Assembly: GCF_003334305.1 (NCBI RefSeq)
Contig: NZ_QOWS01000005.1
DNA length: 64,000 bases
Source of the DNA: Escherichia coli
GTDB lineage: Bacteria; Pseudomonadota; Gammaproteobacteria; Enterobacterales; Enterobacteriaceae
Reading direction: 5' to 3' (one strand)
The position numbers and the translations under genes are program-made. The notes below the pieces were generated by a model, which had not been told where the DNA came from, did no database searches, and worked only from the letters and a program-made list of their open reading frames with translations. How positions within the stretch are numbered: position 1 is the stretch's first letter; the number at the start of each line of letters is the position of its first letter. Of the stretch, positions 1-64,000 are shown in pieces.

Positions 1-10626: not shown

Positions 10627-11892
10627 TTAACCTCTATGCTTAATTGTGTTTAACCGGGTGCTAAATTTACGCTCGCCAAACCGCACATCATTCTCAGGAA
10701 TAATAAAAACGCGGTAATAGCGGATAAAAACAATAATTGCGGTAATCAGGGCCAGCAGCGCGAAAGTAAAATCGAGAACAATGATATATTGAAGGCCGAT
10801 GTTCGACAGATAACCGGTAATCAGCGGAATAACAAAGTTAGCCAGTCCACCCATCATCATATAAATACTGGTGACTTTGGCTTTGCTTTTTGGGAAAAAC
10901 TCTGACATGACCGAAACACCGAGCTGTAAAATGCCGCCAGCTGCTGAGAAACCGATAACAAAGGCGCCGGCATTACACACCAGTGGAGAAGGGTACAGGT
11001 AGATAATGGCTGCTGTTATTGTTGCCAGTGCAGAGTTAAATACATTAGCCCAGATGGGCCGGACCATTTTTTTCAGTAGTGCGGCAAAAATAAAGACACA
11101 GACCAACGAGCCCATACTGTAATAAGAGATGGTTTTTAATGCCTCAGCTTCTGACATACCAGCAAAAGCCATCGCATATTTGGGCATCCACACCACAATC
11201 ACATAAAAGGTCGAGAATGCGGCTACACCGAACAGTACCGATGAAACACCTTCCAGCCAGACTAACGGTTTGCTGTTCATTTGCGGTAATTCATTAGCTA
11301 CGCTGGCGTCCACCAACTGGCTGGGGAATTTGCTTTTCAACAGCATCAGCGTGATCAGTACAAACAGAATACCCGGAATAATCAGCCCATAGCCGTACCA
11401 GATATTATTGAGCAACATATAGCTCACCAGCATTGGGTAGAACATTTGCCCAAATGACACCATCGCTTTAACCAGTATGACCGCCGAACCAGAGGCTTTC
11501 GGAAAGCATTCCATGAGCGCGGGGTAGCCACCCGTATCCAGCGCTGAGTTAGCGATACCTACGCACACTGCCAGACCGTAGGCGAGAGTTAAATTCGGGC
11601 AAGCGGGAATACCAAAGAAGAATAGCAGATACATTATTACTGCCATTAATATCACCGCCCGACGACCAAACTTATCGGAGATCACACCGAAGAATAAAAT
11701 ACTGATCAATCGCCCCAAACCAATACCGGAAATTAAGTAGGCAATGCCCGCGTTGTCAGTGGAAAACTTTTCCGCCAGAGATGACATGTTTTGGGCAAGC
11801 GTAATAACACTAATGCCGTGCAGGAAGTAGCTGAAGTAAATACAAAGAACAGCCAGGATAAATGGCGTGCTGAAAGCCTTATTTTGAGACAT
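10627..11892 (-). CDS. ydiN: MFS transporter
   Basis: Hydrophobic multi-helix ORF; start chosen at MSQNK (421 aa), two codons inside the longest ORF. Confidence 0.8.
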
Positions 11893-12118
11893 TTTCACAG
11901 CTCCTTGCTGAAAGATAATTTCGTTACCGTACGTATTGTTCTTCGACGGTTTACATAATTACTATACTGAAGATGATTTTCCCTGGGTACATGGCATAAA
12001 GTTTATGTTTCCAGGAATATTGCATGTCATAGTTTGTTTTTGATCGCGATTTTCCTTAGTTAGCGCAGAAAGAGTTATTTATCCGTAAGATCTTGCATGA
12101 CCTGAAAAGAATATTGCA

Positions 12119-13333
12119 TTACCCACCCGGAGCAACATTTTCCTTTAGCGAGTGATGCCGCGTTTTTTTGCGGCTGCGTAAGCCGATAAACAGTGCCAGT
12201 AAAAAACCGATGGCAGCGATGGCGGTATCGAACCACATAATATCGGCAATACTTCTTTGGGACAGATGAGCCGTAATCAACGGAATAGTAAAGGTCGCAA
12301 TACTGCCCGCACTGTAATAGATCCCTGTAGCTTTACCTTTAGCGTAAGGGAAACGTTCAGCCATTAACGTCAGGCCAATTTGCACAACACCTCCAGCAGA
12401 GGTAAAACCAATGACAAAAGCAAATATTATCACCACATAAAATGTGGGATGCAGGCAGACGGTAAACAGAGCAATAAATGAGATAAAGGTGTACAGCATC
12501 AGTAATGTTGTTGGGCGAACGGTATTACGAATGAGTGGAGCGGTAATAAATACACAAAGCAGCGAACCCACGGTGTAGATACTGAGTAGTTTAATCGACA
12601 TAGTGTATGACATGCCTGCAACAAATTGTCCGTACTGTGCCAGCCACTGGCTAACCAGATAAAACGTTGCCATTGAGATATAGCCATATAAGGTATAACT
12701 GGCTAAATCGATAATTGAACAGCGATGTTCCGTAGAGCTGGTGGTTTTCTTTATGACAGGTAAGCGATGACCCGGATGGGGTGGGAACGTACAACGGTAT
12801 AAAAACAGAGCGTTAATAAACATAATGCCTGCAGCAATCATAAAGGACCAACCGAACCACAGTTCAGCCCACACTAACAGGCTAATGATTAGCGGTAATA
12901 AAAATTGTCCGCTGGAAACAAATGCTTTAATTAAAATATTGGCTGTCCCAGGTGAGCGTGGAAAAGCTTCCATCAAACTGGGATAAGTGCCTGCATCGAG
13001 AAAACTGTTTGCCATTCCTGCCAGAAAGCCAAAAACATAAGCGATAATGATGTTATTGGTGTGCAGGATGCCAAAAAAGAAGGCCATATAGCAGCACATC
13101 CCGAGCATGATAAAAGGGCGGCGACCAAAGCGATCGGATAATAATCCTGCAAAAAGCAAGACACTTAATCGACCAATGCCCAGCGATGAGATAACTATCG
13201 AGACACCCGCGGCATTAGTCTGCCAAAGTGTCTCCAGCGAGGCCATATTCAGGCTCATCAAAATGACGCCCATACCATGCACCAGGTAATTAAAATACAA
13301 CCCAAGTGCGGTAGGGTAATAGGGATTTTTCAT
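12119..13333 (-). CDS. ydiM: MFS transporter
   Basis: 404-aa polytopic membrane protein, paralogous in architecture to ydiN. Confidence 0.8.
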   Translation of the reverse strand: MKNPYYPTALGLYFNYLVHGMGVILMSLNMASLETLWQTNAAGVSIVISSLGIGRLSVLLFAGLLSDRFGRRPFIMLGMCCYMAFFFGILHTNNIIIAYVFGFLAGMANSFLDAGTYPSLMEAFPRSPGTANILIKAFVSSGQFLLPLIISLLVWAELWFGWSFMIAAGIMFINALFLYRCTFPPHPGHRLPVIKKTTSSTEHRCSIIDLASYTLYGYISMATFYLVSQWLAQYGQFVAGMSYTMSIKLLSIYTVGSLLCVFITAPLIRNTVRPTTLLMLYTFISFIALFTVCLHPTFYVVIIFAFVIGFTSAGGVVQIGLTLMAERFPYAKGKATGIYYSAGSIATFTIPLITAHLSQRSIADIMWFDTAIAAIGFLLALFIGLRSRKKTRHHSLKENVAPGG

Positions 13334-13432
13334 AGGTTCTACTTAGCAAAGGTGCTTTAAAAAGTGTAGCGATGTTGTGTCAGTATCCATTCATTATTGT
13401 TGTAACAACGACAATTCCTTTCTGTGGAAAAA

Positions 13433-13789
13433 TTAACAAAGCCGCTCCAGATCGTGTGCATATAATTCAGCGGCTACCGATTGATAGATCTTCCAGTCAA
13501 TAAAATTGCCATCAGGGTAGACTCGTTGAAATGCGGTTAAGTCGGGGAAAAAACGCATGGTGTTGTTGCCGATGCGGTTATTTATTTTCTCTATGATGGC
13601 ATGAAGATGTTTTTTTCTTTGCTGACGCATAGCCAACAGTTGCTCGACTACACGCTCAGGAATGGCACACTTGCCATTTTCCCACTGACGCCAGCTTTCA
13701 CTGTCACCGGTCTGGGCAATCCAGGTCGCGCATTCATCAATAGTCATGGCAAAAATATGGCGGAGTGCCTGGAGTTCATAAGCGTTCAT
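13433..13789 (-). CDS. ydiL: Uncharacterised protein YdiL
   Basis: ORF frame 13433..13816; start chosen at MNAYELQALRH (118 aa). Confidence 0.65.
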   Translation of the reverse strand: MNAYELQALRHIFAMTIDECATWIAQTGDSESWRQWENGKCAIPERVVEQLLAMRQQRKKHLHAIIEKINNRIGNNTMRFFPDLTAFQRVYPDGNFIDWKIYQSVAAELYAHDLERLC

Positions 13790-13926
13790 CGTGTAATGGC
13801 TGCATGAAATAAACAATAAAATATAAATAACATTATCAGCCTGCTGACGGCTTGAAGAGAGTCACAGTATCTTGTGCAACATTATTGGAAAGAGTGAGGG
13901 GCGAGGTAGCGAAGCGGAAAAATGTT

Positions 13927-14032
13927 AAAAAAAAGCCCATCGTGGGAGATGGGCAAAGACTACACACAGCAATTCGTTGTTTCACTCAGGGGATTTCCAT
14001 GCTTATAAATCAATATGTTGATTTATAACCGT
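13927..14032 (-). ncRNA. rprA: RprA small regulatory RNA
   Basis: Minus strand reads ACGGTTATAAATCAACATATTGATTTATAAGCATGGAAATCCCCTGAGTGAAACAACGAATTGCTGTGTGTAGTCTTTGCCCATCTCCCACGATGGGCTTTTTTTT, ending in a GC hairpin plus U-run; lies between ydiL and ydiK. Confidence 0.8.
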
Positions 14033-14217
14033 AAGCTAATAGTAGGCATACGGACTTTTTGCGTCGATCAGATTCGTCTCATTAGTTTAAAAACTGTAAA
14101 GAATTTGCGACAGGTACTACCAGCTGAATGGCGGTAAGCAGGAAAATATGGGGAAGAGCAAGCAAATATCAATTAGCGGGGGTTAACAATCAGGCGGCAG
14201 AGCCGCCTGATGAGAAA

Positions 14218-15330
14218 TTACTTATTCGGTTTCTCGATTTCGCCAAGTTCTTCGAGAATTTCTTCCGGTTGGTCCGTCGGCGGCGGGACTTCTTCCACCC
14301 ACGCGGCAAACAGACGCCAGGAAACGGCTAACAGAACCGGACCAATAAACAGACCGATCATCCCGAAAGCAATCAAACCACCAATAACACCAGAGAGGAT
14401 CAGGATCAGCGGTAAATCGGCACCCATGCGAATTAACATTGGGCGGATGACGTTATCCAGCGTGCCAACCACACCGCTCCACACTAACAATACCGTTCCC
14501 CAGGTGGTATCGCCGGTCCAGTAGAGCCAGATAATCGCCGGAATCAGTACCGGCAACGGGCCAAGCTGGACAAGGCAGGAAAGGATCATTAACACCGTTA
14601 GCAACGTTGCATAAGGTACGCCGGATACGGCGAGGCCGATACCGCCAAGCACTGCCTGTACTAACGCCGTCACCACCACACCCAGCGCCACCGCGCGGAT
14701 AGCCTGTGCCGCCAGCAGTACGGCGGCATCTCCGCGAACGCCTGCCAGACGGGTTGCAAAATGGCGAATGCCTTGTGCCACCTGTTCACCGCGCCAGTAC
14801 AGCAGGGCACTGAAGAGAAGCATCAGCGCACAATGCACCATAAAGCGCCCGATATGCGCCGCTTGCCCAACGAACCAGGTGGTGGTGGTGCCAATATAAG
14901 GGCGGACTTTCGCCATGATCGCAGTCCCCCCCATATCCAGCAAGTTGTGCCAGCCTGCATACAGCTTCGCGCCAATCACCGGAATGGTATTAAGCCACGC
15001 CAGATCGGGTAACGTCATGTCGCCGCTGGAAATGGCTTTAATTAGCGGGCCGCTGCCGTCGACGATACTGTTAACCAGCAAAGCAATAGGGATGATAAAC
15101 ACCATCACTAATAACAGCGTCATCACCAGAACGGCGAGAGAGCGGCGGCCAAACATGATCTTTTGCAAACGTAACAATACCGGCCAGGTGGCGATAACCA
15201 CCGTACCGGCCCATGCAAAGCCGAGAATAAAGGGTTGAACAATCCACAGACATGCCACAATCATGATGGCTAAAAACAGCACCGAAAGCAGAATTTGTGC
15301 GACATCCCTGGGCTGACGAACATTTACCAT
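14218..15330 (-). CDS. ydiK: AI-2E / UPF0118 family membrane transporter
   Basis: 370-aa polytopic membrane ORF. Confidence 0.8.
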   Translation of the reverse strand: MVNVRQPRDVAQILLSVLFLAIMIVACLWIVQPFILGFAWAGTVVIATWPVLLRLQKIMFGRRSLAVLVMTLLLVMVFIIPIALLVNSIVDGSGPLIKAISSGDMTLPDLAWLNTIPVIGAKLYAGWHNLLDMGGTAIMAKVRPYIGTTTTWFVGQAAHIGRFMVHCALMLLFSALLYWRGEQVAQGIRHFATRLAGVRGDAAVLLAAQAIRAVALGVVVTALVQAVLGGIGLAVSGVPYATLLTVLMILSCLVQLGPLPVLIPAIIWLYWTGDTTWGTVLLVWSGVVGTLDNVIRPMLIRMGADLPLILILSGVIGGLIAFGMIGLFIGPVLLAVSWRLFAAWVEEVPPPTDQPEEILEELGEIEKPNK

Positions 15331-15718
15331 AACTACTTTTCACCTTTTTTGTGCGTCAAATCGTCGACGCGACGTGAACACGCGAAACTCACCTGCATAA
15401 TGATGAGCAATTTCAGCGGTTTTTAACAGGCCGATTCTGCCCTTAATTCTGATGGGCGTGTTAGAAAAAAATGTGGTACAACAACTCAGGCAACACGCAA
15501 ACGATTTACTCGTCGTATTTCAAGTTGCATGTGCTGCGGCTACGTTCGTTCACCCCAGTCACTTACTATTGTAAGCTCCTGGAGTTCACTCGCTTGCCGC
15601 CTTCCTGCAACTCGAAATCCATAGAGTAAATAAACATCACCTTTCAGTGCGCTATTGCAGCCGCCTGAAAGAATAGTGTATCGACCTACATCACAGACCG
15701 CAGGAAAGGGTCAATATA

Positions 15719-18700
15719 ATGATTCCACAGATTTCCCAGGCACCCGGCGTCGTTCAACTGGTGCTTAATTTTTTGCAAGAGCTGGAGCAACAAGGTTTTA
15801 CCGGCGATACGGCGACAAGTTATGCCGATCGTCTGACAATGTCGACCGACAACAGTATTTACCAACTTCTCCCCGATGCGGTGGTATTTCCGCGTTCAAC
15901 CGCAGATGTGGCGCTGATCGCCCGTCTTGCCGCGCAGGAACGCTATTCATCGCTGATCTTTACCCCCCGCGGCGGCGGCACCGGCACTAACGGTCAGGCG
16001 CTCAACCAGGGGATTATTGTTGATATGTCCCGCCATATGAACCGCATCATCGAAATTAACCCTGAAGAGGGCTGGGTGCGCGTTGAGGCCGGGGTGATAA
16101 AAGATCAACTCAATCAGTACCTGAAACCGTTCGGCTACTTTTTTGCGCCGGAACTTTCGACCAGCAACCGGGCAACGCTCGGTGGGATGATCAATACCGA
16201 TGCATCCGGTCAGGGATCGCTGGTCTATGGCAAAACGTCAGATCACGTACTTGGCGTACGCGCGGTGTTGTTGGGGGGCGATATTCTCGATACGCAACCT
16301 TTACCCGTCGAATTGGCGGAAACGCTGGGTAAATCCAATACCACAATCGGGCGAATTTATAACACGGTTTATCAACGTTGCCGTCAGCAACGCCAGTTAA
16401 TTATCGACAACTTCCCCAAACTTAACCGCTTTCTTACCGGTTACGATCTGCGTCATGTCTTTAACGATGAGATGACCGAGTTCGACCTGACGCGCATTCT
16501 GACGGGTTCAGAAGGGACGCTGGCCTTTATTACCGAAGCGCGGCTGGATATTACGCCCTTGCCTAAAGTGCGCCGTCTGGTGAACGTCAAATATGACTCT
16601 TTTGACTCCGCGCTGCGTAACGCGCCGTTTATGGTTGAGGCGCGGGCGCTTTCGGTAGAGACGGTGGACTCAAAAGTGCTGAATCTGGCGCGGGAAGATA
16701 TTGTCTGGCATTCCGTCAGCGAGTTGATTACCGATGTGCCTGACAAAGAGATGCTCGGGCTGAACATTGTGGAGTTTGCTGGTGATGATGAGGCGCTGAT
16801 TGACGAGCGAGTTAATGCTCTCTGTGTGCGGCTTGATGAGCTGATTGCCAGCCAACAGGCAGGTGTGATTGGCTGGCAGGTGTGCCGCGAGCTGGCGGGT
16901 GTTGAACGTATCTATGCGATGCGTAAAAAAGCCGTTGGTCTGCTTGGCAATGCCAAAGGTGCCGCTAAGCCAATTCCGTTTGCTGAGGATACCTGCGTAC
17001 CGCCGGAACATCTGGCGGATTATATTGCTGAATTTCGCGCGCTGCTCGACAGCCACGGCTTAAGCTACGGTATGTTCGGTCACGTCGACGCAGGTGTTTT
17101 GCACGTCCGTCCAGCGCTGGATATGTGCGATCCTCAACAAGAGATTTTGATGAAGCAAATCTCTGATGACGTGGTGGCGCTGACTGCGAAATACGGTGGT
17201 TTGTTGTGGGGCGAGCACGGCAAAGGTTTTCGCGCTGAATACAGCCCGGCGTTTTTCGGTGAGGAACTTTTTGCAGAACTGCGCAAAGTGAAAGCGGCAT
17301 TTGACCCGCATAACCGACTCAACCCAGGGAAGATTTGCCCGCCAGAAGGTCTCGATGCGCCGATGATGAAAGTGGACGCGGTGAAGCGCGGTACATTCGA
17401 TCGGCAGATCCCCATTGCGGTACGCCAGCAGTGGCGCGGTGCGATGGAGTGTAACGGCAACGGTTTATGCTTCAACTTTGATGCCCGTAGTCCGATGTGT
17501 CCGTCGATGAAGATCACCCAGAGCCGGATTCATTCACCGAAAGGGCGCGCAACGCTGGTGCGTGAATGGCTGCGTTTGTTGGCGGATCGCGGCGTTGATC
17601 CACTCAAACTGGAACAAGAACTGCCTGAATCCGGCGTCAGTTTGCGGACGTTAATTGCCCGCACGCGCAATAGCTGGCATGCGAATAAAGGCGAATATGA
17701 CTTCTCACACGAAGTCAAAGAGGCGATGTCGGGCTGTCTGGCCTGTAAAGCGTGTTCGACCCAGTGCCCCATCAAAATTGATGTGCCGGAGTTTCGCTCT
17801 CGTTTTCTGCAGCTCTATCACACCCGTTATTTACGCCCGCTGCGCGACCACCTCGTCGCTACGGTCGAGAGCTACGCGCCGCTGATGGCACGCGCGCCGA
17901 AAACCTTTAACTTCTTCATTAACCAGCCGCTGGTGCGCAAACTCTCGGAAAAACATATCGGCATGGTTGATTTGCCACTGCTGTCGGTCCCCTCGCTACA
18001 ACAACAAATGGTGGGGCATCGCTCGGCAAACATGACGCTGGAACAGCTTGAAGCTCTCAATGCAGAGCAGAAAGCGCGCACGGTGTTGGTGGTGCAGGAC
18101 CCCTTTACCAGCTATTACGATGCGCAAGTGGTGGCGGATTTTGTCCGTCTGGTTGAAAAATTAGGTTTCCAGCCGGTGTTACTGCCATTTTCGCCAAATG
18201 GCAAAGCCCAGCATATTAAAGGTTTTCTTAATCGTTTTGCGAAGACGGCGAAAAAGACGGCGGATTTCCTCAACCGTATGGCGAAGCTGGGGATGCCAAT
18301 GGTGGGCGTCGATCCGGCGCTGGTACTTTGTTATCGCGATGAATATAAACTGGCGCTGGGCGAGGAACGTGGCGAGTTTAACGTCTTACTGGCGAATGAA
18401 TGGCTGGCAAGCGCACTTGAGTCACAGCCAGTGGCTACAGTCAGCGGTGAATCATGGTATTTCTTTGGTCACTGTACCGAGGTTACCGCCTTGCCGGGCG
18501 CGCCAGCACAATGGGCCGCGATATTTGCCCGTTTTGGCGCGAAACTGGAAAATGTCAGCGTGGGTTGCTGCGGCATGGCAGGGACTTACGGACATGAAGA
18601 GAAAAACCATAAAAATTCGCTCGGGATCTATGAGTTATCCTGGCATCAGGCTATGCAGCGACTGCCGCGTAACCGCTGTCTGGCGACCGGATATTCCTGC

Positions 18701-18775
18701 CGTAGCCAGGTCAAACGGGTTGAAGGCACGGGGGTACGCCATCCTGTGCAGGCTTTACTGGAGATTATTAAATGA
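15719..18775 (+). CDS. ydiJ: FAD-linked oxidoreductase with Fe-S cluster domain (reported D-2-hydroxyglutarate dehydrogenase)
   Basis: 1018-aa ORF; FAD-binding region near the N-terminus and CLACKACSTQCP 4Fe-4S motif. Confidence 0.85.
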   Translation: MIPQISQAPGVVQLVLNFLQELEQQGFTGDTATSYADRLTMSTDNSIYQLLPDAVVFPRSTADVALIARLAAQERYSSLIFTPRGGGTGTNGQALNQGIIVDMSRHMNRIIEINPEEGWVRVEAGVIKDQLNQYLKPFGYFFAPELSTSNRATLGGMINTDASGQGSLVYGKTSDHVLGVRAVLLGGDILDTQPLPVELAETLGKSNTTIGRIYNTVYQRCRQQRQLIIDNFPKLNRFLTGYDLRHVFNDEMTEFDLTRILTGSEGTLAFITEARLDITPLPKVRRLVNVKYDSFDSALRNAPFMVEARALSVETVDSKVLNLAREDIVWHSVSELITDVPDKEMLGLNIVEFAGDDEALIDERVNALCVRLDELIASQQAGVIGWQVCRELAGVERIYAMRKKAVGLLGNAKGAAKPIPFAEDTCVPPEHLADYIAEFRALLDSHGLSYGMFGHVDAGVLHVRPALDMCDPQQEILMKQISDDVVALTAKYGGLLWGEHGKGFRAEYSPAFFGEELFAELRKVKAAFDPHNRLNPGKICPPEGLDAPMMKVDAVKRGTFDRQIPIAVRQQWRGAMECNGNGLCFNFDARSPMCPSMKITQSRIHSPKGRATLVREWLRLLADRGVDPLKLEQELPESGVSLRTLIARTRNSWHANKGEYDFSHEVKEAMSGCLACKACSTQCPIKIDVPEFRSRFLQLYHTRYLRPLRDHLVATVESYAPLMARAPKTFNFFINQPLVRKLSEKHIGMVDLPLLSVPSLQQQMVGHRSANMTLEQLEALNAEQKARTVLVVQDPFTSYYDAQVVADFVRLVEKLGFQPVLLPFSPNGKAQHIKGFLNRFAKTAKKTADFLNRMAKLGMPMVGVDPALVLCYRDEYKLALGEERGEFNVLLANEWLASALESQPVATVSGESWYFFGHCTEVTALPGAPAQWAAIFARFGAKLENVSVGCCGMAGTYGHEEKNHKNSLGIYELSWHQAMQRLPRNRCLATGYSCRSQVKRVEGTGVRHPVQALLEIIK

Positions 18776-19182
18776 TATGGAAACGAAAAATCACCCTGGA
18801 AGCACTGAATGCTATGGGTGAAGGAAACATGGTGGGGTTGCTGGATATTCGCTTTGAACATATTGGTGATGACACCCTTGAAGCGACAATGCCAGTAGAC
18901 TCGCGGACAAAGCAGCCTTTCGGGTTGCTGCATGGAGGCGCATCCGTGGTGCTGGCCGAAAGTATCGGTTCCGTTGCCGGTTATTTATGTACTGAAGGTG
19001 AGCAAAAAGTGGTTGGCCTGGAAATCAATGCTAACCACGTCCGCTCGGCACGAGAAGGGCGGGTGCGCGGCGTATGCAAACCGTTGCATCTCGGTTCGCG
19101 TCACCAGGTCTGGCAGATTGAAATCTTCGATGAGAAAGGGCGTTTGTGCTGTTCGTCACGATTGACGACCGCCATTTTGTGA
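18772..19182 (+). CDS. menI: Hotdog-fold thioesterase (1,4-dihydroxy-2-naphthoyl-CoA hydrolase)
   Basis: 136-aa ORF whose ATG overlaps the ydiJ stop (ATGA). Confidence 0.8.
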   Translation: MIWKRKITLEALNAMGEGNMVGLLDIRFEHIGDDTLEATMPVDSRTKQPFGLLHGGASVVLAESIGSVAGYLCTEGEQKVVGLEINANHVRSAREGRVRGVCKPLHLGSRHQVWQIEIFDEKGRLCCSSRLTTAIL

Positions 19183-19281
19183 CGTTGTCACCAGAAAAGT
19201 GTGACGCATATTGCTTTTGGTCATTATCTGCACAGTAAACGGTGGTATACTGTGCAGGTCTTGTCTAAAAGCGAGGATGCT

Positions 19282-19470
19282 ATGTCTACTCAACTTGATC
19301 CCACCCAACTGGCCATTGAATTTTTACGCCGTGACCAGAGCAATCTTTCACCTGCCCAATATCTCAAACGTCTGAAACAACTAGAACTTGAATTTGCTGA
19401 CCTGCTTACTCTCTCTTCTGCTGAATTAAAAGAAGAAATCTACTTTGCCTGGCGTCTGGGCGTGCATTGA
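19282..19470 (+). CDS. ydiH: Small uncharacterised protein YdiH
   Basis: ORF frame 19201..19470; start chosen at MSTQLDPTQ (62 aa), preceded by a GAGGA Shine-Dalgarno. Confidence 0.55.
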   Translation: MSTQLDPTQLAIEFLRRDQSNLSPAQYLKRLKQLELEFADLLTLSSAELKEEIYFAWRLGVH

Positions 19471-19616
19471 TCCTGACTTAATGCCGCAAGTTCGCCAAAT
19501 CGACCTGGATTAACCTCCGTCCAGGTTCGATGACCTTCTTAATACTGCTTATCTACCGCCTGATATTGTTCAAAAATAATACTAATCGCAGTTTGTGTTA
19601 AAACGGCGGGTTAGCT

Positions 19617-19736
19617 TTATGAGATTATTCTTATCGCCCCTTCAAGAGCTAAGCCACTGAGAGTGCCGGAGATAAGCGCCGGATGGGGTAGAAACCCTTA
19701 AGCCTGTGTTGCACAGACTTAAGGGTTTTCTTATTT
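19617..19736. ncRNA. rydB: Candidate small RNA (possibly RydB) and strong intrinsic-terminator hairpin in the ydiH-sufA intergenic region
   Basis: Plus-strand hairpin CCCTTAAGCCTGTGTTGCACAGACTTAAGGG (19695..19725) followed by TTTTCTTATTT. RydB is reported between ydiH and sufA in K-12, but I cannot fix its strand or ends from sequence alone. Confidence 0.3.
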
Positions 19737-19954
19737 CTGAACGCTGCACTTTTTTACCTATCTCTTAAATAGTCATTTTCAATACAACTTTTTCTTTTTC
19801 ATCACAGCCTTAATGCTCCTTAGATAATAACCATTATCTAACAATGAGATACCTAATTCTTAGCGTGCCTGTTAACCCACACATCAGGGTCTATGCTTAT
19901 TAAAAGCAGGCAAAAAGCATGTTTTACGGTAAAGCCCCTGCGTTTGCTGGGTTG

Positions 19955-19975
19955 TACTGATAATCATTATCACTA
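19955..19975. promoter_or_regulatory. Fur box in the sufA promoter
   Basis: TGATAATCATTATCAC matches the Fur consensus GATAATGATAATCATTATC, about 50 bp upstream of the sufA ATG. Confidence 0.7.
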
Positions 19976-20017
19976 ACATGCTGTTATACGCTGAAAGCGA
20001 TGAAGTGAGGTAAATCG

Positions 20018-20386
20018 ATGGACATGCATTCAGGAACCTTTAACCCACAAGATTTCGCCTGGCAAGGCTTAACGCTGACACCCGCAGCGGCGATACACAT
20101 CCGTGAGCTGGTGGCAAAGCAGCCGGGTATGGTCGGCGTGCGCTTAGGCGTGAAGCAAACGGGCTGCGCGGGCTTTGGCTATGTGCTCGACAGTGTTAGC
20201 GAGCCGGACAAAGACGATCTGCTGTTTGAACACGACGGCGCGAAGCTGTTTGTCCCGCTGCAAGCGATGCCGTTTATTGATGGCACGGAAGTCGATTTCG
20301 TTCGTGAAGGACTTAATCAGATATTCAAATTTCACAACCCTAAAGCCCAGAATGAATGTGGCTGTGGCGAAAGCTTTGGGGTATAG
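20018..20386 (+). CDS. sufA: Fe-S cluster A-type carrier protein
   Basis: 122-aa ORF with C-terminal CGCGESF motif; ends in TAG. Confidence 0.9.
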
Positions 20387-20394
20387 GCGGTACT

Positions 20395-21882
20395 ATGTCT
20401 CGTAATACTGAAGCAACTGACGATGTCAAAACCTGGACCGGCGGCCCGCTGAATTATAAAGAAGGATTCTTCACCCAGTTAGCCACCGATGAGCTGGCAA
20501 AGGGGATAAACGAAGAGGTGGTGCGCGCAATTTCGGCGAAGCGTAATGAGCCGGAGTGGATGCTGAAGTTTCGTCTAAACGCCTATCGCGCATGGCTGGA
20601 GATGGAAGAACCGCACTGGTTGAAAGCGCACTACGACAAGCTGAATTATCAGGATTACAGCTACTACTCAGCACCATCGTGCGGTAATTGTGACGACACT
20701 TGCGCGTCTGAACCTGGCGCGGTGCAGCAAACTGGCGCGAACGCCTTTTTAAGTAAAGAGGTGGAGGCGGCGTTTGAGCAGTTGGGCGTTCCCGTGCGGG
20801 AAGGCAAAGAGGTGGCGGTGGATGCCATTTTCGACTCAGTTTCGGTTGCCACTACTTATCGCGAAAAACTGGCGGAGCAGGGAATTATTTTCTGTTCCTT
20901 TGGTGAGGCGATCCACGATCACCCGGAACTGGTGCGTAAATATCTCGGCACCGTGGTGCCGGGGAATGACAACTTCTTTGCCGCGCTTAATGCGGCGGTA
21001 GCCTCTGACGGTACGTTTATTTATGTGCCTAAAGGCGTGCGCTGCCCGATGGAACTTTCCACCTATTTTCGCATTAACGCGGAAAAAACCGGGCAGTTTG
21101 AGCGCACCATTCTGGTGGCCGACGAAGACAGCTACGTCAGCTACATTGAAGGCTGTTCCGCTCCGGTGCGTGACAGCTATCAGTTACACGCGGCAGTGGT
21201 GGAAGTCATCATCCATAAAAACGCCGAGGTGAAATATTCCACGGTACAAAACTGGTTCCCTGGCGATAACAACACCGGCGGTATTCTCAACTTCGTCACC
21301 AAGCGTGCTTTGTGCGAAGGCGAAAACAGCAAAATGTCATGGACGCAATCAGAAACCGGGTCCGCGATTACGTGGAAATATCCCAGCTGCATTTTGCGCG
21401 GCGATAACTCCATTGGTGAGTTTTACTCAGTGGCGCTGACCAGCGGTCATCAGCAAGCGGATACCGGCACCAAGATGATCCACATCGGTAAAAACACCAA
21501 ATCGACCATTATCTCGAAAGGGATCTCTGCCGGACATAGTCAGAACAGTTATCGCGGCTTAGTGAAAATCATGCCGACGGCAACCAATGCGCGCAATTTC
21601 ACTCAGTGCGACTCAATGCTGATTGGCGCTAATTGTGGGGCGCATACCTTCCCGTATGTCGAATGTCGCAATAACAGCGCACAACTGGAGCACGAGGCAA
21701 CGACATCACGTATTGGTGAAGATCAACTGTTTTACTGCCTGCAACGCGGGATCAGCGAAGAAGACGCCATCTCGATGATTGTTAACGGTTTCTGCAAAGA
21801 CGTGTTCTCAGAACTGCCGCTGGAATTTGCCGTTGAAGCACAAAAACTCCTCGCCATCAGTCTTGAACACAGCGTCGGATAA
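20395..21882 (+). CDS. sufB: Fe-S cluster assembly scaffold SufB
   Basis: ORF frame 20356..21882; start chosen at [14 protein letters not shown] (495 aa). Confidence 0.9.
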
Positions 21883-21891
21883 GGAATAAAC

Positions 21892-22638
21892 ATGTTAAGT
21901 ATTAAAGATTTACACGTCAGCGTGGAAGATAAAGCTATCCTGCGTGGATTAAGCCTCGCCGTTCGTCCCGGCGAAGTTCACGCCATTATGGGGCCAAACG
22001 GTTCGGGCAAAAGTACCTTATCGGCAACGCTTGCCGGGCGCGAAGATTATGAAGTGACGGGCGGCACGGTTGAGTTCAAAGGCAAAGATTTGCTTGCACT
22101 GTCGCCGGAAGATCGTGCAGGCGAAGGCATCTTTATGGCCTTCCAGTATCCGGTGGAGATTCCAGGCGTCAGTAACCAGTTTTTCCTGCAAACGGCACTT
22201 AATGCGGTGCGCAGCTATCGCGGCCAGGAAACGCTCGACCGCTTTGATTTTCAGGATTTGATGGAAGAGAAAATCGCTCTCCTGAAGATGCCGGAAGATT
22301 TATTAACCCGTTCGGTAAACGTTGGTTTTTCCGGCGGCGAGAAAAAGCGCAACGATATTTTGCAAATGGCGGTGCTGGAACCGGAGTTATGCATTCTTGA
22401 TGAGTCGGACTCCGGGCTGGATATTGACGCATTAAAAGTGGTCGCCGATGGCGTGAACTCGCTGCGTGATGGCAAGCGCTCATTCATCATTGTTACGCAC
22501 TACCAACGCATTCTCGACTACATCAAGCCTGATTACGTTCATGTGCTATATCAGGGACGAATTGTGAAATCCGGCGATTTCACGTTGGTCAAACAACTGG
22601 AGGAGCAGGGTTATGGCTGGCTTACCGAACAGCAGTAA
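21892..22638 (+). CDS. sufC: Fe-S assembly ATPase SufC
   Basis: 248 aa; Walker A GPNGSGKST and ABC signature. Confidence 0.9.
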   Translation: MLSIKDLHVSVEDKAILRGLSLAVRPGEVHAIMGPNGSGKSTLSATLAGREDYEVTGGTVEFKGKDLLALSPEDRAGEGIFMAFQYPVEIPGVSNQFFLQTALNAVRSYRGQETLDRFDFQDLMEEKIALLKMPEDLLTRSVNVGFSGGEKKRNDILQMAVLEPELCILDESDSGLDIDALKVVADGVNSLRDGKRSFIIVTHYQRILDYIKPDYVHVLYQGRIVKSGDFTLVKQLEEQGYGWLTEQQ

Positions 22639-23884
22639 TGCGCTGCAACAGTGGCATCACTTGTTTGAAGCTGAAGGGACAAAACGCTCACCGCAAGCAC
22701 AGCAGCATTTACAACAATTGCTGCGTACCGGACTGCCGACACGTAAACATGAAAACTGGAAATATACGCCGCTGGAAGGGCTGACCAATAGCCAGTTTGT
22801 CAGCATTGCGGGGGAGATATCCCCACAGCAGCGTGATGCCTTAGCGTTAACGTTAGACGCTGTGCGGCTGGTATTTGTCGATGGACGTTACGTGTCAGCA
22901 CTGAGCGATGCGACTGAAGGCAGCGGGTATGAAGTGAGCATTAACGACGACCGTCAGGGGGTACCCGACGCTATTCAGGCGGAAGTGTTTCTGCATTTGA
23001 CGGAAAGCCTGGCACAAAGCGTGACGCATATCGCCGTGAAGCGCGGTCAACGGCCGGCAAAGCCATTGCTGTTAATGCATATTACCCAGGGCGTGGCAGG
23101 TGAAGAGGTCAACACTGCCCATTACCGACATCATCTGGATCTGGCGGAAGGTGCCGAAGCAACGGTGATCGAACATTTTGTCAGCCTTAATGATGCTCGT
23201 CACTTCACCGGCGCACGGTTCACTATCAATGTCGCAGCGAACGCCCACTTGCAGCATATCAAGCTGGCGTTTGAAAACCCGGTCAGTCACCACTTTGCCC
23301 ATAACGATTTGTTGCTGGCTGACGATGCCACCGCATTTAGCCATAGTTTCCTGCTGGGTGGCGCAGTGTTACGACACAACACCAGTACGCAACTCAATGG
23401 CGAAAACAGCACGCTGCGGATCAATAGCCTGGCGATGCCGGTGAAAAACGAGGTGTGTGATACCCGTACCTGGCTGGAACACAATAAAGGTTTTTGTAAC
23501 AGCCGACAGTTGCACAAAACTATCGTCAGCGACAAAGGCCGCGCGGTATTTAACGGTTTGATCAACGTCGCGCAGCACGCCATCAAAACGGATGGTCAGA
23601 TGACCAACAATAATCTGCTGATGGGCAAACTGGCGGAAGTGGATACAAAACCGCAGCTGGAAATCTATGCAGATGATGTGAAATGCAGCCACGGCGCGAC
23701 GGTGGGGCGTATTGATGATGAACAGATGTTCTATCTGCGCTCGCGCGGGATCAATCAGCAGGATGCCCAGCAGATGATCATTTACGCCTTTGCTGCCGAA
23801 CTGACGGAAGCACTGCGTGATGAGGGGCTTAAACAGCAGGTGCTGGCCCGAATCGGTCAACGGCTGCCAGGAGGTGCAAGATGA
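22613..23884 (+). CDS. sufD: Fe-S cluster assembly protein SufD
   Basis: 423-aa ORF overlapping the sufC 3' end by 26 nt. Confidence 0.85.
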
Positions 23885-25101
23885 CTTTTTCCGTCGACAA
23901 AGTGCGGGCCGACTTTCCGGTGCTTTCGCGTGAGGTAAACGGTTTGCCGCTGGCTTATCTCGACAGCGCCGCCAGTGCACAGAAACCGAGCCAGGTGATT
24001 GACGCCGAGGCCGAGTTTTATCGTCATGGCTACGCGGCGGTGCATCGCGGTATTCATACCTTAAGCGCTCAGGCGACCGAGAAAATGGAGAACGTGCGCA
24101 AGCGGGCATCGCTGTTTATTAATGCCCGTTCGGCGGAAGAGCTGGTGTTCGTCCGCGGCACGACGGAAGGGATCAATCTGGTCGCCAATAGCTGGGGCAA
24201 CAGCAATGTGCGGGCGGGCGATAACATCATCATCAGTCAGATGGAGCACCACGCTAACATTGTCCCCTGGCAGATGCTTTGCGCACGCGTTGGCGCAGAG
24301 CTGCGTGTGATCCCTCTCAACCCCGACGGTACGCTGCAACTGGAGACGCTGCCTACGCTGTTTGATGAGAAAACTCGCCTGCTGGCAATTACTCATGTCT
24401 CCAACGTGCTGGGAACAGAAAATCCGCTGGCGGAAATAATCACGCTTGCGCACCAGCATGGCGCAAAAGTGCTGGTGGATGGCGCTCAGGCGGTGATGCA
24501 TCATCCGGTGGATGTTCAGGCGCTGGATTGCGACTTTTACGTGTTCTCCGGGCATAAACTGTATGGCCCCACCGGAATTGGCATTCTTTATGTGAAAGAA
24601 GCCTTGTTGCAGGAGATGCCGCCGTGGGAAGGGGGCGGTTCTATGATCGCCACCGTCAGCCTGAGTGAAGGCACTACCTGGACCAAAGCACCATGGCGGT
24701 TTGAAGCCGGTACACCCAATACCGGGGGCATCATTGGTCTTGGCGCGGCGCTGGAGTATGTTTCGGCGCTGGGGCTTAATAACATAGCCGAGTATGAACA
24801 GAATCTGATGCACTACGCGCTATCACAGCTGGAATCTGTACCGGATCTCACTCTCTATGGCCCGCGGAACAGGCTTGGCGTTATTGCTTTTAATCTTGGT
24901 AAACACCACGCCTATGATGTTGGCAGTTTTCTCGATAACTACGGCATTGCTGTGCGTACCGGACATCACTGCGCTATGCCATTAATGGCCTATTACAACG
25001 TCCCTGCTATGTGTCGGGCGTCGCTGGCCATGTATAACACCCATGAAGAAGTGGATCGTCTGGTGACCGGACTGCAACGTATTCACCGTCTGCTGGGATA
25101 A
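23881..25101 (+). CDS. sufS: Cysteine desulfurase SufS (PLP-dependent)
   Basis: 406 aa; PLP-lysine motif [11 protein letters not shown]; overlaps sufD by 4 nt. Confidence 0.9.
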
Positions 25102-25113
25102 CAGGGAGGCACT

Positions 25114-25530
25114 ATGGCTTTATTGCCGGATAAAGAAAAATTGCTGCGTAATTTTTTACGCTGCGCCAACTGGGAAGAGAAATATCTCTACATTATTGAG
25201 CTGGGCCAGCGTCTGCCAGAATTACGCGCCGAAGACCGAAGCCCACAAAATAGCATTCAGGGCTGCCAGAGTCAGGTGTGGATTGTCATGCGCCAGAATG
25301 CGCAGGGAATTATTGAATTGCAGGGCGACAGCGATGCGGCGATTGTGAAAGGGCTTATTGCGGTCGTCTTTATTCTCTACGATCAGATGACGCCGCAGGA
25401 TATTGTCAATTTCGATGTGCGTCCGTGGTTTGAAAAAATGGCGCTCACCCAACATCTCACCCCATCTCGTTCACAAGGTCTGGAAGCGATGATTCGCGCA
25501 ATTCGCGCCAAAGCCGCTGCACTTAGCTAA
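25114..25530 (+). CDS. sufE: Sulfur acceptor SufE
   Basis: 138-aa ORF immediately after sufS. Confidence 0.9.
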
Positions 25531-25678
25531 ACTAAAGGGACAGCTTTCATCCGGTTGGCTCACATTGCCGGATGGTCAATGTTTACACTGACCTGCACAG
25601 GAGTGTTTTGGTTTCAGGTGAACATAAGCGCCATCCGACGTTTCAGCGTGAGTCTCCGGCAAATACAGGAGGTTTACA

Positions 25679-26683
25679 ATGAAACGCGCTTCTTTGCTTA
25701 CACTCACGCTTATCGGCGCTTTTAGCGCCATCCAGGCTGCCTGGGCGGTTGATTATCCGCTACCACCAACCGGAAGCCGACTGGTTGGGCAAAATCAAAC
25801 GTATACGGTGCAAGAAGGGGATAAAAACCTTCAGGCTATTGCCCGACGTTTTGATACTGCGGCAATGTTGATCCTTGAAGCCAATAACACTATCGCCCCG
25901 GTGCCAAAACCTGGTACGACGATAACTATTCCTTCACAACTGTTATTACCTGATGCACCGCGTCAGGGGATTATCGTTAACCTTGCAGAGCTGCGCCTTT
26001 ATTATTATCCGCCGGGAGAAAATATTGTGCAGGTTTATCCAATAGGTATTGGATTGCAGGGGCTGGAAACGCCGGTGATGGAAACGCGTGTTGGGCAGAA
26101 AATCCCTAACCCAACCTGGACGCCTACGGCAGGCATTCGTCAGCGTTCGCTGGAGCGTGGCATTAAATTACCGCCAGTCGTTCCTGCCGGACCAAATAAC
26201 CCGCTAGGACGTTACGCACTGCGCCTCGCGCATGGTAATGGCGAATACCTCATTCATGGCACCAGTGCGCCGGACAGCGTTGGTTTGCGCGTCAGTTCAG
26301 GGTGTATTCGCATGAATGCACCGGATATTAAAGCCTTGTTCTCCAGCGTGCGGACGGGAACGCCGGTGAAAGTGATCAACGAACCGGTGAAATATTCCGT
26401 GGAACCTAACGGGATGCGTTATGTTGAAGTACATCGACCACTATCAGCAGAAGAACAGCAAAACGTTCAGACAATGCCATACACACTGCCAGCAGGCTTT
26501 ACGCAATTTAAAGACAATAAGGCTGTAGATCAGAAGTTAGTCGATAAAGCGTTGTATCGTCGGGCAGGGTATCCGGTTTCGGTGAGCAGTGGAGCAACTC
26601 CCGCAGCCAGCAATGCGCCTTCAGTAGAGTCAGCGCAGAATGGTGAACCAGAGCAAGGGAATATGTTACGCGCGACGCAGTAG
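25679..26683 (+). CDS. ldtE: L,D-transpeptidase with LysM domain
   Basis: 334 aa with signal peptide and YkuD catalytic region (HGT ... SSGCIRM). Confidence 0.85.
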
Positions 26684-26698
26684 CGGTAAACGGCAGAC

Positions 26699-26730
26699 AA
26701 AAAAAATGGCGCACAATGTGCGCCATTTTT
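26699..26730. terminator. Bidirectional intrinsic terminator between ldtE and lpp
   Basis: AAAAAAAATGGCGCACAATGTGCGCCATTTTT: a GC stem flanked by an A-run and a T-run. Confidence 0.8.
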
Positions 26731-26746
26731 CACTTCACAGGTACTA

Positions 26747-26995
<249 letters not shown>

Positions 26996-27028
26996 CTAGA
27001 TTGAGTTAATCTCCATGTAGCGTTACAA

Positions 27029-27057
27029 GTATTACACAAAGTTTTTTATGTTGAGAA
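27029..27057 (-). promoter_or_regulatory. lpp sigma-70 promoter
   Basis: Minus strand reads TTCTCAACATAAAAAACTTTGTGTAATACT with a 17-bp spacer between the -35 and -10 hexamers. Confidence 0.7.
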
Positions 27058-27235
27058 TATTTTTTTGATGGGAAGGCACTTATTTTTGATCGTTCGCTCA
27101 AAGAAGCATCGAACGCTGGGTTTTAGATAAAAAAATTGAGAGAAAACAGGATGCTTCCATCGGATTCATCTTAGATAAAGTGAGATTATATAGTGAAATC
27201 CGATTTGATTTTTTATTGCTTCTGGTTATCGATTA

Positions 27236-27263
27236 AATAAAAAAAGCGCCCATCAGGGCGCTT
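27236..27263 (-). terminator. pykF intrinsic terminator
   Basis: GCGCCC-ATCA-GGGCGC hairpin followed on the minus strand by a T-run. Confidence 0.75.
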
Positions 27264-27293
27264 CGATATACAAATTAATTCACAAAAGCAATA

Positions 27294-28706
27294 TTACAGG
27301 ACGTGAACAGATGCGGTGTTAGTAGTGCCGCTCGGTACCAGTGCACCAGAAACCATAACTACGACGTCACCTTTGTGTGCCAGACCGCTCTGCAGAGCCA
27401 GTTCTTTACCCAGACGGTAGAAATCATCAGTAGAAGTGATCTCTTTAACCAGCTGCGGCACAACGCCTTTGCTCAGTACCAACTGATGAGCCGTTTTTTC
27501 GTTGGTGGTCAGTGCCAGGATGGTGGCATCCGGGAAGTATTTACGTACTGCGCGAGCAGATTTACCGCCCTGAGTAGCAACCACGATCAGCGGAGCATCC
27601 AGTTTTTCAGCAGTTTCAACGGCACCACGGCATACCGCTTCGGTAATGCGCAGTTTACGGTTGTCATTGTTGAACTCGAGACGGCTGTTCATCACGCGGT
27701 CGGTACGTTCGCAGATGGTCGCCATGATAGAAACCGCTTCCAGCGGGTATTTACCTTTTGCGGATTCACCAGACAGCATCACTGCGTCAGTACCGTCGAG
27801 GATGGCGTTTGCAACGTCACCGGCTTCTGCGCGAGTCGGGCGTGGGTTTTTGATCATGGAATCCAGCATCTGGGTCGCAGTGATAACGACTTTACGTGCA
27901 CGGATACATTTTTCGATCATCATCTTCTGGGCGAAGATAACTTCTTCTACCGGGATTTCTACACCCAGGTCGCCACGCGCAACCATGATGCCGTCAGAGG
28001 CTTCGAGGATTTCGTCGAAGTTGTTGAGGCCTTCCTGGTTTTCGATTTTGGAGATGATGTGGATGTTTTCGCCGCCGTGCGCTTTCAGGTGCTCACGGAT
28101 TTCGATAACGTCAGAACGCTTACGAATAAAGGAAGCAGCAACAAAGTCTACGCCTTGTTCGCAACCAAAGATCAGGTCCTGTTTGTCTTTTTCAGCCAGT
28201 GCTGGCAGAGCAATGGAAACGCCAGGCAGGTTCACACCTTTGTTTTCGCCCAGGTCACCGTTGTTCAGCACTTTACAGATAACTTTGTTACCTTCAATGG
28301 CGGTAACTTCCATACCGATCAGACCATCGTCAACCAGTACGGTGTTGCCAACTGACAGGTCAGTAGTGAAACCTTCATACGTTACCGCAACCATTTCGCT
28401 GTTGCCGATAACAGATTTATCAGTGGTGAAAGTAAAGGTCTGACCAGCTTTCAGAGAAACGTCGTTACCGCCTTCCAGTTTCATGGTGCGGATTTCCGGA
28501 CCTTTGGTATCAAGCAGGATAGCGGCGGTTTTACCAGTTTTGCTCATCACGTTGCGCAGATTCTGAATGCGCTGACCGTGTTCTGCATAGTCACCATGAG
28601 AGAAGTTCAGACGCATAACGTTCATGCCAGCGTCCAGCATTTTAGCTAACATCTCTTCAGATTCGGTTTTCGGTCCGATGGTGCAAACAATTTTGGTCTT
28701 TTTCAT
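27294..28706 (-). CDS. pykF: Pyruvate kinase I
   Basis: ORF frame 27294..28922; start chosen at [19 protein letters not shown] (470 aa). Confidence 0.9.
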
Positions 28707-28911
28707 GACAGTCTTAGTCTTTAAGTTGAGAAGGATGGGAGAAACTTGCTTTCTGGGCGCACTGCCGGAAAGCGAATCCGGTATTACGAAAGTGGTGGTG
28801 CCTCGCTCTAAGGATAGGTGACATCGAAAAAGCGTGCAGAGGAATGTGTGCTTGTGTCTCAGCCCAACGTGAGTGCCTGTTTTTGAGTCGTTGAGTTCTA
28901 CAGTCCAAAGT

Positions 28912-28927
28912 GCTGAAACCATTCAAG
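28912..28927. promoter_or_regulatory. Putative Cra (FruR) operator upstream of pykF
   Basis: GCTGAAACCATTCAAG resembles the Cra half-palindrome GCTGAAAC-GTTTCA. Confidence 0.4.
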
Positions 28928-29262
28928 AGTCAATTGGCGCGCATTATACGCTGAAATTAATCCAAAAGGAAAACAAAAACAGCGTTTCAAAAAATATACA
29001 ACTTGTTAGACAATAAATTGTTATCAAAGATTTAACGTTCCAGGGAAAAGGTTACGCAAAAACTTCACTGTTTGCGCAACGTCTGGTGCCGAAGTTGTCA
29101 GTGTGAGGATAAGTGAAAGTTCATCCGGTGTATAAATACATCATCGCTCAATTGCTACAGTTAAAATAATTTATCGCGTTATTTGTCTGATTTTGTTTGA
29201 TTTTTGTTTAATTGGTTAGATTGATATATGCTGATAGTTGGCATGATAAATAGGTATAAAGA

Positions 29263-29472
29263 ATGGGAAATCGGACAAAAGAGGATGAACTGTACCGAGA
29301 AATGTGCAGAGTTGTCGGTAAAGTTGTGCTGGAAATGCGCGATCTGGGGCAGGAACCAAAGCATATTGTTATCGCAGGCGTATTACGTACAGCATTAGCC
29401 AATAAACGCATTCAGCGCAGTGAGCTGGAAAAGCAGGCGATGGAAACCGTCATTAACGCACTGGTAAAATGA
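29263..29472 (+). CDS. ydhZ: Small protein YdhZ (reported fumarase D)
   Basis: 69-aa ORF in an AT-rich context. Confidence 0.7.
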   Translation: MGNRTKEDELYREMCRVVGKVVLEMRDLGQEPKHIVIAGVLRTALANKRIQRSELEKQAMETVINALVK

Positions 29473-29476
29473 CCAT

Positions 29477-29515
29477 TCAGGATGAGGCGGTAAGCTTCAT
29501 CCTGATATTCTTGCT
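29477..29515 (+). terminator. ydhZ intrinsic terminator
   Basis: TCAGGATGA ... TCATCCTGA hairpin followed by TATTCTTGCTTC. Confidence 0.6.
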
Positions 29516-29712
29516 TCAGTTGCGGTCCAGTTAATCATTCTAAATAACAACTGCTGAAATTATACGAATCGCGGTATGTATTTTAATTTATAACGATAAT
29601 ATTATTTTTATTTTCTGCAATGAACGTCACAAATAATTGTCGCTTAAGTTAAATTTATTTCAAATGATAATAAATATCAGTTCACTTATAATTTCTTGCT
29701 TTGTAATTTTAA

Positions 29713-29726
29713 TTGATAACGATCAA
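29713..29726. promoter_or_regulatory. FNR-consensus site upstream of ydhY
   Basis: TTGATAACGATCAA is a perfect TTGAT-N4-ATCAA palindrome, about 200 bp upstream of the ydhY ATG. Confidence 0.7.
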
Positions 29727-29927
29727 TGTTAAGGGCTCAGAATAATCACATTATTTTTTCTCCTAACCATAAAGGATTAGTTTATCGGCGTTAAATCTTT
29801 TCTCATACACTATCGGGTTAGGGAAAATATCTGGTGTTGGGGACAGAGTCAGCAGCGTATTAGTTGAATGCTTAATATCAGGCTGCTGAATTGTCAGCAC
29901 TGTGTTTGCGAAGAGGATGCGAAATAA

Positions 29928-32677
<2,750 letters not shown>

Positions 32678-32680
32678 GGA

Positions 32681-33328
32681 ATGGGTGAGATGAACCATCG
32701 GGATGAATTGCCGTTAGCGAAAGTCAGCGAAGTTGACGAGGCGAAGCGGCAATGGTTACAGGGGATGCGTCACCCCGTTGATACGGTAACCGAACCAGAA
32801 CCGGCTGAAATCCTGGCAGAGTTCATTCGCCAGCATTCTGCGGCTGGGCAGCTGGTGGCGCGCGCCGTGTTTCTCTCGCCACCCTATTCGGTTGCAGAAG
32901 AGGAGCTGTCAGTTTTGCTGGAAAGCATTAAGCAGAACGGAGACTACGCTGATATCGCTTGTATGACGGGAAGCCAGGATGATTACTATTACTCAACGCA
33001 GGCCATGAGTGAAAACTACGCGGCGATGTCTTTGCAAGTTGTGGAGCAGGACATTTGTCGCGCCATTGCACACGCCGTTCGTTTTGAGTGCCAGACATAT
33101 CCTCGTCCTTACAAAGTCGCCATGCTGATGCAAGCGCCATATTACTTCCAGGAAGCGCAGATTGAAGCCGCGATCGCCGCGATGGATGTTGCACCTGAAT
33201 ATGCCGATATACGGCAGGTGGAGTCATCGACGGCGGTGTTGTACTTGTTTAGCGAGCGATTTATGACCTATGGCAAGGCTTATGGCTTATGCGAATGGTT
33301 CGAGGTAGAGCAGTTTCAGAACCCCTGA
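32681..33328 (+). CDS. ydhW: Uncharacterised protein YdhW
   Basis: 215-aa ORF starting 4 nt after the ydhV stop. Confidence 0.7.
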   Translation: MGEMNHRDELPLAKVSEVDEAKRQWLQGMRHPVDTVTEPEPAEILAEFIRQHSAAGQLVARAVFLSPPYSVAEEELSVLLESIKQNGDYADIACMTGSQDDYYYSTQAMSENYAAMSLQVVEQDICRAIAHAVRFECQTYPRPYKVAMLMQAPYYFQEAQIEAAIAAMDVAPEYADIRQVESSTAVLYLFSERFMTYGKAYGLCEWFEVEQFQNP

Positions 33329-33391
33329 AATTTCAGGGAGATGTCATGGATAGGGTGGACAGTTGCAGCCACTGCATTAGGGGATAATCAG

Positions 33392-34060
33392 ATGTCCTTC
33401 ACTCGACGCAAATTTGTTCTGGGGATGGGAACAGTAATCTTTTTTACTGGTTCTGCGTCTTCTCTGTTAGCGAACACGAGGCAAGAAAAGGAAGTTCGGT
33501 ATGCCATGATTCATGACGAGTCACGGTGCAATGGCTGTAATATTTGCGCCCGCGCATGCCGTAAAACTAACCACGTCCCCGCTCAGGGAAGCCGTTTATC
33601 GATAGCACACATTCCAGTCACCGATAACGACAACGAAACGCAGTATCACTTTTTTCGCCAGTCATGTCAGCACTGCGAAGATGCTCCGTGCATCGACGTA
33701 TGCCCGACAGGGGCGTCGTGGCGTGATGAGCAGGGGATCGTGCGGGTAGAAAAATCGCAGTGCATCGGCTGCAGTTATTGCATTGGCGCTTGTCCGTACC
33801 AGGTTCGCTACCTTAACCCTGTCACTAAAGTGGCAGATAAATGTGATTTCTGCGCTGAGTCCCGACTGGCAAAAGGCTTTCCGCCCATTTGCGTCAGCGC
33901 CTGTCCGGAACACGCATTGATCTTTGGTCGCGAAGATAGCCCAGAAATTCAGGCGTGGTTGCAGGATAATAAATACTATCAATATCAGCTACCTGGTGCC
34001 GGGAAACCGCATCTGTATCGCCGGTTCGGTCAACATTTGATTAAAAAGGAAAATGTATGA
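33392..34060 (+). CDS. ydhX: Tat-exported 4Fe-4S ferredoxin-like protein
   Basis: Start chosen at MSFTRRKFVLGMG (twin-arginine motif); several CxxCxxCxxxCP motifs. Confidence 0.8.
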   Translation: MSFTRRKFVLGMGTVIFFTGSASSLLANTRQEKEVRYAMIHDESRCNGCNICARACRKTNHVPAQGSRLSIAHIPVTDNDNETQYHFFRQSCQHCEDAPCIDVCPTGASWRDEQGIVRVEKSQCIGCSYCIGACPYQVRYLNPVTKVADKCDFCAESRLAKGFPPICVSACPEHALIFGREDSPEIQAWLQDNKYYQYQLPGAGKPHLYRRFGQHLIKKENV

Positions 34061-34842
34061 ACCCGTCGCAACATGCTGAACAGTTTCAGAGCCAGTTAGC
34101 GAACTATGTGCCACAGTTCACTCCCGAATTTTGGCCGGTGTGGTTGATCATTGCCGGAGTATTGCTGGTTGGGATGTGGTTGGTGCTGGGGCTGCACGCC
34201 TTGCTTCGTGCTCGTGGCGTGAAGAAATCAGCCACCGATCATGGTGAGAAGGTTTATCTTTACAGCAAAGCGGTCAGATTATGGCACTGGTCGAATGCGT
34301 TACTCTTTGTATTGTTGCTGGCAAGTGGGCTGATAAATCACTTTGCGATGGTGGGCGCAACTGCGGTTAAAAGTCTGGTTGCGGTGCATGAAGTTTGCGG
34401 ATTTTTGTTACTGGCATGCTGGCTCGGCTTTGTGCTGATCAATGCCGTTGGGGATAATGGTCACCACTATCGCATTCGTCGTCAGGGGTGGCTGGAACGA
34501 GCGGCAAAACAAACGCGATTTTATTTGTTTGGCATTATGCAGGGGGAAGAACATCCTTTCCCGGCAACAACACAGTCTAAATTTAATCCCTTACAGCAGG
34601 TCGCCTATGTTGGTGTCATGTATGGATTGCTGCCGTTGTTACTATTGACGGGGCTGTTGTGTCTCTATCCGCAAGCCGTGGGAGATGTGTTTCCTGGCGT
34701 AAGATACTGGTTATTGCAGGCGCATTTTGCTCTGGCATTTATAAGCCTCTTTTTTATCTTCGGTCATCTTTATCTTTGCACCACGGGGCGTACGCCACAC
34801 GAAACCTTTAAAAGCATGGTCGATGGCTATCACCGGCACTAA
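34057..34842 (+). CDS. ydhU: Integral membrane b-type cytochrome-like subunit (PhsC/NrfD-like)
   Basis: 261 aa hydrophobic; overlaps ydhX by 4 nt. Confidence 0.8.
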   Translation: MNPSQHAEQFQSQLANYVPQFTPEFWPVWLIIAGVLLVGMWLVLGLHALLRARGVKKSATDHGEKVYLYSKAVRLWHWSNALLFVLLLASGLINHFAMVGATAVKSLVAVHEVCGFLLLACWLGFVLINAVGDNGHHYRIRRQGWLERAAKQTRFYLFGIMQGEEHPFPATTQSKFNPLQQVAYVGVMYGLLPLLLLTGLLCLYPQAVGDVFPGVRYWLLQAHFALAFISLFFIFGHLYLCTTGRTPHETFKSMVDGYHRH

Positions 34843-34845
34843 CGA

Positions 34846-35658
34846 ATGATCATTACACGAGCAGACCTGCGAGAATGGCGTATCGGAGCGGTGATGTATC
34901 GCTGGTTCCTGCGCCATTTCCCACGCGGCGGTAGTTATGCCGATATTCATCATGCACTGATTGAGGAAGGATATACGGACTGGGCGGAGAGTCTGGTTGA
35001 GTATGCGTGGAAAAAATGGCTGGCGGATGAAAACTTCGCGCATCAGGAAGTTTCCTCTATGCAAAAACTGGCCACAGACCCCGGAGAGATACCATTTTGC
35101 AGTCAGTTTGCCCGCAGCGACGATCATGCTCGCATCGGCTGTTGTGAGGATAACGCCCGAATCGCAACCGCTGGGTATGCCGCGCAAATTGCCAGTATGG
35201 GTTATAGCGTGCGGATTGGAAGTGTCGGCTTTAACAGTCACATTGGCAGCTCCGGTGAACGCGCACGGGTTGCTGTAACCGGTAATTCTTCGCGGATAAG
35301 CAGCGCTGGAGATAGTAGTCGGATTGCGAATACCGGAATGCGAGTACGCGTTTGTACATTGGGTGAACGGTGTCATGTCGCCAGTAATGGTGACCTGGTG
35401 CAAATCGCCAGCTTTGGCGCAAACGCCAGAATTGCCAACAGCGGCGACAATGTACACATCATTGCCAGCGGTGAAAATTCAACGGTAGTGAGCACGGGCG
35501 TGGTCGACTCAATTATTCTCGGGCCAGGGGGAAGCGCCGCACTGGCATATCATGACGGCGAAAGAGTTCGCTTCGCCGTCGCCATTGAAGGTGAAAACAA
35601 TATTCGAACCGGAGTCCGCTATCGTCTTAATGAACAGCATCAGTTTGTTGAGTGCTGA
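34846..35658 (+). CDS. ydhT: Uncharacterised protein YdhT with internal repeats
   Basis: 270-aa ORF; central part contains repeated A/S-R-I/V-G/A-N-S-G units. Confidence 0.75.
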   Translation: MIITRADLREWRIGAVMYRWFLRHFPRGGSYADIHHALIEEGYTDWAESLVEYAWKKWLADENFAHQEVSSMQKLATDPGEIPFCSQFARSDDHARIGCCEDNARIATAGYAAQIASMGYSVRIGSVGFNSHIGSSGERARVAVTGNSSRISSAGDSSRIANTGMRVRVCTLGERCHVASNGDLVQIASFGANARIANSGDNVHIIASGENSTVVSTGVVDSIILGPGGSAALAYHDGERVRFAVAIEGENNIRTGVRYRLNEQHQFVEC

Positions 35659-35669
35659 TAGCTTTACCT

Positions 35670-47114: not shown

Positions 47115-48284
47115 ATGAAAATTAACTATCCGTTGCTGGCGCTGGCGATTGGCGCGTTTGGTATCGGGACAACGGAGTTCTCGCCAATGGGCTTGTTGCC
47201 CGTCATTGCGCGCGGTGTGGATGTCTCGATTCCCGCTGCCGGAATGTTAATCAGTGCCTATGCAGTTGGCGTAATGGTGGGCGCGCCGCTGATGACGCTT
47301 CTACTTTCTCATCGTGCCCGCCGCAGTGCGTTGATTTTCCTGATGGCAATTTTCACGCTCGGCAACGTACTTTCCGCCATCGCGCCGGATTATATGACCC
47401 TGATGCTTTCACGCATTTTGACCAGCCTGAATCACGGAGCATTTTTTGGTTTGGGTTCAGTCGTGGCCGCAAGCGTGGTGCCAAAACATAAACAGGCCAG
47501 CGCAGTTGCCACTATGTTTATGGGGTTAACCCTGGCAAATATCGGTGGCGTGCCGGCGGCGACCTGGTTGGGTGAAACCATCGGCTGGCGGATGTCATTT
47601 CTGGCAACGGCGGGGCTGGGAGTGATTTCAATGGTAAGTCTGTTCTTCTCATTACCTAAAGGTGGTGCAGGGGCACGACCTGAAGTGAAAAAAGAGCTGG
47701 CGGTATTAATGCGTCCGCAGGTGCTGTCTGCATTGCTGACGACGGTACTGGGAGCTGGTGCAATGTTTACTCTCTACACCTATATCTCTCCGGTACTGCA
47801 AAGTATTACCCACGCAACACCGGTGTTCGTCACGGCAATGCTGGTGCTGATTGGTGTCGGATTCTCTATCGGTAACTATCTCGGCGGCAAACTGGCAGAT
47901 CGTTCAGTTAACGGCACGTTGAAAGGCTTTTTGTTGTTGTTGATGGTGATTATGCTGGCAATCCCGTTCCTGGCCCGCAATGAGTTCGGCGCAGCTATTA
48001 GCATGGTGGTGTGGGGCGCAGCAACCTTTGCGGTCGTACCGCCGTTACAGATGCGCGTGATGCGTGTCGCCAGTGAAGCGCCAGGTCTGTCTTCATCAGT
48101 CAATATTGGTGCCTTTAATCTTGGAAATGCGCTGGGAGCAGCTGCTGGTGGTGCGGTAATTTCCGCTGGGCTGGGATACAGCTTTGTGCCGGTGATGGGA
48201 GCGATTGTCGCGGGACTGGCATTATTGCTGGTGTTTATGTCAGCCAGAAAACAACCTGAAACAGTTTGCGTTGCTAACAGCTAA
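47115..48284 (+). CDS. ydhP: MFS transporter
   Basis: 389-aa 12-helix membrane ORF. Confidence 0.85.
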   Translation: MKINYPLLALAIGAFGIGTTEFSPMGLLPVIARGVDVSIPAAGMLISAYAVGVMVGAPLMTLLLSHRARRSALIFLMAIFTLGNVLSAIAPDYMTLMLSRILTSLNHGAFFGLGSVVAASVVPKHKQASAVATMFMGLTLANIGGVPAATWLGETIGWRMSFLATAGLGVISMVSLFFSLPKGGAGARPEVKKELAVLMRPQVLSALLTTVLGAGAMFTLYTYISPVLQSITHATPVFVTAMLVLIGVGFSIGNYLGGKLADRSVNGTLKGFLLLLMVIMLAIPFLARNEFGAAISMVVWGAATFAVVPPLQMRVMRVASEAPGLSSSVNIGAFNLGNALGAAAGGAVISAGLGYSFVPVMGAIVAGLALLLVFMSARKQPETVCVANS

Positions 48285-48285
48285 T

Positions 48286-48318
48286 TAAACAAAAACGCAG
48301 AAGGATAACCTTCTGCGT
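48286..48318 (-). terminator. sodB intrinsic terminator (shared boundary with ydhP)
   Basis: ACGCAGAAGG-ATAA-CCTTCTGCGT with a T-run on the minus-strand side. Confidence 0.7.
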
Positions 48319-48365
48319 TACAGTTGCTGACAACGTGCGATTTATCTTGCCGAATGCGCTGTTAA

Positions 48366-48406
48366 CGCCTCATCCGCGTTGGCATGGTAAGCGAAGCGCA
48401 TCAGGC
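48366..48406. repeat. REP-like palindromic element in the sodB 3' UTR
   Basis: Minus strand GCCTGATGCGCTTCGCTTACCATGCCAACGCGGATGAGGCG resembles the E. coli REP consensus GCCTGATGCG...CATCAGGC. Confidence 0.45.
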
Positions 48407-48429
48407 AATGCTGCATTTGCCATCAGTTA

Positions 48430-49011
48430 TTATGCAGCGAGATTTTTCGCTACGAATTCCCAGTTCACCAGCGCCCAGAAGTGCTCCAGATAGCCAGGAC
48501 GTGCATTGCGATAGTCGATGTAATAAGCGTGTTCCCAGACATCAACGGTCAGCAGCGGAGTCGCATCGGTGGTCAGCGGAGTACCCGCGTTAGAGGTTGA
48601 AACGATAGCCAGTTTGCCATCGCTGTTTTTCACCAGCCAGGTCCAGCCAGAACCAAAGTTTTTGATCGCTGCATCAGTAAACTGCGCTTTGAAATCGGCA
48701 AAGCTGCCAAAAGATGCGGCGATAGCTTCAGCGACTTTTCCAGTCGGTTCGCCACCGGCGTTCGGTGCCAGGCAGTTCCAGTAGAAAGTATGGTTCCAGA
48801 CCTGAGCTGCGTTGTTGAATACGCCACCTTCAGAGCTGCGAATAATCTCTTCCAGTGATTTACCTTCAAACGCGGTACCTTTAATCAGGTTGTTCAGGTT
48901 AGTGACATAAGTCTGATGATGCTTGCCGTAGTGATACTCGATAGTTTCCGCAGAAATGTGCGGTGCCAGAGCATCTTTAGCATATGGTAGTGCAGGTAAT
49001 TCGAATGACAT
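48430..49011 (-). CDS. sodB: Iron superoxide dismutase
   Basis: 193 aa starting [32 protein letters not shown]. Confidence 0.95.
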
Positions 49012-49138
49012 TGCTACTCTCCTTTATTATTAATTTGCATACGTACAATAGCCTTATTGTGCGTATGGATAGGGTAGCAAATTAAAAGGTGAGACAAAAG
49101 ATGAACTTACCCTGTTGCCGTAACAACAGGGTAAAGTT

Positions 49139-49954
49139 TTAGCGAAGTGTTTTTGGGGTCATTACCCGACGAGCGCCAACATAGTGGCGCTGCCAGTAGT
49201 CTTCACTGAGAGAAGTGATTTGAATTTCCTGACCTGTGCGCGGTGACTGAATAAATTTGCCGTTGCCGACATACACGCCGACATGATCGGCTGTGCCGCG
49301 TCCCTGAGTACGGAAAAAGACCAGGTCGCCGTTTTTCAGTTCACTACGTTCGATTGGCGCTGCATCACGCAGGTGATACATTTCATTCGCCGTACGCGGA
49401 ATACGAATTTTCACCAAATCTTTATAAGCGTAATAAACCAGGCCGCTGCAATCAAAACCGGTACGCGGTGAGCTGCCACCCCAACGATATGGCTTACCAA
49501 TTTGCTGCATCAGTTTATTCATTGCCACTTTCGTAGCTTTTTGCACCTTCGCTTTGTGCGCGTCGGCAAGAGTTCCTGACGCGGCATTTTTGACTTTCAC
49601 ACAATGCGATTTATAGCCCTTACGTTTGGTACACTTTTCGGTAAAGCTGGCTGAGGCCGTTTTATTGACGGCGTGTTTGCTGCGAGTTTTGGCGTTTTTA
49701 GAAGCGGTAATGGAAGATTTTTTAACGGAAGAAGCGGTTTTGCTTTTGGTCGTACTTTTACTGGCGGCTTTTTTCGCTGTTTTCTGGGTCTTTTTGGTGG
49801 TTGCCGTGCTTTTCTTTTTATCTGCTTTTTTGGTGATATGAGTGGTAGCAGAACTCTCCCTGGCTTGCTTTGAAGCATGGGCCATAGGCGTTAAAGGCAG
49901 GGTGGTAAAAAGTAAAGCACAGAGCGTGATCGAAATACGGTTTATCCGCGCCAC
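49139..49954 (-). CDS. mepH: NlpC/P60-family peptidoglycan endopeptidase
   Basis: 271 aa: signal peptide, Lys/Thr/Ser-rich low-complexity linker, C-terminal NlpC/P60 domain with catalytic Cys (FDCSGLV). Confidence 0.85.
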   Translation of the reverse strand: MARINRISITLCALLFTTLPLTPMAHASKQARESSATTHITKKADKKKSTATTKKTQKTAKKAASKSTTKSKTASSVKKSSITASKNAKTRSKHAVNKTASASFTEKCTKRKGYKSHCVKVKNAASGTLADAHKAKVQKATKVAMNKLMQQIGKPYRWGGSSPRTGFDCSGLVYYAYKDLVKIRIPRTANEMYHLRDAAPIERSELKNGDLVFFRTQGRGTADHVGVYVGNGKFIQSPRTGQEIQITSLSEDYWQRHYVGARRVMTPKTLR

Positions 49955-50287
49955 TGAGCGTCCCTCTGTTAAGGCAGGTCTATCATGCCTGCGTCTGATT
50001 TACAAAACTTGATGATTCTAATGCATAGAAGAAGAGAAAGTTAATAGCTTTTATTGTTAAAAAATACGTTTCGTTGGCGAGCGCAAAAAAATGCAGCAGT
50101 GAAAGCTAAAAATGGTTATAAATACGCCAGTTTGCCGGCATCAGAGAAGAAACGAATATTTGAAATGCAACAAATAGAGCAAAGGGATAAAATAGCAAAA
50201 GCGTGATGAAAATGTTATTTTCCGATGCCGCACTGACCCGCTACAATGTCAGATTACTGCCGTAAAGAAGTTTGAGGAAGCAAGACA

Positions 50288-50635
50288 ATGAGCACCACTA
50301 TCGAAAAAATCCAACGCCAGATTGCTGAAAACCCGATCCTGCTGTACATGAAAGGTTCACCGAAACTGCCGAGCTGCGGTTTCTCTGCCCAGGCAGTCCA
50401 GGCGCTTGCCGCATGTGGCGAACGTTTTGCCTATGTTGATATTCTGCAGAATCCGGACATTCGTGCGGAACTGCCGAAATATGCTAACTGGCCGACCTTC
50501 CCGCAACTGTGGGTTGACGGCGAGCTGGTCGGCGGTTGTGATATCGTGATCGAAATGTATCAGCGTGGCGAACTGCAGCAGCTGATCAAAGAAACTGCCG
50601 CTAAATACAAGTCTGAAGAGCCGGACGCGGAATAA
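50288..50635 (+). CDS. grxD: Monothiol glutaredoxin
   Basis: 115 aa with CGFS active-site motif (PSCGFS). Confidence 0.9.
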   Translation: MSTTIEKIQRQIAENPILLYMKGSPKLPSCGFSAQAVQALAACGERFAYVDILQNPDIRAELPKYANWPTFPQLWVDGELVGGCDIVIEMYQRGELQQLIKETAAKYKSEEPDAE

Positions 50636-50650
50636 TCCGTCCTGCAATAC

Positions 50651-50690
50651 TGACGGATGCGAACGGGCATCCGTCAGTCCTTTCTCTATC
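50651..50690 (+). terminator. grxD intrinsic terminator
   Basis: TGACGGATGC-GAACGG-GCATCCGTCA followed by GTCCTTTCTCT; abuts the lhr stop codon. Confidence 0.7.
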
Positions 50691-53600
50691 CCCAATCCAG
50701 CCCTTGTGGCGAACTTGAAAATCCCGCCTCACGCAGCAGCGTAAACATCGGCGTTTGCCGGACCGGTAGAGCATTCACTTCTGTTAGCGTAAAGCGCAGC
50801 CGTGGTTCGCGACGCAGTGCGGTAGTCAGCGCGTGGAAAACCTCTGGGGCGAGTAATTCCTCTTTTTCCTGCCAGACCAGCATTTTTTTGCCACCTTGCG
50901 CCAGATAGAGTAACAATTTGCCGCCAGAAACGACCACCAGCGCACCCGCCCGACGCGTTGGAACCAGCGTTGCCGGATGTGCAGGCCAGGGCAGAAGATT
51001 TCCCCACACATTAGCCGGATCGTTGGCAGAGAGCGCCACTGGTGTATAGTGGCGCGTTTGCGTGGCTTGTGTCGCCAGATCGCGCAATCGGTCAATAGTC
51101 AGACGTTCAGCGAATTGCGCGCCACCCAGACCTTCTACAAAACGACCTCGCATAATTCGCCCGGAGTCTTCCATACTTCGACAAAGCGTTTGCATCGATG
51201 GAAACCCGCCAGGGATATTTTCGGCTATCACCGCCTGACGACTGATGATGCCGTAGCGGTCGAGCATATTTTCCGCCAGCGCCAGCATCCTTTCGGTATC
51301 GTTTAGTGGCTCCACCTGCAATAACGACCAGCGTCCAGCCAGATTTGGTGTGTTGTAAGATACCAGCGGCGAGACGGGTTGCGCATAGACAGGACGTCCA
51401 CGACGAGCCCGGTGACTGCGGCGAGTTGAGGTGCGTGCGTTGGAACTGCTGCGGGTGAGGGCGCGTAACGGTGCCCAAATGTCGCTGGTGATGACGCCTT
51501 GCCAGACCAGCGCCCATAACGCCTCTTGCAGGGCAGAGAGATCAACCGATTCGCCGATTTTGTCGCGTATCCGTTGGCTGATTTGTTGTGCAAACCAAGC
51601 TCCTCCGTCAGCCAGAACAGCGACTATCGCTTGTTGCAGCGCCGAACGATTCGCCTGATCCGCTTCGGCGGGAGTGAACGATTCTGCAGCATATTCCTGT
51701 AGATGCAGTGCCACCAGGCCGTCATCTTCACCCAGTTTTTTTTGCCCCGACCAGATAACCGCACCGGTTGCCAGTAATTCATCGAGCATTTCTGACGAAT
51801 AGTCGCGTACGCGGGCAGGCAGGATCTGGCTTTCCCAGAGTGAGGCGGGTAAACCGACTCCGGCAAGCTGTTCGATCACCCGCATCACGCCATCTACGCC
51901 CTCATAAACGCCTGGCGATGTTGAGGCAAAGAGCGCCGGGCTACCATCGGTGGCGGGTAATACGCCCTGACGTTCCAGCAGCAATCGCGCATAGGTCGTG
52001 GCTGCAACGGGACGCGTCGCTTCTCTGGCGGCTTGCAGCGAGCGCAAACGCAGACGACGAAATACTTCATCGCTCACCCAGATGTCTTGTTGCAGATTCA
52101 TCACCAGACCCTGTTCACGCAGTTGCTGAAGCTGCTCTTCGACAATGGCAATACCGAGACTAAACTCATGAGCCAGTTGTTCAGCCGTGACCAGAGCATG
52201 AGCCCGGAGATAGCGCAGAAAGAGATCGCGAAGCGGGTAACTGACTCTATGTAAATAAATCTCTGGCAATGACTCTGGTAGTCGTACGCCGAGGGCATCA
52301 CGCAGCCTGGCGGCATCATCCATACAGGCAAGACGCTCCTGTCCGCTAATCATCGCTGGGAAGATTCGTTTTACTGCAAGAAGATTTTCCAGATACGACG
52401 CAACCTCTTCACTGCTGCCTGTATGCCGTTGCGCCAGGTCTTCAACGGTCATTGGCCCCAGTTCGCGCAGCAGGTCGAACAATCCTTCTTCACCTTTCGC
52501 TCTTCTGCCAGGAGCCAGTCGTTGCAACTCTTCTTCCACCTGGCGAATGACCTGCGGGTCGAGTAATTCCCCCGGATCGACCTGTCCGAGTAGATTGCGC
52601 AGTAACTCGCTGTCCAGCGACAGTACGGATGCCCGGCGCTCTGCCAGCGGGGCGTCGCTCTGGTACATAAATTCCGCGACATAGCCGAACAATAAACTTG
52701 TGGCGAAAGGCGAGGGCGTAGTGGTCGTTACATCGGATATTTGAATTTCGCCACCGTTCAGGCGACGCATCAAACGTTCCAGTGCGGGAAGATCATAAAC
52801 ATCTTGCAGACATTCGCGTAGGGTTTCGAGAATGACCGGAAAATCCGGATATCCCTGAGCGATTTCCAGCAACTGACTGGCGCGCAGCCGTTGTTGCCAA
52901 AGCGGGGTGCGATGGCCCGGAGTGCGCCCCGGCATTAATAATGCCCGCGCGGCGCATTCGCGAAAACGGGCGGCGAAAAGTGCCGAGCTGCCTACCGCCT
53001 CGCGGACAATTTGCAGCAACTTTTCTGGTTCAAACAAAAAAATCGCGGCGTCGGGCAATTTACCATCAGTGTCAGGAATGCGCGCAACAATGCCGTCATC
53101 ACTGGCGACCACAGACGCGTCAGCGCCCCATAGGGCATGTATTCGCCCGGCAATCGCCAGCGCCCAGGGTTCATGCACCCGTCTTCCATAGGGAGAGTGC
53201 AAAATAATACGCCAGTCGCCAATTTCATCACGGCACCGTTCGAGGACCAGATGGCGACTCCCCGGAACGATGCCCGTCGCGTTGCGTTGCTCGTCAATCA
53301 ACCCCTGAATATTGGCGTTCGTATTTTCTTCTGCCAGCCACGGGGGAATAGTCCCGGAAAAGAACGCGCCATCCGCCAGTAAATGAAGAAAATCGCCGAT
53401 CATCTCGCCTAATTCAGCCGGACGTCCGTTACCTTCACCACGCCAGAAGGGGAGCCGGGCAGAACGACCCGGAGCAGGAGTCACAATCACCTGATCGCGG
53501 GTGATTTGCTGGATCCGCCATGAGGTAGCGCCGAGAGTGATAATGTCGTTCACCCGCGACTCATATACCATCTCCTCATCCAGTTCACCCACCCGCCGCG

Positions 53601-55302
53601 AACCGGCCTGTTCTTCACCTTCGGGTAATAACACGCTATACATGCCACGATCCGGAATGGTGCCGCCGCTGGTAACCGCCAACAATTGAGCGCCAGGTCG
53701 GGCGGTCAATATCCCGGTCTCCCTGTTCCAGACCAGTTTGGGGCGAAAAGCAGAAAAATCGCCAGAGGGATAGCGCCCGGAAAGCATATCCAGCGTGGCG
53801 TCAAAAACACGTCTTGGCAGATCTTTCCACGGTGCGGCACGGCGTACGCGGGAGTACCATTCGTCTACCTGTAATGCATCCATCGCCGCGGCGGCAACGG
53901 TTTGCTGCGCAAGGACGTCGAGTGGATTATGCGGCGGTGTCAGGTTTTCCAGCCTGCCTGCGAACATACACTCTACAATGACTGCGGAATCGACTAAGTC
54001 ACGCCGGGTACGAGGGAAAAACAGCCCTTTAGATACACCGCCAACCTGATGTCCGGCGCGACCAATGCGTTGTAACCCACTGGCAACAGAAAGCGGCGTT
54101 GCCACCTGAATCACCAGATCCACCGCGCCCATATCAATCCCCAGTTCGAGACTGGAGGTTGCGACCACGCAGCGTAATTCACCCGATTTCAGCGCCTGTT
54201 CGGTGATTGCTCGTTGTTCTTTAGAGACGGAGCCGTGGTGTGAGCGGGCAATAAAAACGTCGCTACTTTGTACATGGTTAGAGGTTGCGCCGGAGGTCGA
54301 CTCGAAATGGGCCGTATCAACGGCGATAGACGGGGAACGCTGTAAGCGTGCGGCGTAAAGCTCATTTAATCGTGCCGTCAGTTTTTCCGCCAGCCCACGT
54401 GAATTAGTAAAGACAATGGTCGAGCGATGGCGCAACACTTCATCAAGGATACCCGTTTCAATATATGGCCAGATGGAGCCTTCCCGGCCGGCATGGCTGT
54501 CTTCGCCGGTGCCGCTGGCGACCGATGAGACATCATCCATATTGGCGACCGGTACGACAATTCGTATCTGCGGATGGCGCATTGCGGGCGGGTTGACTAC
54601 CGTAACCGGGCGATCGCCACCAAGAAATGCTGCCACATCGCTGGCTGAGCGCACAGTGGCAGAAAGGCCAATTCGCTGTGCTGAGGTGTGGAGCAGCGCA
54701 TCGAGCCGCTCCAGACTTAACGCCAGATGCGCACCACGTTTACTGCCCGCTACCGCGTGGACTTCATCAATAATTACCGTTTCGACGCCGCGTAGCGTTT
54801 CGCGCGCGCGGGAGGTCAGCATCAGATAGAGTGATTCGGGTGTGGTGATCAGAATATCCGGCGGATTACGGGTGAGTTTGCTGCGTTCCTGTGCAGGCGT
54901 ATCGCCAGTACGGATCCCTACGCGAAGATTGACTTCCGTTTCGCCGCGCCGCCGCCGTTCATCGGCAATACCCTTCAACGGGAGCTGCAAGTTGCGCTGA
55001 ACGTCGGTGCCCAGAGCTTTTATCGGTGAAATATAGAGGATGCGTGAGGTTTTACGCTTATGCGCCTCGCGGGTATCTTCGCCGCCTTCGCGGAAGAGCC
55101 GATCGAGGGCGTAGAGAAATGCTGCCAGCGTTTTCCCGGAGCCGGTCGGTGCAATCACCAGCGCATGTTCGCTTCGCGCCGCCACATGCCAGGTTTGCGA
55201 CTGGACAGCGGTCGGCTGTTTAAAGGCGCGAAGAAACCAGTCGCGGGTCGCCGGTGAAAACACGTCCGGCAGGAGCGATGAAGGGTCTGGATTATCTGCC
55301 AT
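50686..55302 (-). CDS. lhr: Lhr-type large ATP-dependent helicase
   Basis: 1538 aa; Walker A PTGSGKT and DEVH box (IIDEVHAV); ends in TAG. Confidence 0.9.
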   Translation of the reverse strand: MADNPDPSSLLPDVFSPATRDWFLRAFKQPTAVQSQTWHVAARSEHALVIAPTGSGKTLAAFLYALDRLFREGGEDTREAHKRKTSRILYISPIKALGTDVQRNLQLPLKGIADERRRRGETEVNLRVGIRTGDTPAQERSKLTRNPPDILITTPESLYLMLTSRARETLRGVETVIIDEVHAVAGSKRGAHLALSLERLDALLHTSAQRIGLSATVRSASDVAAFLGGDRPVTVVNPPAMRHPQIRIVVPVANMDDVSSVASGTGEDSHAGREGSIWPYIETGILDEVLRHRSTIVFTNSRGLAEKLTARLNELYAARLQRSPSIAVDTAHFESTSGATSNHVQSSDVFIARSHHGSVSKEQRAITEQALKSGELRCVVATSSLELGIDMGAVDLVIQVATPLSVASGLQRIGRAGHQVGGVSKGLFFPRTRRDLVDSAVIVECMFAGRLENLTPPHNPLDVLAQQTVAAAAMDALQVDEWYSRVRRAAPWKDLPRRVFDATLDMLSGRYPSGDFSAFRPKLVWNRETGILTARPGAQLLAVTSGGTIPDRGMYSVLLPEGEEQAGSRRVGELDEEMVYESRVNDIITLGATSWRIQQITRDQVIVTPAPGRSARLPFWRGEGNGRPAELGEMIGDFLHLLADGAFFSGTIPPWLAEENTNANIQGLIDEQRNATGIVPGSRHLVLERCRDEIGDWRIILHSPYGRRVHEPWALAIAGRIHALWGADASVVASDDGIVARIPDTDGKLPDAAIFLFEPEKLLQIVREAVGSSALFAARFRECAARALLMPGRTPGHRTPLWQQRLRASQLLEIAQGYPDFPVILETLRECLQDVYDLPALERLMRRLNGGEIQISDVTTTTPSPFATSLLFGYVAEFMYQSDAPLAERRASVLSLDSELLRNLLGQVDPGELLDPQVIRQVEEELQRLAPGRRAKGEEGLFDLLRELGPMTVEDLAQRHTGSSEEVASYLENLLAVKRIFPAMISGQERLACMDDAARLRDALGVRLPESLPEIYLHRVSYPLRDLFLRYLRAHALVTAEQLAHEFSLGIAIVEEQLQQLREQGLVMNLQQDIWVSDEVFRRLRLRSLQAAREATRPVAATTYARLLLERQGVLPATDGSPALFASTSPGVYEGVDGVMRVIEQLAGVGLPASLWESQILPARVRDYSSEMLDELLATGAVIWSGQKKLGEDDGLVALHLQEYAAESFTPAEADQANRSALQQAIVAVLADGGAWFAQQISQRIRDKIGESVDLSALQEALWALVWQGVITSDIWAPLRALTRSSSNARTSTRRSHRARRGRPVYAQPVSPLVSYNTPNLAGRWSLLQVEPLNDTERMLALAENMLDRYGIISRQAVIAENIPGGFPSMQTLCRSMEDSGRIMRGRFVEGLGGAQFAERLTIDRLRDLATQATQTRHYTPVALSANDPANVWGNLLPWPAHPATLVPTRRAGALVVVSGGKLLLYLAQGGKKMLVWQEKEELLAPEVFHALTTALRREPRLRFTLTEVNALPVRQTPMFTLLREAGFSSSPQGLDWG

Positions 55303-55394
55303 TAACGCTATTCCCCGTGAATATCATGCTTGATGCGTGGAATAGCCTCACTATAGATGCCTGAATCATTGCATGTCATCAGGCATCGACTCGA

Positions 55395-56042
55395 TTACAC
55401 CTCTTCGGCGGCAGGTAGCGGCCAGCCTCCCAGACGTTTCCAGCGGTTGACGATTTCACAAAACAGCACAGCAGTGCGTTCGGTGTCGTACAGCGCGGAG
55501 TGCGCCTGGGTGCTGTCGAAGTCCATGCCAGCGGTCTGGCAAGCCTTTGACAATACGGTTTGTCCGAGTGCCAGCCCGGCCAGTGCAGCAGTGTCAAAAG
55601 TGGCGAAAGGGTGGAACGGGTTACGTTTCAGTGAGGCGCGTTCTGCGGCGGCCATCATAAAGCTGTGATCAAAATTGGCATTGTGCGCCACCATAATGGC
55701 GCGGTTACAGCCGCTCGCTTTAATACCTTTACGTACAACTTTAAAAATTTCGTGCAGCGCCTCGTATTCGCTGACCGCGCCGCGATCGGGATCGTTCGGG
55801 TCAATGCCGTTGAAGGCGAGGGCTTCTGGTTGCAAATTTGCGCCGACAAATGGTTCGACGTGGAAATGTAATGTGGTGTCCGGCATCAGCCAGCCTTGTT
55901 CATCCATTTTCAGGGTGATGGCGGCAATCTCAAGCAGCGCATCGGTTTTGGCGTTAAATCCGGCTGTTTCAACATCGATCACAACAGGATAAAAACCACG
56001 AAAACGGTCGCACAGACCGGTAAGTTGAGCGTTATCGGACAT
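55395..56042 (-). CDS. rnt: Ribonuclease T (DEDDh exonuclease)
   Basis: 215 aa starting [29 protein letters not shown]. Confidence 0.9.
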
Positions 56043-56144
56043 CTGATTCTCTTAATACGGATAAATTGCAGCGCGCATTATGACAAATATTACTTGTCGA
56101 TGCAGTAAAGATGCGGGCGCGATGAGTTCACGCCCGGCAGGAGA

Positions 56145-56552
56145 TTAGTTGCCCAGACCGCGACCGGCGTCTTTCTCTTCGATTAACTCAACTTTGTAAC
56201 CGTCCGGATCTTCCACAAACGCGATAACCGTAGTACCGCCTTTTACCGGACCCGCTTCACGGGTCACGTTACCCCCGTTTTGACGGATTTTTTCGCACGC
56301 TTCAGCGGCGTTATCTACGCTAAGCGCGATGTGACCATAAGCAGTGCCGAGTTCGTATTTATCCACGCCCCAGTTGTAGGTCAGTTCAATCACCGCTTCT
56401 TCGGTTTCCGGGCCGTAGCCAACAAACGCCAGTGAGTATTTGTATTCCGGGTTTTCGCTGGTACGCAGCAGTTTCATGCCCAGCACTTTGGTATAAAAAT
56501 CGATGGAGCGTTGCAAATCGCCAACGCGCAGCATGGTATGAAGAAGACGCAT
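56145..56552 (-). CDS. gloA: Glyoxalase I (lactoylglutathione lyase)
   Basis: 135 aa starting [20 protein letters not shown]. Confidence 0.9.
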
Positions 56553-56632
56553 CTTTTTATCCTCAAAATGGCTAACAGATTCAAAATGTTGTTTTAGTAT
56601 AGCGGCGGCTTTACGCCGCTCGCAATGTTGGA

Positions 56633-57730
56633 TTACAACGTCGGGTAATCGGTATAGCCTTCCGCGCCGCCACCGTAGAAACTTTCGGCACGCTGTGGGT
56701 TAAGCTCAGCTTTGCGCTGCAAGCGGGCGACCAGATCCGGGTTCGCAATCCAGTCACGACCAAATGCCACCGCATCAATTAACCCTTTGCCGATCAGCGT
56801 TTCAGCTTTTTCTACTGTGTATGCACCTGCGCCGATAATCGGACCGTGGAAACGGGCGCGTACTTTTTCGCGGAACGCATCAGTATACGGTTCACCCCCC
56901 GCCCAATCTGGTTCTGACATATGCAGATAAGCAATGCCGCGTTTACCCAGTTGTTCAATCAGATACAGTGCATCGGCTTCTTCATTCGGGCCGTTATCCG
57001 TGTTCTGGAAAGTACCGATTGGCGAAATGCGAATGCCAATGCGATCGGCACCCCATTCTTCAATCCCGGCATCGACCACTTCCAGTACTAGACGTGCGCG
57101 ATTTTCCACGCTGCCGCCGTACTGATCGGTACGATGGTTTGAAGAAGGAGAAAGGAACTGATGCAGCAAATAACCGTGAGCAGAGTGGAGCTCTACCAGA
57201 TCAAAACCGGCTTCACGCGCGTTAGCAATGGCCTGACGGAAATCATTGACGATACCTGGAATCTCTTCCAGTTCAAGCGCACGCGGCATGGATGTTTCAA
57301 CACGGATCGCCTGACCATTTTCATCGCGCAGAGAAGTACGTGTTCCCGCGCTAAGTGCTGAAGGCGCTACCGGTGCCTGACCGCCAGGTTGCAGGCTGGC
57401 GTGAGAAATGCGTCCGGTGTGCCACAGCTGCACGGCCATATGACCATTTTCAGCATGAACGCCAGCGGTGATTTTTTTCCATGCGGCAATTTGCTCCGGA
57501 CTATGGATGCCAGGCGCACCTGCATATCCTTTTGCCTGGGCAGAAATTTGCGTGGCTTCACTAATAATCAAACCGGCACTGGCACGTTGGCGATAGTATT
57601 CCGCCATCAACGGGGTAGGAATGTCACCCGGTTCAATACTGCGCAGACGCGTCAGCGGTGCCATAAAAATACGGTTTGCCGCCGTGATCGCGCCCACTTT
57701 CAGTGGGGAATACAGTTTTTCAGATGACAT
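56633..57730 (-). CDS. nemA: N-ethylmaleimide reductase (Old Yellow Enzyme family)
   Basis: 365-aa OYE-family flavin oxidoreductase. Confidence 0.9.
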
Positions 57731-57766
57731 AAAGGCTCCCGGTCGTCTGGTGATAAAAAATGCCTG

Positions 57767-58366
57767 CTAAACGGCAGGCGTCGCAATAATGTTTTTTACA
57801 TGGGCCAGCGCGTTTTCCAGTGGCTCGAAACTGCGCGAAATTTTGGCCTGCAGATTCGCACCCAGCCATAGTGCGTAAAGCACTTGTGCCTGTTGTAGCG
57901 GTTCGCCACAAAAGGTTAAACAATGGTTCTCACGGCCATTTTCCAGCGCCTGAGAGAGCAGGTCGATCACGCCGCGAGCACCTTTATCCATCGCGCTGCG
58001 CATATCTTCTGACAGATCGCACACTTCGGCAGAGAGTTTTACTGTCAGGCAACCACTGATGGTTCCATGTTGGCAAAACTGGTTCAGTGTTTGCTGGTAA
58101 TAAGCCAGTATGCGGTCGCGGTAGTTACCTTCGCCGGATTGCAGCAACTCAGTCAGTCGCTGGTGATATGCGGCGTAATGACGCTCAAGCATGGCAACGC
58201 CAAACGCTTCTTTAGAGCGAAAGTAGTGATAGAAGGACCCTTTCGGCACTTCAGCGGTTTTTAGTAATTCGCTTAGCCCCATCCCGGTGAATCCACGTTG
58301 CAGGCAAAGTTGCTCGCCCGTCGCCAGGAGATGTTCGCGAGTATCATGTTCGGTGTGTTTGTTCAT
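57767..58366 (-). CDS. nemR: TetR-family repressor NemR
   Basis: 199 aa with N-terminal TetR HTH; upstream of nemA and gloA. Confidence 0.9.
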   Translation of the reverse strand: MNKHTEHDTREHLLATGEQLCLQRGFTGMGLSELLKTAEVPKGSFYHYFRSKEAFGVAMLERHYAAYHQRLTELLQSGEGNYRDRILAYYQQTLNQFCQHGTISGCLTVKLSAEVCDLSEDMRSAMDKGARGVIDLLSQALENGRENHCLTFCGEPLQQAQVLYALWLGANLQAKISRSFEPLENALAHVKNIIATPAV

Positions 58367-58380
58367 GCGTTGGAGTGTAG

Positions 58381-58396
58381 TAGACCAGTCGGTCTA
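58381..58396. promoter_or_regulatory. NemR operator (NemR box)
   Basis: Perfect 16-bp palindrome TAGACCAGTCGGTCTA, 15 bp upstream of the nemR start codon. Confidence 0.75.
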
Positions 58397-58468
58397 GTGC
58401 AAGCAAAGTTGCTACTTTGGACATTAACAGCTTCAATAATGGTAATAATCTTATCTGAGGAGGGCGAA

Positions 58469-64000: not shown

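Follow-up and report, generated by a model that had tools for sequence, protein, structure and literature searches.

The DNA analyzed here, hereafter the window, is a 64,000-nt stretch from Escherichia coli. In the part of interest, the open reading frames ydiJ, menI and ydiH are followed by a 547-bp spacer (19471-20017) and then by sufA and sufB. The ydiH stop codon ends at 19470 and the sufA ATG starts at 20018, which confirms the spacer length given in a first-pass annotation of this DNA. The spacer is 100% identical to that of E. coli strain E2865, was found in 5413 of 5426 complete E. coli genomes, and differs in an alignment from that of K-12 MG1655 by two substitutions and no indels: one in the loop of the hairpin described below (T19710 here, C in K-12), the other a single base near the suf promoter. 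As the first-pass annotation had also said, the spacer contains the Fur box of suf—TGATAATCATTATCA, at 19958-19972, some 230 nt downstream of the hairpin. The features considered in this report are as follows.

19282-19470, + strand: ydiH, with ydiJ and menI the upstream open reading frames
19585-19604, + strand: conserved upstream block ATCGCAGTTTGTGTTAAAAC, predicted to be marbox-like (SoxS/MarA/Rob), in forward orientation and centered at -41.5
19620-19628, + strand: predicted extended -10 element TG-a-GATTAT, from conservation among orthologs
19636-19696, + strand: mature RydB small RNA (sRNA, 61 nt), from the RF00118 match and the Term-seq 3' end
19636-19736, + strand: predicted primary rydB transcript (~100 nt), pieced together from its start and terminator
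19691-19729, + strand: long stem-loop with 17 pairs, one C/A mismatch and a UUG loop, from folding and covariation
19726-19736, + strand: U-rich tract UUUUCUUAUUU, read directly from the sequence
20018-20386, + strand: sufA, with sufB the downstream open reading frames

A known sRNA gene in the ydiH-sufA spacer

The Rfam model of rydB, RF00118, matches the + strand of the window at 19636-19696 over all 61 positions of the model (1-61), scoring 81.6 bits (gathering score, 50; E = 9e-18), a full-model covariance score that places the sequence in the RydB family. The first-pass annotation had suggested that the hairpin might belong to RydB and had proposed a search with this model as a check, and its suggestion is upheld by the match, by the mapping of the K-12 gene and by the co-occurrence of the two elements in orthologs. 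The GenBank feature for K-12 rydB (b4430, also known as tpe7 or IS082), at 1764713-1764780 on the - strand between sufA and ydiH, maps to window 19624-19691; like the K-12 gene, the RydB reported here thus lies between sufA and ydiH and is codirectional with both, and locus, strand and sequence being the same, there is no biological difference between the two RydB genes. The sRNA is therefore an already known gene, annotated in K-12 since 2001, and the hairpin is probably its terminator; detection of RydB by array and RNA-seq has been reported in several papers.

The hairpin begins exactly at the GenBank end of rydB, 6 nt before the Rfam match ends. Since it starts within the last 6 nt of the RydB match, and since it follows RydB in every ortholog, it is not the orphan that it had been taken for. 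A covariance model (R1) that we built from RydB plus the hairpin scores 119.7 bits on the + strand (19636-19741) and 28 bits on the - strand, the latter from the palindrome alone, which settles on + the strand that had previously been left undecided.

The annotated extents of the gene disagree: 68 nt in GenBank and EcoCyc (19624-19691) versus 61 nt in Rfam and Term-seq (19636-19696), so that the 5' ends are 12 nt apart and the 3' ends 5 nt. The complete terminator hairpin is contained in neither extent, and the GenBank 5' end falls inside the predicted -10 element. In Salmonella, rydB has been annotated as 105 nt (1450415-1450519; PMC2515195), a length that would include the terminator. In the 61-nt form, RydB consists of a 53-nt 5' domain closed by a GCCCC/GGGGU helix, plus an 8-nt tail, UAGAAACC.

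Two short open reading frames were considered and rejected as evidence of coding potential. A 13-codon frame on the + strand (ATG at 19620) starts upstream of the putative transcription start and has neither its ATG nor its stop conserved, and a 35-codon frame on the - strand (19642-19749) runs across sequence without variation at any of the three codon positions. Separately, the 5' end of RydB (CCCCUUCAAG, 19637-19646) resembles the 5' arm of the hairpin (CCCUUAAG, 19695-19702), so that the 3' arm could pair with either; we take the resemblance to be a coincidence because it is lost in orthologs with a replaced stem.

A long hairpin followed by a U-rich tract

The hairpin, GAAACCCUUAAG-C-CUGUG-UUG-CACAG-A-CUUAAGGGUUUU, comprises a 12-bp lower stem, the C19703/A19717 mismatch, a 5-bp upper stem and the 3-nt UUG loop. 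On its own (19689-19740) it folds at -22 kcal/mol, versus -8.2 +/- 2.5 kcal/mol for shuffled sequences (z = -5.55), and none of 200 shuffles is as stable. The long hairpin with a U-tract noticed by the first-pass annotation is thus real, and the distances given there are right: the hairpin starts ~221 nt past the ydiH stop, and the U tract ends ~282 nt before sufA. The tract has eight U in the 10 nt past the last G-C pair; it is interrupted (UUUUCUUAUUU), and four U at its start are themselves base paired, with the GAAA at the foot of the stem. The U tract is confined to the + strand; what follows the hairpin on the minus strand is just UUUCUACCCC.

The stem is long, since that of a typical E. 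coli intrinsic terminator has about half the 15-17 bp seen in RydB. It has sequence features of an intrinsic terminator, namely a stable stem-loop with a U-rich tract on the transcribed strand and, as shown below, compensatory change where a transcription unit ends. A scan of 19100-20100 for consensus promoters and terminators returned no terminator, and no promoter near rydB, under rules that accept neither internally mismatched stems nor promoters lacking a -35 element. The hairpin was missed because the rules do not tolerate its mismatch, and the result is not evidence against it. A 2025 survey has tagged rydB with a Rho-independent terminator (PMC12306157).

The structure of the stem is conserved across genera, not its sequence

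The comparison was made by a scan anchored on YdiH, with one genome per species, which gave 78 loci. RydB was found in 29 of these, from Escherichia, Salmonella, many Citrobacter, Pseudenterobacter and one Leclercia metagenome-assembled genome. By blastn and covariance model, it was not found within 2.5 kb of ydiH in the other 48 loci, which include Enterobacter, Lelliottia, Kluyvera, Kosakonia and Trabulsiella and in whose genomes RydB may sit elsewhere; a Klebsiella homolog has been reported in the literature. All 30 of the 30 sequences with RydB (the window included, from at least five genera) show the same succession of 5' domain, 2-5 nt, a hairpin of 15-17 bp and a U-rich tract. The hairpins fold at -14 to -28 kcal/mol in these 30 sequences (median, -19). 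Of the 10 nt past the last G-C pair, a median of 8 are U, the tract being weaker (4-6 U) in 5 of the 30.

Covariation is concentrated in the hairpin. Eleven of its 17 pairs vary on both sides, three on one side only and three are invariant, with 94% of the cells in the hairpin alignment paired. Five measures of the whole structure—which span all 29 pairs, the hairpin giving 11 of the 13 that change on both sides—exceeded all 500 of 500 shuffles and all slid controls. In Citrobacter NCU1, Awk4, R56 and C. koseri, and in Pseudenterobacter, the stem has a wholly different sequence and the same length; these five alternative stems may go back to one or two replacements instead of a large number of separate compensations. 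It is the structure of the stem, and not its sequence, that is kept across orthologs. The 5' domain, on the other hand, is nearly invariant (44 of ~48 columns, 19640-19683), and its only compensatory changes are two in the closing GCCCC/GGGGU helix. Taken alone it folds no better than shuffled sequence (z = -0.01), and because it is almost invariant, covariation cannot choose between the Rfam structure and an alternative from RNAalifold.

A natural rearrangement was seen in E. coli SC434 (NZ_LR778142.1; locus L080, 1060-2503), where IS1397, an element of the IS3 family, lies between the 5' domain of RydB and the hairpin. The element follows ...GGGGTAGAAAC and has duplicated AAC; its insertion site corresponds to window 19693-19696 and is 1 nt away from the mature 3' end mapped by Term-seq. 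By its sequence, this is an allele in which rydB is naturally cut off from its predicted terminator.

The abundant form of RydB ends inside the stem

An RydB band of ~60 nt, a size that agrees with the 61-nt form, is reported to have been described originally by Wassarman et al. in 2001. In published Term-seq data (Adams et al. 2021, PMC7815308), a 3' end of rydB lies at K-12 1764708 on the - strand, with 2.2 and 4.1 million reads; the supplement has three entries for rydB, and this end is that of both of the two rows displayed. Coordinate mapping and the listed sequence from -50 to +10 both place it at window 19696 (...GGGGUAGAAACC-3'), which is where the Rfam model ends. Of the two ends that had been called unresolved, the 3' end of the abundant form is thus settled, while the 5' end is provisionally placed at 19636 by the start of the Rfam model together with promoter conservation (see below). 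The 19696 end falls on the sixth nucleotide of the stem's 5' arm, 7-8 nt past the closing helix of the 5' domain and 12 nt from the loop, with no U residues after it. It is the sole end reported for the region in the table as searched, which has none at the U tract (K-12 about 1764667-1764672); a short-lived precursor would not appear there. The RydB reads exceed those of lpp in the same table more than 10-fold.

Because the dominant 3' end is inside the stem, the mature 61-nt RydB is without its terminator, and a precursor of ~100 nt, later processed, would be expected. Processing could plausibly take either of two routes: cleavage within the long helix, by RNase III for instance, or cleavage at another site and then 3'-to-5' trimming up to a stalling point a few nucleotides past the helix of the 5' domain.

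These properties raise the question of whether the long helix is mainly a signal for processing or stability, such as an RNase III substrate, with termination secondary or taking place elsewhere. A stem that keeps to 15-17 bp throughout the orthologs, those with a fully replaced sequence included, and that is about twice the length usual in E. coli terminators, would be in keeping with this, as would a mature 3' end within the stem, 12 nt from the loop, and the table without a U-tract 3' end. However, a U-rich tract follows the stem in 25 of the 30 sequences, a feature superfluous to a signal for processing alone, and exonuclease stalling 7-8 nt past a helix, a concept described in PMC6061677, explains the end equally well. 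Moreover, a role in processing adds to termination rather than excluding it, and we regard it as unlikely that processing is the main role of the helix. In our preferred reading, which we consider well supported and probably correct, the hairpin is the Rho-independent terminator of the known + strand sRNA gene rydB, and the 61-nt RNA without terminator is processed from a longer precursor.

A candidate promoter upstream of rydB

Upstream of RydB, two conserved blocks lie at a fixed spacing, with 15 unconserved nt between them. The distal block, ATCGCAGTTTGTGTTAAAAC, is kept in 29 distinct orthologous sequences, the 15 nt that follow being unconserved. In the proximal block, TG-a-GATTAT, the TG and hexamer positions 2 (A) and 6 (T) are invariant in all orthologs and positions 3-5 vary, a pattern of conservation that is that of an extended -10 element, which we accordingly predict here. 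We take G19636 as the putative start because it is a conserved purine, base 1 of the Rfam model, located 7-8 nt downstream of the -10 element. Two other placements were rejected: a -10 element at TATGAG (19618-19623), whose first two bases vary among orthologs, and a start at the GenBank 5' end, 19624, for which the region where a -10 element would lie is unconserved.

The distal block differs by two mismatches from the marbox consensus AYNGCACNNWNNRYYAAAYN. Given the putative start at 19636, its geometry—forward, centered at -41.5 and within -36 to -55—fits the class II rule for promoters activated by MarA, SoxS or Rob, in which the -35 element is missing (PMC10268841, PMC12052159). The likeness to class II marbox promoters such as that of micF extends to a forward block near -41, no recognizable -35 element and a -10 element with TG. 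However, the match of the rydB motif is no better than chance in the window, where 16 sites with up to two mismatches occur versus 18 expected, with no enrichment. Because the match is at chance level, it is by position and conservation that the marbox is proposed, and our working hypothesis is that rydB could be driven by a class II SoxS/MarA/Rob promoter. From array data, RydB has been listed among SoxR-dependent, paraquat-responsive sRNAs (PMC2064960). The two marbox and ChIP studies searched do not mention rydB, and a Cappable-seq supplement has no rydB entry. Preprints propose effects of CRP, FNR and RcsB on RydB; judged by eye, the upstream block fits CRP or FNR at a single half-site, and this reading was set aside.

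rydB is found in different gene contexts

The surroundings of the RydB unit differ between genera. In Escherichia its neighbors are ydiH, ~165 nt upstream, and sufA. In Salmonella it is again ~165 nt past ydiH and 1.8 kb from sufA, from which it is split by a convergent gene for a transporter of the dicarboxylate/amino-acid:cation symporter type (GltP/DctA-related), the stop of which is ~11 nt from the RydB U tract (locus L023, 2977-4323). In ~18 Citrobacter loci it is 2 kb from ydiH and ~300 nt upstream of sufA, the DNA between ydiH and rydB carrying a gene for a Vmh-family MBL hydrolase on the - strand and one for a LysR-family regulator on the + strand (locus L007, 2757-4606). Intestinirhabdus alba has a ydiH-sufA spacer with the suf control region (from ~window 19757) and without RydB or its hairpin. 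As for ydiH, it has a hairpin of its own in the window, at 19499-19531 (+ strand), 29 nt past the stop and followed by a weak U tract, AUGACCUUCUUAAUA; the stretch 19471-19560 folds at -17.8 kcal/mol (centroid, -16.5), and this hairpin probably forms at the 3' end of the ydiH mRNA. In C. amalonaticus AUH, a canonical terminator directly follows ydiH and RydB is still present.

Since the unit and its promoter-like block remain intact in three contexts with different neighbors, the comparison argues for RydB and its hairpin being an independent gene rather than a part of the ydiH 3' untranslated region (UTR). The first-pass annotation had considered that the hairpin might end a long 3' UTR of ydiJ-menI-ydiH, in which case it would be the terminator of that operon, and RydB a fragment processed from the UTR. 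In Escherichia and Salmonella the short distance and common strand would permit this, all the more so as the poor U tract of the 19499-19531 hairpin makes some read-through plausible, the mature RydB 3' end is clearly processed, and the hairpin would also stop any transcript reading through from ydiH. In Citrobacter, however, rydB sits behind the hydrolase and LysR-family genes, a convergent gene among them, and yet keeps the upstream block and TGnGAnnnT at fixed spacing, and the unconserved 15 nt between the two blocks are what is expected of a promoter. C. amalonaticus AUH terminates after ydiH and has RydB nonetheless, and reads more than 10-fold those of lpp are hard to square with leakage from a minor operon. 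An sRNA derived from the ydiH 3' UTR would be without a promoter of its own and obligatorily linked to ydiH, which is at odds with the promoter-like block that accompanies RydB and with the distance from ydiH in Citrobacter. The Citrobacter separation, the upstream block and the hairpin that ydiH itself possesses leave this proposal unsupported as the primary role of the element, and we find it quite improbable.

Even less credible, indeed very nearly negligible, is an action of the element on the minus strand—termination or 3' stabilization of a convergent or antisense RNA, or termination in both directions—because, while the fold is slightly more stable there (-26.2 kcal/mol, the C/A mismatch becoming a U-G pair) and the convergent transporter gene of Salmonella stops ~11 nt from the U tract, the minus-strand hairpin is followed by UUUCUACCCC in E. 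coli or UUCCGGCCCC in Salmonella and not by U tracts, E. coli has no convergent gene here, several G-U stem pairs of the + strand would be A-C mismatches, and the model of RydB plus hairpin scores far lower on that strand (28 versus 119.7 bits).

Discussion

The picture suggested by these findings is that of a short transcription unit whose terminator does not persist in its product. Transcription would start at G19636 from a promoter composed of the extended -10 element (19620-19628) and the upstream block at about -41, would proceed through the 53-nt structured 5' domain, a linker of 1-2 nt and the 17-bp hairpin, and would end near 19733-19737, at the U tract. The terminator would then most likely be removed posttranscriptionally, by endonucleolytic cleavage within the stem or close to it and by 3'-to-5' trimming that stalls 7-8 nt past the GCCCC/GGGGU closing helix.

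A block conserved across genera, which starts ACCTATCTCTTAAATAGTCATTTTC (window ~19757-19790) and is probably the distal suf regulatory region, is located right 3' of the terminator. By stopping a very active rydB promoter from reading into this control region ~20 nt further on, the terminator would insulate suf regulation from rydB, for which its strength may matter. A need for strong insulation would also explain the length of the stem. An unusually long stem, kept at 15-17 bp even when its sequence is replaced, hints at a need beyond termination.

An abundant RydB without its terminator hairpin is unusual for an enterobacterial sRNA. In RprA and other Hfq-dependent sRNAs, the mature RNA keeps the terminator hairpin and U tail as an Hfq-binding module. 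RprA, itself encoded in the window (Rfam match at 13925-14032, - strand; 118.5 bits), resembles RydB in that a G+C-containing stem-loop and a U tract, with compensatory changes, end a short noncoding unit. It differs from RydB in its stem, which has 7 bp as opposed to 17, and in that the abundant form of RydB is devoid of the hairpin. RydB has been classed as Hfq independent, or as just 2.5-fold enriched with Hfq, and such a weak association fits an RNA without the module of terminator and U tail. A parallel for the 3' end is provided by the transcripts described by Dar and Sorek (2018, PMC6061677), in which steady-state 3' ends lie just past a protective stem-loop after trimming by 3'-to-5' exonucleases. 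The RydB end, 7-8 nt past the closing helix and with no U after it, is similar. In contrast to those cases, which are Rho-terminated mRNAs, RydB has a strong intrinsic hairpin downstream that would have to be cut or unwound first.

As to function, a lowering of rpoS expression by overexpressed RydB is repeated in papers, and a 2024 study lists RydB as being without known targets or transcription factors. The predicted anatomy of the promoter suggests a regulator for it. A bolder version of our reading, which we consider possible but doubtful, would have the 15- to 17-bp helix serve as a maturation module (through cleavage, for example by RNase III, and subsequent trimming) that frees a very abundant, Hfq-independent 61-nt RydB without terminator, expressed from a class II SoxS/MarA/Rob promoter beside the suf operon, which is induced by oxidative stress. 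If true, RydB, a poorly understood sRNA, would be tied to the superoxide and antibiotic-stress regulon.

Rfam has further matches in the window besides RydB and RprA. They are STnc550 at 46562-46952 (+ strand; 396.5 bits), two tRNA genes at 37689-37970, and an "antisense RNA," HPnc0260, the 3' part of which lies opposite a tRNA gene encoded on the other strand; this match therefore looks tRNA derived rather than a separate gene.

Follow-up and report, generated by a model that had tools for sequence, protein, structure and literature searches.

The DNA upstream of the ydhYVWXUT operon of Escherichia coli can be set beside several described control regions. Promoter islands, of which E. coli has 78, are AT-rich segments of about 300 bp that carry promoter-like sites on both strands, are bound by H-NS and are described as giving little productive transcription; one of them, island 1752593_318, is assigned to ydhY/ydhZ (Panyukov and Ozoline, PMC3661553). 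At the FNR sites of hlyE, yfgF/yfgG and pgaA/ycdT, which are damped by H-NS, the FNR ChIP signal goes up in an hns stpA mutant (PMC3688515). The class II FNR promoters of dmsA and frdA combine activation by FNR with repression by NarL/NarP. For ftnA, PMC4676285 cites Nandal et al. 2010 for induction by Fe2+-Fur via reversal of H-NS silencing. The AT-rich region between fumD and ydhY is real and already known: it is the H-NS-bound sequence described as controlling the ydhY operon in E. coli, and each of its elements is present in the literature.

The window analysed here is a stretch of 64 kb that shares 99.0% identity with MG1655 over its whole length, in reversed orientation. Between 28700 and 30000 the two sequences differ by six substitutions and one 1-bp indel, and five of these seven differences are found at 29570-29625, inside the AT-rich core. 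Window coordinates up to 29792 are converted to NC_000913.3 by subtraction from 1,784,404, and the older U00096.2 numbering used by the cited papers is 1976 lower than that of NC_000913.3. The FNR box at 29713-29726 of the window, which corresponds to published site 1752702, bears this offset out exactly. The ChIP data used here were obtained in strains MG1655 and CFT073 and are mapped onto the window strain by coordinates. Open reading frames and annotation agree with the gene names proposed in the initial annotation (pykF, ydhY and ydhZ, the latter now fumD). The features of the region are collected in Table 1.

Table 1. Genes, regulatory elements and conserved segments of the fumD-ydhY region, in window coordinates.
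Feature	Position	Strand	Basis
ldtE		+	neighbourhood gene
lpp		-	neighbourhood gene
pykF	27294-28706	-	
ynhH, small ORF	28714-28908	-	
Proposed constitutive sigma70 promoter of fumD/ydhZ, TTGTCT-18-TTTAAT	29183-29212	+	motif of Shimada et al. 2014 (PMC3946193), located here
fumD (formerly ydhZ), 69-aa fumarase D	29263-29472	+	ORF; RefSeq annotation; NCBIfam NF007630, E=1e-45
fumD intrinsic terminator, 12-bp stem then T-rich tail	29477-29505	+	terminator scan
AT-rich core, about 26% GC	29526-29830	none	GC windows; maps to promoter island 1752593_318
Conserved block TATA(A/T)CGAT, CG invariant	29589-29600	none	12-species alignment
Conserved block TCACAAAT	29627-29634	none	12-species alignment
Fur-box-like 19-mer TCAAATGATAATAAATATC, 14/19 match to GATAATGATAATCATTATC	29660-29678	+	consensus scan
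FNR box TTGATAACGATCAA, perfect TTGAT-N4-ATCAA, class II activator site at -42.5	29713-29726	+	motif search; published site
Inferred -10 CATTAT (29749-29754) and ydhY start (about 29762)	29749-29762	+	FNR box centre 29719.5 plus 42.5
Inverted repeat CCTAACC/GGTTAGG	29762-29768 and 29816-29822		motif search/alignment
NarL/NarP-like 7-2-7 element TAACCAT-AA-AGGATTA, candidate operator, +3 to +18	29764-29779	+	alignment and motif search
Near-invariant block adjoining the Shine-Dalgarno, up to the ydhY ATG at 29928	29898-29930	+	Escherichia-Citrobacter identity 88%
ydhY, first gene of the ydhYVWXUT oxidoreductase operon	29928-30554	+	ORF; annotation
ydhVWXUT	downstream of ydhY		

Base composition confirms that an AT-rich island lies near ydhZ, as had been seen by eye, and the 38-mer quoted as its example is found at 29581-29618. 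The segment 29100-29900 has 35.8% GC, against 50.3% for the whole 64-kb window. It comprises spacer DNA on both sides of fumD, with 33.9% GC between ynhH/pykF and fumD and about 33% (33.2-33.3%) between fumD and ydhY (29473-29927), together with the fumD coding sequence, which at 46.7% GC is not itself AT-rich. The 35 local intergenic regions have a mean GC of 41.5% (sd 5.8%). Among them, the spacers on either side of fumD rank only third and fourth lowest, and spacers of similar composition occur nearby (lpp-pykF, 32.6%; slyA-ydhI, 33.0%). Measured against intergenic DNA the claim of an unusual composition thus divides: taken whole, the spacers are low in GC but not unique, while the 200-bp minimum of the core is unmatched. 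The lowest values of the 64 kb lie here at every scale, with 26.0% GC at 29531-29830 (all 300-bp windows), 22.5% at 29531-29730 (all 200-bp windows) and 18% at 29579-29678 (all 100-bp windows); in 12 other long local spacers the 200-bp minimum is 31-43%. Under a binomial model, a 200-base stretch with at most 45 G+C has a probability of 1e-8 if the GC content is 41.5% and of 6e-4 if it is 33.3%. The AT-richness is real and beyond chance, and its exceptional part is 29526-29830, downstream of fumD. The side upstream of fumD (29116-29295, about 32-33% GC) is ordinary for a divergent promoter spacer.

The view that such DNA would be H-NS-bound and organised by nucleoid proteins agrees with published ChIP regions once these are mapped onto the window. 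Island 1752593_318 corresponds to 29518-29835 and is scored as H-NS-bound, with the grade 'A: all studies' among the ChIP studies compared (PMC3661553). The H-NS ChIP-chip regions in Table S3 of Myers et al. 2013 span 1750995-1753982 under anaerobic and 1750103-1754293 under aerobic conditions (PMC3688515), which are 28446-31433 and 28135-32325 of the window. Published H-NS enrichment extends in this way over 3-4 kb, across fumD and ydhY and into ydhV and pykF, and the ydhZ<>pykF spacer carries an HNS flag in Shimada et al. 2014 (PMC3946193). Table S6 of Myers et al. gives nucleoid-protein overlap at the ydhY FNR site as 'None', an entry in conflict with the H-NS regions in Table S3 of the same paper (PMC3688515). 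When at most two mismatches are allowed, the only match of the core to the H-NS high-affinity motif TCGATAAATT is 29779-29788, and the closest match nearby, with one mismatch, is upstream of fumD at 29168-29177. Window-wide the motif is not meaningfully enriched, with 83 matches at up to two mismatches for 67 expected. Sigma70-like matches are dense: 29441-29692 contains five of the 16 found in 20 kb, the two best included, and they occur on both strands. This density agrees with the promoter-island label, but DNA of such composition would yield the same density anyway.

Describing the region as silenced overstates the effect of H-NS, since both FNR and sigma70 are present at the ydhY promoter under anaerobic conditions and FNR activates the operon; what stands is that this occupancy is apparently damped by H-NS. 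Published data show more FNR at ydhY when H-NS and StpA are absent, with a ChIP-chip peak average of 1.822 in the hns stpA mutant against 0.295 in the wild type, a significant change (PMC3688515). H-NS appears to damp the occupancy by FNR rather than to abolish it. A literature search found no paper on the expression of ydhY/ydhV or fumD in hns mutants.

Binding of FNR to this promoter and activation by it are likewise established by published data. Myers et al. 2013 list site 1752702, TTGATCGTTATCAA, at -42.5 in Table S6, report a ChIP-seq/ChIP-chip peak of FNR at 1752706 and class ydhY as 'Activated' in Table S8 (PMC3688515). The distance of 42.5 from the box centre puts the inferred ydhY start near 29762, and the summit of anaerobic sigma70 ChIP-seq at 1752666 (PMC3688515) maps to this same window position. 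The sigma70 signal at ydhY is 177 anaerobically versus 47, and the ChIP peak is modest when compared with that at pykF (374 vs 4160); sigma70 peaks also map to about 29336 (fumD) and about 28948 (pykF) (PMC3688515). The putative -10 element of ydhY is weak, and CACATTAT, which likely contains it, is invariant in an alignment of 12 species. In vitro the ydhY promoter is transcribed preferentially by the sigmaS holoenzyme (PMC3141248).

Transcription from this start would give a leader, which measures 166 nt. An Rfam scan of 28500-30200 (E<=1) has no hits, so that neither the spacer nor the leader holds a known sRNA or riboswitch. A conserved leader RNA structure was considered and rejected: RNAalifold applied to 12 leaders gave the CCTAACC/GGTTAGG pairing and a weak hairpin near the Shine-Dalgarno, with zero compensatory changes. 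A block similar to the one that adjoins the Shine-Dalgarno is present in Budviciaceae. At the other end of the spacer, the 12-species alignment shows a hairpin in Citrobacter at the position equivalent to the fumD terminator, with a different sequence.

The early leader also holds a putative nitrate-responsive element. Each heptamer of the 7-2-7 element matches the NarL heptamer consensus, TACYYMT, at six of seven positions, and the block is nearly invariant in the 12-species alignment. ydhY is reportedly regulated by NarL/NarP, with repression by nitrate/nitrite, a finding credited to Partridge et al. 2008, and from its sequence the element is a candidate for the operator behind this published repression. 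Two further conserved blocks lie in the upstream part of the core. TATA(A/T)CGAT matches TCGATAAATT at seven of ten positions, and its reading as an H-NS motif is speculative. The TCACAAAT block was tried as a second Fur site and discarded, its match to the consensus being poor by eye. The initial annotation, whose H-NS reading is supported, had missed the specific conserved operators of the region, namely the FNR, Fur-like and NarL-like sites.

The Fur-box-like 19-mer has its centre about 91-93 bp upstream of the inferred ydhY start. Its consensus match is one of the best in the 64 kb, where the known sufA Fur box at 19953-19977, a positive control, scores highest. Escherichia and Citrobacter are 83% identical over this block, which is present in Leminorella and Limnobaculum as well. 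Fur binding in this region is documented by published CFT073 ChIP-seq, whose summit at 1910890 maps to about 29654, some 15 bp away from the midpoint of the Fur-like box; the exact operator at 29660-29678 is our inference. Expression of ydhY in CFT073 (fur-/wt 0.07, ryhB-/wt 1.0, fur-ryhB-/wt 0.11) shows that Fur control is positive and RyhB-independent, and the Fur-2 iModulon includes both ydhY and ydhV. We tentatively propose, at somewhat under even odds and by analogy with ftnA, that the Fur box at about -91 serves as a counter-silencer, where Fe2+-Fur would displace or remodel the H-NS filament so that FNR can activate ydhYVWXUT. Alternatively, Fur could act by occluding a strong promoter-like site, 29664-29692, that has its -35 element within the Fur-like box and its -10, TATAAT, at 29687-29692. 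A literature search returned no paper connecting Fur, H-NS and ydhY, or describing Fur/H-NS epistasis there. If counter-silencing holds, the ydhY promoter would depend on sufficient iron together with anaerobiosis, and nitrate would act as a veto. The Fur-like box, the FNR box and the AT-rich DNA stay associated across Enterobacteriaceae and Budviciaceae.

Comparison with relatives covered 30 loci of Escherichia, Citrobacter, Leminorella and Limnobaculum, recovered by a peptide-pattern search that reaches close relatives only. The distance from fumD to ydhY is about 410-510 bp in Escherichia and Citrobacter, with the exception of C. amalonaticus AUH (about 1.2 kb). Every locus of normal length in these two genera has a fumD-ydhY spacer of 33-39% GC with a 200-bp minimum of 23-29%, and the AT-rich spacer is accompanied by the FNR box in 25 of the 25 Escherichia and Citrobacter loci examined. 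The DNA upstream of ydhY in Budviciaceae has a GC minimum of 14-20%. The FNR box is kept in every Escherichia and Citrobacter locus and has one mismatch in Budviciaceae. Leminorella and Limnobaculum, which are without fumD, still have the Fur-like block AATGATAATGAATATCA at about 50 bp from the one-mismatch FNR box TTGATAACGATCAC, on its upstream side, so that the spacing of about 50 bp between the two boxes is retained even in Budviciaceae. Upstream of fumD the GC content is 33% in Escherichia versus 42-50% in Citrobacter, which makes AT-richness on that side specific to Escherichia. In segment 29511-29659, Escherichia and Citrobacter share 38% identity and all 12 aligned species have 25-34% GC; composition is thus conserved where sequence is not. 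Within E. coli the locus is found in 5426 of 5426 complete genomes, with at least 95% identity in all but one. The idea that the AT-rich core is an insertion hotspot was set aside, as the IS1 of strain ES7, at 29946-29955, lies within ydhY and not in the core.

Other explanations of the core can be weighed against coating by H-NS. The initial annotation had offered curved promoter DNA as an option, and in its full form this means that phased A-tracts upstream of the ydhY promoter bend the helix and that the promoter is organised or activated by this bend instead of by a protein coat. There are indeed 19 A/T tracts of at least four bases in 29500-29850, a density among the highest of the window, and a Bolshoy/Trifonov-type wedge model predicts one moderate bend in the core, with a maximum of 34 degrees per 31 bp at about 29650-29675, near the 95th percentile for the window. 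The 15 strongest bends that this model predicts in the window all lie outside the core; the results of the model are only indicative. The parameter-free test of AA/TT phasing detects no periodicity at 10-11 bp, the observed power being reached or exceeded by 95-99% of dinucleotide shuffles. TpA steps, which represent 11% of the dinucleotides of the core versus 4.7% window-wide, indicate DNA that is flexible rather than statically bent. The core looks flexible and readily melted, without static curvature; curved promoter DNA finds support neither in the wedge model nor in the phasing test, and we regard a promoter organised by an intrinsic bend as very improbable.

A long unconstrained spacer may also simply have drifted to AT-rich composition under the G:C-to-A:T mutation bias of enterobacteria, in which case H-NS binding would be incidental and have no regulatory role. 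The upstream half of the core is in line with such drift, 29511-29659 being essentially unalignable between Escherichia and Citrobacter at its 38% identity, as are the whole-spacer GC of 33%, equalled by other local spacers, and the concentration of five of the seven differences from K-12 in the core. Drift is hard to reconcile with a 200-bp minimum of 22.5% where 12 other long spacers reach 31-43%, or with the recurrence of such minima in about 25 Escherichia and Citrobacter loci (23-29%) and in Budviciaceae (14-20%) despite sequence turnover and differing flanking genes, and it sits badly with the altered FNR occupancy upon loss of H-NS/StpA. AT-biased mutation in unconstrained DNA could be the source of part of the composition, but as the full explanation it is unlikely. 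We give the least credence to the view that fumD-ydhYVWXUT is foreign and that the AT-rich tract is the mark by which H-NS recognises and silences the module, despite the promoter-island table (PMC3661553), which places the locus in a GIST genomic island and beside a gene that Nakamura et al. predict to be foreign. The module has a patchy distribution, recovered by the close-relative search only in Escherichia, Citrobacter, Leminorella and Limnobaculum, and its neighbours change: pykF adjoins it only in Escherichia and C. sedlakii, and the tetrathionate regulators ttrS/ttrR precede fumD in most Citrobacter. Against a foreign origin, the coding GC of fumD and of ydhY-ydhT is 47-53%, normal for E. 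coli, so that the AT-rich part is the non-coding core only; presence in every complete E. coli genome makes the locus part of the core genome; and the operon is not silent but expressed under the control of FNR, Fur and NarL.

We privilege, with a probability of about 0.75, the reading that the island is the control region of ydhYVWXUT together with the neighbouring pykF/fumD divergent spacer, and that it consists of an H-NS-coated core with embedded Fur, FNR and NarL-like operators. H-NS coats the low-complexity, TpA-rich and flexible DNA of 29526-29830 and spreads over 3-4 kb, which would reduce access to the promoter without abolishing that of FNR. Under anaerobiosis, FNR at -42.5 would recruit RNA polymerase for class II activation from about 29762. 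Fe2+-Fur bound at about -91 would be needed for full expression and, by analogy with ftnA, would most likely act by countering H-NS. NarL/NarP would repress the operon when nitrate/nitrite is present. With little at stake, this is a textbook-style case of an AT-rich control region coated by H-NS with regulator sites embedded in it. The present analysis adds to it a conservation-based operator map (the Fur-like box, the FNR box, the NarL-like site and the two further conserved blocks) and the finding that upstream of ydhY it is AT composition rather than sequence that is conserved across two bacterial families. With both additions, ydhY becomes a convenient locus, the second after ftnA, at which to test the action of Fur against H-NS.

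The ydhY region shares with the E. coli promoter islands its length, its AT-richness, its promoter-like sites on both strands and its bound H-NS, and differs from their description as poorly productive in transcription in that it holds a genuine, regulated, FNR-dependent promoter and conserved operators. Like the FNR sites damped by H-NS, that of ydhY lies within an extended H-NS region of more than 1 kb and gains FNR signal in the hns stpA background. Unlike masked sites, it is bound and functional in the wild type, with direct activation by FNR, and H-NS modulates its occupancy. Compared with the class II promoters of dmsA and frdA, it has in common the FNR box near -42, the reported repression by nitrate/nitrite and a 7-2-7-like element near the start; its leader is unusually long and its upstream DNA unusually AT-rich for this class. 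The likeness to ftnA concerns the regulator and the geometry. Control by Fur is positive and RyhB-independent at both loci, with fur-/wt ratios of 0.16 for ftn and 0.07 for ydhY in the same data set. The Fur site of ftnA lies well upstream of its core promoter in H-NS-bound, AT-rich DNA, an arrangement that the Fur-like box of ydhY would reproduce. The link between Fur and H-NS is reported for ftnA and is drawn by analogy for ydhY, which, unlike ftnA, additionally requires FNR.

Two short blocks are conserved inside the AT-rich core of the fumD (ydhZ)-ydhY spacer among 12 Escherichia and Citrobacter species, TATA(A/T)CGAT with an invariant CG (29589-29600) and TCACAAAT (29627-29634), in a stretch that is otherwise unalignable in these species. 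The strain of the window is not K-12 and carries seven differences to MG1655 within the 1.3 kb at 28700-30000. Five of them cluster in the core (29570-29625), and none of the seven alters the Fur-like, FNR, -10 or NarL-like block. An IS1A element of E. coli ES7 (ydhY locus L002) is inserted outside the core, within codons 7-10 of ydhY (equivalent to window positions 29946-29955), with a target duplication of 9-10 bp; it truncates the annotated ydhY of this strain.

Published H-NS data contradict one another at the ydhY FNR site (1752702, U00096.2 coordinates). Table S3 of Myers et al. (PMC3688515) lists two H-NS regions that both span the site, 1750995-1753982 and 1750103-1754293, and Table S6 gives its overlap with nucleoid proteins as 'None'. 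After the core, the lowest GC contents over 200 bp in the 64-kb window, 29-31%, belong to three other stretches (see table). One of these is found at ydiP or close to it, and the same study reports an FNR site with H-NS overlap in the vicinity of ydiP/ydiQ. The DNA between pykF and fumD is partly not intergenic and only appears so, because ynhH occupies part of it. This small gene lies in the pykF leader, directly upstream of pykF.

Features of the window in and around the fumD-ydhY region, with its other AT-rich stretches
Feature	Position	Strand	Remarks
AT-rich stretch	5520-5719		within ydiP or close to it, next to the ydiP-ydiQ spacer (4788-5102)
AT-rich stretch	27043-27242		lpp-pykF spacer
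AT-rich stretch	63355-63554		slyA-ydhI spacer
ynhH (b4817)	28714-28908	-	64-aa small protein, RefSeq annotation
sigma70-like site ATGATA-17-TATAAT	29664-29692	+	10/12 match; top-scoring in 20 kb
Inverted repeat CCTAACC...GGTTAGG	29762-29768 / 29816-29822		conserved, within the 166-nt ydhY leader
33-nt near-invariant block	29898-29930		ydhY leader, reaching the ATG

The sigma70-like site is directed towards ydhY from upstream of the FNR box and its -35 element is contained in the Fur-like box. It may be a competing promoter or a spurious one. The inverted repeat and the 33-nt block of the ydhY leader may correspond to an RNA structure, to protein operators (NarL-like) or to an sRNA target; RNAalifold found no compensatory changes in the leader.

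The fumD-ydhY linkage is kept in Citrobacter (loci L010-L035, e.g. L010:866-3206), most often directly downstream of the tetrathionate respiration regulator genes ttrS/ttrR and a ttrB-like ferredoxin gene and not of pykF. The pair therefore behaves as a module whose neighbours differ between genera. No fumD is present upstream of ydhY in the Budviciaceae Leminorella and Limnobaculum (L027:3801-3866, L029:3797-3861, L030:3797-3861). These three loci have a Fur-like block and, ~50 bp downstream of it, an FNR box with one mismatch, both embedded in DNA of 14-20% GC, and the Fur-FNR arrangement is thus common to two families of Enterobacterales.

Follow-up and report, generated by a model that had tools for sequence, protein, structure and literature searches.

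The Escherichia coli cell wall is opened for growth by three enzymes that are redundantly essential, and MepH is one of them. The literature describes it as a DD-endopeptidase active on 4-3 cross-links (PMC11211486, PMC8996183), and its gene is redundant with mepS and mepM (PMC8996183). MepH is degraded by Prc, the degradation is accelerated by NlpI, and the untagged protein is insoluble (Jeon and Cho 2022, PMC8996183); a version tagged N-terminally with His6-SUMO was degraded by Prc without any adaptor (PMC8996183). The gene, the enzymatic role and the proteolytic control of MepH are, then, already published. In the paralogue MepS the N-terminal 37 residues are disordered, and L24 and F31, next to helix alpha-1, bind NlpI (PMC11211486). 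In Pal, the length of the linker was recently shown to matter (PMC12826056). A literature search returned no study of the MepH linker or of its polymorphism, nor relevant work on lysine-rich periplasmic disordered regions.

We studied mepH in a 64,000-nt stretch of E. coli DNA (the window), for which an earlier note had pointed to a low-complexity linker between the signal peptide and the NlpC/P60 domain of the protein. The gene and the segments of its product were located as follows:

49139-49954, minus strand: mepH (ydhO) coding sequence, 271 aa, GTG start, peptidoglycan DD-endopeptidase (open reading frame and 100% DNA identity to RefSeq mepH).
49874-49954, minus strand: putative signal peptide, residues 1-27 (read from the sequence with the -3/-1 rule).
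49646-49873, minus strand: polycationic low-complexity linker, residues 28-103 (composition, entropy, AlphaFold2 and orthologue identity).
49655-49849, minus strand: lowest-complexity core of the linker, residues 36-100 (entropy and composition).
49586-49645, minus strand: two-cysteine motif FTEKCTKRKGYKSHCVKVK, residues 104-123, a predicted beta-hairpin (orthologue conservation and AlphaFold2).
49166-49573, minus strand: lead-in helix (residues 129-149) and NlpC/P60 domain (residues 153-263) (Pfam PF00877, pLDDT 94-98).

The 816-nt ORF at 49139-49954 (minus strand) was 100% identical in DNA, over all 816 nt, to the mepH annotated by RefSeq in many complete E. coli genomes, which confirmed the gene name given in the earlier note. 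All 5426 complete E. coli genomes had a match to mepH, and in 5424 of them at least 80% of the gene was covered. The neighbors in the window were sodB (48430-49011, minus strand) on one side of mepH (minus strand) and grxD (50288-50635, plus strand) followed by lhr (minus strand) on the other; the order grxD-mepH-sodB agrees with RefSeq records. Identity to the curated E. coli mepH and this gene order place the protein in the MepH/YdhO orthologue group, and none of the NCBIfam equivalog models scored above cut-off against MepH.

Residues 1-27 look like a Sec signal peptide: R3 and R6 in the n-region, a hydrophobic core, and A25-H26-A27 followed by S28, with no lipobox. By the -3/-1 rule, which is well established for signal-peptide cleavage, the protein would be cut after A27. 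Pfam NLPC_P60 (PF00877, peptidase family C40) matched residues 153-263 with E = 2.3e-36 over model positions 1-105 of 105, so that MepH is a member of this family and 125 residues separate the signal peptide from the start of the Pfam domain at residue 153. The catalytic D168-C169-S170-G171 and H224 were invariant in 91 diverse sequences and Q236 was invariant in 68 close orthologues, which completes the catalytic set of Cys, His and a polar residue. This third catalytic residue is Gln in MepH versus His in MepS. The search of the PDB gave 39 relatives of MepH at E < 1e-5, MepS included. No solved structure matched upstream of residue 51, and all matches but one started at residue 122 or later; the sole match reaching residue 51 was a compositionally driven alignment to the linker of LytE itself.

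The low-complexity tract had been placed at 49609-49873, which corresponds to MepH residues 28-116, and the peptide quoted for it was found verbatim in the protein. These 89 residues comprised 24 K, 16 S, 16 T and 13 A, i.e., 77.5% K/T/S/A (binomial P ~2e-24), as compared with 29% in the remaining MepH and 25.6% across all long ORFs of the window. Among 16,271 segments of 60 residues from ORFs of 150 aa or more in the 64 kb, the lowest entropy was that of the tract (2.63 bits, the next lowest being 3.14), and it fell to 2.0-2.3 bits in 20-residue segments, as is typical of low-complexity sequence. Therefore, the claim of about 90 residues dominated by K, T, S and A was correct as to composition, but the low-complexity linker proper covers only residues 28-103: it ends at about residue 103 because the conserved two-cysteine hairpin begins at 104, and residues 104-116 belong to that hairpin. 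The linker (28-103) had a net charge of +20, two acidic residues, 4 hydrophobic residues of 76 and a pI of ~11.2. C108 and C118 were invariant in the 68 orthologues, within a conserved motif (T-E-K-C-T-x-R-K-G-x-K-x-x-C-V-K) that is visible across genera.

A first AlphaFold2 run, made on a shallow alignment of close orthologues, had a mean pLDDT of 52 with only 50-68 in the catalytic domain itself, and order and disorder were inseparable; the structural figures used here come from a rerun on the more diverse alignment of 91 sequences. In this prediction residues 28-100 had a pLDDT of 48-58 and neither helix nor strand, the hairpin strands (104-109 and 117-122) had 67-77, and residues 131-271 had 94-98. 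The mean hydropathy of the linker was 0.36 versus a charge-hydropathy boundary of 0.51, a result that is supporting evidence only, because in the same plot the folded MepH domain is borderline as well. A disordered linker is marked by a high net charge, a low hydropathy and a lack of predicted structure, and residues 28-103 are thus predicted to be intrinsically disordered. The placement of a low-complexity linker between signal peptide and NlpC/P60 domain was borne out by composition, the Pfam hit and AlphaFold2 alike.

We compared 68 full-length orthologues from Escherichia, Citrobacter, Salmonella, Kosakonia, Enterobacter, Leclercia, Scandinavium and others. The mean identity between pairs was lowest in the linker, at 0.36, and rose through the cysteine hairpin (0.64) and the lead-in helix (0.74) to the catalytic domain (0.91). 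The linkers measured 63 to 95 residues, with 19 distinct values; the fast change in sequence and length relative to the flanking domains is again as expected of a disordered linker. The net charge of the linkers stayed between +15 and +23, i.e., 0.25 +/- 0.019 per residue, with four acidic residues at most. Within E. coli, the polymorphic codons of seven intact alleles comprised 5 nonsynonymous and 3 synonymous in the linker and 1 and 19, respectively, elsewhere (Fisher p = 0.003); constraint on the linker sequence is relaxed within the species.

We read the tract as a polycationic, disordered spacer that is under selection for its bulk charge and its length and probably acts as an electrostatic tether to the anionic cell wall, a reading to which we give a probability of roughly 0.6 and whose tether role we purely infer. 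The spacer would join the processed N-terminus of a soluble periplasmic MepH to the hairpin, the lead-in helix and the NlpC/P60 domain. Selection would act on bulk properties and not on sequence: a charge of about +0.25 per residue, few acidic or hydrophobic residues, and a length of 63-95 residues. Under such selection the linker sequence would change fast, with short segments gained or lost by slippage or by deletion between direct repeats, and these events would in turn produce the length dimorphism of 271 and 275 aa and the rarer variants found in E. coli (see below). Flexible reach and electrostatic hold together may keep the unanchored enzyme concentrated at peptidoglycan and envelope surfaces, which are net-anionic, and the polycationic linker would then take the place of the lipid anchor found in MepS. 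The insolubility of untagged MepH (PMC8996183) fits a sticky polycation.

The same data could also come from a passive spacer, whose richness in K/T/S/A and drifting length would merely reflect neutral slippage or mutation bias in a redundant gene. The low identity and many indels of the linker among orthologues, the excess of nonsynonymous polymorphism, the viability of natural deletion and frameshift alleles (see below) and the redundancy that mepH shares with mepS and mepM (PMC8996183) all agree with it. Drift without constraint, however, would be expected to let in acidic and hydrophobic residues, whereas the charge density of the 68 linkers was nearly constant and acidic residues were few despite 36% identity, and mepH was present in 5424 of 5426 E. 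coli genomes. Constant charge density could stem in part from a mutational or codon bias common to close relatives. More distant MepH-like relatives were sought with HMMER among 1.8 billion cluster representatives. Those with a single domain and no lipobox had long cationic linkers, of +19 to +41, that were unalignable to that of MepH, and some of these were built of other residues, namely K/R/P or AKKPAAKK repeats (the latter in P0237); that unalignable linkers are cationic too is a further point against a passive spacer, which we consider improbable. Relatives with a clear lipoprotein signal had short, near-neutral linkers. This contrast in charge between lipoproteins and non-lipoproteins is suggestive, given a noisy regular-expression classifier and a borderline Mann-Whitney p = 0.056.

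A stronger form of the charge-selected spacer, which we put forward tentatively as a possibility, would make the linker the localisation device of MepH. Its charge of about +0.25 per residue would give reversible binding to anionic peptidoglycan or envelope surfaces, substitute for the lipid anchor of MepS and set the local concentration of the enzyme, and hence both how active it is and how far it is exposed to Prc/NlpI. The sequence itself would be free to change, even by shifts of frame, as long as charge and approximate length were kept; in its +1 frame, too, the tract is K/R-rich.

Another reading takes the linker mainly as a handle for proteolysis, engaged by the adaptor NlpI or by Prc in the way that the disordered N-terminus of MepS is engaged by NlpI. 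In favor of it, Prc degrades MepH and NlpI speeds this up (PMC8996183), and the disordered 37 residues of MepS fold when they bind NlpI (PMC11211486). The binding of MepS depends, however, on the hydrophobic L24 and F31 by helix alpha-1, and contacts of this type have little to rest on in a tract with only 4 hydrophobic residues in 76. Moreover, the segment of MepH positionally equivalent to that of MepS is residues 104-128, not the K-rich tract, and Prc is a C-terminal (tail-specific) protease that degraded the N-terminally tagged MepH with no adaptor. We regard a proteolysis handle as quite improbable and keep to a spacer selected for charge and length.

Length variation of the tract between strains, which the earlier note had anticipated, was then evaluated in the complete E. 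coli genomes. The main site of variation was:

49781-49787, minus strand: 12-nt polymorphism site, where one copy of the 7-nt direct repeat CCAGAAA is retained (DNA and protein alignments).

The short allele, that of the window (816 bp), was found in 3546 of 5424 genomes and an allele about 12 nt longer in 1875. These classes were defined with a 200-nt query that spans the signal-peptide coding part into the tract and matched 5424 genomes: matches of at least 99% identity were taken as short (3546), those of 90-95% as long (1875), and 3 fell between. All 21 matches sampled from the 90-95% band spanned 212 nt, save one of 215 nt. Megablast queries of 150 and 162 nt both lost the same 933 genomes, probably by masking of the A-rich query. 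The mepH alignment thus showed that the length of the tract is not invariant: two major alleles 12 nt apart, at about 65% and 35% (a ratio among sequenced genomes, which are a non-random sample, and not a population frequency), coexist with rarer variants.

The long allele reads GAC-CCAGAAA-GCCAG-CCAGAAA-ACAG and adds QKAS after T56, giving 275 aa versus 271, and the short allele is the exact product expected from a deletion between the two CCAGAAA copies. MepH of E. albertii has 275 aa, with the extra four residues; therefore the long form is probably the ancestral one and the deletion is in the window. Both lengths occurred on K-12-like and on B2-like SNP backgrounds, and all four combinations of the length allele with SNPs at alignment columns 400 and 802 were present, which indicates recurrent deletion or recombination. 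The dimorphism is a handy natural marker; it is probably of little functional weight, as four residues are few in a linker of 76.

Rarer alleles were also found. Strain YDC107 has a further +3 nt and a MepH of 276 aa, and single E. coli database proteins of 261, 262, 245, 244, 243, 241, 239, 214 and 210 aa were without 9-61 linker residues. Several of the junctions of these rare deletions lay at short direct repeats. In genome TUM2805 mepH is reduced to its last 116 nt. The sites of the rare alleles in the window were:

49700-49738, strand not given: direct repeat of 9 nt, AGAAGCGGT, in two copies (49700-49708 and 49730-49738) bracketing a 30-nt in-frame deletion.
49718-49723, minus strand: A6 run at codons K78-K79, A7 in a frameshift allele (Logan assemblies).
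49769-49774, minus strand: A6 run at codons K61-K62, A5 frameshift in the complete genome of strain PK8276, whose mepH carries a pseudogene annotation.
49826-49831, minus strand: A6 run at codons K42-K43, A5 frameshift in the complete genome of record LR536431, whose mepH likewise carries a pseudogene annotation.

Comparison of the variant protein with the DNA of the window would place the junction of the 30-nt deletion allele (261 aa, P0008) at the AGAAGCGGT pair. Natural alleles that lack 9-61 linker residues imply that large deletions of the linker are at least viable; this says little either way about its function, because mepH is redundant with mepS and mepM (PMC8996183).

The change from A6 to A7 at 49718-49723 was present in six independent assemblies from Logan that showed no other difference from the window, and the corresponding frameshift protein, P0030, was read on 24 contigs and indexed in 39 blocks. 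DNA-level confirmation of the database frameshift proteins covered this single A7 frameshift. Long-read NCTC assemblies are prone to homopolymer errors, and accession numbers of this NCTC long-read kind belong to at least P0013 and to the related P0030 and P0127. Four proteins with a linker partly in the +1 frame and a later return to frame (P0010, P0013, P0022 and P0061) were not accepted as real alleles.

Frameshift alleles at three A6 runs, with one A7 allele recurring in at least 24 assemblies, are what would be seen if the tract were a contingency locus, where A-runs or repeats switch mepH on and off or alter its length at high frequency. As in simple-sequence contingency loci, short A-runs and short direct repeats do give indels and occasional frameshifts in mepH. 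Unlike them, mepH has no repeat array and runs of only 5-6 nt, and its variants appear to be stable lineage markers or rare events and not high-frequency switches. Typical phase-variable tracts are longer than the longest homopolymer here, A6. Frameshifted copies appeared only as the lowest-ranked match of each listing among those sampled from the 5424 complete genomes, and several of the frameshifted database proteins are those of the NCTC long-read assemblies. With no run above six A's and no repeat array, the tract is not a contingency locus in our reading, and we hold the opposite view to be very improbable.

The tract DNA had further been described as repetitive and as the source of spurious long ORFs on the opposite strand. 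Repetitiveness was not borne out: Tandem Repeats Finder, with a minimum score of 30, gave no arrays in the tract, and a repeat search of the tract gave just two weak two-copy direct-repeat families. Instead, its coding strand is A-rich and T-poor (A 42% and T 14%, versus A 26% and T 24% in the remaining mepH). The alternative open frames across the tract were:

49597-49878, minus strand (the same as mepH): alternative-frame ORF of 93 aa, K/R/P-rich, a by-product and not a gene (ORF list and codon reshuffling).
49626-49841, plus strand: opposite-strand ORF of 71 aa, a by-product (ORF list and codon reshuffling).
49673-49873, plus strand: opposite-strand ORF of 66 aa that overlaps the 71-aa ORF, a by-product (ORF list and codon reshuffling).

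Three frames open for 66-93 codons across one tract could suggest that one of them, alternative or antisense, is a real overlapping gene. As a control, the tract peptide was re-encoded 2000 times with synonymous codons drawn from the usage of the window itself. The real open runs were equalled or exceeded in length in 16-84% of the trials depending on the frame, and in 21% for the 93-aa frame on the same strand. An equally long piece of the catalytic domain, taken as a further control, had antisense open runs of 74 and 90 codons, and the 93-aa alternative frame was present among database proteins only as a frameshift chimera fused to mepH. A scan of 47000-52000 with Rfam gave no match within the tract. 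An overlapping gene is scarcely credible in view of these controls. The earlier note was thus right in taking the ORFs as spurious, as the reshuffling showed, but misplaced their cause: since no stop codon of either strand can form without a T on the coding strand, the frames stay open because T is scarce there and because of the amino-acid composition of the linker.

If charge and not sequence is what is kept in the linker, it would be a simple and general way for unanchored periplasmic hydrolases to remain on their substrate, and it would also account for practical problems such as the insolubility of MepH without a tag (PMC8996183). The best-described system for comparison is MepS (Spr). 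It belongs to the same catalytic family, and its structures 2k1g, 7v6s and 8xud in the PDB match MepH residues 145-266; it has the same physiological role and is under the same control by Prc/NlpI (PMC8996183). In both proteins an unstructured segment lies between export signal and domain. In MepS, however, this is a non-cationic segment of 37 residues, with the NlpI-binding L24 and F31, in an outer-membrane lipoprotein, whereas MepH lacks a lipobox, its linker is twice as long, with a net charge of +20 and almost no hydrophobic residues, and it has the two-cysteine hairpin in addition.

The N-terminus of Pal (PMC12826056) and the linker of LpoB are low-complexity unstructured periplasmic segments like the MepH tract; in them length and not sequence is the functional variable, as it may be in MepH. 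They differ in that they are suspended from a lipid anchor and bridge a defined distance, whereas MepH is apparently unanchored and its linker strongly cationic; set against their role as length rulers or reach elements, the length of the MepH linker varies between 63 and 95 residues among close relatives. In itself, the MepH linker is an ordinary disordered low-complexity periplasmic linker in a known gene.

The C-terminal domain of histone H1 and the KPAA repeats of the AlgP type are polycationic disordered tails, rich in K/A/S/T(/P), that bind polyanions electrostatically. The MepH linker resembles them in its set of residues, its high density of positive charge and its disorder. Those tails are cytoplasmic or nuclear, bind DNA and are often periodic, whereas the tract of MepH is periplasmic and aperiodic. 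The polyanion that partners the histone H1 and AlgP tails is DNA; that of the MepH linker, if it has one, would be peptidoglycan or membrane surfaces.

The database proteins P0010, P0013, P0022 and P0061 have a MepH linker (the polycationic low-complexity segment, residues 28-103) that is read partly in the K/R/P-rich +1 frame and then returns to the mepH frame, which implies two compensating frameshifts. Sequencing error is the likely origin of these double-frameshift proteins, since at least P0013 derives from an NCTC long-read assembly; if genuine, these proteins would amount to experiments of nature in which the sequence of the linker proves unimportant. In P0237, a distant MepH-like protein, the linker consists of true AKKPAAKK/AKKSSAKK repeats with a net charge of +30 and thus varies the cationic-linker theme in periodic form.

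A frameshift was also found in the following run of adenines of mepH:

49718-49723, minus strand: site of the A6 to A7 frameshift (loci L010-L015)

The A7 allele matched the window in the rest of its sequence and recurred in many independent public assemblies (24 contigs read). Its gene-caller product, 246 aa long, begins in the +1 frame and has no signal peptide; the allele probably marks a single lineage with an inactivated mepH. A full-length mepH was absent from two genomes, one of them that of strain TUM2805 (NZ_CP128950.1, locus L006), in which the remnant, only the last 116 nt of the gene, adjoins grxD directly; the chromosome of this strain is small (4.09 Mb).

Inspection of the sequences flanking mepH revealed three putative regulatory elements:

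50015-50044, minus strand: sigma-70-like promoter match (TTAACT, 18 nt, TAGAAT)
49106-49135, minus strand: stem-loop of 13 bp preceding a T-rich tail
48982-49086, minus strand: weak Rfam hit to RF02775, the SodB 5' UTR thermometer

The promoter match, about 60 nt 5' of the mepH GTG start, was the sole one of its kind in the mepH-grxD intergenic region, where the frequency of such matches was not above that in shuffled sequence. The stem-loop lies 4 nt 3' of the mepH stop codon and is plausibly an intrinsic terminator between mepH and the sodB promoter region. The RF02775 match, with 31.4 bits (E = 0.006) where the gathering score is 98, fell far under threshold; it lies upstream of sodB, the right place for this element.

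Conserved residues were located in three parts of MepH:

49919-49921, minus strand: C12, within T10-L11-C12-A13-L14 of the signal peptide's hydrophobic core
49586-49645, minus strand: two-cysteine motif, residues 104-123, with invariant C108 and C118
49247-49249, minus strand: Q236, third residue of the catalytic triad in the NlpC/P60 domain

C12 was invariant (68/68 enterobacterial orthologues), and its context contained no lipobox. The glutamine at position 236 was likewise invariant among the orthologues; the paralogue MepS has a histidine at the third triad position. Residues 104-123 (consensus T-E-K-C-T-x-R-K-G-x-K-x-x-C-V-K) are predicted to form a beta-hairpin, with the linker on its N-terminal side and the lead-in helix (residues 129-149) on its C-terminal side. 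As MepH is periplasmic, the two invariant cysteines within the predicted hairpin suggest that a disulfide may staple it. No description of this motif was found. In MepS, the position of this hairpin is occupied instead by the NlpI-binding segment.
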